DNA of 64,000 nt, from IMG/VR virus record IMGVR_UViG_3300009545_000002, positions 1-64,000 of that record; one strand, given 5' to 3'. The DNA is from a virus. Of the stretch, positions 1 to 64,000 are shown piece after piece. A program made the position numbers and the translations under genes. The notes under the pieces were generated by a model. That model worked only from the letters and a program-made list of their open reading frames with translations, had not been told where the DNA came from and did no database searches. Each line of letters opens with the position of its first letter. Positions within the stretch are counted from its first letter, which is position 1.

Positions 1-731
1 AGCAATGCCTTCAGGAAGGCGCTGGCGAACGTCTCGTTGACCTGCTGACGCGCGAGCTTGCGGGTGGTGGCCAGGAAGCGCTCCCACTGGTCGAAGACGA
101 TGCCCAGGTCAAGGCGCACGTCCTTGGCGTCGAACTTCGCGTTGTGCGGGATCTTGATGACGCTGCCGACCGGGTCGGTCTCGGAGGCCTTCTGTTCGCC
201 GTAGCCGGCGGCCATGGTGAGCGTGTTGTGGCAGACGACGCGCACGCTGGTGAATTTCGCCGTGGTGCTCATGCTGGCGTCGTAGCTGGTGGCCAGCAGC
301 ACGTAGGGCCGGATCATGTCGGCGTCCAGGATGCACTCGCCGTCGTTCACGCGGGCCAGTGCCCAGATGCGCTTGCCGCCGTCCAGCGCGCCGGCGGTCT
401 CGAGGCTGAAGTGGTTGTGCTCGATCAGCTCGGAGAAGAAGCCGAGGATCTCGGACGGCTGCACCACCTGGTACCACTTCGACACGACCGACAGCGGCGC
501 CTTCGTGTCGCTGCGGTAGAGGACGTCGCGATCCGGGAACGGGATCACCAGGCCGTCGGGCGTGGTGCACGAGACCTGCGACCGCTTGACCGTGTGGGAC
601 AGGCCGGCTTCAACGGCCCAGGTCGCGAGGTCGGCGCCGGCGGTGAGCTGCTTGCCCATGCGATGCCACGGGGTCTTGCCGACAAATGCAATAGCGTCGC
701 GGCCGGCGGTTTGGTCGATCATGTGTGCCAT
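1..731 (-). CDS. DUF932 / phage-plasmid protein (TIGR03299-like), 3' end runs off the window
   Basis: Not in the ORF track because it is truncated. Manual translation from ATG 731 gives MAHMIDQTAGRDAIAFVGKTPWHRMG...ETAGALDGGKRIWALAR...PYVLLATSYDASMSTTAKFTSVRVVCHNTL, typical DUF932 motifs. SD AAGGAG upstream. Confidence 0.85.
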   Translation of the reverse strand, partial: MAHMIDQTAGRDAIAFVGKTPWHRMGKQLTAGADLATWAVEAGLSHTVKRSQVSCTTPDGLVIPFPDRDVLYRSDTKAPLSVVSKWYQVVQPSEILGFFSELIEHNHFSLETAGALDGGKRIWALARVNDGECILDADMIRPYVLLATSYDASMSTTAKFTSVRVVCHNTLTMAAGYGEQKASETDPVGSVIKIPHNAKFDAKDVRLDLGIVFDQWERFLATTRKLARQQVNETFASAFLKAL

Positions 732-796
732 TTGGGAACTCCTTACAGTGGTTGAAATGGCGGGCCGTTGGCGCGGCCCGTCTAGGGAAAGTCGCC

Positions 797-1471
797 TTAC
801 GCGACAGACTCGGTTTCGGCCGCCGCGGCGGTGAGGACGGCTGTCGCCGCCTTCCACTCGTCTTGCAGGCCGTAGTTCTTGGCGCAGACCGGGCCGAAGC
901 CCGCTGCTGTGCTGGTTTCATCCTTCAGTGCCGTGTTGCAGAAACAGCAGCGGCCGGTCAGTCGGCCATGCTTCTTCGCGGTACCGGCCGGGTCCTGCGA
1001 GAACGCACGCAGGAAGCGGCTGACCGTTTCCAGGTCCTGCTCGCTCGCCGCCCGGCCTTGTGTCCAGTTGCCGGCAGCGTCGACTCGCCCGAACCACACG
1101 TTCGAGCCGTAGGCGCCGCCGTCGGTCACTTGCACCTGGCCTTCGTACTTGCTGCGCGAGCCGGCCAGCGAGAGCTGAATGGGTTGGTGCTCGACCTGCA
1201 GCGTGATCTTCGGGAATTGCAGCTTCTGCTTCGCGCGGGCGAACAGTTTCACGACCCCGGAGAAGTCACCGACCGATTCGGTCTTCGGCGCCTGCGCTTG
1301 CGGGTCCGCCGCGCGCTGGGTCAGTTTGTCGACCCAGAGCCACTGCTTGTCGGACAGCTCGCGCTTGCGGTTGAAGCTGCTGAGCAGATCACGCGCGAAG
1401 GTCTGGTCGCCCGCGCTCAGGCGCGGGATGGCGTCGGACAGGGCTTCGACTCGGAGGGTGGTGGCGTTCAT
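797..1471 (-). CDS. DUF6011-type Zn-finger phage protein
   Basis: C-terminal CCFCNTALKDETSTAAGFGPVCA motif. Start MNATT follows SD TAAGGAG. Confidence 0.75.
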   Translation of the reverse strand: MNATTLRVEALSDAIPRLSAGDQTFARDLLSSFNRKRELSDKQWLWVDKLTQRAADPQAQAPKTESVGDFSGVVKLFARAKQKLQFPKITLQVEHQPIQLSLAGSRSKYEGQVQVTDGGAYGSNVWFGRVDAAGNWTQGRAASEQDLETVSRFLRAFSQDPAGTAKKHGRLTGRCCFCNTALKDETSTAAGFGPVCAKNYGLQDEWKAATAVLTAAAAETESVA

Positions 1472-1584
1472 TTCCGGGGACTCCTTACAGTCTTTGGGGG
1501 CAGATCGGGTCTCGGGGCCGTTGGCGCGGCCCGTCGGGCTTTGCGGGAGAGGCAGTCTAGATACTGTTTTCTTTCCCACTGACT

Positions 1585-1637
1585 TTATTATATCCCGTTA
1601 ATCCTGATATTCGCAGGGTTACGCAAATATATTTGCG
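1585..1637 (-). promoter_or_regulatory. Leftward promoter/operator element
   Basis: TATAAT on the minus strand at 1587-1592. Perfect 16-bp palindrome CGCAAATATATTTGCG at 1622-1637. A similar copy lies at 3919-3969. Confidence 0.55.
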
Positions 1638-1686
1638 CCCCGGCGCATATTCGCGGCTGATACCAGATACCCGACGCCACAAACAG

Positions 1687-1709
1687 AAAGGCCCCTCGCG
1701 GGGCCTTTT
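1687..1709. terminator. Bidirectional intrinsic terminator
   Basis: AAAGGCCCC-TCGC-GGGGCCTTTT hairpin. Confidence 0.7.
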
Positions 1710-1904
1710 CGGAAGGGTGGTCAGGGTCAGCCGCTCACATCTCGCCCTCGATGATCCAGCCGGCCCACCGGCACAAGGCTTCCTCCGCGGCCATCCGCAC
1801 CAGCACCGGGGCGACCAGGTCCCAGTCGTTGGCAGCAACGAACCGCTCTTGCTCCGCCAGACAAGCTGCCGTTTTGATGACGGTCGCAGCCGAGGCGCTC
1901 ATCT

Positions 1905-2114
1905 TCACGCTCTCCGGGCGGGCAGTTCCGCCGCGCGGACCATCTTGGCCAGCCAGTCCGGGTCGGCGGCCTCGAGCGCCTTGAACTTCGCCAGGTCGCT
2001 CGGGACGAGCCCGATGTACTTCTTGACGCGGCGCTCGTGCGCCTGCTTCGGCGGGCGCCCAACCGGGTTCTTCGGGCGCGTGTCGGTTGCGGTTGTGTCG
2101 GTTGCGGTGGACAT
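1905..2114 (-). CDS. Small DNA-binding protein (GRPPK motif, BrnA/RHH-like)
   Basis: MSTATD...VGRPPKQAHERRVKKYIGLVPSDLAKFKAL...DWLAKMVR. SD AAAGGAG. Confidence 0.5.
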   Translation of the reverse strand: MSTATDTTATDTRPKNPVGRPPKQAHERRVKKYIGLVPSDLAKFKALEAADPDWLAKMVRAAELPARRA

Positions 2115-2125
2115 CTCGGCTCCTT

Positions 2126-2371
2126 TCAGGGGTGGAAGATTTTGATGAGGGCTACCGTCGAGGTCGCGACCGTGATGATCACGGCCGCTGCGGCGGCGAC
2201 GATCGGGATGTAGGGGTACCAGGTCGTTTCGAGGCGCATCTTCGCGGCCTCGGCCGTCAACTTCTCGCGTTCGGCCTCGAACTTGATCGCCTCGGCTTCC
2301 ATCCTTCTGACGGTGGCGCGCATTTCCAAGAGGGACTCTTCCCTCAGGTCTGCGGATTCTTCGGGGGTCAT
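2126..2371 (-). CDS. Hypothetical coiled-coil protein with a C-terminal TM helix
   Basis: Charged heptads followed by IPIVAAAAAVIITVATSTVALI. Confidence 0.55.
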   Translation of the reverse strand: MTPEESADLREESLLEMRATVRRMEAEAIKFEAEREKLTAEAAKMRLETTWYPYIPIVAAAAAVIITVATSTVALIKIFHP

Positions 2372-2374
2372 GGG

Positions 2375-2566
2375 TCAGCCTTTCAGGGTGGCGATGGTCT
2401 GCGGGTCGTTGGTGAACCCGAACAGGTACCAGCCGGTCACATGCGCGTTGGGCATGCGGCCGTATGCGCTGATGGATCCGTCTTGGTGGACCTTGAATTT
2501 GCGGGCGCCGAACTTGGCGCGGAGGGCATCTCGAATCTGTCTGCCGCTCATGGTTTGTGTCTTCAT
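2375..2566 (-). CDS. Hypothetical phage protein
   Basis: MKTQTMSGRQIRDALRAKFG..., SD AGGAG, tight operon packing. Confidence 0.5.
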   Translation of the reverse strand: MKTQTMSGRQIRDALRAKFGARKFKVHQDGSISAYGRMPNAHVTGWYLFGFTNDPQTIATLKG

Positions 2567-2610
2567 GGGTTGGGCTCCTGTGCTCACAATTATTATCCTC
2601 CGAAAACTGG

Positions 2611-2994
2611 TCAGTCGAGGATGTTGTATCCACGACCAGCGAGGCACCGCTTGATGACCATCTCCTGGGTCTCGTTGGCGCGTTCGGCCATGGCGCCGCC
2701 GCCTGCAGCAGCGCCGTAGGCCGCCGTCTCGTTGCGGTATCCACGGGCGCCCAGAGCTGCGCCGAGCAGCGCGCCGAAGATGGCGCCGGCGATCGCGGCC
2801 TGTCCGGCGCTCGCCTTCTTGTTGGCATAGGTCTGGCACTCGTACAGGTCGCTGCGGAAGCTCTCGTCCGTGTGGCCTTGCATATCGACCATCGGGACAT
2901 ATGCGGCGCCGCGCGGGGCGATTGCGCAGCCTTGCAGGGTCAGGGACACGCAGACGACGCTCAAGAGCAGCTTGGATTTCAGTTGGTACTTCAT
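2611..2994 (-). CDS. Glycine-zipper lipoprotein
   Basis: Lipobox LQGC after a hydrophobic signal, then GAIFGALLGAALG / GAAAGGG glycine zipper. Confidence 0.7.
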   Translation of the reverse strand: MKYQLKSKLLLSVVCVSLTLQGCAIAPRGAAYVPMVDMQGHTDESFRSDLYECQTYANKKASAGQAAIAGAIFGALLGAALGARGYRNETAAYGAAAGGGAMAERANETQEMVIKRCLAGRGYNILD

Positions 2995-3082
2995 TGGGAA
3001 ACCTCGGTTACTACACATTCAGGAAATTGGCGGACACGGCTGCGCCGCGCCCGAGGGCGCTGGGTGGGGTATTGCTGGGTGG

Positions 3083-3658
3083 TTAGGCCTCTTCTGTCAG
3101 GACCGCATCAACCTCGCGCGCGAGGTCTGGGCGATGCAGCTTGATGAAGGCCGCCAGAGCCGGCCGCAATTCCGCGCGGTTGCTTTCGACGAGCACCCGA
3201 AACACGTCGGTGCGCCGCAGTTCGCCGATGGAGTCGGCGGCGCACTTGATGTAGAGCTCGAGGTCGTCGACCTCCGCCGTGCCTTGCTGGACGTCGCGCG
3301 CGTGGTATGGGCAGACGTCGTTTTCGTCGTAGGCGTCGCGCAGCTCATCCGCGAAGACGCGGAACTGGGCGGAGACGCGGAACTCGGCGTCGGGATACTC
3401 CTGGCCGACGCTGGTGGCGGCCGTCAGCGCCAGCAGCGCCAGCGACAGGCGTTCCTTGACGCACTTGGTCAGGCGGGCGTCGAGGGCTTCGAGCCAGTCC
3501 ATCACGAAGGCGCTGCCGCTGACGCCGTGCTCGCGCACGTAGCGCACGCGGGTCTGCGTGATGTTCATGGAGGCGGCCAGGCCGCGGATGGTCTTGCCGT
3601 GCATGCGCATGAGGCGCTGCACCTGGCGGCCGCTGAGGGTTGGGGTGCCGGCGCTCAT
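3083..3658 (-). CDS. Hypothetical protein with an N-terminal HTH-like segment
   Basis: TIRGLAASMNITQTRVRYVRE resembles a helix-turn-helix. Confidence 0.5.
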   Translation of the reverse strand: MSAGTPTLSGRQVQRLMRMHGKTIRGLAASMNITQTRVRYVREHGVSGSAFVMDWLEALDARLTKCVKERLSLALLALTAATSVGQEYPDAEFRVSAQFRVFADELRDAYDENDVCPYHARDVQQGTAEVDDLELYIKCAADSIGELRRTDVFRVLVESNRAELRPALAAFIKLHRPDLAREVDAVLTEEA

Positions 3659-3660
3659 GA

Positions 3661-3858
3661 TCAGGCTCCGATCCGCAGGGCGGCCAGGTTGGCAACCCGG
3701 AGCGCTTTGGTCGCGCGAGCCCGGAAGAGCGCCGCGGCGCTGCGGTTCCTGATGAAGTCGGCATGCCGCGCGCAGCGGAAATTGATGCGGGCAATCGCCT
3801 CGCAGGCATCCATCACTTGGGCAAGCTGCAGGTGACGATGGGTGCTCAGTCTGCTCAT
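3661..3858 (-). CDS. Hypothetical protein
   Basis: 65-aa ORF with SD TAAAGGAG, first gene of a leftward operon. Confidence 0.5.
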   Translation of the reverse strand: MSRLSTHRHLQLAQVMDACEAIARINFRCARHADFIRNRSAAALFRARATKALRVANLAALRIGA

Positions 3859-3885
3859 ATTGACTCCTTTACAGTCATTGGGCGG

Positions 3886-3969
3886 GTTACTAGTAACTTG
3901 GCAATTACTAGTTGACGTTAATTATACTCGTTTACCGCATACTCACGGGGTGTATCTCAAATATGTTTG
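3886..3969. promoter_or_regulatory. Divergent AT-rich control region with inverted repeats
   Basis: Palindrome GTTACTAGTAAC (3886-3897), inverted repeat ACTAGTAA-N8-TTACTAGT, TATAAT on minus at 3921-3926, TATACT on plus at 3923-3928. Confidence 0.55.
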
Positions 3970-5366
3970 TCGGCGCTGTGCCCATGCCGGTAGTTAATCA
4001 ACTGCTCGGCGCATCGAATTGCACGAACTGGCGGGAGATATTCGTCTGCTGCTCCGGCTCGTTTCGCGTCGATCGCGCGCTCAAGACGAAATACCCGGAC
4101 AAGGTGGTGCGTGGCAATGACGTCTCGATGGTCTCCTGCGCCGTCGGCGCGCTGCTCACCGGGCGCGCGTTCGACATCAAGTTCAAAGGGCGCCTCGCCT
4201 TCATGGAGGATGCCGGCCTGGCCGACTTCGACACGCGCGTCGCCGCGGTGATCGTGGCCCTCGGGCTTGGCCAGTTCTCCTCCGACAACGCCTACGCCCG
4301 CGGCCACTTCGATCACGGGCAGCGCAACTTCGCCGCCTTGCTCGCGAAGGCCAGGGAGAAGGTCGCGCTGCTCGCGAGCGGCGTGAAGCTCGACGACTTC
4401 TTCGCCGGCGACTTCCGCGTGCATGCGCAGCGCGCGATCGACACCGGCGCGGGCCTTGCCGGGTTCATGCCGACGTACAAGGGCGGCTACGAGCGCCTCT
4501 ATCGATTCATCGACGAGAACGTCGTTTGGGACCGGCCGACCTTCGAGACATGGGACCCGAAGGATCTGCCGGATTGGCTCGCCGGCGTCGCGCGCGCCGG
4601 CGTGCCCTACATGGTCATCACGGACCAGGCCCTGCAGGGCTTCCGCGCGTCGACCGAGTACCGCTCGACGACGAACAAGCCGATCTACGGCTACATCGGC
4701 GAGGGCAAGTCATCGTTTCGCAGGAACCTGAACCGCGGCGCCTCGTTCGCGTACCAGAAGGTCGACCCGTACTCGCTCGGGCCGATGACCGACGTGCAGC
4801 TCGTGCCGGCCAGCAGCGCGGCGATGAACTTCCTGCGCAACGCCTACCTGGCCAAGGGCATCGCGCACTGCACCGGCACCGTCAACTACCTGGTGATGCT
4901 CGACGGCAAGCTCGCCGGCGGCTTCATCTACACGCGCGACAAGTGGGATGCCTCGCACTGCATCTACCTGCTGTCGGACTTCTGCATCGTCCACGAGCGC
5001 CGCATGGCCAAGCTGGTGGCGATGCTCGCGACCAGCTTCGAGACCGTCGATGCCTGGGGCAAGCGCTTCGTTTCGCGGCCGACCTTGCTCTGCACGACGG
5101 CCTTCACCGATCAGCCTGTGTCCATGAAATACCGAGGAATCTATGAGCTCACGAGTCGCAAGCCGGGCGCCCTCAACTACCAGTGCGCCATCGGCAGCCG
5201 AGAGCGAACCGCCAAAGCCATCTACCTCGAATGGCTCGGGCGCTTCGCAAAAGCTGGTGACGCGGATCGTGCGCGTCAAGCTGAAGACGCTGCGAGCGCT
5301 CGACAAGAACGCCCGCTACATGGCCGAACCGGAGTTCAACCGGCTGGTGGACAACCTGCGGCATGA
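3963..5366 (+). CDS. Putative DNA-modification protein: degenerate adenine-methylase-like N-terminus plus Mom/GNAT-like C-terminus
   Basis: MFVGAVP start, VCCSGSF (motif-I-like) and GNDVS, FMPTY at the motif-IV position, C-terminal YLLSDF...KLVAM...TTAFTDQPVSMKYRG. Confidence 0.6.
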   Translation: MFVGAVPMPVVNQLLGASNCTNWREIFVCCSGSFRVDRALKTKYPDKVVRGNDVSMVSCAVGALLTGRAFDIKFKGRLAFMEDAGLADFDTRVAAVIVALGLGQFSSDNAYARGHFDHGQRNFAALLAKAREKVALLASGVKLDDFFAGDFRVHAQRAIDTGAGLAGFMPTYKGGYERLYRFIDENVVWDRPTFETWDPKDLPDWLAGVARAGVPYMVITDQALQGFRASTEYRSTTNKPIYGYIGEGKSSFRRNLNRGASFAYQKVDPYSLGPMTDVQLVPASSAAMNFLRNAYLAKGIAHCTGTVNYLVMLDGKLAGGFIYTRDKWDASHCIYLLSDFCIVHERRMAKLVAMLATSFETVDAWGKRFVSRPTLLCTTAFTDQPVSMKYRGIYELTSRKPGALNYQCAIGSRERTAKAIYLEWLGRFAKAGDADRARQAEDAASARQERPLHGRTGVQPAGGQPAA

Positions 5367-5955
5367 CGGCGTGCTGACGTCGCTGCCGCTGGTCTACCGC
5401 GGCGAGATCCTCTCGGGCAACCACCGCGTGCAGGCGGCGATCAAGGCCGGCATCGTCGACGCCGACGTGATCGAGATCACCAGCGAGCTCGACGAGCAGC
5501 AGCGCCGCGCCATCCAGCTCTCGCACAACGCGCTGACCGGCAAGGACGACCCGAACGTGCTGCGCGAGATCTACGAGAGCCTCTCGCTCGACTGGCAGAA
5601 GTACAGCGCGGTCTACGAGGAAATGTTCAAGCTCGACGAGGCGAAGGCGGTCACGCTCGGCATCCCGATCGCCAAGTATCAAGAGCTCGTCGTCGCCTTC
5701 CTGCCCGAGGACCGGGCCGCGTTCTACGAATTCGCGATGACGCTCGAGCGGCGCTACAAGAAGGCCGACGTGATCGTCGGCGAGGTCTCGAGCTTCGACG
5801 CGTTCTTCGAGGCCATCCTGGCCGTCAAGGAAGGCCGCAACATCGGCAACACGGGCACCGCGCTGCGCGTGATGGCCGACATCGTGTCGCGCGTGATGGC
5901 CGAAGAGACGGCCGTCGCCGAGACGCAAAAGCTATCGAAGAAGCGCGGCCATTGA
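5143..5955 (+). CDS. ParB/Srx N-terminal domain protein
   Basis: LDKNARYM...LVDNLRHDGVLTSLPLV...ILSGNHRVQAA is a ParB-N signature. Overlaps the end of the upstream gene; true start uncertain. Confidence 0.75.
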   Translation: MSSRVASRAPSTTSAPSAAESEPPKPSTSNGSGASQKLVTRIVRVKLKTLRALDKNARYMAEPEFNRLVDNLRHDGVLTSLPLVYRGEILSGNHRVQAAIKAGIVDADVIEITSELDEQQRRAIQLSHNALTGKDDPNVLREIYESLSLDWQKYSAVYEEMFKLDEAKAVTLGIPIAKYQELVVAFLPEDRAAFYEFAMTLERRYKKADVIVGEVSSFDAFFEAILAVKEGRNIGNTGTALRVMADIVSRVMAEETAVAETQKLSKKRGH

Positions 5956-6318
5956 GCTCTATCGGCGACCCCGACCGATAGGACACGGCTTTTCAGTTTT
6001 CAGCGATCGCCGGCCGACCGCGATAGGCGGCGGCGATTCAGTGCTCGCCAATCGGCACATCGCGGCCATAGGGCACGGCAATTCAGTTTTCGCCAATGGG
6101 CGCTCTTCGCCGATAGGCGTTGACTTCCGGTGAATTTCAACTATCGGGGCCGTCCGCCGACATGCCCTGACTATCTATTGGCGCCAAATTGCCGATACCA
6201 GGTGACTATCTATCGACGACTCGAATCGATATTGAAAAGTCATCGGTGCAAAAAACTATCGTCGAATCGAGTCGATTGAGGACTATCGGATACCCGAGTC
6301 GTTATGCGATGACTATCC
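5932..6318. repeat. Non-coding cluster of CTATCG/CGATAG hexamers
   Basis: Nine exact copies (5932, 5959, 5976, 6021, 6111, 6141, 6210, 6256, 6283) plus near-copies. Confidence 0.65.
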
Positions 6319-6356
6319 ATACGTTTCAAGCATGGAATTTAAGTACACAACGACTC

Positions 6357-6369
6357 TAAGCTGTTGATT
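6357..6369 (-). promoter_or_regulatory. IHF consensus site in the putative cos/pac region upstream of terS
   Basis: Minus-strand AATCAAcagcTTA matches WATCAANNNNTTR. Confidence 0.55.
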
Positions 6370-6533
6370 TATAAGAAGAAAAACGACCTTCGCCTACGAT
6401 GCGATCGCAGGTGTGGTAAGGGGGTAGTGAGGAAAAGCGCAAATATTGCGCGGCGAGGCTACACGCGTCTTTGGCGGGGGGTGTGGTTTTGTCCAGTATT
6501 TCAGTCCCAGCCAATCTCAAGCGAGTCATCAAG

Positions 6534-7007
6534 ATGTCAGGCCCACCGAAAAAACCCACCGCGCTCAAGCTGATCGCCGGAAATCCCGGCGGAAAGAAGC
6601 TGCCGGTCAACGAGCCGAAGCCGAAGATCGAGGTGCCGAGCCAACCGCGCCATTTGAACGCAGAGGCGCGGGCGGAATGGGATCGCCTCGCGCCGGTGCT
6701 CATGCGTCTGAAGCTGCTCACGCGGCTCGATCGCGCGGCCTTCGCGAGTTACTGCGTGGCCTGGGGTCGGCATGTCGAAGCGGAAGAGCAGCTGGCCAAG
6801 GCCTCGGCGCTCGCCTTCACCGGCAACGGCTACCCGATCATCAACCCGTGGTTCATCATCTCGAAGCAGTCGGTCGAGCAGATGTCGAAGTTCCTGTCCG
6901 AGTTCGGGCTGACGCCGGCGGCGCGCACGCGCATCGGCACGCCGGCACCGCCCGAGCCACAAGGCGACGATGGCCAAGAAGAAAAGCGCAGCCACTTCGA
7001 GTTCTGA
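6534..7007 (+). CDS. terS: Terminase small subunit (P27 family)
   Basis: MSGPPKKPTALKLIAGNPGGK...ARAEWDRLAP...NPW...EFGLTPAARTRI. Confidence 0.92.
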   Translation: MSGPPKKPTALKLIAGNPGGKKLPVNEPKPKIEVPSQPRHLNAEARAEWDRLAPVLMRLKLLTRLDRAAFASYCVAWGRHVEAEEQLAKASALAFTGNGYPIINPWFIISKQSVEQMSKFLSEFGLTPAARTRIGTPAPPEPQGDDGQEEKRSHFEF

Positions 7008-8565
7008 AGGCGGCGCCGGCGGCTTCTGGTTCGACACCGCCGCGGCAGACCGAGCGGTCGCCTTCTTCAGCGAGTGCCTGACGCACGCGAAGGGCGAGCT
7101 CCAGGGGCAGCCGCTGGTGCTGGCCGACTGGGAGGCCGACCGGATCGTGCGGCCGCTCTTCGGCTGGAAGCGCGCCGACGGCACGCGCCGCTACCGCAAG
7201 GTCTACGTAGAGGTCCCGCGCAAGAACAACAAGAGCACCTTGTGCGCCGGCATCGCGCTCTACCTGCTGCACGCCGACCGCGAGCCTGGTGCCGAGGTCT
7301 ACTCGGCGGCGGCGGATCGCGAGCAGGCGGCGATCGTCTTCGACGTGGCCAAGCAGATGGTCACGCAGTCGCCGCGCCTCCTGCAGCGCACCGAGCTCTA
7401 CCGGCGCGCGATGGTGCACCTCGAGTCGGCCAGCAGCTACAAGGTGCTGTCCGCTGATGCCTTCACGAAGCACGGGCTGAACGCGCACGGCGTGGTCGTC
7501 GACGAGGTCCACGTGCAGCGCAATCGCGAGCTGATCGACGTGCTGTCCACCTCCGTCGGCTCGCGCCGCCAGCCGGTCGAGGTCTACATCACCACCGCCG
7601 GCTTCGACCGCAAGACGATCTGCTGGGAGCTCCACGACTACGCGCAGCGCGTGCTGAAGGGCGTCATCGACGACCCGTACTTCCTGCCGGTCATCTATGC
7701 GGCCGAGCCGACCGACGACTGGACCGACGAGGCCGTGTGGGCGAAGGCGAATCCCGGCCTGGGCAAGTCGATCAAGCTCGAATACCTGCGCGCCGAGTGC
7801 AAGAAGGCCCTCGAGATCGCGGCCTACGAAAACACCTTCAAGCGCCTGCACCTGAACATCTGGACGTCGCAGGAAAACCGCTGGATGCGCGTCGAGCAGA
7901 CCTGGGATCCGTGCAACGCCGCGACGGTGCCGCTGGAGTTGATGAAGGGCCGCCGCGCCTGGCTCGGCATCGACCTGTCTTCCACGACGGACCTGTCGGC
8001 GGTCGTGGCGCTGGTCGCGGATCCGGATGAACCGGGCCAGTTCGACATCGTGCCGTTCTTCTTCGTGCCCGAAGAGCGCATCGAACTGCGCTCGCGCCGC
8101 GACCGCGTGCCGTACCAGCTCTGGCGCGACCAGGGCTTCCTCATCGCCACCGAGGGCGACGTCGTCGACTACGACGTGATCCGCGAGAAGGTGCGCGAGC
8201 TCGGCGAGATCCTGGACGTGCAGGACATCGCGATCGACCGTTGGAATTCGACGGGTCTGCAGACCCAGCTCACGGGCGACGGCTTCGTCGTCACCAAGTT
8301 CGGCCAGGGCTTCGCTTCGATGAGCGGGCCGACCAAGGAGCTCGAGCGGCTGCTGATGTCCAAGGCGCTGCGCCACGGTGGCCACCCGGTGCTGCGCTGG
8401 ATGGCCGACAACGTGGCCGTGAACCAGGACCCGGCCGGCAACATCAAGCCGGACAAGGCCAAGAGTACGGAGCGCATCGACGGCATCGTCGCGCTCGTCA
8501 TGGCCATCGGCCGCGCTCTCGCGGTCGAGGTCGAGGAACCCGCCTACACGATGCTTTTCGTGTAG
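6970..8565 (+). CDS. terL: Terminase large subunit (Terminase_1 family)
   Basis: Walker A VPRKNNKST, Walker B VVVDEVH, ITTAG, nuclease motifs GIDLSSTTDL and RIDGIVALVMA. Confidence 0.95.
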   Translation: MAKKKSAATSSSEGGAGGFWFDTAAADRAVAFFSECLTHAKGELQGQPLVLADWEADRIVRPLFGWKRADGTRRYRKVYVEVPRKNNKSTLCAGIALYLLHADREPGAEVYSAAADREQAAIVFDVAKQMVTQSPRLLQRTELYRRAMVHLESASSYKVLSADAFTKHGLNAHGVVVDEVHVQRNRELIDVLSTSVGSRRQPVEVYITTAGFDRKTICWELHDYAQRVLKGVIDDPYFLPVIYAAEPTDDWTDEAVWAKANPGLGKSIKLEYLRAECKKALEIAAYENTFKRLHLNIWTSQENRWMRVEQTWDPCNAATVPLELMKGRRAWLGIDLSSTTDLSAVVALVADPDEPGQFDIVPFFFVPEERIELRSRRDRVPYQLWRDQGFLIATEGDVVDYDVIREKVRELGEILDVQDIAIDRWNSTGLQTQLTGDGFVVTKFGQGFASMSGPTKELERLLMSKALRHGGHPVLRWMADNVAVNQDPAGNIKPDKAKSTERIDGIVALVMAIGRALAVEVEEPAYTMLFV

Positions 8566-8678
8566 TCGGCCGGGGCAGTCCCGGACTGAATTACCGCGCC
8601 GCTCTCATCAGCTGAGAGCCGCCCCTTTTCTCCATGTTGCCCGCCTTCGTGCGGGCACTTTCATTTGCGGAGTGCGAA

Positions 8679-10667
8679 ATGCTCAAACGCGCGTATTCGA
8701 CTTTCGAGGTCAAGGCCATCGGTGACAACGGCGCCGGCAAGCGAACCTTCACCGGCATCGCCACCACGCCAGCGCCGGACCGCATGGGCGACGTCGTCGA
8801 GCCGACCGGCGCTCAGTTCACTCTGCCGATTCCGCTGCTCTGGCAGCACAACAGCGACCAGCCGATCGGCTGGGTGCGGACCGCGAAGGTCACCAAGAGC
8901 GGCATCGAGGTCGAGTGCGAGGTGGCCGACATCAGCGAACCCGGCACCTTGAAGGACCGGCTCGACGAGGCCTGGCAGTCCATCAAGGCCAAGCTCGTGC
9001 GCGGGCTTTCGATCGGCTTCAACGCCCTCGAGAGCGCGCGCATCAAGGACACCTACAGCTACCACTACCTGAAGTGGGAACTGCTCGAACTTTCCCCCGT
9101 GACGATCCCGGCCAACGCCGAGGCATCGATCGCAACCATCAAGTCGTTCGACCGTCAGCAGCGCGCCGCGTCCGGTGAGCCTGCCTTCGTCGTGCGCTTG
9201 GTTCCTTCTCCCGGCGCTTCGGGATCAACCCCTGTCATTCCGAACAGCCCGAAAGGCAACACCATGAGAACCATTGCAGAGCAGATCAGTGCGTTCAAGA
9301 CGAAGCGCCAAACCGGCGCGGACCGCATGAACGCCATCATGGCGGCGGCGGCCGAAGAAGGCCGCACGCTCGATGAAACCGAGACCGAGGAGTACGACAC
9401 CCTCGTCGCCGAGATCAAGAGTCTCGACACGCACATCGTTCGCCTCGAGCAGCATGAAGCGCAGATCGTCAGGACCGCGGTCGCGGTCACCGCCGGCGCT
9501 GCTGCCGGCGCGACTGCCGGCGCCGAACACCATGGCGTCGAGGTCCGCGGCGGCGTCATCAGCGTGCGCCCGAACATCGCCAAGGGAACGGCCTTCGTGC
9601 GCTACGCGCTGATGAAGCTGCAGGCCAACGGCGACCCGGGCCGCGCCGCCGAGCTCGCCAAGCGCTTCAAGGACACGACGCCGGAGGTCGCCGAAGTGCT
9701 GCGCGCCGAGTACTCGATGGGCGAGAGCGTGCTGAAGGCGGCGGTCGCGGCCGGCAACACCACCGACACGACGTGGGCTGGCCCGCTGGCCTACTACAAC
9801 AACATGGCGGGCGAGTTCATCGAACTGCTGCGCCCGAAGACGATCCTCGGGCGCATCTCGGGTTTCCGTGCGGTGCCGTTCCTGACGCGCATCCCGCGGC
9901 AGACCTCCGGTGTGTCGGGCAAGTGGGTCGGTGAAGGCAGCCCGAAGCCGGTTCAAGCGATGGGCTTCGACGCGATCACGCTGGCCTTCTCGAAGGCCTC
10001 GGTGATCATCGCGCTGACCGAGGAAATCGTCCGCATGTCGACGCCTTCGGCCGAGGCGCTGGCGCAGTCCGACATGATCAAGGGCGTCTCGCAGTACCTC
10101 GACGTGCAGTTCATCGACCCGTCGGTCGCGCCGATCAGCGGCGTCAGCCCTGGGGCCATCACCAACGGCTTGACCGCCGTTGCGTCGAGCGGCTCCACGC
10201 TGGCGCAGATCGAGGCGGACATCTCGGCGGTGATGATGAAGCTCGTCAACGCAAACCTCGATCTGTCGACGGCGGTCTGGGTGATGAACCCGCGCACCGC
10301 GCTCTACCTGTCGTTGGTGCGCACGACGCAAGGCCCATACGCCTTCCCCGGCATCAACGTGCAGGGCGGCGTGTTCCATGGCCTGAACGTGATCACGTCG
10401 AACAACGTGCCGGTCTCGGGCTCGCCCGGCACCACGATCATCGTGCTGATGGATCCGAGCGAGATCCTGATGGCCGATGACGGCGCGGTCACCGTCGATA
10501 TGTCGCGCGAGGCATCGCTGCAGATGAGCGATTCGCCGTCGGCCGGCGCGCAGCAGCTGGTCTCGCTGTGGCAGAACAACATGGTGGGCTTGCGGGCCGA
10601 GCGCTACATCAACTGGCAGCGCCGGCGCAACGCTGCGGTGGGGCTCATCTCCGGCGTCGCGTACTGA
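8679..10667 (+). CDS. HK97-type prohead protease fused to major capsid protein
   Basis: Protease motifs PLLWQHN, GLSIGF and ELSPVTIPAN, followed by an HK97 capsid ending SLWQNNMVGLRAER. Possible internal start MRTIAEQI at 9264. Confidence 0.92.
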   Translation: MLKRAYSTFEVKAIGDNGAGKRTFTGIATTPAPDRMGDVVEPTGAQFTLPIPLLWQHNSDQPIGWVRTAKVTKSGIEVECEVADISEPGTLKDRLDEAWQSIKAKLVRGLSIGFNALESARIKDTYSYHYLKWELLELSPVTIPANAEASIATIKSFDRQQRAASGEPAFVVRLVPSPGASGSTPVIPNSPKGNTMRTIAEQISAFKTKRQTGADRMNAIMAAAAEEGRTLDETETEEYDTLVAEIKSLDTHIVRLEQHEAQIVRTAVAVTAGAAAGATAGAEHHGVEVRGGVISVRPNIAKGTAFVRYALMKLQANGDPGRAAELAKRFKDTTPEVAEVLRAEYSMGESVLKAAVAAGNTTDTTWAGPLAYYNNMAGEFIELLRPKTILGRISGFRAVPFLTRIPRQTSGVSGKWVGEGSPKPVQAMGFDAITLAFSKASVIIALTEEIVRMSTPSAEALAQSDMIKGVSQYLDVQFIDPSVAPISGVSPGAITNGLTAVASSGSTLAQIEADISAVMMKLVNANLDLSTAVWVMNPRTALYLSLVRTTQGPYAFPGINVQGGVFHGLNVITSNNVPVSGSPGTTIIVLMDPSEILMADDGAVTVDMSREASLQMSDSPSAGAQQLVSLWQNNMVGLRAERYINWQRRRNAAVGLISGVAY

Positions 10668-10852
10668 TGTCGGCCAAGCGCTCACCCGCCGCCTCCGGGC
10701 GGAAGAAGGGCGACGACAAGGCGCGGCCGGCCGGTGCAGTCGAGGCGACACGTGGTCGCGCCTCTGCACCGGCCGGCAGCCAGACCACGGCCGTCGGCGA
10801 CGCGGCGCCCGTGGGTCGATACCGGCGTCGAGACATGCGTGCGGTCAAATGA
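10667..10852 (+). CDS. Small basic head-associated protein
   Basis: Start and stop overlap both neighbours. Ends YRRRDMRAVK. Confidence 0.6.
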   Translation: MSAKRSPAASGRKKGDDKARPAGAVEATRGRASAPAGSQTTAVGDAAPVGRYRRRDMRAVK

Positions 10853-12327
10853 ACCTCTTCGGCTTGCAGATTTCACTCGGCAAGGCCGGGCCGCCGGCAA
10901 CGGTCCCCGCGCCGGTGATGAACGGCGCTGCCTCGGTGTTCGGCTTCATCCGCGAGAGCTTTGCCGGCGCCTGGCAGCGCAATATCGAGGTCGACTCGCG
11001 AGAGTCGGTCCTCGCCTTTGCGGCGGTCTATGCCTGCGTGCGCCGGATTTCTTCGGACATCGCGAAGCTGCCGATCGACCTGGTGGAAGAGCAAGACGAC
11101 GGCACCTGGCCGGTCGTGCAGATCAACTCGCCGTTCCTGCCGGTGCTGGCCAAGCCGAACCGCTACCAGACGCGGATCCAGTTCATCGCCGACTGGATCA
11201 TTGCCAAGCTCCTCTACGGCAACGCCTACATCCTCAAGGAGCGCGATGCCCGCGGCATTGTCATCGCGCTTTACCCGCTGATGCCGCTGCGGGTCACGCC
11301 GCTGGTCGGCATCGACGGTTCGGTCTGGTACCGCCTCGGCCAAGACCTGCTCGCCGGCGTCGAGGACCAGTACATCGTGCCCGCGAGCGAGATCATCCAC
11401 GACAAGGACGTGACGCTCTTTCACCCGCTGATCGGCATCTCGCCCATCTATGCCTGCGGGTCTTCCGCCACGCAGGGCAACCGCATTCAGGCGAACTCGG
11501 CCAAGTTCTTCGAGAACATGAGCCGCCCGAGCGGCATGCTGACGGCGCCCGGCACGATCAAGGAAGACACCGCGGCGCGCCTGAAGAAGCACTGGGAAGA
11601 GAACTTCTCGGGCTCCAATCTCGGCCGCCTGGCGGTGCTCGGCGATGGCCTGACCTATGCGCCGATGACCATCCCGCCGCAGGATGCCCAGCTGATCCAG
11701 CAGCTCGGCTGGACGGTCGACGACGTGGCGCGCGCCTTTGGCGTGCCGCTCTACAAGATCAACGCCGGGACCATGCCGACGCACACCAGCGTCGAGGCGC
11801 TCGATCTCCAGTATTACACCGGCTGCCTGCAGGTGCTGATGCAGAGCCTCGAGCTCTGCCTCGACGAAGGCCTCTCGCTGCCGCCGCGCTACGACGTGCG
11901 CTTCAACCTGGACAACCTCCTGCGCATGGACAGCGCAACGCGCTTCATCGGCTACCAACAGGCGATCAATGCCGGCTGGATGAAACCGAACGAGGCGCGC
12001 CTGCGCGAGAACCTGGCGCCTGTCCCCGGCGGCGGCACGCCGTATCTGCAGGTGCAGAACTACTCGCTCGCCGCGCTCGCACGGCGCGACCAGCTCGCCG
12101 AGCAAGGCGCTCCGGGCCCTGCCAACGCACCGAGCGACCCGACGGCGGCACCGACGCCCGACGCGACCCCGGTGCTGCCCGCCGCGCCGAACCCGGGGGC
12201 AGGGCAGGCCGCAGCTGAAGCGGCCGCTGCCGCCAAAGCCATGGATGCCGAGTGCGTCGTAGCCGTCGCCGAGGTGATGCGCGGCCTGCTTTTGCCTGAC
12301 GATGAGGAGCACCACGAGCATGTTTGA
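10849..12327 (+). CDS. Portal protein (HK97 family)
   Basis: AVYACVRRISSDIAKLP, LLYGNAY, GISPI, FFENMSRPSG, VARAFGVP, PNEARLRENL. Confidence 0.95.
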   Translation: MNLFGLQISLGKAGPPATVPAPVMNGAASVFGFIRESFAGAWQRNIEVDSRESVLAFAAVYACVRRISSDIAKLPIDLVEEQDDGTWPVVQINSPFLPVLAKPNRYQTRIQFIADWIIAKLLYGNAYILKERDARGIVIALYPLMPLRVTPLVGIDGSVWYRLGQDLLAGVEDQYIVPASEIIHDKDVTLFHPLIGISPIYACGSSATQGNRIQANSAKFFENMSRPSGMLTAPGTIKEDTAARLKKHWEENFSGSNLGRLAVLGDGLTYAPMTIPPQDAQLIQQLGWTVDDVARAFGVPLYKINAGTMPTHTSVEALDLQYYTGCLQVLMQSLELCLDEGLSLPPRYDVRFNLDNLLRMDSATRFIGYQQAINAGWMKPNEARLRENLAPVPGGGTPYLQVQNYSLAALARRDQLAEQGAPGPANAPSDPTAAPTPDATPVLPAAPNPGAGQAAAEAAAAAKAMDAECVVAVAEVMRGLLLPDDEEHHEHV

Positions 12328-13867
12328 CGGCAAGGTTTTCGGCGAACAAATAACGCTCGTCGTGCGCGCCTACATGGCGAAGGCGCTCGGCGGTCTCTCA
12401 CTGCGCATCGCCGAGCTGGAGCGCCGCATGGCCGCGCTGCCCGAGCCGCGGCAAGGCGCGCCTGGCAAGGACGCCGATCCTGCGCTCATCGCGCGCGAGG
12501 TCGAGGCGGCTGTCAAGGCGCTACCCGGCCCGGACCTGGCCGCGATCGCCGATCTCGCGGTGGCGCGGATGCCGGCCCCGGCCGCCGGCAAGGATGCGGA
12601 TCCGGAGGTGATTCGGGAGCAGGTCGCCGCCGCGGTCGCGGCGCTGCCGACGCCTGATCTCCACGCGATCGCTGCGCTGGTGCCGCCGCCCAAAGACGGC
12701 CAGGACGCCGACCCCGCGGTGATCGCCGAGCAGGTGGCTGCCGCGGTCGCGGCGCTGCCGGCGCCGGACCTGGCCGCGATCGCCGCGCTCGTGCCGCAGC
12801 CGGATCCTGCGGCGATCGCGGCCCTCGTGCCGTCGCCCAAGGACGGGCGCGATGCCGACCCGGCGCTGATTGCCGAGCTGGTCAGTGAACGCGTCGCCGC
12901 CGCCGTGGCCGAGCTCCCACCGCCCGAGGCGGGCAAGGATGGCAAGGACGCCGATCCGGAAGTCGTGCGCGCGCTGGTGCTGGAGGCGGTCGCACAGATC
13001 CCGGCGCCGCGCGACGGCCAGGACGCCGATCCGGAGGTGCTGCGTGCCGAGGTCGAACGTGCCGTCGCGGCGCTGCCCGCTCCGGCTCCCGGCAAGGACG
13101 CTGACCCGGAGCTCGTGCGGAGCCTGGTGCAGGAAGCCGTCGCCGCGCTGCCCGCGCCGAAGGACGGTCAGAGCGTCAGCCTCGACGACGTGCGGCCGCT
13201 GCTCACCGAGGAGGTGGCCAAGGCTGTCGCGCTGGTGCCCAAGCCGAAGGACGGCGAGAGCGTTCCGATCGAGCAGGTGCAACGCATGATCGATGAGGCG
13301 GTCACGATCGCTGTCGCCGCCGCCGTCTCGAAGGTCGTCGACGCGATGCCGGTTGCCAAGGACGGCCGAGACGCCATGCAGATCGAGATCCTGCCGGCGA
13401 TCGACCCGCAGCGCTCCTATCCGCGCGGCACCTTCGCCACCCACGCCGGCGGCTTGTGGCGCGCCTTCGAGACCACCACCGAGATGAAGGGCTGGGAGTG
13501 CATCACCAACGGCATCGAGCACATCGGCGCGAAGGAAGCCGGCGACCCGCGCCACTGGGTGGTGTCGGTCAGAACCTCGAACGGCAAATCGCTCGACTTG
13601 CCTTTCAGCACGCCCGCGATGATCTACCGCGGGATCTGGAAGGAAGGCCGCTACGAGCACGGCGATGCGGTCACCCGTGACGGGTCGACCTGGCACGCCA
13701 ACGTCGACACCGTCGGCGTCCCGGGTTCTTCGTCCGACTGGCAGCTCTGCACCAAGCGCGGCCGCGACGGCAAGGACGGGCTGCGCGGCTTGAAGGGCGA
13801 CACCGGCGCTCCTGGCCGGCCTGGCCGCGATCTCACGCAACTCCTCTTCGATGGGCACAAGCAATGA
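12320..13867 (+). CDS. Portal-adjacent protein with (G)KDADP/VAALP repeats
   Basis: About eight KDG/DADP-helix-LPxP repeats, then IYRGIWKEG...W...KRGRDGKD. Confidence 0.8.
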   Translation: MFDGKVFGEQITLVVRAYMAKALGGLSLRIAELERRMAALPEPRQGAPGKDADPALIAREVEAAVKALPGPDLAAIADLAVARMPAPAAGKDADPEVIREQVAAAVAALPTPDLHAIAALVPPPKDGQDADPAVIAEQVAAAVAALPAPDLAAIAALVPQPDPAAIAALVPSPKDGRDADPALIAELVSERVAAAVAELPPPEAGKDGKDADPEVVRALVLEAVAQIPAPRDGQDADPEVLRAEVERAVAALPAPAPGKDADPELVRSLVQEAVAALPAPKDGQSVSLDDVRPLLTEEVAKAVALVPKPKDGESVPIEQVQRMIDEAVTIAVAAAVSKVVDAMPVAKDGRDAMQIEILPAIDPQRSYPRGTFATHAGGLWRAFETTTEMKGWECITNGIEHIGAKEAGDPRHWVVSVRTSNGKSLDLPFSTPAMIYRGIWKEGRYEHGDAVTRDGSTWHANVDTVGVPGSSSDWQLCTKRGRDGKDGLRGLKGDTGAPGRPGRDLTQLLFDGHKQ

Positions 13868-14490
13868 ACAATCTCTGGAGCGTGCCGCGCTTTTGGCGTG
13901 GCAAGACGGTCGCCATTCTCGCGAGCGGCCCTTCGATGTCGCCGGCGGTCGCGGCGGCGGTGCGCGCGTGGCGCCTGCCTTGCATCGTGATCAACGACAC
14001 GTTCAAGCTCGCGCCGTGGGCGGACTTGCTCTATGCCGCCGATGTCGGCTGGTGGGATTGCCGGCCGCAGGCGCTGGACTTCGACGGCCTGAAGGTCAGC
14101 CTGCAGCCAACGTCGGGCCGGCTGCCTGCGCAGGTGCTGCAACTCCTCAACAGCGGCGAAACCGGGTTCGACCCGGATCCGCACTGCCTGCGCACCGGCG
14201 GCAACGGCGGCTACCAGGCGCTGCACCTGGCCGTGCACGCCGGCGCCGCGCGCGTGCTGCTGTTCGGCTTCGACATGCGCGGGTCGCACTGGCATGGGGA
14301 CCATGAAGCCCCGCTGCGCAACCCCAAGCCGCACCAGTTCGCCAACTGGATCGAGCGGTTCGCGGCGGTCGCGCCTGAGCTCGCGCGGCGCGGCGTCGAT
14401 GTCGTCAACTGCACGCCCGATTCGGACTTGACGTGCTTCCGCTTCGCGTCGCTCTGCGACCTGCGGCAACTGGACGCGGTCGCAGCATGA
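13864..14490 (+). CDS. DUF115/Maf-like (sialyltransferase-fold) glycosyltransferase-like protein
   Basis: VAILASGPSM, IVIND, YAAD..WW, GYQALHLAVHAGAARVLLFGFDM, VVNCTPDS. Confidence 0.65.
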   Translation: MNNLWSVPRFWRGKTVAILASGPSMSPAVAAAVRAWRLPCIVINDTFKLAPWADLLYAADVGWWDCRPQALDFDGLKVSLQPTSGRLPAQVLQLLNSGETGFDPDPHCLRTGGNGGYQALHLAVHAGAARVLLFGFDMRGSHWHGDHEAPLRNPKPHQFANWIERFAAVAPELARRGVDVVNCTPDSDLTCFRFASLCDLRQLDAVAA

Positions 14491-15380
14491 GGCCGCTCTA
14501 CGTGGCCGGGATGCACGGCCTGGGCGACAACCTGCATCAGCGCGCGGTGATGCGCCAGCTCGTCGAGCGCCGCTCCGTCTGGCTCGAGACGCCGTGGCCC
14601 TGCCTCTACGAAGACATCCACGGCCTGAACGTGGTCGGCAAGGGCTCGCACCTTCGCACGCAGGCGCGCAACGCCGCGCGCGAGGCCGATCGCTACAGCA
14701 AGGAGCCGGTGCCGAAGGATGCCGAGCTGCTCGAGGTGCGCTACATGCCCGACGACGTGCGCCGCCTCGGCTCGGTGCTCGCGGCCATGTGCAAGACCTG
14801 CGGCGTCGACTATGCCAAGGCCGACTTCCGCCTCGACGTCCCCTCGGCCTGGCGCAAGAAAGGCGACGCCTTCCTGCGCAAGCTCCGTCCGCAGAAGCCG
14901 CTGATGATCTTCCGCCCGCTCGTCGAGCGCGCCGAGTGGGGCGGCAACGCGCCGCGCAATCCCGACCCCTACGCCTACCGCGACCTGTACCTCGGGCTGC
15001 GCGATCGCTACCACGTGCTCAGCATCGCGGATCTCGAGCCGCACGCCGAATGGATGGTCGGGGAGCGGGTTCAGGCCGACACCGAACTGCATCGCGGCGA
15101 GCTCGACATCGAGACGCTCGCCGCGGTCTTCGCGCAGGCGGCGCTCGTCTTCACCGCGCCGGGCTTCCCGGTGATCCTCTCGCAGGCCGTCGGCGTGCCG
15201 GTGATCGTGCCCTTCGGTGGCTACGAAAACTCCTCCTCCTACAGCGCCGGCGCGCGCTACAGCCCATACCTCGGTCTCGACGTGATCCGCCCATGCCAGT
15301 GCTTCAGCCATCGCCACGACTGCGACAAGCGCATGGACGTGGCGGCCGCGCGCACGCGCATTCAGGAGTTCCTCCGATGA
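14487..15380 (+). CDS. GT9-like (heptosyltransferase, GT-B fold) glycosyltransferase
   Basis: N-terminal GLGDNL motif, LAAVFAQAALV, LSQAVGVPVIVPFG, C-terminal PCQC...C. Confidence 0.7.
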   Translation: MRPLYVAGMHGLGDNLHQRAVMRQLVERRSVWLETPWPCLYEDIHGLNVVGKGSHLRTQARNAAREADRYSKEPVPKDAELLEVRYMPDDVRRLGSVLAAMCKTCGVDYAKADFRLDVPSAWRKKGDAFLRKLRPQKPLMIFRPLVERAEWGGNAPRNPDPYAYRDLYLGLRDRYHVLSIADLEPHAEWMVGERVQADTELHRGELDIETLAAVFAQAALVFTAPGFPVILSQAVGVPVIVPFGGYENSSSYSAGARYSPYLGLDVIRPCQCFSHRHDCDKRMDVAAARTRIQEFLR

Positions 15381-15907
15381 GCAGCATCCTCGGTGAAGTC
15401 AAGTTGCAGGCGCTGCGTGGTCTGATGGCGCGTGCCGCTCACGTGCCCGGCAGCGTGGCCGAGTGCGGCGTCTATCGCGGCGGCACCCTGTCGGAGATGC
15501 TGCGGGCCTTCCCGGGCCGCACCGTCTACGGCTTCGACACCTTCGAGGGCCTGCCGGAGCAAGCCTGGGCGCCGGGCGAGGTGCATTCGCCGGGCGACTT
15601 CGCCGACGTGCCCGGACTCGAGGAGATCGCCCGCGGCGCCGCCGGCGCGCGGCTCGTGCCGGGCATCTTTCCGGAAAGCGCCGACGGCATCGAGGGCCCG
15701 TTCGCGTTCGTGCACGTCGACTTCGACTTCGAGGCTTCCACGGTCGCCGCGATCGACTGGTTCGTGCCGCGCATGTCGCCCGGCGGCCTGATCGTCTTCG
15801 ACGATTACAAGTGGGAGCATTGCCCGGGCGTCGAGCGGGCGATCACCGCGGCTGGCCTGGCCATCACCGAGTCGGCCGAGTACCAATGCTTCTGGGTGGC
15901 ACCATGA
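15377..15907 (+). CDS. TylF/MycF-family sugar O-methyltransferase
   Basis: VAECGVYRGG, GFDTFEGLP, FAFVHVDFD, GGLIVFDDY. Confidence 0.88.
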   Translation: MSSILGEVKLQALRGLMARAAHVPGSVAECGVYRGGTLSEMLRAFPGRTVYGFDTFEGLPEQAWAPGEVHSPGDFADVPGLEEIARGAAGARLVPGIFPESADGIEGPFAFVHVDFDFEASTVAAIDWFVPRMSPGGLIVFDDYKWEHCPGVERAITAAGLAITESAEYQCFWVAP

Positions 15908-16521
15908 CGCCCCTCGCGAACCTGCGCCAGATCGGCGGCCCGACGGCCGAGCCGCTGACGTTGCTGGAGGCGCGCATTCACCTGCGGCAGGACTTCGACG
16001 GCGACTCGCCGATGCCGCCGGCGCCCGACGACTCCTGGCTCTCCGACAAGATCACCGCGGCGCGCGAGTTCGCCGAGGACTTCATCGGCGTGCCGCTCAC
16101 CGACGCGACCTACCTCTGGCGCGCCGATGCCTTCACCGACAACTTCCCCTTGCCCGAAGGCACCGCGGAGGTCGTCGCCGTCAGCTACCTCGACGCCGAC
16201 GGCACGACGGTGGCGACCGTCGATCCGACGATCTACTACTTCGACGAAGGCGCGCCGCAGCTGGTGCTGCTGCCTGGCGCCTCGTGGCCGGTGATCAGCA
16301 CGCTGCCGGGCGCGGTGCGCGTGACGCTGCGCGGCGGCTACGGCACGGGCGACTCGCCGCCGGCGCCGGTGCCGGCGCGCGTGCGCCACGCGATGCTGCT
16401 GCTCATCGGGCACTGGTGGCTCAACCGCGAGGCGGCCGTCATCGCGCCGGCAGCAACTGATATTCCATTCGGTGTCGAAGCGCTGCTGCGCCCGTTGCGG
16501 GTGCGGCTCGGGATGGCCTGA
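15904..16521 (+). CDS. Head-tail connector (gp6/gp15-like)
   Basis: EPLTLLEARIHLR...AMLLLIGHWWLNREA...VEALLRPLR. Confidence 0.9.
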   Translation: MTPLANLRQIGGPTAEPLTLLEARIHLRQDFDGDSPMPPAPDDSWLSDKITAAREFAEDFIGVPLTDATYLWRADAFTDNFPLPEGTAEVVAVSYLDADGTTVATVDPTIYYFDEGAPQLVLLPGASWPVISTLPGAVRVTLRGGYGTGDSPPAPVPARVRHAMLLLIGHWWLNREAAVIAPAATDIPFGVEALLRPLRVRLGMA

Positions 16522-16862
16522 TGCGTGTCGGACAACTCGACTGCCGCATCCGCTTGCAGCGCCGCGTGAAGAACGAGGACAAGCTCGGCACCAACGACTA
16601 CACGTTCGCCGATGTGGACGTGCGCCCGATCGTCTGGGCGGCGGTGCAGCCGCTGCGCGGGCGCGAGTTCTTCGCGGCCAGCGAGATGCAGAGCGAGATC
16701 ACGACGCGCTTCACGATCCTCTACCGCAAGGACATCGACAGCACCATGCGCGTCATCTGGGGCGGCGTGCCGTACGACATCGCGGCGCCGCCGATCGACG
16801 TGGGCGGCAAACGCGTGTGGCTCGAACTGATGTGCAAATCTGGAGTGGGCGATGGCCGCTGA
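16521..16862 (+). CDS. Head closure protein (SPP1 gp16-like)
   Basis: WAAVQPLRGREFFAA...TTRFTILYR. Confidence 0.88.
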   Translation: MRVGQLDCRIRLQRRVKNEDKLGTNDYTFADVDVRPIVWAAVQPLRGREFFAASEMQSEITTRFTILYRKDIDSTMRVIWGGVPYDIAAPPIDVGGKRVWLELMCKSGVGDGR

Positions 16863-17340
16863 ACGCTTTCAACTGACGATCACGGGGCTGGACCAGACGC
16901 TCGCTGCGCTGCACCAAGTGCCGATCACCGTGCGCGACAAGATGCTCGCCAAGGCGCTGCGCGCCGGCGGCCTGGTCGTGCGCGATGCGGCTCGCCGGGT
17001 CGTGCCGATCGGCCGGCGCGTGGTGAGACGCGGCCGCGTCGTGTCCTTGCCCGGCACGGTGCACGACGCGATCTCTGTGCGGGTCAGCAAGAACGACGCG
17101 GCCCTCGGCCTGGTCGGCGTCTTCATCAACGTCAGGCCGGCGCGGGGCCTCAACCGCGGCCGGAACAATCCGAATGACCCGTTCTACTGGCGCTTCATCG
17201 AGTTCGGCACGAGCAAGATGGTCAAGCGGCCCTTTCTCGAGCCGGCCGCGCAGACGCTCGGCGGCCCGGTCATGGACGCGATCACGACGTCGATGACCCA
17301 ACAGATCGCCCGCATCACACCCAAGGGGACGCTCCCATGA
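16852..17340 (+). CDS. HK97 gp10-like neck protein
   Basis: FYWRFIEFGTSKMVKRPFLEPA. Confidence 0.88.
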   Translation: MAAERFQLTITGLDQTLAALHQVPITVRDKMLAKALRAGGLVVRDAARRVVPIGRRVVRRGRVVSLPGTVHDAISVRVSKNDAALGLVGVFINVRPARGLNRGRNNPNDPFYWRFIEFGTSKMVKRPFLEPAAQTLGGPVMDAITTSMTQQIARITPKGTLP

Positions 17341-17726
17341 ACCTGAAGGGAATGAGCGGCAGCGAGATCGTGCGCACGGTGCTCGCAACGCCCGACACCA
17401 GTGTCAACGGCGTGGTCTACCCGACCGACGCCGGGCTGCGCGTGCGCGCCGACGAGGCAGAGCAGGGCGAGCCTTTCCCGTTCGTGATCTTTCGCCGCGT
17501 CGCGATCGAGCGCGACTTCGGTCTCGACAACACCTTGCTCTCGACGATGGAGACCTTCGCGATCGAGTGCTGGGGCGACACGGCGGCCAGGGCGCAGGCG
17601 CTGGAAGCACAGGTCGTCGATGCCCTCCTCGCTCAGGGCATCCCGCCCTCGCACAACGAGCCAGACGGCAAGGACCCCTACATCGGGGTCAATTGCGTCG
17701 TGATTCGCGCGGACATCTGGACCTGA
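17337..17726 (+). CDS. Tail terminator (DUF3168-like)
   Basis: Position before the tail tube gene; PFVIFRRV motif. Confidence 0.65.
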   Translation: MNLKGMSGSEIVRTVLATPDTSVNGVVYPTDAGLRVRADEAEQGEPFPFVIFRRVAIERDFGLDNTLLSTMETFAIECWGDTAARAQALEAQVVDALLAQGIPPSHNEPDGKDPYIGVNCVVIRADIWT

Positions 17727-17750
17727 CGACCCGCACCACGTTCCCCCACC

Positions 17751-17780
17751 AACCCCGGCCTTCGTGCCGGGTTCTTTTTT
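17751..17780 (+). terminator. Hairpin plus T-tract before the tail tube gene
   Basis: CCCGGC-CTTCGT-GCCGGG-TTCTTTTTT. The same CTTCGT loop occurs in the hairpin near 8640-8657 before the capsid gene. Confidence 0.55.
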
Positions 17781-17798
17781 GCCTAAAGGACATTCAAC

Positions 17799-18464
17799 AT
17801 GACTGAAGTCGTCAAAGGACGCAACGTACGCGTCGAGATCGGCAGCACCGAGGGCTCGCCGAAGACCGTCACGGCGGTCTCGCTCGGCAACCCGGGCATG
17901 GCTACCACCAGCGTCGCGCACGGCCTGGCGGTGGGCTCCGTCGGCTATTTCAGCCAGGTGCAGAACATGGCGCCGCTCGATGACCAGGCGGCGCGCGTCG
18001 CCTTGCCGGGCGGTTCGCCCCCTTCGTCGAGCCAGTTCGACATCGAGGGCATCGACACGACCGACTTCCCGGCATTCACCACCGGGCTCTTCGTGCCGAT
18101 CACGGCCTGGGACACGCTCGCGCAGTCCACGCAGTACCAGCTCGGCGGCGGCGCCCCGAAGACCGAGGACATCACCTGCCTGCTCGACAAGTTCGAGCAG
18201 ATGGACACCATCATGCTGGCGGCCGAGACCGTGACGATCGACATCCGCTCGCTCGAAGAGGACAACGATGCGCTCGCCCTGATTCGGAAGTACTCGCGTG
18301 CCCTGAAAAAGATGGTGTTCCGCATCACGCTCAACGGCGGCGCGCAGCGCATCTTCCGCGGCACGGTGAGCCTGCCGGGTGAGAGCGTTGCGCACGGCGC
18401 GACCGGCACTGGCCAGCTGACGGTCACCGTCAAGGGCCAGATCTGCTACCTGCCGGCGCTCTGA
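17799..18464 (+). CDS. Tail tube protein
   Basis: Synteny, strong SD, beta-rich tube-protein-like sequence. Confidence 0.8.
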   Translation: MTEVVKGRNVRVEIGSTEGSPKTVTAVSLGNPGMATTSVAHGLAVGSVGYFSQVQNMAPLDDQAARVALPGGSPPSSSQFDIEGIDTTDFPAFTTGLFVPITAWDTLAQSTQYQLGGGAPKTEDITCLLDKFEQMDTIMLAAETVTIDIRSLEEDNDALALIRKYSRALKKMVFRITLNGGAQRIFRGTVSLPGESVAHGATGTGQLTVTVKGQICYLPAL

Positions 18465-18469
18465 TCTCG

Positions 18470-18844
18470 GTGGACGCGAAAGAATTGGTCCTCGCGCTTC
18501 GGCGCCGGCGCGAAAGCTGGGTCACGCTCGCCGAAGGCAAGCGCGTGAAGATCCGCCGGCCTCCCGAGACTGGTCTGCGCGAATTTCTGACGATCGTCGA
18601 CGGCAAGCGCACCTGGCTGGTCGGACTCGAGGCCGTGCAGCGCCACGTCGTCGACTGGGATGGCTTCACCGAGGCCGACATCCTCGGCGCGTCCGTCGGG
18701 TCGTCGGATACCGTCCCCTTCGATGCCGACCTCTGGTCCGAGCTCGTCGCGAACAACATCGAATGGCTCAACGATGTTGCCGCGGCGCTGCTCAAGGACA
18801 TCGTCGACTTCCTCGCCGCGAAAGATGAAGTCGCAAAAAACTGA
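18470..18844 (+). CDS. Tail assembly chaperone (gpG-like)
   Basis: Between tube and tape-measure genes; ends in slippery A AAA AAC (18835-18841). Confidence 0.8.
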   Translation: MDAKELVLALRRRRESWVTLAEGKRVKIRRPPETGLREFLTIVDGKRTWLVGLEAVQRHVVDWDGFTEADILGASVGSSDTVPFDADLWSELVANNIEWLNDVAAALLKDIVDFLAAKDEVAKN

Positions 18845-19080
18845 TGGCGCTACTGGACACGCAGGACGGCGTGCGGTGGGACGGTCCTGATGCGCCCGTA
18901 CAGACCCCAGACGATGCGCTTGCCATCCATGTGCACAACCACCTGTCCAACGGCATGGGCGGCATCGACTGGGCTGGCCTGCCGCTTGTCGTCGAGCTCC
19001 TCGGCGTCATCGACATCGAGATGCTGCTGCATCGCCTGCTCGTGATCCGTAGCCACACGCCTGACACCACCTCGCCATGA
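18835..19080 (+). CDS. gpT-like extension reached by -1 frameshift
   Basis: ORF 18844-19080 is in the -1 frame, directly after the X XXY YYZ heptamer. Confidence 0.75.
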   Translation, partial: KKLMALLDTQDGVRWDGPDAPVQTPDDALAIHVHNHLSNGMGGIDWAGLPLVVELLGVIDIEMLLHRLLVIRSHTPDTTSP

Positions 19081-22000
19081 CTCAACAAATCGGCCACCTC
19101 GGCATCGGCATCACCGCCGACCCCTCGGACCTGGTCGGGGGGATGGACAAGGCTGCGATCGCCACCGAACGCGCCGCGGCGCGCATGGCGGCGTCGCAAG
19201 ACAAGTTCATCGCCAAGCTCGAGAAGGCCGCCGACCGGGTCGGCAAGGAGAAGGCCGAGCTGCTGGCGCTCGAGGCCGCCCAGCGGGGTGTCACCGATCG
19301 CGCGCAGCCGTTCATCGACAAGATCGCGCAAGCCGGGGCCGGCCTAGAAAAGGGCGCCCACATGAGCTCGGGCATGACCCGCGAGCTCATCGTGCTCGGC
19401 CACGAGGCGGCCACCGGCAACTTCAGCCGCTTCGGCGGTTCGTTGCTGGTGCTGGCCGAATACAGCACCACCGCGACCAAAGCGCTGTCGATCCTGGTCG
19501 GCCCGGTCGGTGCGCTCGTCGCGGCGGTGGGCCTGTTCGCCCTCGCGGTCTACCAGGGCGCTCAGGAGAGCAAGGCCTTCGCCAACTCGCTGGTGCTGAC
19601 CGGCAACTACGCCGGCATCACCGAGGGCCAGTTCAACGCGCTGGCCAAGTCCGTCGCCGCCGCCTCCGGTTCCACCATCGGCTCGGCGCGCGAGATCGCG
19701 CAGGGCCTGGTCAGCACCGGCAACATCGGCTCGCGGGCGCTCGCGCCGTTGGCCGCGGTGGCCGTGCAGTACGCCAGGCTCAGCGACCAGACGGCCGAGG
19801 AAGTCGTCAGCGACTTCGCCAAGATGGGCGACGGTGTCGCGAAGTGGGCGCTGGAGCACAACAAGTCGCTCAACTTCCTGAGCGGCCCGCAGTACGACTA
19901 CATCAAGCGTCTCGAGGAGCAGGGCAAGACCGAAGAGGCCGAGCTCGTCGTTGCGAAGGCGCTGAGCGACCACTTCGGCCAGGTCATTCCGAAGAATCTC
20001 GGCTACTTGCAGCAGGCGCTCGCCTCGGCTGGTCATTTCTGGGATGACTTCTGGGACAAGGCCAAGGGCGTGGGGCGCGCGCAGACGCTCGACGACAAGC
20101 TGGCCCAGATCACGTCCCAGCTCAGCGCGAAGCCGAAGACTCAGCAGAACTCGTCATGGCTCGGCGATCCGCTCCCGCAGGACTACGAGAACTACCTGCG
20201 GCAACAGCGCGCGGCGCTCGAAAGCGCCAAGCGTTTCGCGGAGGCAGGCGCGGCCACGCAAGCCCAGTCCGACAAGGACGCCAAGGCGCACCAGGCTGCG
20301 TCGGACTACCTCGATGCGCTGAACAAGCAGATCAAGGGCGTCGATCTCCTGAAGGAAGCGCTGGCCAAACTGCACCGCGAGCAGGACGCCTTCCGCAAGG
20401 ACGGCGGCATCATCACGCCGGAGCAGGCCGCTGCGCAGGAAGCGCAGGTCATCAAGGACAACTCGCCGCCGGCCGGCCCGAAAGACCACTCGCAGGATCG
20501 GCTCGAGACCGCCTTCACCAACCGCATGAACGCGCTCGGCGAGGAGGGCATCAAGCTCGATGCCGAGCGAGAGAGCTGGGAGCGCTACGGCAAGGCGGTC
20601 AGCAACAGCCGGGCCGCGGTCGTCGAGTTCGACATCGAGCAGGGCAAGCTCGCCGGCAAGAACGGCGCGGCGCTGACGAACGAGCAGATGTACGAGGTCT
20701 GGGCGCGCGCCTACGACGACGACCTGAAGCAGGAAGCGGTCGACCAGGCCAAGCTCAACGCCGAGCTCGACAAGCGCATCACGAAGCTGCAGGCGACTTC
20801 GGACGCGCAGGCCATGAACGCGCGCCAGAGCCAGATCGCGAGCGAGCTCGCGGAAGCCGAGACCAAGGGGCTCGTCAAAGGCTCTGCGGCCTACACCGAC
20901 TACGCCGCCCGGGTGGCGATCGCGGTCAACGCCCAGGCCGACCAGGCGCTGCAGCGCAAGCTCGCCTCCGAGCAACTCTCCACCGATGACGAGGTGAGGG
21001 CACTCGAAGCGCAGGCCCGCGCGCTCGGCATGTCGACGCTGGAGCGGCAGAAGGCCGCAGCGGCCCTCAAGCTCTACGACACCGCGCAGAAGGACATCGC
21101 GGCCAACCCGGACCAGGAAACGGCGATCCTCGCGGCGGCGACGTCGAAGTACAACGCGCTGGCCGCGGCCATGGACCGCAACCTGGCCGCAACGCAGTCC
21201 TTCGAGCTCGGCTCGAGCGCCGCCTTCACGAAGTACCAGGAGAACGCGGCGAACGCTGCGTCCTATGCCGAACAGATGATCGGCGGCGGCCTGAAGAAGA
21301 CGGAAGACGCGATCGTCGCTTTCGCCGAGACCGGCAAGCTGAAGTTCGGCGATGTCTTCAAGTTCATGGCCGACGAGTACCTGCGCCAGCAAGCGCGGAT
21401 CCTGGTCTCGCAAGGCGCGGGCGGGCTGAGCTCGCTGCTCGGCGGCATCGGAGCAGGCTACTTCGCCAGGAACACCGGCGCCGCGACCACGGTGGCGAAC
21501 GCGCTGCCCGGCGACAGCATGGACAACCTGATGAAGGTGACGGGCGCCTTCGGCACGTCCGGCGCTGCCAGTGCCGCCGGCGGCGCCGCCGCGCAGACGA
21601 CGGCCACCGCCAGCCTGACGGCGCAGATCACCGCGGAAAGCGCGGCGACCACCGCGATGACCTCCGCGCTCACCGAGCAAACGGTCACGCTGACGGCGTT
21701 CGGCACGGCGAGCTCCGATGCGGGCGCGCTGGTGCTCACCCTGGGCACGGCCGCCGAGGCAGCCACGCAGGGCCTCTATCGGGTCGCAGCGGCTGCGGCG
21801 GCTGGCGGCGGTGGTGGCGGCCTGGGCGGCTTCTTCGGCCTGTTCTCCGGGTCTGGCGGCAGCGGCGCCGGTGCGGGAGCGTCGACGGTCGGCGCCGATG
21901 TCATCGATATGTCCGCGATGGCAGCGAAGGGCCGTGTCTTCGATGGCGCCGGCATGCAGGCCTTCGGGCGCGGCGACGTGTTCCACAGCCCGACCCTGTT

Positions 22001-22325
22001 CCGCTTCGCGCAGGGCGGCGGCTTCGCCACGGGCGTGATGGGTGAAGCCGGCCCCGAGGCCGTGATGCCGCTGCACCGCGGGGCCAACGGCAAGCTCGGC
22101 GTCGTGCTGAACGGCGGCTCGCAGCAGCCGCAGATCAACGTGCAGGTGCTGAACAACCATGCCGGCGCGCAGGTGACGACGCGACCGAAGAGCGGCGGCG
22201 GCCTGCAGGTGATCGTCGACCAGATCGAGCAGCGCATGGGCGACAACATCGACAACGGCGTCGGGCTCGCGCGCAACGTCGGCGGCCGCTTCGGACTCAA
22301 CTCCGCCGCCGGCCTGGCGCGCTGA
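19077..22325 (+). CDS. Tape measure protein (lambda family)
   Basis: 1082 aa, Ala-rich helical; LVLTGNYAG and GVMGEAGPEAVMPL motifs. Confidence 0.93.
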   Translation: MTQQIGHLGIGITADPSDLVGGMDKAAIATERAAARMAASQDKFIAKLEKAADRVGKEKAELLALEAAQRGVTDRAQPFIDKIAQAGAGLEKGAHMSSGMTRELIVLGHEAATGNFSRFGGSLLVLAEYSTTATKALSILVGPVGALVAAVGLFALAVYQGAQESKAFANSLVLTGNYAGITEGQFNALAKSVAAASGSTIGSAREIAQGLVSTGNIGSRALAPLAAVAVQYARLSDQTAEEVVSDFAKMGDGVAKWALEHNKSLNFLSGPQYDYIKRLEEQGKTEEAELVVAKALSDHFGQVIPKNLGYLQQALASAGHFWDDFWDKAKGVGRAQTLDDKLAQITSQLSAKPKTQQNSSWLGDPLPQDYENYLRQQRAALESAKRFAEAGAATQAQSDKDAKAHQAASDYLDALNKQIKGVDLLKEALAKLHREQDAFRKDGGIITPEQAAAQEAQVIKDNSPPAGPKDHSQDRLETAFTNRMNALGEEGIKLDAERESWERYGKAVSNSRAAVVEFDIEQGKLAGKNGAALTNEQMYEVWARAYDDDLKQEAVDQAKLNAELDKRITKLQATSDAQAMNARQSQIASELAEAETKGLVKGSAAYTDYAARVAIAVNAQADQALQRKLASEQLSTDDEVRALEAQARALGMSTLERQKAAAALKLYDTAQKDIAANPDQETAILAAATSKYNALAAAMDRNLAATQSFELGSSAAFTKYQENAANAASYAEQMIGGGLKKTEDAIVAFAETGKLKFGDVFKFMADEYLRQQARILVSQGAGGLSSLLGGIGAGYFARNTGAATTVANALPGDSMDNLMKVTGAFGTSGAASAAGGAAAQTTATASLTAQITAESAATTAMTSALTEQTVTLTAFGTASSDAGALVLTLGTAAEAATQGLYRVAAAAAAGGGGGGLGGFFGLFSGSGGSGAGAGASTVGADVIDMSAMAAKGRVFDGAGMQAFGRGDVFHSPTLFRFAQGGGFATGVMGEAGPEAVMPLHRGANGKLGVVLNGGSQQPQINVQVLNNHAGAQVTTRPKSGGGLQVIVDQIEQRMGDNIDNGVGLARNVGGRFGLNSAAGLAR

Positions 22326-22329
22326 CTCG

Positions 22330-22911
22330 ATGAGCACCGACATCGCCTTCCCGGCGCAGCTGCCGGTCGGGAAGCTCGCCGGGCACGTGATCGACGCAGT
22401 CGACATCTCGGAGCGCACCATCTATGAGGCTGGCGAGCAGCGCGTGCGCCGCCTCTTCACCATCGTGCCGCAGAAGGCGTCCGTGTCGTGGTTCCTGAGC
22501 CAGGAGCACTTCGACATCTTCGACGACTGGTACGAGAACACGCTGCTCGCCGGCAGCTTTCCCTTCGACGTCCAGGTCGCCGGCGAGGGCGTCGTGGGCG
22601 TCGTCTGGTACACGGCCAACTTCATCACGCCGTACACGATGGAGACGGTCGCGACGCGCTGGGGGCCGATGTACCGCATCGGCACCTCGCTGCTGCTGAT
22701 GGGCGAGTCGTTCGGCTCACGCGTGGCCACATCGCTCTACAGCACCATCGGCTTCAGGATCGGGCTGAACGCCGCGCTCTTCGGCGCGCCGGTGGCGCTG
22801 CGCAGCGCCATCAGAGCCGACCTCTCGATGCGGCCGGTACCGACCGTGCCGTCTGCCGGGCTCCACAGCGAGTTCGACGTGTCGCAGACGCTGCGCGGCA
22901 CGCTGAGCTGA
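22330..22911 (+). CDS. Distal tail (gpM/Dit-like) protein 1
   Basis: Directly after the tape measure; RVRRLFT...VSWFL...FDDWYENTLLAG. Confidence 0.55.
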   Translation: MSTDIAFPAQLPVGKLAGHVIDAVDISERTIYEAGEQRVRRLFTIVPQKASVSWFLSQEHFDIFDDWYENTLLAGSFPFDVQVAGEGVVGVVWYTANFITPYTMETVATRWGPMYRIGTSLLLMGESFGSRVATSLYSTIGFRIGLNAALFGAPVALRSAIRADLSMRPVPTVPSAGLHSEFDVSQTLRGTLS

Positions 22912-22946
22912 CGGCTTTCACCATTCAACTTCGATAGGGGCAACCA

Positions 22947-23327
22947 GTGGCCATCATCCTCGGCACGCTCGGCGAAGAGATGAACCTGCAGATTCGCCAG
23001 GGTGCGACCTTTGGTCCGTTCCTCTTCGCCATGAAGAACCCGGACAACACGCCGGTCGACCTGACCGACTGCTTGATTCGCGGCCAGATCCGAAAGACGC
23101 CGAAGAGCCTCGAGTGGACCGATCTCGACGTCAGCATCACGGCCCCGTCGCTCGGTGAGTACCAGATCGGTCTCAGCCTCGAGATGACGACCGCGATGGA
23201 TGCGGGCACGACGATCACCAGCCAGGAGAGCCTGTACGTCTGGGACCTCGAGCTCATCGATTCCATGGGCCTGACCACGCCGCTCTACTACGGCACGGCC
23301 ACGGTGTTTCGCGAGGTCACGCGATGA
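22947..23327 (+). CDS. Tail adaptor-like protein (BppU-N-like fold)
   Basis: IRQGATF...PVDLTDC...GQIR...YVWDLEL...YYG pattern. Confidence 0.6.
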   Translation: MAIILGTLGEEMNLQIRQGATFGPFLFAMKNPDNTPVDLTDCLIRGQIRKTPKSLEWTDLDVSITAPSLGEYQIGLSLEMTTAMDAGTTITSQESLYVWDLELIDSMGLTTPLYYGTATVFREVTR

Positions 23328-23803
23328 GCGATCGTCAGGTCACGGTGCTGCTGCCGCCGATCATCCGCACCACGCTGCTGACGCCGCCGGTCCCGCGCCT
23401 CACGACGCTCACGGTCGGCCAGGGCCCGGCCGGCGCGCAGGGTGCTTCCGGCGACCTGCTCGAGCGCATCGTCAGCACCGCGATCGGCGGGCACCGCGTC
23501 GTCGTCTCGATCGGTGGAGAGATCTTCTACGCCGACGCCACCAACGACGCGCACCGCGGCCATGTGCTCGGCCTGACTCTCAATGCCGCGAGCGCCGGCG
23601 GCACGGTGCAGATCCGCAGCAGCGGCGAGGTGCTCGAGCCGTCGTGGACCTGGACGGTTGACGACCCCGTCTATCTCGGCACCAACGGCGTCATGACGCA
23701 GACCCCGCCGACCGCGCCGAGCTGGTTGCAGATCGTCGGCTTCGCGACCGCGACGAACCGTCTCTTTCTCGACTTCTTGCCACCGTTCATCCTTTCGGAG
23801 TGA
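23324..23803 (+). CDS. Virion accessory protein (DUF2190/cement-like), paralog A
   Basis: YADAT...VLGL...VYLGTNG.MTQTPP...QIVGFATAT. Confidence 0.6.
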   Translation: MSDRQVTVLLPPIIRTTLLTPPVPRLTTLTVGQGPAGAQGASGDLLERIVSTAIGGHRVVVSIGGEIFYADATNDAHRGHVLGLTLNAASAGGTVQIRSSGEVLEPSWTWTVDDPVYLGTNGVMTQTPPTAPSWLQIVGFATATNRLFLDFLPPFILSE

Positions 23804-23809
23804 TTGACC

Positions 23810-24412
23810 ATGGGTACCGCATCGAGCAAAAAGATCCTCAAGCAAGTCGCCGGAGCACTCACCGAGGAGGCGGCTCTGCTGACCTCCGCCGGCGCCGGCG
23901 ACGCCAACCGCATTCCGGCGCTCAACGCATCCGGCGTGCTCGACGCGACGATCGTCAACGCGGTGGTCGTCAGTAGCGGCGCGGGATCGGCGGGACAGCT
24001 GCCGCAGCTCAACGGCTCGGGCTTGCTCGATGCCACCGTCATGCCGCCCGGCATCGCGGCCGACGTGGCGGTCATCACGGCCAGCGAAGCGCTCTCCGCC
24101 GGCGACTTCGTCAACATCTGGTCGTCGACGGGCTTCAAGGTGCGCAAGGCCGATGCCACGGTGGCCGGCAAGCACGCTCACGGCTTCGTGCTCGCCAGCG
24201 TGTCGTCTTCCGGCGCGGCCACGGTCTACCTGAGCGGGCCCAACGTCGGCGTGTCCGGCCAGTCGCCGGGTGACGCGTGGCTGTCGACGACGGCAGGGCA
24301 GGCCACCTCGACGCCGCCGAGCGGCTCCGGCAACGTGGTTCAGTCCCTCGGCTCGGCCACCAGCGCCACGTCGATCGACTTCAACCCCGGCCGTCCGATC
24401 ACGCTGGCGTAA
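23810..24412 (+). CDS. Virion accessory protein (DUF2190/cement-like), paralog B
   Basis: ASEALSAGDFVNI...KADAT...GFVL...WLSTTAG.ATSTPP...VQSLGSATSAT, with a duplicated LNxSGxLDAT motif at the N-terminus. Confidence 0.65.
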   Translation: MGTASSKKILKQVAGALTEEAALLTSAGAGDANRIPALNASGVLDATIVNAVVVSSGAGSAGQLPQLNGSGLLDATVMPPGIAADVAVITASEALSAGDFVNIWSSTGFKVRKADATVAGKHAHGFVLASVSSSGAATVYLSGPNVGVSGQSPGDAWLSTTAGQATSTPPSGSGNVVQSLGSATSATSIDFNPGRPITLA

Positions 24413-24415
24413 GTC

Positions 24416-24616
24416 ATGGCGCTGAAGCCCCCTCTCGCCGCCTACGCCGGCGCACTGACCGAGATGCCGGCGACCGACACCATTCCGCCGGCCAATCTCG
24501 GCACAGGCACCACCGGCGACGCGACCTACGTGCTTTGCTCTGACGGCGTGTTCCGGCAGGTGTCTGCACTGGCGGCCACCAACATTGCCTACTACTCCTT
24601 TGCAGGGGGATTCTGA
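24416..24616 (+). CDS. Small tail-fibre-like protein
   Basis: LGTGT...TYVLCSDGVF motif; coupled to the next gene. Confidence 0.55.
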   Translation: MALKPPLAAYAGALTEMPATDTIPPANLGTGTTGDATYVLCSDGVFRQVSALAATNIAYYSFAGGF

Positions 24617-25035
24617 TGGCCGGCACTTCGACCCCAATTTTTCCGCAGACGATCAAGAACTACTGCGCCCAGATCCTGCCCGCCGACGCCAGCGCGGTGA
24701 AGACCATCGTCACCGGCGCGGCCAACGGCTCCAAGATCGAAGCCTTGACGATCGCCTCGACGGACACGTCGGCGCGTGACGTGCAGCTGGTGCTGACGAT
24801 CAGCTCGGTGACCTACATCCTCGCGACGATCGCGATCCCGCTGAGCTCCGGCAACACCAACTCGGCTGCCGCCGTCGACGTGCTGCGTTCCGCGCTGTGG
24901 CCAGGGCTCGCCTATGACGCGAACGGCAACAAGTGCCTCTTCATCGCGAACGGCGCGGTGCTCGGCATCAAGGCGCTGACGACGGTCACGACGGCCAAGG
25001 AGATCGACATCGTCGCGGTGGGCGGAGACTTCTGA
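24616..25035 (+). CDS. Virion accessory beta-sandwich protein
   Basis: MAGTSTPIFP...VAVGGDF; paralog of 25917-26336. Confidence 0.65.
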   Translation: MAGTSTPIFPQTIKNYCAQILPADASAVKTIVTGAANGSKIEALTIASTDTSARDVQLVLTISSVTYILATIAIPLSSGNTNSAAAVDVLRSALWPGLAYDANGNKCLFIANGAVLGIKALTTVTTAKEIDIVAVGGDF

Positions 25036-25898
25036 TGTTCGGCACCGTCTCGCCGCGACTCAAGGGCGGCCTGAACCGCGTTCTTGCAGCGGCTTCGGCG
25101 AGCTACTACATCTGGAAGGGCCCGCCCGAGGTTGACTTCCTGATCTCGGCCGGCGATGCGCCCGGCCGCGCGACCTCGCCAGGCGTGGGGCGAAACCTCG
25201 TCTTGCAGGCCGGCACTGGTCCTTTCGGGGTCTGGAACACATACCGCGGGGATGGCGGCACGCTCTACCTTTACGGCGGCCCGGCGGGTGGCTCGTATGG
25301 CAATGGCGGCAGCATCGTCATCCAGAGTGCCGGGCCTGCGAGCTCCGGCGGTACGGCTGCCAGCACCATCACGATCACCGCGGGGGTAGGGGTTGTCGAC
25401 GGCACCGGTGGCGCCATCGCCGTCACGGGTGGGCAAAGCGGGGCCCAGGTCTCCGGCGGCGGCAATGGCGGTCCTGGGACCGTCCAAGGCGGCGACAGCA
25501 CCTACTACAACGGGACAGGCGGCGCCGGCACCGTCATCGGCGGTCACGGCGGCAGCACGGGCACTGGTGGCACTGGCGTCGTCGAGGGCGGCAGCGGCGG
25601 CTCCTACGGCGGCAACGCGATCGTCCGCCCCGGCTCGGGGAGTTTCCGCAGTGGCAACGTCTTGCTCGATGGCGGGCGCGGCGTGGCATTGGCAACCAGC
25701 GCGGTCGCAGGCTTCGTGATGTTCCCGACCTGCGCCGGCGTTCCCACTGGCGCACCCGCAGTCATCCCGACCGGCTCCGTAGCCCTTGTCTGGGACTCCA
25801 CGCATCGCCGGCTCTACTCCAACTCAGGTAGCGGCTGGTCCAGCAAGGTGACCGCGGGGCGGCAATTCGCATTGGCCAACCGCATCAACGCATTCTGA
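25035..25898 (+). CDS. Glycine-rich tail-fibre-like protein
   Basis: Repeated GGxVxIxGG units; C-terminal PTCAGVPTG...LVWDSTHRRLY. Confidence 0.65.
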   Translation: MFGTVSPRLKGGLNRVLAAASASYYIWKGPPEVDFLISAGDAPGRATSPGVGRNLVLQAGTGPFGVWNTYRGDGGTLYLYGGPAGGSYGNGGSIVIQSAGPASSGGTAASTITITAGVGVVDGTGGAIAVTGGQSGAQVSGGGNGGPGTVQGGDSTYYNGTGGAGTVIGGHGGSTGTGGTGVVEGGSGGSYGGNAIVRPGSGSFRSGNVLLDGGRGVALATSAVAGFVMFPTCAGVPTGAPAVIPTGSVALVWDSTHRRLYSNSGSGWSSKVTAGRQFALANRINAF

Positions 25899-25916
25899 CC
25901 AGCAGAGACACCCCAC

Positions 25917-26336
25917 ATGGCTGCAAACACCGACCCCATCTTCTCGAGCGCGCCCGACGTGCAGTTCGGCTCGATCGCCTCGGGGGCGAGCGCGAACACG
26001 GCACTCGATGGCACCGGCACGGTCACCACCGTTTTCACGGCAGACGCGACCAATGGCGGCTTCCTGCAGCGCTTGCGCGTCAAGGCGCCGAGCGTCTCGA
26101 CGCCGACCGTGATGCGGATCTTCATCAACAACGGCTCGACCAACGCCACGGCCTCGAACAACTCCCTGTTCGAGGAGATCCTGATCCCGACGATCACGGC
26201 AACCAACGTCGCCTCGACGATCTCGATGGAAGTGCCAATGAACATCGCGCTGCCGGCTGGCTACAAGGTCAACGTGTGCCTGGGCACGTCCATCACCGGC
26301 GCGGTCTACGTCACTGCAGTGGGCGGGAAGTTCTAA
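25917..26336 (+). CDS. Virion accessory beta-sandwich protein
   Basis: MAANTDPIFS...TAVGGKF. Confidence 0.65.
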   Translation: MAANTDPIFSSAPDVQFGSIASGASANTALDGTGTVTTVFTADATNGGFLQRLRVKAPSVSTPTVMRIFINNGSTNATASNNSLFEEILIPTITATNVASTISMEVPMNIALPAGYKVNVCLGTSITGAVYVTAVGGKF

Positions 26337-26339
26337 GCC

Positions 26340-27314
26340 ATGTTCGATCTGCAGCACATGCCGGGGGTCATGGACCCGCGTGCTCCCCAGCTCTACGTGG
26401 GCGGACTTGCCGGCAACCAGTCGACGTCCACCGTGGACTGGCAGTTCTGGGAAAAGCCGAGGGGCATCCAATGGGTCTTGGTCTACCTGTTCGGGGCTGG
26501 CGGCGGCGGCGGCGGTGGCTTTGCCAATGCGGCCTCTTCGCAGGCAGGCGGTGGCGGCAGCGGCGGCGCCGGAGGCACGACACGCTTCATGATCCCGGCC
26601 GCACTGATCCCTGATCGCCTTTGGTTGCACCTTGGCAAGGGTGGCACAGGAGGTGCGAACAGCGCCAATGGCTCGACTGCAGAGGCGAGCTACATCTGCA
26701 TGTACCCGCACATCAGCGCGTCTCTCTCTGCGGGCAGCCCGGAGACAGCCGGCGGTGGCGGTGGACAGACTGGTACAGCTACCACCGGTGGCACCGCGGG
26801 TTCCTCGGGAACGATTGGCGGTGTCGGGGGCGGCTCTCGCATCTTCTTGGCATCGGGAGCCAACGGGGCCCCGGGCGTTGTCGGCGGTGTGAGCAGCACC
26901 GGCACTAACGTAGCCGTCGCCTGGTCACAGATCACCAGCGCGGCAGCAAGCGGGGCCGGTCAAGCGGCAACGGCCGCAGCAGCACCGGGCGGCCTCGTCC
27001 AGGTCGGCAACAACACCTACATGGACTACTCCGGCCTCACTGCGAACTACACCGCGGTCGCGGGCGGCGCAGGCAATGCCGCCGGCAACGGCAGTGCAGG
27101 GCAGGACGGGTACCTGATCTGGACCCCGCAGATCCGTTCGCTCGGCGGCGCGGGCGGCGGCAATGCGGCCGGCACCGGCGCGATCGGTGGCGCCGGCGGC
27201 AAGGGCGGTCCCGGCTGCGGCGGCGGCGGCGGCGGAGCTTCAACGGGCACCAGCGCCGTGGGCGGTGCTGGTGGCGACGGCGGCCCGGCCTTTGCGCTCG
27301 TCTGGTGCTTCTGA
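26340..27314 (+). CDS. Glycine-rich domain protein
   Basis: WEKPRG...VYLFGAGGGGGGG...GGGGSGG...GGDGGPAFALV, typical of phage glycine-rich tail domains. Confidence 0.7.
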   Translation: MFDLQHMPGVMDPRAPQLYVGGLAGNQSTSTVDWQFWEKPRGIQWVLVYLFGAGGGGGGGFANAASSQAGGGGSGGAGGTTRFMIPAALIPDRLWLHLGKGGTGGANSANGSTAEASYICMYPHISASLSAGSPETAGGGGGQTGTATTGGTAGSSGTIGGVGGGSRIFLASGANGAPGVVGGVSSTGTNVAVAWSQITSAAASGAGQAATAAAAPGGLVQVGNNTYMDYSGLTANYTAVAGGAGNAAGNGSAGQDGYLIWTPQIRSLGGAGGGNAAGTGAIGGAGGKGGPGCGGGGGGASTGTSAVGGAGGDGGPAFALVWCF

Positions 27315-27344
27315 TCTCGGCAAGCACTTGATCGCGCGCACTCG

Positions 27345-30440
<3,096 letters not shown>

Positions 30441-30451
30441 AGACTCTTTCC

Positions 30452-32170
30452 ATGCTTCGATTCATTCTGGCGATGCTGCTGTGCCTCGCTGGAGGAGGCG
30501 CGCACGCCACGCACCTGCAGAACGCCTCCTCCGGCCTGTGCGCGAAAGTGGATCTCACGCAGGCGACGTGCGCGGCATCGAGCACGCAGGACGCCGCCTT
30601 CGACCCGATGTCCGGGGGCAAGTACCGCATCCGCTTCGGCGCGGCGTTGTGCCTGTCGGCGAGCGCAGGCACGGTCGGCTCGAGCCTGAGCCTGGTGACC
30701 TGCTCGAGCTCCACGAGCCAGCTGTGGACCGTCTACAAGCGCGCCAGCAACAGCCCGTGGCGCCAGTATCAAAACGACCTCGGCAACTGCCTCGGCGTCG
30801 GCAACAGTTCCGACGCGGCGGGCGCCGCGCTGAAGATCGTCAAATGCAACTCGCACTCGGCGAGCTGGACCACCAAGCTCGAATACGTCTACTCGCAGAC
30901 ATCCGCGTCGACGACGCCGATCTTCGTGATCAGCGGCGGCGTGATGGGAGCGAAGGCCTCCGGCTCGGCCGCCGTCGACGCCGAATGCGACTGCTCCACG
31001 TTCTCGAGCGGCGCCTATTGCGCGCTCGCCGCCACCCCGACGCGCGCGGCGCTGTGCCGGCCGTTCAACGCCCGCGTCAGCGCGAGCAACGAGCCGCTGA
31101 CGCACACGACGCGCGCCGCGCCGAGCATCCCGACGCCCGAGACCATGGCGGCGTTGTCACTGACCCCCTCGGGGCGGATCGACGTCACGAGCGGCACGCC
31201 AGGCTCGCCGCACATCTACGAGAACTTCGCGTTCATCGGCCCGGCCAACGGCTCGCCGTGCGTCTACGTGCCGACCGGCGCGCACGACATCATCATCCGC
31301 AACAACTGGTTCATTCGCTGCACGGTGGCATCGCCGACGGATACCGACCTTGGGGTGCGGGACTTCGGCATTCTGATCGCCGCCGCGGCGGACGGCATCG
31401 TGATCACCGGCAACGTGTTCGAGAACACGTCGGTGCCGATCTACTCGACGGGATCCCAAGGGATCTCGGTCGACCACAACTTCTTCGCCAACTCGCTCGG
31501 CCCGACCTGGGGCGGCAGCGGCGTCCAGCTCGCCAACATCACCCCCGGGACCAACCCGTCGCGCATCACCTGCAACATCTTCGACGGGCGCTGGCCCGGC
31601 GCGACGCAGGTGCGGTCGACGTTCAACCTCGATCACATCAACATCAGCGGGCCCAGCCATGGCACGTCGAGCGTGCCGATCGATTTTTCGTTCAATCGAA
31701 TCCTCGGCGCGAGGACGGGCGGAGACGACAGCGGCACTGGGATGCAGCTCTGCGATTCCAGCAACAACACCTGCGGCTATTTCAACGTCCACGACAACAC
31801 GGTCGTCTACACGGAAGGCCACGGCATCAGCGTTTCGGGTGGCCATGACCATTCGATCACCAACAATCGGGTCGACAACCGCGGCGAGAACACGCTCACC
31901 AATACCGGGCCGTCATTCACTTGGCGCAACTACTATTCGAGCGGCGGCGGCATTTGCACCAACATCACGGTGACGGGCAACACGGGCTCCTACATCCAGT
32001 GGTACTTCAGCGGTGCCAACGAGGGCGTGCTCAACCCCCTTGGCAACAGCGCCGAGGAGGGCTCCGGCAGCAACGTCTGCACCGGCGTGACTCAGAGCGG
32101 CAACACGTTCAACAGCACAGCACTGACAGGCATCGATATGTTCGACGAAGAGTATCCGGACTGCGACTGA
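30452..32170 (+). CDS. Signal-peptide protein with ricin-B lectin-like and right-handed beta-helix domains
   Basis: MLRFILAMLLCLAGGGAHA signal; CL...C...QLW lectin repeats; Asn-ladder repeats IRNNWF, ITGNVF, VDHNFF, VHDNTV, ITNNRV. Confidence 0.7.
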   Translation: MLRFILAMLLCLAGGGAHATHLQNASSGLCAKVDLTQATCAASSTQDAAFDPMSGGKYRIRFGAALCLSASAGTVGSSLSLVTCSSSTSQLWTVYKRASNSPWRQYQNDLGNCLGVGNSSDAAGAALKIVKCNSHSASWTTKLEYVYSQTSASTTPIFVISGGVMGAKASGSAAVDAECDCSTFSSGAYCALAATPTRAALCRPFNARVSASNEPLTHTTRAAPSIPTPETMAALSLTPSGRIDVTSGTPGSPHIYENFAFIGPANGSPCVYVPTGAHDIIIRNNWFIRCTVASPTDTDLGVRDFGILIAAAADGIVITGNVFENTSVPIYSTGSQGISVDHNFFANSLGPTWGGSGVQLANITPGTNPSRITCNIFDGRWPGATQVRSTFNLDHINISGPSHGTSSVPIDFSFNRILGARTGGDDSGTGMQLCDSSNNTCGYFNVHDNTVVYTEGHGISVSGGHDHSITNNRVDNRGENTLTNTGPSFTWRNYYSSGGGICTNITVTGNTGSYIQWYFSGANEGVLNPLGNSAEEGSGSNVCTGVTQSGNTFNSTALTGIDMFDEEYPDCD

Positions 32171-32179
32171 GTCTCTCCC

Positions 32180-32749
32180 ATGCCAACCTATCTTCCCCCA
32201 CGCGTCGGCATCTCGCTCAGCGAGGCGCTGGCGGAGACCTACGCGCTCTCGAACGTCGACGAGCCGGTGCTGGTGACGCTCGAGATCCATCACCCGGACT
32301 TCCGGCTGCCGAGCGGTGCGCCGACGGCCGCGCGCGTCGTCAACGACTGGCAGAACCTGACGGCGACGCTCGAGGCCGGCGCGCCGCTCAACGCCGGCGA
32401 AGCGGTGCTGTTCACGGCCTGCCCGTTCACCTACACGAAGCCAGAGCAGACCGACAGCGGGGCGCCGGCGTCCGTCTCCATCGTCATCGACAACGTCTCG
32501 CGGCAGCTGACCATGCTGCTCGACCAGGCGGCCGAATCGATGATTCCGGTGCTCGTCATCGAGCGCATCTACCTGCCGAGCGACACCAGCGCGCCGCACG
32601 AGATGCCGCCCACCAGCATGTACCTCTCCGCGCCGCAGATCACCCCGACCACCGTCACGCTGACGGCCAGCTTCGGCAACCTGACGAACCGGCGTTTTCC
32701 CGGTGCCCGCTACAAGCGCAAGCAGTACGCCGCGCTGAGCAGTCGATGA
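32180..32749 (+). CDS. DUF1833 minor tail protein
   Basis: LVTLEIHHP...RVVND...FTACPF...IDNVSR...RIYLPSDTSAP...NRRFP. Confidence 0.85.
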   Translation: MPTYLPPRVGISLSEALAETYALSNVDEPVLVTLEIHHPDFRLPSGAPTAARVVNDWQNLTATLEAGAPLNAGEAVLFTACPFTYTKPEQTDSGAPASVSIVIDNVSRQLTMLLDQAAESMIPVLVIERIYLPSDTSAPHEMPPTSMYLSAPQITPTTVTLTASFGNLTNRRFPGARYKRKQYAALSSR

Positions 32750-33159
32750 TGGACCAGCCGCAAAAGCACTGGGCTGCGCGCTACATCGGGCTGCCGTGGG
32801 TGCTCGATGCGCAGGGCCCGGACGCCTACGACTGCTGGGCCCTGGTGCGTGCGGTGCAGCGCGATCATTTCGGGCGCACGCTGGCGCCGCTGGATGCCGG
32901 CATCGAGGCCGTCACGGCCGGCTGGCGGCTGCTCCTGAGCCTCGACAGCGGCGGCACCGAGGGCGACATCGTCGAGATGCGCAGTGCCCGCGGCCCGCAC
33001 GTCGGCGTGCTCGTCTTCGCGGATGGCCGCTGGGGTGTGCTGCACGCGGTCGGCTTCCGGGATGGTGACGGCGTGGACCATGGCGACGTGACGTTCACGC
33101 CGTTCCCCGACTTGATCGCCTTCGGCCTCGGGCGGGTTCGCATCTGGACACCGCAATGA
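32746..33159 (+). CDS. NlpC/P60 tail assembly protein (gpK-like)
   Basis: YIGLPW...GPDAYDCWALVR...HVGV...LHA. Confidence 0.85.
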   Translation: MMDQPQKHWAARYIGLPWVLDAQGPDAYDCWALVRAVQRDHFGRTLAPLDAGIEAVTAGWRLLLSLDSGGTEGDIVEMRSARGPHVGVLVFADGRWGVLHAVGFRDGDGVDHGDVTFTPFPDLIAFGLGRVRIWTPQ

Positions 33160-36038
33160 ACAGCATCGCAGACGCCCCGCAACAGATCCTGCTCGCGCAG
33201 CGGCCGCCGGTGTACGCCGTGGCCGACGGCATCGAGGTGCATCCGGGCATGTTCCAGCGCGTGCCGGACGGCGCGTCGATCGCGGACCTCTGCCCGCCGG
33301 GCGTCTGGCTCTGCCACGCCAGCGGCGAATGGATCAGCCGCAACGACTGGTGGCAGCCGCCGCGAGGTGGCGATGTCATCGTCTTCTGCCGCGCGCCGAC
33401 CGGCAAGGACGGGATCCGCGTGCTGCTGACGATCGCGGTGATCGTCGCCTCGATCTGGACCGGCGGCGCTGTCGGCGCGGCCTATGGCTCGGCCGCCTAT
33501 GGCGCCGCCGCCGGCGCCGCGGTGTCGATCGTCGGCTCGGCGCTCGTCAACGCCCTGGTGCCGCTCGATGTCGGCAACCTGCAATCCAGCACCGACACCT
33601 CGCCCACGTACAGCGTCACCCTGCAGGGCAACCAGGCGCGCCTCGAGCAGGTCCAGCCGGTGCTCTACGGCTATAACAAGACCTACCCCGACTACGGGTG
33701 CCAGCCCTATTACCGCTTCGACAACCCTTCCTTCGATCAGTATCTCTTCGCCTGCCTCCAGGTCGGTCTCGGGCAGTACCAGGTTCTGCGCGTTTCGATC
33801 GACGACACGCCGCTCCAGAACTTCGAAGACATCGACTTCAAGATCGTCGGACCCGGACAGGCCATCACGTCGCTTGCCGACCAGACGCTGGTCGAAACGA
33901 ACATCATCAGCGCCACCGAGGTCAGCGGGCAGACGATGGTCTACAACGTCTGGGTCGGCCCGTTCGTGGCGACCTCGCCGCAGCAGACGGTCACGGTGAT
34001 CGAGATTGACATCGTCTTTCCCTACGGCTTGCAGGGCCCGACGCCGAACTACGCCGTGTCCTGGCAGGTCCACGCGCGGGCCGTGAACGACTTCGAGCAG
34101 GCCGTGGGCGTGTGGTTCTCGCTCGGCAACGAGACATACGCTGAAGCCAGCGCGAAGCCGATCCGCCTGACCTACCGCTATGCCGTCCCGGCGGCGCGCT
34201 ATCAGGTGCGCGTGCGCCGCACCTCGACGCGCACCACCAACCCGGCGGAGCCGCACGACATCGCCTGGGCCGGTCTGCGCTGCACCCTCTCGCGGGCCGG
34301 CGTGGTGAACACCGACGCGACCTTCGTGGTTGTCAAGATGCGCGCCTCGGAGCAGCTCAACGGCCTGAGCGCGCGGCGCATCAGCGTGCTCAGCCAGCGC
34401 ATGCTCCCGGTGTGGAACGGCAGCAGCTGGTCCGCGCCAGTTGCGACGCGCAGCATCGCGTGGGCCATGGCCGACGTGCTGCGCAACACGGTCTATGGGC
34501 GCGGCCTGAGCGACGCGCAGATCGACCTGCCCGCGTTGCTCGCGCTGGATGCGGTGTGGAGCGCGCGTCAAGACCATTTCGACTTCGTCTTCGACAGCGA
34601 CAACGACACCTGGTCCGCCTTGGCCATCGTGCTGCGCGCCGGCCGGGCCGTGCCGTTGATCCGCGGCAGTCGATACACCGCGGTGCGCGATGCCTTGCAG
34701 ACCCTGCCGGTGGCCGGCTACACGATGCGCAACATCACGCAGGGGACCTTCACCCTGAGCTACACGATGCCGGAACCGGACGAGGTCGACTGCATCCGCC
34801 TCGAGTACCAGGATTTCCGGGTGTGGGACTCGGCGCAGGCGGTAGCGCAGGTCGTCGGTGGATCGATCATCGGCTACGCGATCAACTTCGACGGCGACAC
34901 GCCAGCCGGCGTCCCGGAGCCGGCGAACCCGGTGACGATCAAGATGCCCGGCATTCGCGGCGTCAGCCAGGCGCTCCGCGAGGCCGCCTACCGCCTGGCC
35001 GACCTGCGCTATCGCCGGCGGGTCGCCACGTTCACGTGCGAGATGGACGGACGCCTACCGGCCTTCGGCTCGCTGGTCAGCGTGGCGCACGACGTGCCCG
35101 ACTGGGGCCAGAGCGGGGATCTGGTCGACTGGGACACGGACACGCTCACGGCGTACACCTCCGAACCGCTCGACTGGTCCGGCTCCGCGCCGTTCTTCAT
35201 CCGCCTGCAGACACTCACCGGCGGCCTCACGGCGGCGATCACGGTCTCGCCGCTGTCCGGCGATGCGAGCGGCTGCGTGCTCGCTTCCAATCCTGGCTTC
35301 ACGCCGTTGACGACCGACCCGTCGCGCGAGCGCACGCGCTACCTGTTCGGCCCGAGCTCGAAGTACGGGGCTGACTGCCGCGTGAAGGCGATCAAGCCGA
35401 CCGGCCCGAGCGACAACACGCTGACCGTGGTGCTCGAGGACAACCGCGTGCATGCGGCCGACGCGCCCTGGCTGCCGGGCTCCGGCGTGCAGGATCCGAT
35501 CAACGACGGCAGCGTCAGCCCGGACACCGACGCTGGCGATACCGGCGCCATGGTGGCGCTGTCGCTCTACAGCCTGGCGGCCGTCGGCGAGACCGACATC
35601 CCGACGCCGCCGCGCGTCACGTACACGCTGCGCTCCGACGGCGTCGTCGAGGTCAGTTCCTTCGGCGGCCACGGCACCTTGTCGGACGCCACCCTGACCG
35701 CGCAATGGCTCAACCCGCAGCCGATCGCGCCGGCGATCGCCGGGACGTACCAGGCGCGCGCCACCGCGCTCACGGTCATCGGCCCGGCACCGGAGGGCGC
35801 GCTCAACACGTGGCAGCCGCTCAGCACGAGCCGCACCTGGGCCATCGAGGGCTACACCGAGACCATCAGCGGCGGCGGCGACAGCGGCTTCACGACCCTG
35901 TACTCCCAGCACATCGTCATCCTGTTGATCGAGATCCGCGACACCGCCGGCGTGGTGCAGGGCTCGGCGCGCATCTCGATGGTCGTGCAGCCTGCCGAGG
36001 GCGGCGGCGGCGAGGGCGACGGCGGCGGCGGTTTTTGA
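33156..36038 (+). CDS. Central tail tip / host specificity protein (gpI+gpJ, TipJ-like)
   Basis: GNQARLEQVQPVLYG...YPD, YQVRVRR, ATRSIAWAMAD, FDFVFD. Confidence 0.88.
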   Translation: MNSIADAPQQILLAQRPPVYAVADGIEVHPGMFQRVPDGASIADLCPPGVWLCHASGEWISRNDWWQPPRGGDVIVFCRAPTGKDGIRVLLTIAVIVASIWTGGAVGAAYGSAAYGAAAGAAVSIVGSALVNALVPLDVGNLQSSTDTSPTYSVTLQGNQARLEQVQPVLYGYNKTYPDYGCQPYYRFDNPSFDQYLFACLQVGLGQYQVLRVSIDDTPLQNFEDIDFKIVGPGQAITSLADQTLVETNIISATEVSGQTMVYNVWVGPFVATSPQQTVTVIEIDIVFPYGLQGPTPNYAVSWQVHARAVNDFEQAVGVWFSLGNETYAEASAKPIRLTYRYAVPAARYQVRVRRTSTRTTNPAEPHDIAWAGLRCTLSRAGVVNTDATFVVVKMRASEQLNGLSARRISVLSQRMLPVWNGSSWSAPVATRSIAWAMADVLRNTVYGRGLSDAQIDLPALLALDAVWSARQDHFDFVFDSDNDTWSALAIVLRAGRAVPLIRGSRYTAVRDALQTLPVAGYTMRNITQGTFTLSYTMPEPDEVDCIRLEYQDFRVWDSAQAVAQVVGGSIIGYAINFDGDTPAGVPEPANPVTIKMPGIRGVSQALREAAYRLADLRYRRRVATFTCEMDGRLPAFGSLVSVAHDVPDWGQSGDLVDWDTDTLTAYTSEPLDWSGSAPFFIRLQTLTGGLTAAITVSPLSGDASGCVLASNPGFTPLTTDPSRERTRYLFGPSSKYGADCRVKAIKPTGPSDNTLTVVLEDNRVHAADAPWLPGSGVQDPINDGSVSPDTDAGDTGAMVALSLYSLAAVGETDIPTPPRVTYTLRSDGVVEVSSFGGHGTLSDATLTAQWLNPQPIAPAIAGTYQARATALTVIGPAPEGALNTWQPLSTSRTWAIEGYTETISGGGDSGFTTLYSQHIVILLIEIRDTAGVVQGSARISMVVQPAEGGGGEGDGGGGF

Positions 36039-36065
36039 CATCCACGAACGAGCGAGAGAGCAACC

Positions 36066-36524
36066 ATGTCTGACCTGACCAACTACGCGGAAAACAAGCT
36101 CATCGATCTGCTGATGCGCGCCGTAGACCCCGGCTTGCCCTCGAGCTGGTACATCGGTCTGCTGACCGCGATCACCGACGCCGAGGTCGGCACCGTGACC
36201 GAAGTCTCGGGCGGGTCCTATGCGCGCGTGGCGACTGTGCGAAGTCTTACCAGCTGGTGCGGCACGCAGGCTGCCGGCAGCACGACGAGCAGCAACGGCA
36301 CCAGCGGCGTCTCCAGCAACAACGCCGCGCTGACCTTCCCGGCGCCGACGGCCGACTGGGGAACCATCGTCGGCGTCGGCCTCTATTCGGCTTCCACTGG
36401 CGGCACGCCGTGGGCAGTGCACGTGCTCGTCAATTCGGTCGGCGCCACCATCACGCGCGCGGTGCTGAGCGGCGATGCCGCACCGTTCTTCGACGTGGCG
36501 GCGCTGCGCTTCGCGCTCGATTGA
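36066..36524 (+). CDS. Small tail protein
   Basis: MSDLTNYAENKLID...EVSGGSYARV...FPAPTADWGTI. Confidence 0.75.
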   Translation: MSDLTNYAENKLIDLLMRAVDPGLPSSWYIGLLTAITDAEVGTVTEVSGGSYARVATVRSLTSWCGTQAAGSTTSSNGTSGVSSNNAALTFPAPTADWGTIVGVGLYSASTGGTPWAVHVLVNSVGATITRAVLSGDAAPFFDVAALRFALD

Positions 36525-36722
36525 CCGTGTGCTTTTGCCGTGATCAAGGTCACTGCCGGGGCAGAAACCTTCGAGCCGACTTGACCCAGATCAAGAAAGC
36601 GCCCTCTCGTGCTTAAGCACGCAAGCGCCAGGTCGATTGAACCGGTGCGCCATGTGGCGTTCTTATGTTGACGCCTCATGTCGAGTTCTACCGTAGCCGT
36701 CTTGCCTAGCCGCTTTTCCCCG

Positions 36723-37136
36723 ATGCTGGATACCCTCACCCAACAGATTGCAGGCATTGCCGGCGCAGTCACTGCCGCTGTCGGCGGGTTGGCGGTGATG
36801 CGGCGCCGGCTGAGCAGGGATCGAACCGAGATGACCAAGGACCGTGTCGAAAGCGACTTCTTCAAAGTGCTGCTCAAGGAGCGGGACGAGGCCTTGGCCC
36901 AGGCGCGCGAGGCCTGGTTGGCGCGCCGCGTCGATGCGGAGTCGATCGCGAAGCTGACCGCTCAAAACTCCTACCAGCAGGCCGAAATCGAGCGGCTCAA
37001 GCACGACTTCGCGGCGTTCAAGAGGTTGATCGTCCGGCTGTCTCCCTCGCTGCGCCCGTTCATGGAAAGTGAATTCGGCATCCCGACCGACCTCAAGCCG
37101 GAGGTGCCCGCGGAGCTCCACACCGAACGAAAGTAG
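36723..37136 (+). CDS. Membrane-anchored coiled-coil lysis-module protein (holin/antiholin-like)
   Basis: One N-terminal TM helix then a coiled coil; directly upstream of the endolysin. Confidence 0.5.
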   Translation: MLDTLTQQIAGIAGAVTAAVGGLAVMRRRLSRDRTEMTKDRVESDFFKVLLKERDEALAQAREAWLARRVDAESIAKLTAQNSYQQAEIERLKHDFAAFKRLIVRLSPSLRPFMESEFGIPTDLKPEVPAELHTERK

Positions 37137-37142
37137 TCCACC

Positions 37143-37637
37143 ATGAGCCCGAACCTGCGCGCCTTCCTCGACATGATTGCCCACTCCGAGCTGGGCGCGG
37201 AGATCCTGGCCCAGAGCGACAACGGCTACAACGTGCTCGTGGGCTCGACGCCTGGCCATGTGCTCACGTTCTCGAGCTACGCGGATCACCCGCGCCGGCG
37301 CATGTCGGTGACGATCAAGGCGCGGGACGGGGCGACTGCGATCATCGAGTCGACCGCGGCCGGGCGCTATCAGATCCTGCAAAGGTACTTCGACGCCTAC
37401 CGCATGAACCTCGGCTTGCCAGATTTCGGGCCTGGCTCGCAGGATCGGATCGCGGTGCAGATGATCCGCGAGTGCCGCGCGATCGCGAACATCGAGGCCG
37501 GCCAGTTCGAGACCGCCGTGCGGCAGTGCAGCAGCCGTTGGGCCTCGCTGCCCGGCGCTCCCTATGGCCAGCACGTGAACCCGCTTGCGCCGCTGCAGGC
37601 AGCCTACGTGGCGGCGGGCGGCACCGTCGTCGCTTGA
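37143..37637 (+). CDS. Endolysin, lambda-R-type transglycosylase
   Basis: AFLDMIAHSE, STAAGRYQIL, FGPGSQDRIA, WASLPGAPYGQ. Confidence 0.93.
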   Translation: MSPNLRAFLDMIAHSELGAEILAQSDNGYNVLVGSTPGHVLTFSSYADHPRRRMSVTIKARDGATAIIESTAAGRYQILQRYFDAYRMNLGLPDFGPGSQDRIAVQMIRECRAIANIEAGQFETAVRQCSSRWASLPGAPYGQHVNPLAPLQAAYVAAGGTVVA

Positions 37638-37648
37638 GGACTCCGACC

Positions 37649-38251
37649 ATGAGCTTCGACCTGTCGACCGCGATTTCGAGCATCGCGCCCACGCTCGCCA
37701 CGATGCTCGCCGGGCCGCTGGCCGGCACCGCCGTCACGGCATTGGAAGGCTGTTTCGGTCTCTCAGCTGGATCCGGTGTCCCTGGCATCACCGCGGCGAT
37801 TCAGGCCGGGCAGATGACGCCCGAGATCGTCGCGGCGATGCGCGCGGCCGACCAGCACCACGCCGAGGCGATGGGCCAGCAAGGGATCGACCTGGTGCGC
37901 CTGAATGCGGACCACGACGCGGCGATGGAGACGAGCGCGGTGGCCGACCGCGACAGCGCGCGCAAGCTGCAGATCGCCAAGCCCTCGCCCTGGCCGGGCC
38001 TCCTGACGGCCTTGCTCACGGTGGCGGTGATCGGCGTCATTGCGGCGCGCATGACCGGGATGTCCCTGCCGAGCGATCCGGTCACCGTGCAGCTGATCGG
38101 GTCCTTGACGACCGGCTGGGGTCTGAGCCTTGCCTACTGGTTCGGCACCACGCGCGGCAGCCAGGAAACGCGCAACCTGCTCGCGCAGTCGGCCCCGACC
38201 GGCGTTGCGGCGGTGTCTATCTCATCGACCACCGGCGGCACGGCCCCGTAG
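37649..38251 (+). CDS. Holin (3TM, GTA-holin-like)
   Basis: IAPTLAT.L.GPLAG, DRDSARK, two TM helices, YWFGTT. Confidence 0.75.
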   Translation: MSFDLSTAISSIAPTLATMLAGPLAGTAVTALEGCFGLSAGSGVPGITAAIQAGQMTPEIVAAMRAADQHHAEAMGQQGIDLVRLNADHDAAMETSAVADRDSARKLQIAKPSPWPGLLTALLTVAVIGVIAARMTGMSLPSDPVTVQLIGSLTTGWGLSLAYWFGTTRGSQETRNLLAQSAPTGVAAVSISSTTGGTAP

Positions 38252-38317
38252 GCTTGCCAGGATCACGCAGGAGGCGCGATCGGCTGGCGGGTGAGGGGTC
38301 GTGAGAGAATCGCGCCG

Positions 38318-38581
38318 TCATCGGATTGGTGTAGTCGGTAGCACGCCCGGTCCCGCAGTCGGAAAACCCGCTGCGCCGCTCGGTAGGGGAACGTTCAATT
38401 CGGTCACCGGTGACGCTTTGCGCGCGTTGACGGCCTGGAGCTCGAGCCAGCAGGCCGGGCAACGCCAGCGCCGCGAGATGTCAAGGTGGCTCCATCCCTT
38501 GGCTATCGCGGCGTCCTCGTCGGGCACCATGCGCTTGCAGCCGGCGGCGCAGGAGATCGGGTCGGGATCGCTCTGACTCAT
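38318..38581 (-). CDS. Hypothetical Zn-binding protein
   Basis: CAAGC and CPAC motifs; SD AAAGGA. Confidence 0.5.
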   Translation of the reverse strand: MSQSDPDPISCAAGCKRMVPDEDAAIAKGWSHLDISRRWRCPACWLELQAVNARKASPVTELNVPLPSGAAGFPTAGPGVLPTTPIR

Positions 38582-38598
38582 GGGTCAGTCCTTTGGGG

Positions 38599-38675
38599 TG
38601 GTTGCGGCGGATGGATTTGAACCACCGACCTCCGGGTTATGAGCCCGGCGCGCTGCCGGACTGCGCTACGCCACG
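38599..38675 (-). tRNA. Initiator tRNA-fMet (CAT)
   Basis: 77-nt cloverleaf with C1:A72 mismatch, three G-C pairs closing the anticodon stem, loop CTCATAA, GGTTCAAATCC T-arm and encoded CCA. Confidence 0.93.
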
Positions 38676-38682
38676 GGGCGGA

Positions 38683-38711
38683 AGTATAGGGATCAGCGCT
38701 TCGGTGGTCTA
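38683..38711 (-). promoter_or_regulatory. Sigma70 promoter for the tRNA
   Basis: TAGACC-N17-TATACT followed by a GC-rich discriminator. Confidence 0.65.
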
Positions 38712-38868
38712 TGCAGATCGCGCGCAAGGACGGCGGCGACTTTCAGCCAAAAATCCCGGTGTTCTCCCGGGTCGTGAGCCATGGCATGCCGCCTGCACAT
38801 GGTGAGGGCCTGGTAGCCGAAGCGCAGGCGCCAGGACACCGCGGCCTCTTCGGCGGTGCGGCCCTTCT

Positions 38869-39114
38869 TCATTGCCGAAACAGCTGCCCGAGCTGCTCTT
38901 CGATGCTCTGTTGGATGTTCTGAATCGTCGCCCATTTGCCGGCAGGGAACCATTCAGGGCGGTCCGGTGCGCGCTTCGCAGCCTCGACGATCAGCAGGGC
39001 GGTCGATACCTCGACGTAGGTTTGCACCAGCTCATCAGCATCATCAGCCGCGCGCATCATGTCGCGCAGCCCGTCGAGCGTGCGCGAGTGGCTGCTGAGC
39101 AAGACCGAGTCCAT
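38869..39114 (-). CDS. Hypothetical protein
   Basis: MDSVLL...; coupled to the upstream stop. Confidence 0.5.
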   Translation of the reverse strand: MDSVLLSSHSRTLDGLRDMMRAADDADELVQTYVEVSTALLIVEAAKRAPDRPEWFPAGKWATIQNIQQSIEEQLGQLFRQ

Positions 39115-39383
39115 CAAGCCCCCTCTTTGCGTATCGCCTGGACGGCGGCCATGCGGTATCGGATGAGCTGCATGCGGGCCTCCGCGGGCAGCGCGATGTA
39201 CTCGTCGCCGCGCAACTCTCGCAGCGTCATGTCGTCGTTGAAGACGCACATCGTCGCGCAGAAGAGGCAGACCGCGATGTCGCCTGGGCCCGGCTTCTTT
39301 TGATCTTCGCTCGAGGCGTTGTCGGCGTGCTTGCCGCATGAAGGGCAGTGCGCCGCTTCGTTCGTGCCGAAGGTGTTCAGCAT
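39114..39383 (-). CDS. Hypothetical Zn-ribbon protein
   Basis: CPSCG...PGPGDIAVCLFC. Confidence 0.6.
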   Translation of the reverse strand: MLNTFGTNEAAHCPSCGKHADNASSEDQKKPGPGDIAVCLFCATMCVFNDDMTLRELRGDEYIALPAEARMQLIRYRMAAVQAIRKEGA

Positions 39384-40072
39384 GCCTGGGCCTCGGGCCA
39401 GATCTGCGCATCGAGCAGGGCTGTGGAGATAGCGCGCAGCCGGTCTAGCTCGCGCATCGCTGCATCGCCGCCCTCCTTGCGGTCTTGCTGCTCGCACTGC
39501 TCGACCAGGATATGCACGCCGCTCGCAATCGACTCGTCAACCTCGGCGCGCGTGGCCGGCCGGCCTTCCGCATACCACTCGATTGACTCCGGCGGCCCGA
39601 AGCGGAAAAGCAGGCCTTCATTGCCTGGCTCGCCGCCGCGGCCGGCGCGGAACGCCTTGAAGGTCTTCGTCGTCCAGATCGCGATGCACCCCGGGTTGCG
39701 CAGGATCGGGAAGCCGGCTTGATCGACTGCACCGGCTACCTCGCGGCGCTTCGCGTGCGGCCTGGTGATGAAGGGGCAGGCGGTGCAGGCGTAGCGGGCG
39801 CATTCGAGGTGCGAGGGCGGCTCGGAGATCGTGCCGGTGATGCTGCACATCGGGCCTATCACGAACGACTTGAACACGCCGAGCACGCCGCCGCACTGCC
39901 AGCACAAGCTGTGCTTCAGGGCAAGCGGAATCTTTTTGGCGTCCATCACGCGGTGATCCGGCTTGCCGTCGATCCAGTCGACAAAGAACGGCACCGGAAA
40001 GCCGCGCTCGTCGATGTAGAGGCGCGACATCTTCGACGGCAGCGGCGGCAGGCCTGGGCGTAGCTTGTTCAT
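39377..40072 (-). CDS. Hypothetical Cys/His-rich phage protein
   Basis: RGFPVPFFV...CWQCG...EPPSHLECARYA...CPF. Confidence 0.7.
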   Translation of the reverse strand: MNKLRPGLPPLPSKMSRLYIDERGFPVPFFVDWIDGKPDHRVMDAKKIPLALKHSLCWQCGGVLGVFKSFVIGPMCSITGTISEPPSHLECARYACTACPFITRPHAKRREVAGAVDQAGFPILRNPGCIAIWTTKTFKAFRAGRGGEPGNEGLLFRFGPPESIEWYAEGRPATRAEVDESIASGVHILVEQCEQQDRKEGGDAAMRELDRLRAISTALLDAQIWPEAQAC

Positions 40073-40278
40073 TTCGTGCTCCTGCCGGTCATCGCGGCTT
40101 CAGTGTTGGCGGCCTTGCACACGCCGCCGAGGGCCGCCGTGTTGTCGGTCGTGACCTTCAGGAACAGGCTTTCCGCGGTCGGGCCCTTGATGATCTCGAA
40201 CGCATACCCGGACTGTTTCAGGTGGCGCTCGAAGATCGACAACTTCCACGAGTCGATGGCAATAACTCCGGATGACAT
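40069..40278 (-). CDS. Hypothetical protein
   Basis: MSSGVIAIDSWKL...; SD GAAAGGA. Confidence 0.55.
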   Translation of the reverse strand: MSSGVIAIDSWKLSIFERHLKQSGYAFEIIKGPTAESLFLKVTTDNTAALGGVCKAANTEAAMTGRSTK

Positions 40279-40295
40279 GGCGGTCCTTTCAGTGG

Positions 40296-40571
40296 TCACC
40301 GTGGCCTTGGGCCGCGAAAGTTTAGGGCTGCGAGACTGCCCCACAGCGCGGTCTGCAAGCCTGCGTTGATGAAGTCGACTGCCGTGTGGGCGACGAACAG
40401 CGCGACGATCGAAATGCCGGTCACGGCGAGCGCGCCCCACGCGATCTTGAGGCGCGAGTGCTCCATGTGGTTGGCCTCGCGCTCCATGCGTTCGCGGACT
40501 TCTCTCAGCTTCGCGATCAGCTCGTCGAGCTCCGGCAGATGACCATCAGTTGATGGTTCGGTCTCGTCCAT
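40296..40571 (-). CDS. Hypothetical membrane protein
   Basis: Coiled coil followed by hydrophobic helices. Confidence 0.5.
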   Translation of the reverse strand: MDETEPSTDGHLPELDELIAKLREVRERMEREANHMEHSRLKIAWGALAVTGISIVALFVAHTAVDFINAGLQTALWGSLAALNFRGPRPR

Positions 40572-40965
40572 TCGCGGCCCCCTCGTTGTGCCCGCTGTCC
40601 TTCAGCACTGCGTCCAGATCGTCGCGTAGGCGCGTCAGGTAGGCCGCTGGAAAGGAGCGGCCCTGCAGCGCTTCGATGAGCCCCGCGCGCACGTCGTCGG
40701 TGTTGAGCATGCCGAGGGTCCGGCCGAGGGTCAGCATCAGCATTGCGACGCCGGCGCCCTGCGTCAGCTTGTCCGCGTTCGAGCGAATCTCTTGCGCGAC
40801 CACCTCCAGCCTATCCGGCAGCGACTCGTGCACTTCGAGCGGCCCCTGCACGCAGAACCCGCTGCCGTGCTCGCCTTCGACGACGATCAGCACCACGCCC
40901 TTCGCCTTCGCGCCTTCGCGCGCTGCCGTGCATAGGCTGTCGTACACCCCTGGTCCGATCGGCAT
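40546..40965 (-). CDS. Hypothetical protein
   Basis: MPIGPGVYDSLC..., operonic packing. Confidence 0.6.
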   Translation of the reverse strand: MPIGPGVYDSLCTAAREGAKAKGVVLIVVEGEHGSGFCVQGPLEVHESLPDRLEVVAQEIRSNADKLTQGAGVAMLMLTLGRTLGMLNTDDVRAGLIEALQGRSFPAAYLTRLRDDLDAVLKDSGHNEGAANGRDRTIN

Positions 40966-40968
40966 GGC

Positions 40969-41190
40969 TCATTCCTTCCTGGTTGATTCGAGTTCAGCGG
41001 CGAGCCGCATCCCCTGCGCGATGGTCACGCAGTCCGTTTTGTCTCGGCAGTGGATGACGCTTTGCAGCACCATGCCCTCGCTCATGCCGGCTTGCCTCGA
41101 GACGTCGATCGTGAAGATCCCGACCTTGACGTAGGGCCGCACTTCGCCGCACACGTGGCAGCGCAAGACAGCCGCCGTCGGATCGCTCAT
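40969..41190 (-). CDS. Hypothetical Zn-binding protein
   Basis: CHVCG...HC..C. Confidence 0.5.
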   Translation of the reverse strand: MSDPTAAVLRCHVCGEVRPYVKVGIFTIDVSRQAGMSEGMVLQSVIHCRDKTDCVTIAQGMRLAAELESTRKE

Positions 41191-41732
41191 ACGAAGTCCT
41201 TGAGCGAAATGTGAAGGCGCTGCGCGTCCCTGGCTTTGTCCCAGGTGTTCTTCGTGCCGCCGTCTTCCGGTACATCCCAGTCGCCGAACGTGTAGGCGAG
41301 CAGCGAGTCGCAGCCCCTGGCCACGAGCGCATTGCGCGCGAACATGGCGCCGTAACCCTTGGCCGCCGGCTGCTCCGTCACCTCGGCCCCCTTGGCGATT
41401 GCCTGCGCGATCTCGGCGATGCCGTCGACGCGTGTGGCCTGCTTGAAGCGGGCGTGATAGTAGTTCGCCACCGAGCCCGCGCTGGCGTTCTTCGGTCCGG
41501 CGAACTGCCCATCCACCAGCGGCGCCGGCAGGTGAAGAACCAGGTGCTGCACGTCGCCATCGAGGTAGAGGCGCACCGCGAGATGGTCTGCCCACGCCGC
41601 GCCGCCTGATACCAACGTGTCGGTGGAGCTCACGCGAGCCTTCGCATCAGCGAGCATCGCGCGCCACAGCTCGGCTGTCATCGGACGGTTCTTGTCTCGG
41701 CCCGCGGTGCCGATGATGGCGACCACCCTCAC
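41187..41732 (-). CDS. SLOG-superfamily (YspA/DprA-like) protein
   Basis: VAIIGTAGR, LVSGGAAWADHLA, ARNALVA, GGTKNT. Confidence 0.7.
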   Translation of the reverse strand: MRVVAIIGTAGRDKNRPMTAELWRAMLADAKARVSSTDTLVSGGAAWADHLAVRLYLDGDVQHLVLHLPAPLVDGQFAGPKNASAGSVANYYHARFKQATRVDGIAEIAQAIAKGAEVTEQPAAKGYGAMFARNALVARGCDSLLAYTFGDWDVPEDGGTKNTWDKARDAQRLHISLKDFV

Positions 41733-42094
41733 AGCGTCGGCTTCCCTCGCACGGTGAGCACCGCGCCGCTCTTGTCCTGCAGGCGCTTCAGCATCGCGCG
41801 CAGCCGCTGCTCTTCCTTCTTCAGCGCGTGCACCCGCTCGGTCACTTCCTTGACCTGGTTCTGCACCTGTCGGTAGCTGGACCAGGCGCTCTCGATCGTG
41901 CGCGCGTTCGACAGCAGGAAGCTGAACGGGTCGAGCGTCGCGCCGCACTTCAGGTTGGCGCAGATCACGGTGCGGTTGTGCTGGTCGAGCAGCACTGCCT
42001 CATGGCTGCAGTATTCCGGGTGCCGCGGCGCGATGGCCAGCGGGTTCTCCGGCAGGGTGTGGCCTGGGAAGGCCTTGATGATGTCGTCGCTCAT
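41729..42094 (-). CDS. Hypothetical Zn-binding coiled-coil phage protein
   Basis: CSH...VIC..KCGATLDPF plus a coiled coil. Confidence 0.65.
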   Translation of the reverse strand: MSDDIIKAFPGHTLPENPLAIAPRHPEYCSHEAVLLDQHNRTVICANLKCGATLDPFSFLLSNARTIESAWSSYRQVQNQVKEVTERVHALKKEEQRLRAMLKRLQDKSGAVLTVRGKPTL

Positions 42095-42630
42095 TTCCGT
42101 TTGCGGCCGGCCTGGCCGATCTGCGCGGCGAGCCGCTCGGTTTCGCTCTTGACGTAGGCGATGTCCTTGTACGTCTCCATGCCCCTGCTCTCGAAACCGA
42201 GCGCCTCGCGCACCGCGACCATGTCCGGCACCACGTCGAATAAGTGCCCGGTGTCGAAACCGATCCAGTAGCCGCGCTTCATCTCGCGGCGATTGAACTT
42301 CGTCGCCCAGCTGACGCCGCCGTGCACGGTCAAGCGGCTCAGGCGCCGGCCGTTGATGTCCCGGGTCGCGCGCCGCATGAAGGCCTTGTTCATCAGGTGT
42401 GGGCCTGGCCCATTTGGCGGGCGTAGCGGCGGCCGCCGGCAGCGCGGCGGCGGGTACATCGGATGCCCTCGTGGCACGCGCACGTAGCCGCACAGCTGGT
42501 GCACCGTGCCGCGCAAGATGGCGCACTTCAGCCCGGTGGCCTGATCGATCCAGTGCAGCCTATTCGGCTCGGAGTCCCAGGGTCCCGGGGCGCGCTGCGG
42601 TGGCCATTCCTGTCTCGCCTTCATCAGCAC
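42091..42630 (-). CDS. Hypothetical phage protein
   Basis: LCGYVRVPRGHP...VHGGVSW...WIGFDTGH motifs. Confidence 0.7.
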   Translation of the reverse strand: MLMKARQEWPPQRAPGPWDSEPNRLHWIDQATGLKCAILRGTVHQLCGYVRVPRGHPMYPPPRCRRPPLRPPNGPGPHLMNKAFMRRATRDINGRRLSRLTVHGGVSWATKFNRREMKRGYWIGFDTGHLFDVVPDMVAVREALGFESRGMETYKDIAYVKSETERLAAQIGQAGRKRK

Positions 42631-44437
42631 GGTTTGATCTCCTGTTCGATAGTCACAACTTCGCCCAGCACCAGGTCGCGATAGACGCCGTCGTCATCCT
42701 GCAGCACCGGCATCGACCCGAAGTAGATGCCCTCAGATTCGCCACCCGACAGCGCACCATCGAAGCTGAACATCAGGCTCTTGCCGTTCGGCGAAGCGAG
42801 GATGACCATCGCCTTGACCGTCTCGCCGCCGTAGGTCAGCCGCACGAACTGGCCGCGTTCGAGCGTCATGCGTCGCCTCTCGGAAAGCGCTGGGCCTGCA
42901 GCTGCAGCGCGAGCGCGGCGCTGGCGGCGGCAAGTTCGCGTTGTCGGGCGCGCGTCATTCGGCGAACCCGTCAAAGGATGGATGCTTGCGCTCGATGCAC
43001 AGCCGGCACAGCGGCGGATGCGAGCAGCCGGCCAGCACCATCGCGCCGCAGTCCGGGCAGTGGTACATGCCGATCGGGCTGTTGGCCAGGAGCTCCGGCT
43101 TCTCGTCGCAGTTCGCTTCGAAGAGCGGGCCCTCGGCGTAGCAGCGGCAGCAGAGCGCGCCGCCGGCCAGGCCGCTCACGGTGAATTCAGTGGCCATCGC
43201 CAAACTCCCGGGCGAAGAACAGCTCGCGGATGCGCCACAAAAGCGGGATCGGGCGCGCTCGGTATCCCGGCGGCGTTTCGATCATCTGCCCGAAGCCGTC
43301 GACACCCCAAAGGCGCCGGTCGGCCGGGTCGAGCACGTTCATCACGGTGCCGCACCGCGTGCACTTGATGTTCATCATCCTGCCGCCGCGCGGGCCTGGC
43401 AGGTAGCCGGTCCCGTTGCAGCATGGCCAGCGGCCGCGCTGGTACCAGGCGTGTCGCTCTTCGCGGGTCATCTCGCGCATGACGACGTCGCACTCGCTCA
43501 CAGCCAGAGCTCCATGACGTACTTCTCGTCCCTCGGGTCGCGCGGCACCCTGTGCAAATGCCCTGGCAGCCTGGCGCGCACGTCTTCGAGCGAGCCACCG
43601 ACGATCACGTCGGCCGTCGGTCGCGGGCCGGTGGGATGCACTTCATGCCGCCGCGCAACGTAGCACTCTGGCCGGTCCTTCGGATGGTCGTAGACCACCC
43701 AGATCGAGAGCACGTCTTCGTTCATCAGTGGCCCCCCTCTTTGACGCCGGTCACCACCGTGTCCGGGCCGATCAGGTCGGCCAGTTCAGCCGCGATGGCT
43801 GTCTCGGTCGCGCCGTACATGATGTAAACCTCGCCTTTGCCGCCCATCGGCTCGAGCTGCACGAGGATCCCCTGGCCCCGCTTGAGCCGCCTGATGCTCT
43901 CTTCGGTGATGCCCAGCACGTAGATCGCGCGTCCGTCCGAACTGGTGGCGCTCGCCTTGATCATTGTTCGACTCCATTCAGAGGGTTGGTGCGCGCGCAC
44001 CGCAGATGAAACACCGCTTGCCCGGCCGCAAATTGCATTTGCCGCAGGGCGCGGAAGGGTCCGGCCCGTCGTCGTCCGGCAGCGCCAGCACGCGCTCGAT
44101 CTCTGCGATCCACTGATCACCGTAGAGCAACAGCGGGCGCGCGGTGCGCAACTCGTCGAGCAGCCTGCGCATCGCTTCGTACTTGATCATCTCAGTGCTC
44201 CGTCGGTGGGCGCATCGTCCGCATCGTGTCGTCAGGGATCGGGCCCCACACGTCGATACCCGCTCGGATCAAGAGCTCGATGACCTCAGTCACCTGGGCC
44301 CAGTTCTCGAATACCACGACAGGCCCTACCGTGCTCTTGCTTTCGGCGTGCCGTAGCCATTCGAGCGTAACAACTCGCTCTCCGGGGTTGTTCGCGTTTT
44401 CGAGGACTTCGACGGCGGGCGTTAGAGGCGGCTTCAC
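42624..44437 (-). other. Run of seven small hypothetical genes (42624-42869, 42955-43203, 43187-43501, 43498-43725, 43725-43964, 43978-44190, 44192-44437)
   Basis: Mostly overlapping start/stop codons; several CxxC motifs. Confidence 0.55.
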
Positions 44438-45078
44438 GGCTTGATCCCTTCGAGCAGCAACTTGGCCAGGTTGTCGGCGCCGTAGACGGTCATCGCGGCC
44501 GAGTGCTGGATCTCGGCTTCGAGGCTGAAAAGTTTTCCGACCTTGCCGCCCGGGTGCTTGTTCATGTCGCAGAGGTCCGGTTCGGTGACCACCAGGTATT
44601 TGCGGCAGTTGCCGGGGCGGTGTTCGTAGACGCGGCAGGCGCGGTCTTCGCCGAGGAACACGCAGCGCTGATCCTCGATCGACAGTTCGCGCCAGGTGTC
44701 CGCGTTCTTCGTCGCCTGCCGTGCGAGCCGCGCATAGTCGATCTCGATGCCGTCGTCGTGGGCCAGCATGAGCAGTAGCTGCGCCTCTTGCGGAAAGACG
44801 TCCACGTGCACGTGGCAGCACGCGGCGCAGCCCTTGCGGCATTGCACGTTCGGCGCGTGCTCCGACGTAGCCAGCATGCGGCGCATGCTGTCGTCGACGG
44901 CATTGTGGATCGAGAATGCCACGCTCTCCGGTATCGCCTCGTGCTCGATGCGCACCCACTCTTTGCGGTAGTGCTTGAAGCACTCGAGCGCGACGCGGCG
45001 CTCATCGTCCTGCATTTGCGCCGTGGCTTCCTTGAGCGTGCTGCTGACGTAGCCCAGGGCAGGGTCAGTGAGCTTCAT
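44434..45078 (-). CDS. YkgJ-family cysteine-cluster (Zn/Fe-S) protein
   Basis: CRKGCAACC...CVFL...CRVYEHRPGNCR. Confidence 0.85.
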   Translation of the reverse strand: MKLTDPALGYVSSTLKEATAQMQDDERRVALECFKHYRKEWVRIEHEAIPESVAFSIHNAVDDSMRRMLATSEHAPNVQCRKGCAACCHVHVDVFPQEAQLLLMLAHDDGIEIDYARLARQATKNADTWRELSIEDQRCVFLGEDRACRVYEHRPGNCRKYLVVTEPDLCDMNKHPGGKVGKLFSLEAEIQHSAAMTVYGADNLAKLLLEGIKP

Positions 45079-45308
45079 TGCGCCACCCAGACCGCGCGGC
45101 CGACGAATTCCATTTCATCCCACAGCGGCCGGTAGTACGCCTGCCCGCCGGCTGTTTCGCGCGACTCGCCGAGCGCCTGCACGTAGCCCTGACAGCCGAA
45201 CTTCTTCGGCTCGGACACGATGAGCATGCAGGCGGCGAAAGCCCGATTGCGGACGGTCTCTGGATTCAGCTGCACCACGTCGCCGGGCTGTAGGTCACGA
45301 GGTTCCAT
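45075..45308 (-). CDS. Small SH3-like hypothetical protein
   Basis: LQPGDVVQL...GCQGYV...EMEFVG. Confidence 0.6.
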   Translation of the reverse strand: MEPRDLQPGDVVQLNPETVRNRAFAACMLIVSEPKKFGCQGYVQALGESRETAGGQAYYRPLWDEMEFVGRAVWVAQ

Positions 45309-45310
45309 GG

Positions 45311-45862
45311 TCAGTGCGTTTCATGGCCGGGTGCGTTCTGCATGACGAAGCGGCCGACCCATTCGCCGCCCACAGGTATGGGTTTGAAGGTCGCGACGCG
45401 TTTGGGGCCGCTGATCGGGCACATGCCGGGGAAGCTGCGCTCGGCGGTGTGGACCGTGACCATGATCATCTCGCCGCGGTCCGGGTGGTCCTCGAGCGAG
45501 TCAATTCCTTCGTAGACATCCGGCGACTTCGACGCCAGGTGCCAGGCCTCGGTCAAGTGCACGACCAGCTTGGGCGCTCCGGACGTGCCAGTCATCCCGG
45601 CCAGGTCGGCGCCCATTTTCGAGAGCAACAGGCGGATGAACAGCATCAGCCGATCCTTCGACTCGCCGGTTTCTTGCAGATCGTTCACCAGACTCGATTC
45701 GATGAAGGTCATGTCGCCGAGCGTGCCTGGCTCGTCGCCAAGGCAGACCGCGACCAGCTGCGGTTGGACTTTCTTCTTCTCGTTGAAGATCTCGACGGCC
45801 TTGCCGGCAAAGAAGTCGTAGGCGGCCGTGATGTCGGCGCCCTCGGGTTCGCGCGTGCTCAT
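45311..45862 (-). CDS. Hypothetical protein
   Basis: 183-aa ORF; EAW...HPDRGE motif. Confidence 0.65.
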   Translation of the reverse strand: MSTREPEGADITAAYDFFAGKAVEIFNEKKKVQPQLVAVCLGDEPGTLGDMTFIESSLVNDLQETGESKDRLMLFIRLLLSKMGADLAGMTGTSGAPKLVVHLTEAWHLASKSPDVYEGIDSLEDHPDRGEMIMVTVHTAERSFPGMCPISGPKRVATFKPIPVGGEWVGRFVMQNAPGHETH

Positions 45863-45865
45863 GGT

Positions 45866-47521
45866 TCAGGCCGCCGCGCGTTGGAGCTCTTCGATCGCTT
45901 GGATCACATGGCCCGCGGTGGACTTGACGTAGATCGGTGAGATCCCGGCGGCCTTGATCTTGAACTTCAGCGAGTGCGGGACGCGCTGCGTGATCATGAT
46001 GCAGTGCCGACCACGGTGCGGCGCATAGGTGCCGCTGTCGGGATCGAAGAAGCGCAGGTCGGCGCCGCCGTTGATGGCTGTCTTGACCTGCTGTTCCATG
46101 CTGCCGTTGTTCAGGCCGACGACATCGACTTTGAGAAGGCGCACGCGCTCGGCTTCAGGCTGCGGTTCTGCTGCTGCCTCGGGCGCTGCAGGGACCTCCG
46201 GATATTCCATATCCATCGCCGGCGCGCTCACCGGGCCCAGCTCGGCCTCGACGATCTTGTGCACCGTCGCGCGCATGCTCTGCTCGATCTGCTGCGCGAT
46301 CTGCTGGCTCGTGATCGCGGCCATCGCGCTCATGCGTTCGGCGATGTTGTGCATCACGGACTGCGCGTGCACCGCCAGCAGGTCATCGAGTGCGCGCATG
46401 ACGGTGGCGCCGAAGGCCTGGGCGGCCGCTGAGAGCGCGCGTGGCGGCTGGGTAGGGGGTAGGTGGCCGGTGGCCGGTTCAGGCGCTTGTGCGGCCTGCA
46501 CGGCCTGCTGGGGCTCTGCTTGCGCCTCTGGTTCTGCTGCTTGCGGCTCGGGCTCCGCCTCGGCAGGTGGCGGGTCGGCCGGCAGCAGCCATTCGTTCGC
46601 TGTGCCGTGGGCGATCAGCTTCTCGAGGTAGCCTCCAGTGGTGCCGCTCTGGATGCTTGGGATGCTGCGGCGTCGGTCGATGTCGAGCACCAGTTCCTGC
46701 GCCTCGATGACGAGCCGCGATAACGCGCGAGTGTCGCCTTCGCTGCGCCATCGGTTGACCTGCCGGGCAATGCGCGCCTTCTCCATCGTGGTCCAACGGA
46801 CAGCCCCTTCGCCGGAATAGTCACGGCCCTCGTCGATCGAACGCTTCGGTGTTTGTGTCGGCTTGAGCGGGGTTGCAGGTGCCGCTGCAGGCGCAGGCGT
46901 CTCCTGCTTCGCTGCCTCGAGCTCGAGCTCATGACGTAGCGTCAAGCGCGCCGCGTGCATCCCTGTCTCATACCAGTTCGCGAAGGACTTCGCCTCGATG
47001 TTCTGCCGGCGTCGCTCGGGCGGCAGGACTATCTCTTGCGCACGAAAAAGGGCATCGCGTGGCTTCGCTTTCGAGAGTTCATCACGCGTCAGGTGGGCTT
47101 GCAGGCGCGCGATGCACTCACACAGCTGGCGCTTCTCGGCGTCGTTCCACTGGACCCGCTTGACGGTCTCTGGTTCGCCTTCAGACGCGCGATCGAGCCA
47201 TGGGGTCACCTGAGTGGCGGCAGGCTTGTATTTCGCGCCCTTGGTGACGCCTGCTAGCTTTCGCTGCCTTCGGATGGCTCGGATCGCTGAGACGAACCAT
47301 TGGATCTTCGCGGTTGTCGTCACCTTGCGTTGCCGGTCCGGCGGAAGGACGGTTGCTTGTGCCAGGTGGAACAGTTCGCTGATCGAGCTGATGTTTCCGG
47401 CGCGTTGAAGGCGGATCCCCTCGTCGCGGACGGCATGTACTTCGGCCTCTGTCCAGTAGATTCCCAATCGTCTCTCCTTGTTATGGCCCTCGAAGGGTAG
47501 GAATGTATTGCCAACTGTCAT
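45866..47521 (-). CDS. Large protein with three W-x-x-x-E...AQ..VL...R.R repeats (Myb/SANT-like)
   Basis: WTEAE..AQATVLPPDRQR, WNDAE..AQEIVLPPERRR, WTTME..AQELVLDIDRRR. Confidence 0.65.
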   Translation of the reverse strand: MTVGNTFLPFEGHNKERRLGIYWTEAEVHAVRDEGIRLQRAGNISSISELFHLAQATVLPPDRQRKVTTTAKIQWFVSAIRAIRRQRKLAGVTKGAKYKPAATQVTPWLDRASEGEPETVKRVQWNDAEKRQLCECIARLQAHLTRDELSKAKPRDALFRAQEIVLPPERRRQNIEAKSFANWYETGMHAARLTLRHELELEAAKQETPAPAAAPATPLKPTQTPKRSIDEGRDYSGEGAVRWTTMEKARIARQVNRWRSEGDTRALSRLVIEAQELVLDIDRRRSIPSIQSGTTGGYLEKLIAHGTANEWLLPADPPPAEAEPEPQAAEPEAQAEPQQAVQAAQAPEPATGHLPPTQPPRALSAAAQAFGATVMRALDDLLAVHAQSVMHNIAERMSAMAAITSQQIAQQIEQSMRATVHKIVEAELGPVSAPAMDMEYPEVPAAPEAAAEPQPEAERVRLLKVDVVGLNNGSMEQQVKTAINGGADLRFFDPDSGTYAPHRGRHCIMITQRVPHSLKFKIKAAGISPIYVKSTAGHVIQAIEELQRAAA

Positions 47522-47563
47522 CGAGTCAAAGCCGTGAAGATTGCCACGCGCACGTCATGGACG

Positions 47564-47591
47564 AAAAAAAGCCGCCCTCAGATGGGGCGGC
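47564..47591 (-). terminator. Intrinsic terminator downstream of the integrase
   Basis: GCCGCCC stem plus T7 on the minus strand. Confidence 0.75.
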
Positions 47592-47683
47592 ATCGATCAA
47601 GGGGACAGTGGCACAGCGTAGCACCGGTGAGACTCCTTGGGTTTGTGGCGATTGACTTGAGACGGTCGGACGGTCTAAAGCGA

Positions 47684-48769
47684 TCAGCGCTTCTTCGGTC
47701 CGCGGCCCGACATCGCCACGCTGTCCGGCAGACGCTTGGCGGCCTCGCTCGCGTCGTAGTTGTAGTAGGTGTCGCGCAGCAGCCGGATGTCCTTCGTGCC
47801 CACCGCCTTGGACAGCTCGATCACGTCCAGGAATCTGCACAGGCGCGTGCAGGCCTCGTGCTTCGTGTCGTGGAAGTGCAGGTCGACGATGCCGGCCTGC
47901 TTCACCGCCTTGCGCCATAGCGCATCGCGCTGGCTGTCGTCGATGCCGACGATGTAGGGCTGGTCCGCGGGCATGGTCGCGAGCAGCTGCTCGATCAGGC
48001 GCCGCGCGCTGCCCGAGAGCGGCACGTTGCGGCTCGCGTCGACCGTGGCGCGGCCGCTCTTCGCGCCCTTGCGTCCGCCCTTCTCGAGTGCCGAGACGTG
48101 CACGTAGTCGTCTTCCGGGAAGAAGTCGATCGGGCGCAGGCGCAGCAGTTCGCCCGAGCGCATGCCGGTCTCCAGGCTGAGCAGGAAGCAGGCGCCGACG
48201 CGTGAGGTCAAGGTGCGCAGCTGCGGATCGAACTTGTAGCCGGTGGCGATGTTGATCGCCTCGACTTCCTTGTCGGTGAGCAGCGGCCGCTTGCGCGGCT
48301 TGCCCTTCGGCGGCCGGCGTGCGCCGTGGCAGGGGTTGACGTCGATCCAGCGGCGGTCCTTCACCGCGTAGGTGAACGCGCCGCTCATCAGGTTCATCTC
48401 GCGGTTGACCGTCGCGTCGCTGACTTCCTCGCCGCGGCGCGCCATCCACTCGTTGATGTCGTGCGTCACAATGTCCGCGAGCCGCCGCTCCGCGAGCGGA
48501 TCCAGACACCAATTGTCGATGCGTATCTTGTTCCACTTCGCCGAATCCGTCTTCAGCGCCACCGCATCGAGGTACGCCTCGAACAGCTGGCCGACCGTCA
48601 CGCCGGCCGCCCTGGTCGGCGTCAGCTGGCCGATTTCCTTCTTCCGCTCCATCTTGTCCGCCCAGGCCTGGGCCTCGACCTGGGTGTCGAAGGTGGCGGT
48701 TTTTCGGGTGCCGCCCGGGATGCGGACGGTCACTCGAAAGGTGTCGCCGCGTGGGGTTATTGCTGCCAT
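47684..48769 (-). CDS. int: Tyrosine integrase (Rci-like subfamily)
   Basis: ATVNREMN, LETGMRSGE, FHDTKHEACTRL, GTKDIRLLRDTYY; adjacent to att and xis. Confidence 0.9.
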   Translation of the reverse strand: MAAITPRGDTFRVTVRIPGGTRKTATFDTQVEAQAWADKMERKKEIGQLTPTRAAGVTVGQLFEAYLDAVALKTDSAKWNKIRIDNWCLDPLAERRLADIVTHDINEWMARRGEEVSDATVNREMNLMSGAFTYAVKDRRWIDVNPCHGARRPPKGKPRKRPLLTDKEVEAINIATGYKFDPQLRTLTSRVGACFLLSLETGMRSGELLRLRPIDFFPEDDYVHVSALEKGGRKGAKSGRATVDASRNVPLSGSARRLIEQLLATMPADQPYIVGIDDSQRDALWRKAVKQAGIVDLHFHDTKHEACTRLCRFLDVIELSKAVGTKDIRLLRDTYYNYDASEAAKRLPDSVAMSGRGPKKR

Positions 48770-49059
48770 GGTGTCGTCCTTGGTGTCATCGAGGGGCCTG
48801 CCCTGGCACCAGCGCCAACCTGGAAATCGTGGTGTCAGCGCTGGTGCCAGGGCTACCGACACTTTACCCGATTCCCCTGGGGCCAGGCCGGGCCCACTGG
48901 GGCCGGGTGACACCAAGACGGGCCGCACCGGACATGAAAAAAGCCCCGTAAATCAACGACTTACGGGGCTTTTTGCTTGCTTACCCTGGTGCCCAGGAGA
49001 AGCACCCAAAGTGAGTGTTTATGCGGCCTGCAGAGAATTTGGTGTCGGACTTGACACCA
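48769..49059. other. attP region with a tRNA-Leu-like core, arm-type sites, IHF site and terminator
   Basis: Core 48987-49002 reads CTTCTCCTGGGCACCA on minus (a tRNA 3' end). TGGTG(T/C)C repeats at 48769, 48781, 48830, 48842, 49040 and inverted at 48804, 48908, 49052. IHF match AATCAAcgacTTA (48951-48963) lies within hairpin 48937-48974. Confidence 0.75.
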
Positions 49060-49126
49060 CAGAGTGAAAAGTAGGACTCGATCTCGACTCGAAGCCCACT
49101 CCGGACTCACCTGGTCCGACTCCAAA

Positions 49127-49441
49127 TTAGCTTTCGACCTTGTTCCTCGGGCGGCCGATTTTGGCCTTGGGGGACTCGTACTCGTGGGCCGAGATCCACG
49201 TCAGGATCGCCGAGCGCCGCCACCTTGGACGGCTCTTTCCCTTGCCCGTCCCGGTGTCCAGATGGATCGCTTTCGGGAAGGTCGGCGAGTGCGCAAAGTG
49301 CTCGGTCACCGAGCGCGGCTCGCAGTTGATCAGGGCGGCCACGTCGTCGGTGTTGAGCAGCGGGTCCTCGATTTCGGCCCGGCGCAGCTCCTTGGCGATG
49401 ACCTTGCCGAGGGCTTCGATTTCACTCGCGTCCATGTTCAT
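49127..49441 (-). CDS. xis: Excisionase / AlpA-like HTH
   Basis: LLNTDDVAALI...FPKAI...RPRWRRSAILTWI; next to attP. Confidence 0.75.
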   Translation of the reverse strand: MNMDASEIEALGKVIAKELRRAEIEDPLLNTDDVAALINCEPRSVTEHFAHSPTFPKAIHLDTGTGKGKSRPRWRRSAILTWISAHEYESPKAKIGRPRNKVES

Positions 49442-49854
49442 GCTTCCCCTTCGGTTGGGAAAAGGTCTGTCGTGCGCGCCTGCAGCTTCCGCGTCATGTA
49501 CGCGCTGGTGATGTGATGTGGTTGATCGTAGGCCAGGTGATGCCGCTGGCACCAGGCCCGCAAATTCTCGGGATCGCAATGCTCTGGCACGTGATCCAGA
49601 TGGGCGATCGTCAGCACGATGCGGACGATGCGCTCGTCCTTCTCGATCGACTCCGCCAGCTCGAAGTCGAAGGTGCCCGGCGTGCTCGGGTGCACGATCT
49701 GCTTGAACAGCCCATCGCGCCAGACACCGACGGCAAGGTGTCGCGCGCCGCATCCTTCCCATTCGCAGCGGTAGCCGGCGCGGCTCATGATCTGCACGCG
49801 GACGTCTTGCCAGTCGGCGGGGTAGCGGGCTTTGTTCTCGGGCTTGATCGGCAT
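49438..49854 (-). CDS. Standalone HNH endonuclease-like protein
   Basis: CEWEGC...LTIAHLDHVPEHCDPENLRAWCQRHH. Confidence 0.75.
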   Translation of the reverse strand: MPIKPENKARYPADWQDVRVQIMSRAGYRCEWEGCGARHLAVGVWRDGLFKQIVHPSTPGTFDFELAESIEKDERIVRIVLTIAHLDHVPEHCDPENLRAWCQRHHLAYDQPHHITSAYMTRKLQARTTDLFPTEGEA

Positions 49855-49863
49855 GGGCAGGTC

Positions 49864-50085
49864 TCAGGTCGGGTCGGTGTGGGTGATGGTTCGTGAAGCC
49901 TTGAGCGCGGCGTGAATCTTGGTCAGCGCCTTGTCGTACTGCTCGAGCCAGTAGCGGGCATCGCCGTCGACGCGGCCCATTGCGTCACTGTGGCTGCGCA
50001 GCAGGATCGCCCGGTCGTGCTGGATGACATCCTTCGCGGCGAGCAGGGCGCGCCTGATGGTGGCATGGGCGGGTCTGTCTTTCAT
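49864..50085 (-). CDS. Hypothetical protein
   Basis: 73 aa; its ATG overlaps the last repeat of the downstream array. Confidence 0.55.
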   Translation of the reverse strand: MKDRPAHATIRRALLAAKDVIQHDRAILLRSHSDAMGRVDGDARYWLEQYDKALTKIHAALKASRTITHTDPT

Positions 50086-50893
50086 GGCGCTCTCTCTTTA
50101 CGGTGCTCTCGCGCAAGGTGGCTCGCTCAGCTGAGGTGGTGCTCTCTTGGGATATGGCTCGCACAGGATCTTTGGTGCTCTCGCGCAGGGGTGGCTCGCT
50201 CACTGGGAGGTGGTGCTCTCGCAGATCGTGGCTCGCTCGCTTGACATGGCGCTCTCGCCCTTTTGGCTCGCTCGTCTGTCATGGTTCTCTCCCGCAGGGG
50301 TGGCTCGCTCCAGGGGTAAGGTTCTCTCGGTGAACTGGGCTCGCTCTCAGCTGATGGTTCTCTCTGAGCCGCTGGCTCGCTCCGTGGGATTGGTGCTCTT
50401 CTTCGCTATGGCTCGCTCATTGTCATTGGGGCTCTCCGTACTCATGGCTCGCTCATGGGTTTAGGTGCTCTCGCGCTGAGTGGCTCGCTCATGGACTCGT
50501 GGTTCTCTCTGAGTTCCTGGCTCGCTCCCGATACGTGGTGCTCGTGGTGCTCTTCGAGACGATGGCTCGCTCATCACCAATGGTGCTCTCGGACAGAATG
50601 GCTCGCTCTTGCAGCATGGTTCTCTGCTGGTTGACGGCTCGCTCAACTCGTATGGTTCTCTCGCACTTTGTGGCTCGCTCATGAGCTCTGGCTCTCTTTG
50701 GGCGTCTGGCTCGCTCGTTGTAGATGGGTCTCTCCGGATGAATGGCTCGCTCCGTTCCATTGGTTCACTCACGCTTTCAGGCTCGCTCGGCAGGTAGGGT
50801 GCCCTCTGAAGACTTGGCTCGCTTGCGATCGATGGTGCTCTCGCTAACCGGGGCTCGCTCTTGCAACTTGGTGCTCTCTCACTCAACGGCTCA
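50085..50893 (-). ncRNA. TIGR-like dual-repeat guide-RNA array downstream of the tas gene, about 22 units
   Basis: On plus, TGGCTCGCTC alternates with TGGT(G/T)CTCTC, separated by unique 8-nt (occasionally 6, 7 or 9) spacers; period ~36 nt; 22 loop repeats counted from 50101 to 50869. Confidence 0.85.
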
Positions 50894-51733
50894 ATGCTTC
50901 GGCTCGCGCAGATGCGCGTGCCCCTGGATCGCGATCGGGTACGGCAGCGGCGGCTCTTTGCCGAAGTGCGTTCGGTACCAGGTCGCATGAAAGTCAGACA
51001 GGAACTGCTTCACCGCGTAGCGCTGCGCCCGCATGTCGATCTGACCTGGTGGCAGCTTGCCGGCGGCGTAGTGCTTGTGCGCCTCCGTCGTCTTGGCCAC
51101 GCGCGCGAGTCCGGCCGCCGCGGCCGCGGTGTTGCCCAGCGCCTCGTTGCGCTCGACTTCATAGGCCTTGCGCTGGCGATAGAGAGCGCCGTACACGCAT
51201 CCGGGCTGGTTGCTGAATTTCAGGAAGGACTGCCCGACCTTCCAGCACAGTACCTTCAGCTTGGCATTGAAGGGACGCTTCGTCTTCTTCTCCCACTTCG
51301 TGGTCGGATCGAGTCCGGCGAAGCGCCAGATATGGCCGACCGTCGGCGCCTTCGTGATATCGATGTGGGCCAGCAGTCCGGCTGCGATCACCGGCCCGAT
51401 GCCGTAGACCTCGTGCAGCCATGGTCCCATCGCATGCTGGCGCGAATAGACGTCGAGCGCGCGCTTGATCTCGTTCTCCATCGTCTGCAGCTGCTTGAAC
51501 AGCCAGTCGAGCATCGCATGTCCGTCGCCCTGATCGGCTGACTGGTCGATGCTGCGCATCTGCGCGGACGATGCGATGCGGTAATCCTGGAGCTGGTAGT
51601 AGGCGTCGACCATGAAGCGGATCTCTTGGCCCTTCAGCGTCTTTGCCGCCTGCAGCACGTCGCGCGCTGGCCTGGCAATGGACTCGAGGGAGATCGGTGC
51701 CTCGGGGATGCCTTTGTCTTCGTCGTCGCTCAT
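50891..51733 (-). CDS. tasA: TasA-like Nop-domain RNA-guided DNA-binding protein (IS110-related, no nuclease domain)
   Basis: 280 aa. Coiled coil (YYQLQDYRIA...), GIGPVIAAGLLAHI, WRFAGLDP, FNAKLKVLCWKVGQSF, YGALYRQRKAYE, RAQRYAVKQFLSDF. No DEDD/RuvC or HNH domain and no IS110 catalytic-Ser loop. Arrays on both sides. Confidence 0.82.
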   Translation of the reverse strand: MSDDEDKGIPEAPISLESIARPARDVLQAAKTLKGQEIRFMVDAYYQLQDYRIASSAQMRSIDQSADQGDGHAMLDWLFKQLQTMENEIKRALDVYSRQHAMGPWLHEVYGIGPVIAAGLLAHIDITKAPTVGHIWRFAGLDPTTKWEKKTKRPFNAKLKVLCWKVGQSFLKFSNQPGCVYGALYRQRKAYEVERNEALGNTAAAAAGLARVAKTTEAHKHYAAGKLPPGQIDMRAQRYAVKQFLSDFHATWYRTHFGKEPPLPYPIAIQGHAHLREPKH

Positions 51734-51739
51734 TGGGTG

Positions 51740-52262
51740 TGGTCCTCTCGTGGTGATTGGCTGCATGCCAGCCCGGCATGCTGGGTCGCTCTACTTCGAT
51801 GGGTGCTCTCGGCGTGGGTGGCTCGCTCAGGTTCGCTGGTTCTCTCTCAGTGTTTGGCTCGCTCGTTCACTATGGTTCGCTCCGATCGATGGGCTCGCTC
51901 AACACTGATGGTCCACTCCCACTTGTTGGCTCGCTCGGGGATGCTGGTTCTCTCGACCGCAATGGCTCACTCACTGCCTCTGGTGCTCTCGGTAAGTCTG
52001 GCTCGCTCAGTCGCAATGGTCCGCTCGCGAAACCTGGCTCGCTCGTCACGCATGGTTCGCTCGTTGAATATGGCTCGCTCGCAATGCTTGGTCCTCTCGC
52101 TCTGTGCGGCTCGCTCCGCGCTCTCGGTGCTCTCCGGTCTGTTGGCTCGCTCGACCATCTTGGTGCTCTCAGCGAATACGGGCTCGCTCGTTGTGCATGG
52201 TTCCCTCACGGCTCGGTGGCTCGCTCCGGCTTCGTGGTTCTCTCGTGATTTTTGGCTCGCTA
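51740..52262 (-). ncRNA. TIGR-like dual-repeat guide-RNA array upstream of the tas gene, 13 full units plus one partial
   Basis: Edge repeats at 51782, 51819, 51855, 51891, 51927, 51963, 51999, 52035, 52071, 52107, 52143, 52180, 52217 and 52253, with loop repeats midway. Confidence 0.85.
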
Positions 52263-52703
52263 CTGCGGCGCCGCCAGCAAGTTCGCGGTGCTGACGTGCT
52301 CGAGGACTGTCCGGCCGTTGGGCAGCAGGATCTGACCCAAGAACGCGCCTTCGAAAGTCAGGATGCCGACTTCCACCGCAGTGACCTGGCCCTTGATCCA
52401 GTCGCGCAGCACCGAGCAGACCGAGACCTGGGCCTGGTCCAGCGCGCGCCGCTCGTGCTCAATCTTCGTTCGCCGGTGTCGGCTCGGGTTGTACGGGTAC
52501 TCCTTGAGCCAGGCCGCGGCGTATCCGCGGTAGCTGGCCTTCACGGTCACGTCGCGAGTGCGATAGGTGAACTGCACGATCAGCTCGCCGAGCTCGTTGT
52601 CCGTCATCGTGCCGAAGCGCGAGCAGCCGAAGCGCGTCAAGACCTTGCGGATCTCGTCGAGCGCGCCGGCGCCCGAGGTCGCGCCTTCATACGGCAGGGC
52701 CAT
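52260..52703 (-). CDS. Conserved hypothetical phage protein
   Basis: MALPYEGATSG...EIRKVLTRFG...LRDWIKGQVTAVE.GILTFEGAFL. Confidence 0.75.
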   Translation of the reverse strand: MALPYEGATSGAGALDEIRKVLTRFGCSRFGTMTDNELGELIVQFTYRTRDVTVKASYRGYAAAWLKEYPYNPSRHRRTKIEHERRALDQAQVSVCSVLRDWIKGQVTAVEVGILTFEGAFLGQILLPNGRTVLEHVSTANLLAAPQ

Positions 52704-52718
52704 CGCCAGCTCCCGCGT

Positions 52719-53429
52719 TCATGGCTGGCCGATGGCGCCGCTGGTGGTCGTGCCATGCCGCTCGACGAACTCGTCGGTCGCGTCCTTCGGCTTGCGCGAC
52801 TTCTTGTCGGCGGGCTTGTTGATCGGCACGCCGTTGACCGCGCCAGAGCTCTCGGCAAACGGCCAGTTCGGATCGCCGCCGCTCTCTTCGCTGGGTGCGG
52901 AATCGAGCATCGCCTGGCTCTCGGCCGACGGCACCATCATCGCCTGCACTTCGTGCTTGAGCATCGCCGACAGCTTGCCGACCGCGCGTTCATCCGGCTG
53001 CGATCGTTGGACTCGCCAGGTCACTTTGACCGTGCCGCCCTGCTTGCACTCGAGCCTGAAGTTGTTCGCCTTGCAGTCGGTGATTTTCACGTTCGACTTG
53101 CCGGCCAGGCCGTACTCGAAGGTCAGCGTGCACCCTTCTTGATCACCGTGCCATTTCAGGACATCGAGCTCGGGGAAGCGCAGGTCGGGCGCGTCGTTCG
53201 GCTCCTCGAGCTCGAGCGGCACCTGGTCCGGGCGCGGCTGCGGCGTCTTCGACTTGAAGTAGAGCCAGGACTTCAGGCGCGGGTTGAACAGCTTCAGCAC
53301 GTCGTTGTGCATTTCCTTCGACAGCTTGATGTCGATGGCCGGCACCTTTTCGTCGCCGTGGTTCTCGTCGCGCAGGTTGATGTGCTCGATGATGACGGGC
53401 GTCAGATCGGGGAGGGCAAATCGGTTCAC
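52719..53429 (-). CDS. Hypothetical phage protein (beta-rich)
   Basis: GTG start with SD AAGGAG; RDENHGDEKVPAIDI...ECKQGGTVKVTWRVQ. Confidence 0.7.
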   Translation of the reverse strand: MNRFALPDLTPVIIEHINLRDENHGDEKVPAIDIKLSKEMHNDVLKLFNPRLKSWLYFKSKTPQPRPDQVPLELEEPNDAPDLRFPELDVLKWHGDQEGCTLTFEYGLAGKSNVKITDCKANNFRLECKQGGTVKVTWRVQRSQPDERAVGKLSAMLKHEVQAMMVPSAESQAMLDSAPSEESGGDPNWPFAESSGAVNGVPINKPADKKSRKPKDATDEFVERHGTTTSGAIGQP

Positions 53430-53455
53430 TTTGGGACTCCTTTGATTGGGGCGAT

Positions 53456-54535
53456 TCAGACTTCTTGCAGGACGATGCGCTTCGACTCGATGAGGCCCCG
53501 GTTGACCTCGCCGAGCACTGCAATCCCGAGCTGACTGATTCCCTTGTTGGCCGACTGGGCCTTCGAGATTGCATCCATGAGCTTGTGCGCGCCGATCTTG
53601 CGCATGCGCGCATTGAGAGTCGGGTTCTCGACGCCGCCCTCGATGCGGCGATCGAGGTAGTCCAAGGCCTTGATCAGCTCGCCGAAGATCGGCGCGCCGG
53701 GCGTGATGTCTTGCATGCAGCACAGCACGGCTTCGCAGCGCCGCATGTCGCGCTTCGCCATGCCGTAGACGTAGGCGATCGCGGCCAGCTGGTTGGCCCC
53801 CTTCGCTGCGCGAGCCACCACGTCGATGCCGAGTGCGCATAGGGCCTGGTCCAGCTGAATCGCGATCGGGTCTTCGCCTGTCACGAGCGCACGATATTTG
53901 TCGGAGGCATGCACGCCGCTGCGGTTGATGTTGATCGCCGCGAAGATGCGCGCTTCGTGGTTGATGCCCTGGCTCTCGAAGACAAGGCAGTTCAACTCGG
54001 TCAACTCGACTCGCCGCTGTGAAGCCATCCAGCGGTTTTGCCCGTCGACGATATAGAATTCGTCGCCGCGCTGCGCGACGGTCAGCGCGCCGAATGCAAC
54101 CATGTCCAGCGCGGCGGCGATCTGATCGACTTTCGTCTGGCTGACGGTGTTGCGCTGGTAGGTCGTGCAGATGCTGAGCTTCGCCTTGTGCAAGCGCATC
54201 GGACGCAGTTCGCCGGTGATGGGGAGCCACTCGCGCTTGAGTGCATCGGCTGCCGAGTCGAGGGAGTGCTCAACGTAGGCCTCGTGCTGCGGCAAAGCGG
54301 GCGGTCCGGAGTCTGAAAGCTGCTGCACGTGCGGCAGCTTGAGTAGCCTCTGCCGGCGCCAGAACCCAGCAGCGCCAGACACCGTCGAGAGCCATTTGCC
54401 GAGTCCGGGATTCGAGGCCAGCATCTCTTTCAGGTAGTCGCGCGAGGTCCAGTGAGCGCGAGCGCCCTCGGGGATCCGCGCGCAGACTCGGCGCAGTTCA
54501 GCTTCCGCTGTTTGTTGCCGGCGAGCTGTGTTCAT
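53456..54535 (-). CDS. ParB-like (DUF6551 / DGQHR-type) protein
   Basis: YQR...FGALTVAQR...YIVDGQNR...EARIFAAIN. Confidence 0.7.
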   Translation of the reverse strand: MNTARRQQTAEAELRRVCARIPEGARAHWTSRDYLKEMLASNPGLGKWLSTVSGAAGFWRRQRLLKLPHVQQLSDSGPPALPQHEAYVEHSLDSAADALKREWLPITGELRPMRLHKAKLSICTTYQRNTVSQTKVDQIAAALDMVAFGALTVAQRGDEFYIVDGQNRWMASQRRVELTELNCLVFESQGINHEARIFAAININRSGVHASDKYRALVTGEDPIAIQLDQALCALGIDVVARAAKGANQLAAIAYVYGMAKRDMRRCEAVLCCMQDITPGAPIFGELIKALDYLDRRIEGGVENPTLNARMRKIGAHKLMDAISKAQSANKGISQLGIAVLGEVNRGLIESKRIVLQEV

Positions 54536-55463
54536 CTTGTTCGCTCCGGTTGATGATGGTCAGCGTGTTGAGCACGTTGCGAAGGAAGGGCATCCCCATG
54601 TGCAAGTTAGCTGCGACTCCTATCCGCTGCTCGTGGGTGAGAACGCGCAGCAGCCCATCGGCCGACACATTGGCCCTTGCAAGCACGCGAAGCGCGTCAG
54701 CCACATTCAGCAGTCGCTCGGCAGTCTCGCGGGCGTGCTGGCGTTCTTCTTCCAGCGTGCGCCGAATGGGGACTACCACCGATGAATGCTGGCCAGGCGC
54801 AAGCGCGGCGCGCCGCTGCGCCATGGCTTCTTCGCGTGATGCCTGCAGCGCGGCCTCACGGTCCTTCAGGCGATCACGCGAAGCGAGCCATGCTGATTCG
54901 ATCGTCAGCTCGCCGGCAACCACGCGGACGGCCAGGTCAGGCGACACCTTGACGACGCGCCATAGCTTCTTCTGCGTGGCTTCGCACAACGTGCGCTTGC
55001 CGAGATAGTCTTTCGCACGGTGCTCGATGTCGAGAGCGCATGGGTTTTGATTCCACTGGACTACGCGGGCGCGAAGGTCGCGGCTCGACTTGCCTTCACG
55101 CTGCGCCCAATCGAGCATTTCGTCGGCTACGTCCCCAGGCAACGCAGCGACCTCTGCATGATGGGTGAATGAAAGAACTTGCCGGCGCCGGCAAGTTTCT
55201 TTGAAGGCCCTTGCGGTTGTGGCCGCATGAGCGCAAGTCTGAAACGACGGCCCGCGCCAGTCCGGCGCTTCGGTCAATGCCTTGCGGTTGCCATAGGTGC
55301 GATCACCATAGGCCCAGAGGTCGCCGAGCTGCCATTGGTGCCGATTGTGCTGTTCGCTGATCTGGTGAAGCGCGGCGAGCCAATCTTCTTCGGGCATCGG
55401 CTCCTCTGGCGGGAGCCATCCGTTTTCGGTGAAGGTACCCATATCCATCCTAGGCCCAGTCAT
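54498..55463 (-). CDS. LmbU-like HTH domain protein
   Basis: QWQLGDLWAYG...YG...RRRQVLSFTHHAEVAAL...SSRDLR. Confidence 0.65.
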   Translation of the reverse strand: MTGPRMDMGTFTENGWLPPEEPMPEEDWLAALHQISEQHNRHQWQLGDLWAYGDRTYGNRKALTEAPDWRGPSFQTCAHAATTARAFKETCRRRQVLSFTHHAEVAALPGDVADEMLDWAQREGKSSRDLRARVVQWNQNPCALDIEHRAKDYLGKRTLCEATQKKLWRVVKVSPDLAVRVVAGELTIESAWLASRDRLKDREAALQASREEAMAQRRAALAPGQHSSVVVPIRRTLEEERQHARETAERLLNVADALRVLARANVSADGLLRVLTHEQRIGVAANLHMGMPFLRNVLNTLTIINRSEQDEHSSPATNSGS

Positions 55464-55785
55464 TGTCAAAAGTGATCACCACGTCGCCGACGATCTCGTG
55501 CGTCGTGCCGGGCACGCAGTTCTGCCAATAGAGCTCGGTCGCCTTCCGGTTGACCGGCTTGAGCGCCTTGGTCGGGCGCTGCTCGAAGTGGCCCGGGCTG
55601 TGCTCGATCCACTCGACTTCGTAGCCCTGATCGTCGACGCACATCACCTGCAGCGGCGGGCCCAGGTGGCGCAGGCTGACCACGTCGATCGTCCGTGCGC
55701 CTATCAGTCTGCGGATCTCGTCATGCGGAATCGGCTTGTCGAAATTCACCTCGGTGCCGTCGGTGCGGATGAGGCGCCGGCTCAT
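55450..55785 (-). CDS. DUF3846-like protein
   Basis: LIRTDG...MCVDDQG...PVNRKATELY...IVGDVVI. Confidence 0.65.
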   Translation of the reverse strand: MSRRLIRTDGTEVNFDKPIPHDEIRRLIGARTIDVVSLRHLGPPLQVMCVDDQGYEVEWIEHSPGHFEQRPTKALKPVNRKATELYWQNCVPGTTHEIVGDVVITFDNDWA

Positions 55786-56921
55786 GCTTCGCCCCACTCC
55801 TGCTTGTAGACGGCGGCCAGCTGCTCGAGCTCTTCGGGATCCAGCACGCCGCGCGCCTGGTCGAGCACCAGCGCCGCCGTCTCGGCGGATGTCGCGGTGC
55901 GGATGCCGTACTCGCACTCGGCGAAGGCGCGGACCGACTTTTCAGCGCCGGCGGTCTGCTGCTCTTGCTGGCTATGCTCGCGCTCCGCCGGCTCCTCGAC
56001 GGCTGCGCCGCCGCTGCCGCCCTTGCGCGGCCGCGTGGCGCGCTGGCGCGGCGCCGGGGCATCGGGCGCCGGCGGCTGTGGCGGCGGATCGATCTCGCCC
56101 GTGTCCTCGTCGATCGCGGCGAACGGCGGCGGGACGTACGAATTCGAGATCGCGTCCTGCAGGCCCAGCTGCTGCACGCCGCGCGAGGCCGCGTCGTCCA
56201 GCGCGAGCGCGCTCGCCAGCTCCGGCGACTTCGGCAGGTATTTGCAGATCCGGCGCAGCACCGTCTTGCGCGCCATCTCGTCCCAGTCGGTGTCCCAGGG
56301 GGTCTGCTTGCCGAAGCGGGACGCGGTCTGCACGTTCTGCGACCGCGCCTTGATGCGCTGGATGTCGGCGAGCGTCATGAGCTCGGCGTGCGAGCCGCCG
56401 CCCTTCAGGCGCGCCACGGCGTAGACCAGCCGCACCGGGCCGGCATCGCCGTCGAGGAACGGCCGGTGCACGATGCCTGGCTCGGTGCCCCACTGAACCT
56501 CGAACTGGTCGTTCGTGCGCACCAGGTGCGCCGAGATCGACTCCACCAGGCCGGAGCGGCGCACGAGCTCGAGCAGCCCCTGGTAGCCGATCTGCAGCGT
56601 GCAGATGTAGACGCCCTCGCGGTTCTTGTACGGGATCAGGTAGCACTCGCCCATCAGCCCCGGCCGCAGCCCGAGCTGCGAGGCCTGGATCACGCACGAG
56701 AACACCGAGATCGGCGGGCACTCGGCGAGCCGCGGGTTCAGCGAGAAGCACGTCAGCGCGATGCGCATCATCGTGTCGGCGTTGAGGTGCCGCGGCAAGG
56801 CGCGGGCGATCTCGTTCCGGCGCGCTTCGAGCATGGTGCGGAAGTTGTCCGCGCCGCCGCGTCGCGTGACTTCACCGGCGGCGACGTTCTTCAGCGTGGT
56901 GGTCGGGAGGGGAGCGTTCAT
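55782..56921 (-). CDS. recT: RecT ssDNA-annealing protein
   Basis: ASQLGLRP...CYLIPY...IGYQGLLELVRRSG...WDEMARKTVLRRICKYLP. Confidence 0.93.
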   Translation of the reverse strand: MNAPLPTTTLKNVAAGEVTRRGGADNFRTMLEARRNEIARALPRHLNADTMMRIALTCFSLNPRLAECPPISVFSCVIQASQLGLRPGLMGECYLIPYKNREGVYICTLQIGYQGLLELVRRSGLVESISAHLVRTNDQFEVQWGTEPGIVHRPFLDGDAGPVRLVYAVARLKGGGSHAELMTLADIQRIKARSQNVQTASRFGKQTPWDTDWDEMARKTVLRRICKYLPKSPELASALALDDAASRGVQQLGLQDAISNSYVPPPFAAIDEDTGEIDPPPQPPAPDAPAPRQRATRPRKGGSGGAAVEEPAEREHSQQEQQTAGAEKSVRAFAECEYGIRTATSAETAALVLDQARGVLDPEELEQLAAVYKQEWGEA

Positions 56922-56927
56922 CAGGTG

Positions 56928-57143
56928 TCATTCCTTCATGAAGGTTGTATTTGTCGGCAGTCCTGGCCATGAGCTGGGCTCGTGCGCGCGCTGCCGCAGC
57001 ATCGCGTCGGCCATTTCGTAAGCGGCCTCGGCGACCTCGTCCAGGGTGATGTCCCCCTTGTAGGCCACCAGAAGCCCCTGCATCGCTTTGCCGGCAAAGT
57101 AGTCGCGCAGGTCGACCAGCATTCCGACCGGAGCTGGGTGCAT
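56928..57143 (-). CDS. Small conserved phage protein
   Basis: LRDYFAGKAMQG...AYEMADAML motif. Confidence 0.7.
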   Translation of the reverse strand: MHPAPVGMLVDLRDYFAGKAMQGLLVAYKGDITLDEVAEAAYEMADAMLRQRAHEPSSWPGLPTNTTFMKE

Positions 57144-57148
57144 GGCGG

Positions 57149-58087
57149 TCAATCGCCGCGGTAGGTGAAGGCCCAGCCGGGCAGGTCGATCAGCTGGATC
57201 TCATCTCCGTAGCCTGGCCAGACGCCTCGGCGCCGGCAGGCCGCGTATCGATCGAGGTTTCGCCGGTAATCTTCACGGCCTTGCTCGCGGCTGCGATCGT
57301 CGAGCATCATCGCCTGCGCCAGAAACGGCCACTCGGTCTCCACCGCCACGAACACGAAGGCCAGCACGTCGACCTTCGCCGCGATCTCGTAGCCGTCGGA
57401 GTAGAAGGCGTCCTGCACGTGGTAGCGCTTGCGTGCGACCTGGCGGCGAAACTCGTTCGCGCTCGCGTCGGCGTAGGTCTTGACGTCGAGCAACCCGACG
57501 CGGCTGCCGCCGAAATCGGCCACCCAGTCCGGGCGGCAGCGGCACGCCTCGCCGGTCTCCTGGTCGATCCACATGGCCGAGACCTCGGAGCGGCCGTGCC
57601 CGAGCGCCTCGGCCACGTCCGGCAGCCGGCGCATGTTCTGCGCCTGGCGCATCGCGGTCTCGTACTGCGCGGCCGTGATGATCACCTTGCCGCTGTGGCG
57701 CTGGCCGAACTCGCTCCACCAGGCCATTGCGGCCACGCTCTCCGAGCTCGGGTTTTTGGCGTTCCACTGCGCCTCGGTCGGCCGGCGCGGCGCGTTCGGC
57801 GGCACGGTGATGTAGCGGGAAAGGAAGGCCTCGGGCTCGAGCAGTGCGCAATGCGCCAGCTGGCCCTCGAGCTGACCGGCACGTTCTTTACGTGGCGGCC
57901 GCATCGGATCGAGGTAACCCGCGAAATAGTGCGCAGGACTGCGGTTTATCAAGTCGAGTCCCGACTTCGAGATGCCGGGCATCGCGTGATACACATCGAT
58001 GTCGATGCCGTGGGCAATACCCGGGAAAGTACTCGGTACCAGGTCGGCGGCAGTGGCCACATGCAGGCGTTCGACGACTTCGTTCAT
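57149..58087 (-). CDS. recE: RecE/exonuclease VIII-like PD-(D/E)xK nuclease (DUF3799)
   Basis: YHAMPGISKSGL, HCALLEP, CRCRPDW, DVKT, YHVQDAFY. Confidence 0.88.
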   Translation of the reverse strand: MNEVVERLHVATAADLVPSTFPGIAHGIDIDVYHAMPGISKSGLDLINRSPAHYFAGYLDPMRPPRKERAGQLEGQLAHCALLEPEAFLSRYITVPPNAPRRPTEAQWNAKNPSSESVAAMAWWSEFGQRHSGKVIITAAQYETAMRQAQNMRRLPDVAEALGHGRSEVSAMWIDQETGEACRCRPDWVADFGGSRVGLLDVKTYADASANEFRRQVARKRYHVQDAFYSDGYEIAAKVDVLAFVFVAVETEWPFLAQAMMLDDRSREQGREDYRRNLDRYAACRRRGVWPGYGDEIQLIDLPGWAFTYRGD

Positions 58088-58235
58088 GTCATGACTCCCG
58101 CGAGATAGCCGAGACCGAAAAAGACCAGGTAGATGATCGCGATGGTGAGTCTCGAGCACTGCCGGCTGATCGCGTCGGGCCGCACCTGCTCGACGGCGCA
58201 GCTGTAGTCGACGTCGTTCGCGTTCGGGCGCCCGC

Positions 58236-58553
58236 TCATGACTGCCCTCTTCGGGCATTGATGACGCGTGCCAGGCAAAGCCAGGCCCGGTCAGGCGTGC
58301 GGTGCGGCCCCTGGCAGGGCACGTGCTCTCCCCCGATGAAGCACTCGTAACTGCTGCCGACCAGGCGCACCACGGCACTCGGCTCGATGCTCAGGACGAG
58401 CGGTTTGAACTTCTGTCGGCGCGGCCGTAAATGCTTGTCTTCGGTGATCTTGAAGCGCGAGTCATACGCGTTGTCATGGCTGGCAATGGCTTGCGCAAGC
58501 GAGTCTGTGCTGTCGCGCACAGACGTCCCACTGATCGTCTCCATCGACGTCAT
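58236..58553 (-). CDS. Hypothetical protein, first gene of the leftward operon
   Basis: ORF just downstream of the leftward promoter; no HTH or S24 features seen. Confidence 0.45.
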   Translation of the reverse strand: MTSMETISGTSVRDSTDSLAQAIASHDNAYDSRFKITEDKHLRPRRQKFKPLVLSIEPSAVVRLVGSSYECFIGGEHVPCQGPHRTPDRAWLCLARVINARRGQS

Positions 58554-58603
58554 CCCGTTGTTGTTGGTAGGGGTCGAGTCAATTCGATGACTAGACCGTG
58601 ACA

Positions 58604-58631
58604 ACCGTAGCAACAGAATGCCCGCAGTCAA
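58604..58631 (-). promoter_or_regulatory. Leftward early promoter (pL-like)
   Basis: TTGACT-N16-TACGGT. Confidence 0.55.
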
Positions 58632-58754
58632 GACCTCCACGATCGTCGCGGATATTCGAGGCCTGATGACAGCGTCGATCGATCCGCGTATAAGCGCGCG
58701 CGACCGCAGCGGGCGCCCTTCGCACTACGAGCATCAGGGCTTTCACGCTGGGTC

Positions 58755-58782
58755 TTGACGGGCGGGAAAGCGTTACTACGTT
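58755..58782 (+). promoter_or_regulatory. Rightward early promoter (pR-like)
   Basis: TTGACG-N16-TACGTT; flanks resemble the leftward promoter. Confidence 0.55.
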
Positions 58783-58790
58783 TGCAGGGG

Positions 58791-59114
58791 GTGGACACCT
58801 CACCCAACATCGATCTCACGTTCCCGTTCGACATCGGGGAACAGCGCAGGGCCCAGACGAAAGCGCGGCGGGCAACGCGGCGCACCGTTCGGGTCGATCT
58901 CGGCCTGGATCACGCCGTGCAGCAGCTGCTCGAGGAGCACCGCGGGCAGTGGCGTGCCATCGAGCTCGCGACCGGCGTGTCGCACTCGTGGCTGAGCAAA
59001 TTCACCAACGGCAAGATCGTCAACCCGGGCTACGCGACGCTGAAGCACATCCATGCGCTGCTGAGCCAGCCGGAGCGACGCTCGTCGAGGTCCGCCGAAG
59101 CGGAGGCAGCATGA
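58791..59114 (+). CDS. Cro-like XRE HTH regulator
   Basis: WRAIELATGVSHSWLSKFTNGKIVNPGYATL; start uncertain. Confidence 0.75.
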   Translation: MDTSPNIDLTFPFDIGEQRRAQTKARRATRRTVRVDLGLDHAVQQLLEEHRGQWRAIELATGVSHSWLSKFTNGKIVNPGYATLKHIHALLSQPERRSSRSAEAEAA

Positions 59115-59133
59115 CCGGTCAACGGAGGTATTG

Positions 59134-60204
59134 ATGGCCCGAAGTCGCAACATCAAGCCGGGCTTCTATACCAACGAAGACCTCGCCGAGTGCTCCATTT
59201 GGGCACGCTACATCTTCCCCGGGCTCTGGATGATGGCCGATCGCGAAGGCCGGCTCGAAGACAGGCCGAAGCGCATTCAGGCCGAGCTCCTCCCCTTCGA
59301 TGGCCAGCCGGTGCAGCCACTGCTCGGCGAGCTCGCGACACACGGCTTCATCCTGCGGTACGAGGTCAACGGGTCGCGGTACATCCAGATCCTGAACTTC
59401 GGCAAGCACCAGAACCCGCATCACCGCGAGACACAGAGCACGATACCGCCGCCTCCACCGCCGACTGACAAGCCCCCAAAGGGCACGCCTAGGCGCGAAC
59501 CAGACGGCCCTGCATCAGGGCCAGAGGCACAACCTAGGCACGGCCTAGGACCCCCATCCAAGACATCAGAAGCCCAACCTAGGCACGACCCTGACGGTCA
59601 TGGCAACGGGTCAGAAGCACAACCTAGGCACGGCCTCGAACCTCATGCAACGGGGGATGAAGCACAACCTAGGCAAGGCCCAGCCCCAGGCCAGGCCCAA
59701 CCTAGGCAAGGCCTAGCCGTGCTGATTCCTGATTCCGGATTCCTGATTCCTGATTCCTCCTCACTCCGTTCGGAGGCAAGGTCTGACGACCTTGCTCGTC
59801 GCCAAGACGGCGACCCTCCGGCGCTGGCCCTCGTCGACAAGGCCAAAACCGGGCCGAAGACCGGGCCTCCGGACTGCCCGCACGTGCAGATCCTCGCCCT
59901 TTGGGCCGAGGTGCTTCCGCACCTGCCGCAGCACGAGGCGGAGCAGTGGAAGGGCACCCGAGCCGAGCACCTGCGAGCGCGATGGCGCGAGACAGCCGTG
60001 GTGAAGCGCTGGAAGGCGCCGGCCGATGGCCTCGGGTACTTCCGCAAGCTGTTCGGCTACGTCGGCACTTCCCGTTTTTTGACCGGCCGGGTACAACCCC
60101 GCGAGCCCGGAAAGCCGGCCTTCGTCGTGACGCTCGCATGGCTCGTCAAGCCCGAGAACTGGGCCAAGACGATCGAGGGCAACTACCACCAGGACGCAGC
60201 ATGA
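59134..60204 (+). CDS. Phage replication initiator (O-like)
   Basis: MARSRNIKPGF...GLWMMADREGRLEDRPKRI; internal iterons. Confidence 0.88.
   Translation: MARSRNIKPGFYTNEDLAECSIWARYIFPGLWMMADREGRLEDRPKRIQAELLPFDGQPVQPLLGELATHGFILRYEVNGSRYIQILNFGKHQNPHHRETQSTIPPPPPPTDKPPKGTPRREPDGPASGPEAQPRHGLGPPSKTSEAQPRHDPDGHGNGSEAQPRHGLEPHATGDEAQPRQGPAPGQAQPRQGLAVLIPDSGFLIPDSSSLRSEARSDDLARRQDGDPPALALVDKAKTGPKTGPPDCPHVQILALWAEVLPHLPQHEAEQWKGTRAEHLRARWRETAVVKRWKAPADGLGYFRKLFGYVGTSRFLTGRVQPREPGKPAFVVTLAWLVKPENWAKTIEGNYHQDAA
59530..59757. repeat. Replication origin iterons
   Basis: CAACCTAGGCA at 59530, 59575, 59620, 59665 and 59698 (spacing 45, 45, 45, 33), followed by five (T/G)GATTCC heptamers. Confidence 0.8.
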
Positions 60205-60569
60205 GCACCACCCGCAAGACCTTCGACCCGGACGACGAGACCGTGCTGCCGCCGCACGGCGAGATGCCGGCGACCGAGCAGCGGCTACCTTGCCGGTTCT
60301 GCGGCACGTCGACGCTGCGCCCGATCCTGGTGCAGTACGGCGCGCGTTGCTACCGCTGCTACGTCGCCTACTGCGAGGAACCGCCGACACGGCGCGGGCT
60401 CATTGCCGGCGACAAGCGCCAGGGCGCCAAGGCCTGGGCCTGGGCCCTGAAGGCCAGCGAGGAGCGCGACCCGGCCAGCGTCACGGCAAAGCAGCGCGTC
60501 GAGTGGCGCGCGGCACTGGCGTCCGAGCTCTCGCGGCAGCGGACCATCGACGAGGAGCTGGCATCGTGA
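60201..60569 (+). CDS. Hypothetical Zn-finger protein
   Basis: CRFC...CYRC; coupled to the initiator gene. Confidence 0.6.
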   Translation: MSTTRKTFDPDDETVLPPHGEMPATEQRLPCRFCGTSTLRPILVQYGARCYRCYVAYCEEPPTRRGLIAGDKRQGAKAWAWALKASEERDPASVTAKQRVEWRAALASELSRQRTIDEELAS

Positions 60570-60961
60570 TCGCGGTGCCGCTCCGCACGACCGGCTCGAA
60601 TGCGCGCGAGACCTGGAAGATGCGGCATGGCCGCGTGAAGCGCGAACGCCGTGCCGTCGCCTGGCTCCTCAAGTGCTCGCCGCGGCCGTCGATCCCGTGC
60701 ACCGTGCTGCTGACGCGCTCGGCGCCGTCGGCCGGGCTCGATGACGACAACCTGACCCACGCGCTGAAGGGCGTTCGCGACGAGGTCGCCGAATGGCTCG
60801 GCGTCAACGATCGCAACTCCAAGCAGGTGCGCTACATGTACTCGCAAGTGCGCGGCACCTGGGGCGTGCTGATCCAGTTCGGGCCGCCGGCGTCCGGTGC
60901 GCAGCTGGAACTGCTCGGCGAAGCGCGCATGCCGGTGATCGAACCCGAGGCGGCGTTTTGA
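60566..60961 (+). CDS. RusA-like Holliday junction resolvase
   Basis: LDDDNLTHALKGVRDEVAEWLGVND. Confidence 0.7.
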   Translation: MIAVPLRTTGSNARETWKMRHGRVKRERRAVAWLLKCSPRPSIPCTVLLTRSAPSAGLDDDNLTHALKGVRDEVAEWLGVNDRNSKQVRYMYSQVRGTWGVLIQFGPPASGAQLELLGEARMPVIEPEAAF

Positions 60962-60978
60962 TCCATGGAGCACGCATC

Positions 60979-61524
60979 ATGCTGAGCGAACTATCCCCGG
61001 AAGTCGCGGTCGAGACCGTGAGCGTCGAGCCTGCGGCCGATGGCGAACCGCGCGTCGACAGCCGCAAGCTCGCCGGCCCGATGGGCGTGCAACATCCGCA
61101 CTTGTTCCGGCTGCTGAAGACGCACGAGGCCGATTTCGCGGAGATGGGAATAGTCAGTTTTCAAAACGGACTAACCGGCAAGCGCGGGATGCCACAGCGC
61201 TACGCCATGCTCAACGAAGACCAGGCGTATCTGCTGCTGGCCTATGTGAAGAACACGCCGGAGGCGCGCCAGCTGAAAAAGCATCTGATCGTCGCCTTCC
61301 GCCGGGCACGTGAGGCGCTCGAAGGCCGCGTGTCGGTCGATAGCGTTTCGCTCGAAGAGGCATTCAAGATCGAACGGGCGCACGGCGCGGCAGAGGAGCG
61401 CGGACGCATCGGTGGGCACCTGCTCAGCAAGTGGCGATATCAGAAACCCATCTACGAAAACGCGATGCAGGCCATCAGGGTCGAGCTGCAGCTGGTGCTG
61501 CCATGGGGCCACAAGGAGCACTGA
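60979..61524 (+). CDS. Rha-family regulator
   Basis: EPRVDSRKLA...H...YAMLNEDQAYLL...KKHLIVAF. Confidence 0.8.
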   Translation: MLSELSPEVAVETVSVEPAADGEPRVDSRKLAGPMGVQHPHLFRLLKTHEADFAEMGIVSFQNGLTGKRGMPQRYAMLNEDQAYLLLAYVKNTPEARQLKKHLIVAFRRAREALEGRVSVDSVSLEEAFKIERAHGAAEERGRIGGHLLSKWRYQKPIYENAMQAIRVELQLVLPWGHKEH

Positions 61525-61814
61525 TGGGCGACATCGCCGACGCCATGCTCGACGGCACGCTGTGCGCCAGCTGCGGCGAGTACCTCGGATCCGGCCTCGG
61601 GTGCCCCACGTTGTGCAGGCGCTGCGCGAACGATCGCCGCTCCGATGGCCACAAGATCGTGCAGGCCGGCGTGTTCTTCATCGATGCGGGCCTGGAGAAG
61701 CCTGCCAGTGCGACGGCGCCGCTGCGCCGCGAATGTCCGAAGTGCGGCCGCATGGTCGCGGGCCTGGCCGACCACATGCGGGCGAAGCATCCCAGCCAGA
61801 ACGACAACCTCTGA
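61524..61814 (+). CDS. Hypothetical Zn-finger protein
   Basis: MGDIADAMLDGTLCASCG...CPKCG...HMRAKH. Confidence 0.65.
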   Translation: MGDIADAMLDGTLCASCGEYLGSGLGCPTLCRRCANDRRSDGHKIVQAGVFFIDAGLEKPASATAPLRRECPKCGRMVAGLADHMRAKHPSQNDNL

Positions 61815-61825
61815 GGAGATCCGCC

Positions 61826-62122
61826 ATGAGCTATTCCTTCATCGTCCGCGCTCCCGACAAGCTCGAAGCGCGAACCATGGTCGCAGCCGAATTCGACAAG
61901 GTCGTGCAGGCGCAGCCCATCCATGCGGCCGATCGGGCGCAGGCGATGGCTGCCGTTGGCGCCTATCTCGACCTGCTCGTCGACGACGACAGCATGAACG
62001 TGCAGGTGAACGTGCACGGGTCGCTGACGTGGCTCACCGAGGCGCCGGCGTCCTTGATCTCCGCCAGCGTCGGCGTCAGCGCATTGCTGACTCCGCGGGC
62101 AGCCCCCACCGTCGTGGAGTAG
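61826..62122 (+). CDS. Hypothetical protein
   Basis: Strong SD GAGGAG; MSYSFIVRA. Confidence 0.65.
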   Translation: MSYSFIVRAPDKLEARTMVAAEFDKVVQAQPIHAADRAQAMAAVGAYLDLLVDDDSMNVQVNVHGSLTWLTEAPASLISASVGVSALLTPRAAPTVVE

Positions 62123-62126
62123 CGCC

Positions 62127-62429
62127 ATGACCGACTGCCCGAATTGCGTCGCCGCGAGCGAGCGTGAATGGCACCACTACAACGCCAGCTGCATGGTTTG
62201 TGAAGCTCGACGCATCTCGCGCGGCAAGCTCTGCGCCGAAGCGAAGGCGCTGGGCGTCATCACGCCGGCGTACAAGGACGAGCTCTGCGCCGTCGCCGGC
62301 GACGTGCATTGGTACGCGGTGCACGAGCTCGTCTGCGCCTGGCAGCGCGGCGATGCGCTCACGCAGATCTCGTCCGACGCGGCTGCTCGGCTGCCGTTCA
62401 GCTACCGTCCTCGCGCCGCAGCGGCCTGA
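62127..62429 (+). CDS. Hypothetical protein
   Basis: CPNC...CMVC. Confidence 0.55.
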   Translation: MTDCPNCVAASEREWHHYNASCMVCEARRISRGKLCAEAKALGVITPAYKDELCAVAGDVHWYAVHELVCAWQRGDALTQISSDAAARLPFSYRPRAAAA

Positions 62430-62644
62430 TGGGGCGTCTCGTCTACCTGCACGACGGCACGCCGTGCGACAGCGGCAGCGAGGACTGGCGCCACGAGTGC
62501 GAGGCCCGCTTCATCGGCCTGCTCGGCCGCCGCGCGCAGTTCCTCTGGCTGCAGGACATCGCGATCAAGCGCGGTGCCGCTGCCGTCGTCGAGCTGCGCA
62601 AGACCATGTCCTCGATCGAACAATCCAGAAAGCGTCAAGCGTGA
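62429..62644 (+). CDS. Hypothetical protein
   Basis: SEDWRHECEAR motif; coupled to both neighbours. Confidence 0.6.
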   Translation: MGRLVYLHDGTPCDSGSEDWRHECEARFIGLLGRRAQFLWLQDIAIKRGAAAVVELRKTMSSIEQSRKRQA

Positions 62645-63261
62645 GCGAATTCGTCACCGTCGGAGAGCGCTACATCGGCGCGGCGCGCAGCGGCAACCTG
62701 CGCATGGCTCACGGGGCCTGCGATGCGGAAGTGATCCTCGCTGCCGGCTACGCCACCGGCGTGACCTGCGGCCAGTGCAACGGAGTAGGGCGCATCGATC
62801 TGCACCGGTGCGGCGCCTGCGGCGGCGTCGGCCTGTTTCCGAATCGGCGCAAGGTGCTCGGCCTGAAGCTCTACCGCATGCAGGTCACCGGCGACCTGGC
62901 CAACGTGGCCGAGGTCGAAACCGAAATGGCCCGATGGCTTGCCGGCCGGTTATCCCGCGGTGGACACAAACCCATGCCCGCGATGCAGCGGCAAGAGCTC
63001 GTGCGCGACGTCATCCGCTGGTGGATTCATCCTTCCTGCGACTACTGCGGCGGCCTCGGATACTCCATCCTCGAGGGCACACCATCGCTCAGCGAGGTCG
63101 AATGTCCGAACTGCTTCGGCATGGGCATGATTCCTGTTCGGCGTGCCGTGCCACCCCGCCTCGGCAGCCATGCTGTATTCCTGGTGAGCGAGCTCGATTC
63201 TCTCTGCGGCGCCGTGCTCGGTGATCTCGCTGATGTTCTTCGCCGCGGCATGGACCTTTGA
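62641..63261 (+). CDS. Antiterminator Q-like protein with CxxCxGxG zinc fingers
   Basis: Last gene of the early right operon; four CxxCxGxG motifs; TATACT -10 box downstream at 63323-63328. Confidence 0.6.
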   Translation: MSEFVTVGERYIGAARSGNLRMAHGACDAEVILAAGYATGVTCGQCNGVGRIDLHRCGACGGVGLFPNRRKVLGLKLYRMQVTGDLANVAEVETEMARWLAGRLSRGGHKPMPAMQRQELVRDVIRWWIHPSCDYCGGLGYSILEGTPSLSEVECPNCFGMGMIPVRRAVPPRLGSHAVFLVSELDSLCGAVLGDLADVLRRGMDL

Positions 63262-63415
63262 GCGCCGGATCACGACCCTGGTCCAGTCGTGCAAAGGTGA
63301 TGGAATCAACCTGCAGAAAGTCTATACTGCCGCGCAGCATACAAAAGGCGGGTGTTCCGTCTCTAACAGCAAGCGGCCATGAATCGAGCCGCCGGCGTGC
63401 TCGAATCAGTTCACT

Positions 63416-63491
63416 GCGGGCCAAGCATTGGTAGCGATGCGCGGAGCCTACCAGCCCCGAGAGTCTGGCTAGCGACCAGAGGCCCGCTCCA
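63416..63491 (+). ncRNA. tRNA-Gly-like 76-nt cloverleaf with non-canonical loops
   Basis: Acceptor GCGGGCC/GGCCCGC-T-CCA, D-stem GCAT/ATGC, T-stem TCTGG/CCAGA, anticodon loop containing CT-ACC-A. Confidence 0.6.
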
Positions 63492-63855
63492 CCACTTCAC
63501 CACCCGCCGCGCCGCCGCCGATATTCCCCGGATATCCCTCCGGAATGGATTCGCGGCCCAGCGCGGAAATCCTGTTGTGCCGAGCCCCGGGTGATTACCG
63601 TGCGGCCGCTGCCTCTCCAGCCGCCTTCACCGGCCACTCGCCGGCGACCCGTCGCCTCCCGGCGCCGCGTCGGCCCGGCCCGACCGCGACGGCCACCTCT
63701 CAGCGGACCGCCACCTCTCAGCGGACCGCCACGGCCATCGCCGTCAGCGCCAGCAACCGCCGCGACGGCGGCCACCGTGCCGTGGCCTCTCGAGCTGGAA
63801 TTGCTCCACAGGCCTCAAGGCCCCTCGCGGAGGCCCTGAAGCTGGTGGAGAAAGA

Positions 63856-64000
63856 CTAGGCGCGGCGGGCCTCGAACGCGGCTTTGTCGGCGATGGCGCG
63901 GCGCACTATGAACTCGATTTCGCGGACCGCTGCGGTATTGCCGAGTCGTACCCCCAGCTTCTGGTCGCGAACGATCCAGGGATAGGCCTTGGACTCGCGG
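63856..64000 (-). CDS. 3' end of a hypothetical gene entering from beyond the window
   Basis: Open frame RESKAYPWIVRDQKLG...FEARRA followed by a stop. Confidence 0.35.
   Translation of the reverse strand, partial: RESKAYPWIVRDQKLGVRLGNTAAVREIEFIVRRAIADKAAFEARRA

Follow-up and report, generated by a model that had tools for sequence, protein, structure and literature searches.

A probable TIGR-TasA system with two flanking guide arrays in the early block of a temperate phage genome

TIGR-Tas systems were defined by Faure 2025 (PMC12045711), where 20,096 tas loci are published and TasA is described as binding 36-nt RNAs. In that account, the repeats of TIGR arrays share a box C/D pair, with one further pair in the edge repeat, and the end motifs of the repeats may diverge yet co-vary between edge and loop. 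A 2026 preprint (bioRxiv 10.64898/2026.09.09.750476) counts 65,635 tigRNAs in 4,126 dual-repeat arrays, i.e., about 16 per array, and gives arrays on both sides of tas as one usual layout; it also reports for MbTasA dsDNA binding in gel shifts and guide-dependent transcriptional repression. FpTIGR of Flavonifractor plautii, as described by Faure 2025 (PMC12045711), combines a solo Nop-domain Tas and alternating edge and loop repeats of about 10 nt with short paired spacers, a 36-nt unit and same-strand arrays upstream and/or downstream of tas, and the locus presented here is like it in all these respects. SpTIGR-TasH of the Salicola phage CGphi29 (PDB 9w03, 9w04, 21kl; PMC13421893) is likewise phage-borne and likewise has a 16-nt total guide, as stated in Faure 2025 (PMC12045711).

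The module lies within a near-complete temperate siphovirus-like phage genome (73 kb) from rhizosphere metagenomes, of which the window, i.e., the whole stretch of DNA that was analysed, comprises 64,000 nucleotides. The TIGR-TasA architecture proposed in the first-pass annotation held in homology, fold, dual-repeat array and two-sided layout, and this reading of the locus is supported by the homology and fold of the protein, the anatomy of its arrays and the lack of a nuclease. We consider it very probable that a dual-repeat TIGR-TasA system is encoded in the leftward early (recombination, excision, integration) block of this temperate phage. Publications already cover the family, the arrangement of arrays on both sides and the function as a repressor, and the locus is a new example, not a new kind.

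The protein is TasA, a nuclease-free Nop-domain Tas. Its gene (50891..51733, minus strand), lying between the arrays as had been claimed, starts at an ATG at 51733 and encodes 280 aa with a coiled coil, a Nop-like domain and no nuclease domain; an identical 280-aa product is present in the protein database (P0001), and the predicted length and both predicted motifs (YGIGPVIAAGLL and IWRFAGLDP) were confirmed. In a phmmer search against the PDB, the protein matched TaTasR (9mty_A, E 2.4e-12) and SpTasH (21kl_A, 1.4e-8) and reached only 0.74 with IS621, and a profile of 32 homologues gave 8.5e-18, 3.3e-14 and 1.2e-4 for the same three proteins. The AlphaFold2 model (pLDDT 86, pTM 0.81) consists of helices only, with low confidence for the first 22 residues. 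TasH and TasR chains made up its entire top ten of Foldseek hits in the PDB (E 8.5e-7 to 7.7e-6, TM 0.53-0.64), followed by the IS110-family recombinases ISCro4 and IS621; the best structural match was SpTasH, with TM up to 0.64 and a structural-alignment identity of 19-20%. At E <= 0.01 Pfam returned a single match, to a piece of the Nop-like PF02371 (E 1.2e-4, 22.9 bits); three weaker ones fell below the cutoff (E 0.07-0.1). No DEDD, RuvC or HNH domain was matched in Pfam, which together with the all-helical model upholds the claim that the protein lacks such nucleases. SpTasH, in contrast, is described as carrying an N-terminal HNH nuclease and cutting DNA (PMC13421893), whereas the protein here begins at the coiled coil. 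The RNA-binding coiled coil and the Nop-like C-terminal region are homologous to those of IS110/IS621 (PDB 8wt6); identification as an IS110-family transposase was rejected, since a DEDD/RuvC-like catalytic domain is missing and 35 tandem guides replace one bridge RNA, and the locus is not an insertion sequence.

An invariant C-terminal PYPIAxxGHAH contains Y265, conserved in at least 90% of 32 homologues, and the invariant H272, which lie 7 residues apart in a low-confidence (low-pLDDT) C-terminal loop of the model. The Tyr-x6-His spacing equals that of the SpTasH catalytic pair Y289/H296 (PMC13421893); the correspondence is one of position, spacing and conservation only, because alignments to TasH stop short of the loop, and the C-terminal 49 aa searched alone against the PDB gave no Tas match. 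Homodimer prediction for TasA gave a median score of 0.50, with one control at 0.55.

The upstream TIGR array occupies 51782..52262 and the downstream array 50085..50896, both on the minus strand. Each unit is composed, in order, of the edge repeat GAGCGAGCCA, spacer A, the loop repeat GAGNGNACCA and spacer B, with spacers of about 8 nt. Our parse yielded 13 units plus a closing edge repeat upstream and 22 units downstream, i.e., 35 guides, in agreement with the 13 and about 22 counted in the first-pass annotation, and the period of 36 found by Tandem Repeats Finder agrees with its description of dual repeats with a 36-nt period on the strand of the gene. With 13 and 22 units, the two arrays are of a usual size for TIGR. 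In the upstream array, 13 loop repeats alternate with 14 edge repeats, of which the closing one is GAGCGACCCA (51791-51782), and in the downstream array a loop repeat is partly duplicated (9 nt) at 50545-50553. Among the 70 spacers, 61 are of 8 nt, 7 of 9 nt and one of 7 nt, and the last has 6 nt; a spacer of 8 nt (16 nt per guide) compares with 9 nt in FpTIGR, whose FpTasA was compared by its published description. When up to 2 mismatches per repeat were tolerated, the whole 73,387-nt genome contained 69 edge-spacer-loop adjacencies on the minus strand, 68 of them within the two arrays, and a single one on the plus strand, so that chance does not account for the arrays; the same genome-wide search found no dispersed arrays elsewhere.

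Both repeats have common GAG...CCA ends with a box-C-like CCA. Positions 3 and 8 can pair in 36/37 edge repeats and in all 35 loop repeats, whereas positions 4 and 7 can pair in 35/37 edge repeats and in only 2/35 loop repeats. The edge-specific 4-7 pair agrees with the published description of the TIGR edge repeat. The 5' end of the repeat is GAG here and UG in TaTasR. Taken as a whole, alternating repeats of 8-12 nt, spacers of about 8-9 nt and a unit of about 36 nt adjoin a tas gene on the same strand, and the repeats have pairable box D-like 5' and CCA 3' ends with an extra pair in the edge repeat.

The arrays are tightly embedded among the neighbouring genes. The first edge repeat of the upstream array overlaps the TAG stop codon (52262-52260) of a gene for a 147-aa protein (52260..52703, minus strand; phrog_17260, E 4e-16, no known function), and the first edge repeat of the downstream array, truncated at its 5' end, overlaps the stop codon of tasA. 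The last base of the final downstream repeat GAGAGCGCCA (50094-50085) is the A of the ATG of the next gene, a 73-aa ORF (49864..50085, minus strand) for which no family match was obtained. A loop-repeat-like GAGAGGACCA (51740..51749, minus strand) is likely to provide the Shine-Dalgarno sequence of tasA (GAGAGGA), 6 nt 5' of the ATG. Between the last edge repeat and the ribosome-binding region of tasA lies a 7-bp hairpin, GCAUGCC-GGGCU-GGCAUGC (51763..51781, minus strand), which is not followed by a U-run and whose 76-nt stretch folds no better than shuffles (z 0.19). An alternative 291-aa reading of tasA from 51766 is possible, but its start falls within this hairpin. No terminator was found 3' of either array; the arrays are thus wedged between genes without one, whereas TIGR arrays in published descriptions typically end in one. 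The leftward block comprises genes for an exonuclease VIII-like protein (57149-58378), RecT (55782-56921), a ParB-like protein (DUF6551; 53456-54535, with two genes between it and the array), an HNH endonuclease (49438-49854, two genes downstream of tasA; phrog_1571, E 5.5e-24), an xis-like HTH protein (49127-49447) and the integrase (47684-48928), which confirms the gene order claimed earlier, i.e., a system within the early leftward operon between recET and xis. From 58.4 kb to the terminator after int (47591-47571), neither another terminator nor a sigma-70-like promoter was found. 

A ParB-like gene in the same leftward block, together with TasA and 10-nt repeats, resembles the tasParB-tasA operons described by Faure 2025 (PMC12045711). 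A homologue of this gene near tasA was found in none of 102 related loci, and no ParB family was among the 25 commonest Pfam families of their 133 upstream ORFs; assignment to the tasParB-tasA subtype was rejected, as the ParB-like gene is not conserved beside tasA in relatives.

The module is widespread. At least 3876 TasA homologues were found at E <= 1e-3 among 8000 scored candidates, in a search confined to one length class, and the best 120 of them are 247-335 aa long. TasA relatives are encoded by 432 of 439 pattern-matched IMG/VR stretches. A periodic array of 33-39 nt adjoins the gene in 89 of 102 fetched loci, on both sides in 15, and 85 of the 102 have at least 3 units with the same repeats as this phage. 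Across hundreds of viral contigs, the repeats of the module are constant and the spacers entirely different: each of 995 distinct guide pairs of relatives, a set that contains off-register pairs because the finder ignored the edge/loop register, differs from every one of the 35 guides by more than 4 mismatches. The repeat-pairing tables of relatives are affected in the same manner and were left out of the evidence. The 11 neighbouring proteins of the window are each found beside tasA in at most 4 of the 102 loci. Megablast of 49000-56000 and tblastn of TasA gave no match in 50,697 phage records, and single-protein scans of viral and genome contigs returned no TasA relative, whereas alignment-based scans did recover relatives.

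By homology with the characterised Tas systems, we propose that both arrays would be transcribed from the minus strand with tasA, and that each RNA would be held by a TasA dimer via the GAG...CCA ends of its two repeats. The two spacers would each pair with a different DNA strand, A and B occupying neighbouring half-sites of 8 bp, so that the target would read spacerA + revcomp(spacerB). As TasA has no nuclease, the complex would remain on the DNA and could block transcription or replication without cutting. We infer expression, dimerisation and DNA binding from homology with characterised Tas systems; processing of the guides is assumed likewise and is possibly carried out by TasA's own conserved Tyr/His C-terminal loop. 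A search of RNA runs found none that contains the stretch. The proposed function is that described for MbTasA of Minisyncoccota and for dead TasR, i.e., nuclease-free, guide-dependent and reversible repression; MbTasA was assayed in E. coli on reporters (bioRxiv 10.64898/2026.09.09.750476) and is likened here by description, not by sequence. The most likely role is the silencing of rival mobile elements or host genes. For rival mobile elements in the phage's host in particular, we put the chances at about even, given what has been discussed in print and a single lead from a related prophage. More tentatively, the 35 guides could form a repertoire against competing phages or integrated elements that share the host, silencing the early operons of rivals and sparing the phage's own diverged gene copies.

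The tight embedding of the arrays might instead mean that they are mainly cis RNA-processing or regulatory elements of the early operon, with DNA targeting secondary, which we regard as improbable. TasA-dependent cutting at the 37 edge repeats would then sever the leftward transcript and uncouple the recET side from HNH-xis-int, and tasA would be under autoregulation by TasA bound to the loop-like repeat that covers the tasA Shine-Dalgarno sequence. The stop and start codons of flanking genes within repeats, the ribosome-binding site of tasA supplied by a loop-like repeat, and the unbroken stretch between 58.4 kb and the terminator at 47591-47571 would all fit such a scheme. Cis processing does not need 35 different spacer pairs, though, and relatives have the same module in unrelated contexts, as the scarcity of the 11 neighbours beside tasA shows; moreover, a cis effect would add to DNA targeting and not replace it. 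Phages often carry stand-alone HNH genes for unrelated reasons, and this counts against a split TasH in which TasA would recruit a separate nuclease, e.g., the HNH protein at 49438-49854, and cut. Such an arrangement appears very unlikely to us: although the phrog_1571 gene lies in the same leftward block and HNH families occur among the upstream ORFs of relatives (PF01844 in 4/133, PF14279 in 2/133), the HNH protein does not detectably resemble TasH or any other solved chain (best E 0.91), and tblastn found it near tasA in 0/102 related loci.

Slightly less probable still is that the guides lead TasA to RNA, with the system working by antisense or in the manner of a box C/D snoRNP. A Nop fold and a guide layout of box C/D type do occur in snoRNPs as well (Faure 2025, PMC12045711), but the characterised Tas proteins are described as acting on DNA, with MbTasA binding dsDNA in gel shifts (bioRxiv 10.64898/2026.09.09.750476) and TaTasR inactive on RNA substrates. 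Annotation of the 10-gene block that surrounds the arrays showed no fibrillarin-like methyltransferase, although elsewhere in the window the ORF 14594-15907 matches methyltransferase PHROGs. We give hardly any credence to a translation of the arrays into repeat proteins or to an origin of the locus from an IS110-type insertion sequence that has decayed. The upstream array is stop-free in one plus-strand frame (160/160 codons) and homologues are named 'transposase' in databases; against this, no frame is open through the downstream array (longest 144/270 codons), any reading frame is disrupted by units of 35, 37 and 45 nt, TasA is without the DEDD catalytic domain, and the gene and array stay together in hundreds of viral contigs, where the repeats are constant and the spacers entirely different.

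Natural targets and array change are listed as open questions by the authors of the family (Faure 2025, PMC12045711; bioRxiv 10.64898/2026.09.09.750476). What the window itself offers is a clearly bounded and nearly complete genome of a temperate phage (73 kb) with a dual-repeat TIGR-TasA module of textbook form whose 35 guides have been parsed, and the locus could serve as a native-context model once the host is identified. A small negative datum concerns array change: four further metagenome runs (2017 and 2025) contain contig pieces across parts of the arrays, all with the same sequence as the window. The composite spacerA + revcomp(spacerB) search suggested in the first-pass annotation revealed no target in the phage's own genome: the 35 guides had no exact match, one match with one mismatch (0.28 expected) and seven with two mismatches (6.8 expected), and in either geometry no own-genome target rose above re-paired controls. 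In 1.29 Mb of related loci, exact matches were absent for the 35 guides and numbered 4 for all 1318 guides (the 35 and those of relatives), with a mean of 3.7 for re-paired controls.

For the relatives, 22 in-register guides (10 of locus L005, 6 of L003 and 6 of L007) were each searched in 5 genomes; L007 U1, 6 irregular or GC-rich L005 guides and all L009 guides lay outside this test. Exact matches occurred in the own genome for 2/22 guides and in other genomes in 0/88 cases, with none for reversed patterns; the remaining guides tested (10/10 of L005, 5/6 of L003 and 5/6 of L007) had no own-genome match. The gap between half-sites is 0 in one of the two exact matches and 1 (C) in the other, which gives no support to targets with a GC dinucleotide at their centre. 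The L007 match lies mid-gene in an MFS-like transporter, and we rejected it as a real target and treated it as chance, since the guide is GC-rich, the DNA has 69% GC and the estimated chance rate is about 0.04.

L003 is a prophage of an Acidobacteria isolate whose TasA is 56% identical to that of this phage, with the same repeats and 6 guides. In the 40 kb around its exact match, the 7 matches with up to 3 mismatches were not above controls (7.6), and a cluster of 3 matches within 1.3 kb also arose in 13/265 re-pairings. The exact L003 16-mer occurred once in 400 other genomes of the same order, by chance in an unrelated context. The match itself (16/16, no gap) falls within a tRNA-Glu-integrated element elsewhere on the same chromosome, in the first gene of the leftward (early) operon of that element. 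About 910 bp away in the same element, a second L003 guide matches 14/16, in a gene whose homologue in the L003 TasA prophage has diverged precisely there. The convergence of two guides on one co-resident element is a testable lead on natural TIGR targets, and if true generally, the silencing of rivals would give TIGR-TasA its first assigned natural targets.

The minus-strand stretch 52262-50085 consists of an upstream array of 13 units (array 1, 52262-51782), the 280-aa gene tasA (51733-50891) and a downstream array of 22 units (array 2, 50896-50085). The first-pass annotation gave the coordinates, period and consensus correctly, as well as the unit count of 13 + about 22. Most likely, the two arrays yield 35 guide RNAs, each about 36 nt long, and a non-cutting TasA dimer would bind with its guide RNA to a 16-bp site and block transcription or replication there, where expression, processing, dimerisation and targets are what we infer. 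Each unit comprises an edge repeat (GAGCGAGCCA), about 8 nt of spacer A, a loop repeat (GAGNGNACCA) and about 8 nt of spacer B, with a period of 36 (Tandem Repeats Finder, TRF). The 70 spacers measure 8 nt in 61 cases, 9 nt in seven and 7 nt in one, while the final spacer has 6 nt; in array 2, a 9-nt piece of a loop repeat is duplicated at 50545-50553. A genome-wide count of edge-to-loop adjacencies gave 69 on the minus strand, 68 of which fall within the two arrays, and a single one on the plus strand.

The edge and loop repeats share a GAG start and a CCA end. Positions 3 and 8 are pairable in 36/37 edge and 35/35 loop repeats, whereas positions 4 and 7 are pairable in 35/37 edge and only 2/35 loop repeats, and the tolerant positions of the loop repeat are 4 and 6. 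This is the TIGR anatomy described by Faure et al. (2025, PMC12045711): edge and loop repeats alike contain a box D/box C pair, to which the edge repeat adds one more pair, and the loop repeat has a tetraloop-like centre that tolerates sequence change. The arrays are tightly fitted between the genes: the first edge repeat of array 1 overlaps the TAG stop of the preceding 147-aa gene, that of array 2 is 5'-truncated and overlaps the TGA stop of tasA, and the last repeat of array 2 finishes at the A of the following gene's ATG. A loop-like GAGAGGACCA sits 6 nt 5' of the tasA ATG and is probably its ribosome-binding site. Three minus-strand units close to the 3' end of array 2 (50310-50275, 50201-50165 and 50128-50095) have similar spacers A (CCCCTGCGG, CCCCTGCGC, CCTTGCGC) and unrelated spacers B, and TRF found a weak 145-nt (4-unit) period at 50264-50528, which hints at duplication of units or blocks in array 2 followed by divergence.

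The earlier assignment of the protein to TIGR-TasA is borne out by sequence and fold. The sole Pfam match at E <= 0.01 was PF02371, which represents the Nop-like C-terminal segment of IS110 transposases (E 1.2e-4; the match covers residues 117-157 in a 291-aa reading); three weaker matches fell below the cutoff (E 0.07-0.1), and the N-terminal part had no Pfam match. PHROGs assigned the protein to phrog_4285, 'transposase' (E 1.4e-52). Among solved structures, the sequence matched TIGR-TasR (9mty_A, from Faure et al.; E 2.4e-12) and TasH (21kl_A and seven further entries, E 1.4e-8), with IS621 reaching only E 0.74 in the single-sequence search; a 32-sequence profile against the PDB gave 8.5e-18 for TasR, 3.3e-14 for TasH and 1.2e-4 for IS621. 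The AlphaFold2 model (pLDDT 86.1, pTM 0.81) contains helices only, and its two long predicted helices, 35-63 and 73-99, are compatible with a coiled coil. TasH and TasR chains took all of the first ten places among the Foldseek matches in the PDB (E 8.5e-7 to 7.7e-6), ahead of ISCro4 and IS621. As RuvC, HNH and DEDD domains are absent from the 280-aa protein, it corresponds to TasA as published. The C-terminal PYPIAxxGHAH is nearly invariant in the homologue alignment. Y265 and H272, which lie in a low-confidence loop of the model, are 7 residues apart, the same spacing as that of the catalytic Tyr289/His296 with which SpTasH cuts the precursor (PMC13421893); because sequence alignments to TasH stop short of its Tyr/His region, we infer, and do not read from an alignment, that the two pairs are counterparts.

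The window covers nt 1-64,000 of a single-contig virus record of 73,387 nt with 66.2% G+C (versus 54.5% in the spacers). The plus-strand phage genes of the record include the large terminase, a capsid-protease fusion, portal and tape measure, and the capsid protein shares no more than 45% identity with its counterpart in any isolate phage. Gene order in the leftward block is exonuclease VIII-like gene, RecT, two unknowns, a ParB-like DUF6551 gene, two unknowns, array 1, tasA, array 2, a 73-aa ORF, an HNH endonuclease, a xis-like HTH gene and the integrase, so the placement between recET and xis holds. Co-transcription of the arrays and tasA with the early leftward genes is plausible, because no terminator is predicted after array 1 or array 2 and no sigma-70-like promoter inside the block; the sole strong minus-strand terminator (47591-47571) lies 3' of the integrase gene. 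The ParB-like gene (53456-54535, minus strand; DUF6551, E 4.5e-10; phrog_1033), two genes upstream of array 1, recalls published tasParB-tasA operons. Two genes downstream of array 2, the minus-strand stand-alone HNH endonuclease (49438-49854; phrog_1571, E 5.5e-24) resembled neither TasH nor any other chain of known structure. The array-tasA stretch was found in rhizosphere and root metagenome runs, no RNA run among them. Array pieces in contigs of four other such runs (2017 and 2025; parts of both arrays, 49587-52339) were identical to the window, and spacer turnover was not seen between these samples over the array parts covered.

TasA homologues number at least 3876 at E <= 1e-3 (8000 candidates scored), and the best 120 listed have 247-335 aa and 50-71% identity. 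Scans located 22 tasA loci in species-representative genomes of many phyla and 432 IMG/VR stretches encoding relatives, 80 of which were fetched for analysis; the locus set comprised 102 loci (84 non-redundant). A 33-39-nt periodic array lies beside tasA in 89/102 loci: 58 have it only downstream, 16 only upstream and 15 on either side of the gene, and the unit count reaches about 57. At least three units of the same two repeats occur in 85/102. The genes neighbouring tasA are not conserved across related loci, nor is the ParB-like gene conserved beside tasA in the 102 relatives examined. The Pfam families seen most often among 133 upstream ORFs act in phage recombination and replication (PDDEXK_15 in five, YqaJ in four, HNH in four, DNA_pol_A in three), with no ParB family in the top 25. 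Arrays flanking tas on both sides, dual-repeat arrays averaging about 16 guides and transcriptional repression by TasA are all reported in a 2026 preprint (bioRxiv 10.64898/2026.09.09.750476); the system type, two-sided layout, ordinary array size and repressor function are therefore known already.

From the published Tas cleavage geometry, i.e., the C-5 rule and 8-nt 3' overhangs (Faure et al. 2025, PMC12045711), a target is expected to read spacerA + revcomp(spacerB) with 0-2 bp between, the same composite that the first-pass annotation had proposed for searching. In the phage's own genome, this search revealed no target for the 35 guides: there were 0 exact matches, one 1-mismatch match (0.28 expected from 100 spacer re-pairings) and seven 2-mismatch matches (6.8 expected). 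None of the guides resembled any of 995 relatives' guide pairs, and exact matches in 1.29 Mb of related loci were not in excess.

The part worth following is a candidate natural target in a relative. When 22 in-register guides from three related prophages were compared each with its own genome and four others, two matched their own genome exactly (2/22), with 0/88 in other genomes and 0 for reversed patterns; all ten guides tested from locus L005 lacked a match. The match of one of six tested guides of the Halomonas isolate locus L007, with a 1-bp gap (L104 5059-5075, i.e., G002:C36:12058-12074), lies mid-gene in an MFS-like transporter, and chance suffices to explain it because both the guide and the DNA (69% G+C) are GC-rich. 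The other comes from L003, a prophage of an Acidobacteria isolate with a 56% identical TasA and six guides (8789-9010). One L003 guide matches 16/16 with gap 0 in the same chromosome, and a second matches 14/16 without a gap, 910 bp from the exact site (sites L103 4053-4068 and 4963-4978, i.e., G001:C1:6329052-6329067 and 6329962-6329977). The exact site, an AT-rich 16-mer, falls within an 86-aa HTH_17 gene (25-40 nt in). This gene is part of the leftward operon, in which the second site also lies, of a small tRNA-Glu-integrated element. The element encodes an integrase, an XRE-type regulator and two HTH_17 genes and shares a 6.69-Mb scaffold with the TasA prophage, at a long distance from it. 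The C-terminal part of the protein encoded at the second site is 62% identical to the product of a gene of the TasA prophage, and the prophage copy has diverged at this site. In a set of 400 other genomes from the same order, the 16-mer was found once, in an unrelated context, corresponding to an empirical chance near 0.0025 per genome, and the 14/16 site is one of only three matches with at most two mismatches in the L003 genome. The rough joint probability, about 0.015-0.045 (exact own-genome match, six guides) multiplied by 0.005-0.013 (near-match within 1 kb), refers to one system and a post hoc choice of window. The regional count of matches with up to three mismatches was not above controls, and 3-match clusters arose in 13/265 re-pairings. 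The two L003 matches may mark a natural target of TIGR-TasA, as a lead and not a result, which fits the suppression of competing mobile elements, an option discussed in the preprint (bioRxiv 10.64898/2026.09.09.750476).

Edge repeats of two types, GATCGAACCA and GAGTGAGACA, alternate in L009 (8816-9200) and L007 (7726-8000). Neither type is pairable at 3-8 and 4-7 within itself, and pairing instead joins the 3' half of one type to the 5' half of the type that follows, as expected if the processed guide pairs neighbouring edge-repeat halves; this represents compensatory change in trans. In L006 (1101-2690), the 3' end of the tasA homologue carries an inserted, separate 208-aa HNH ORF (2047-2673), and a remnant of the original C-terminus (PYPIAIGGHAHK...) is preserved downstream of this ORF, 5' of the array.
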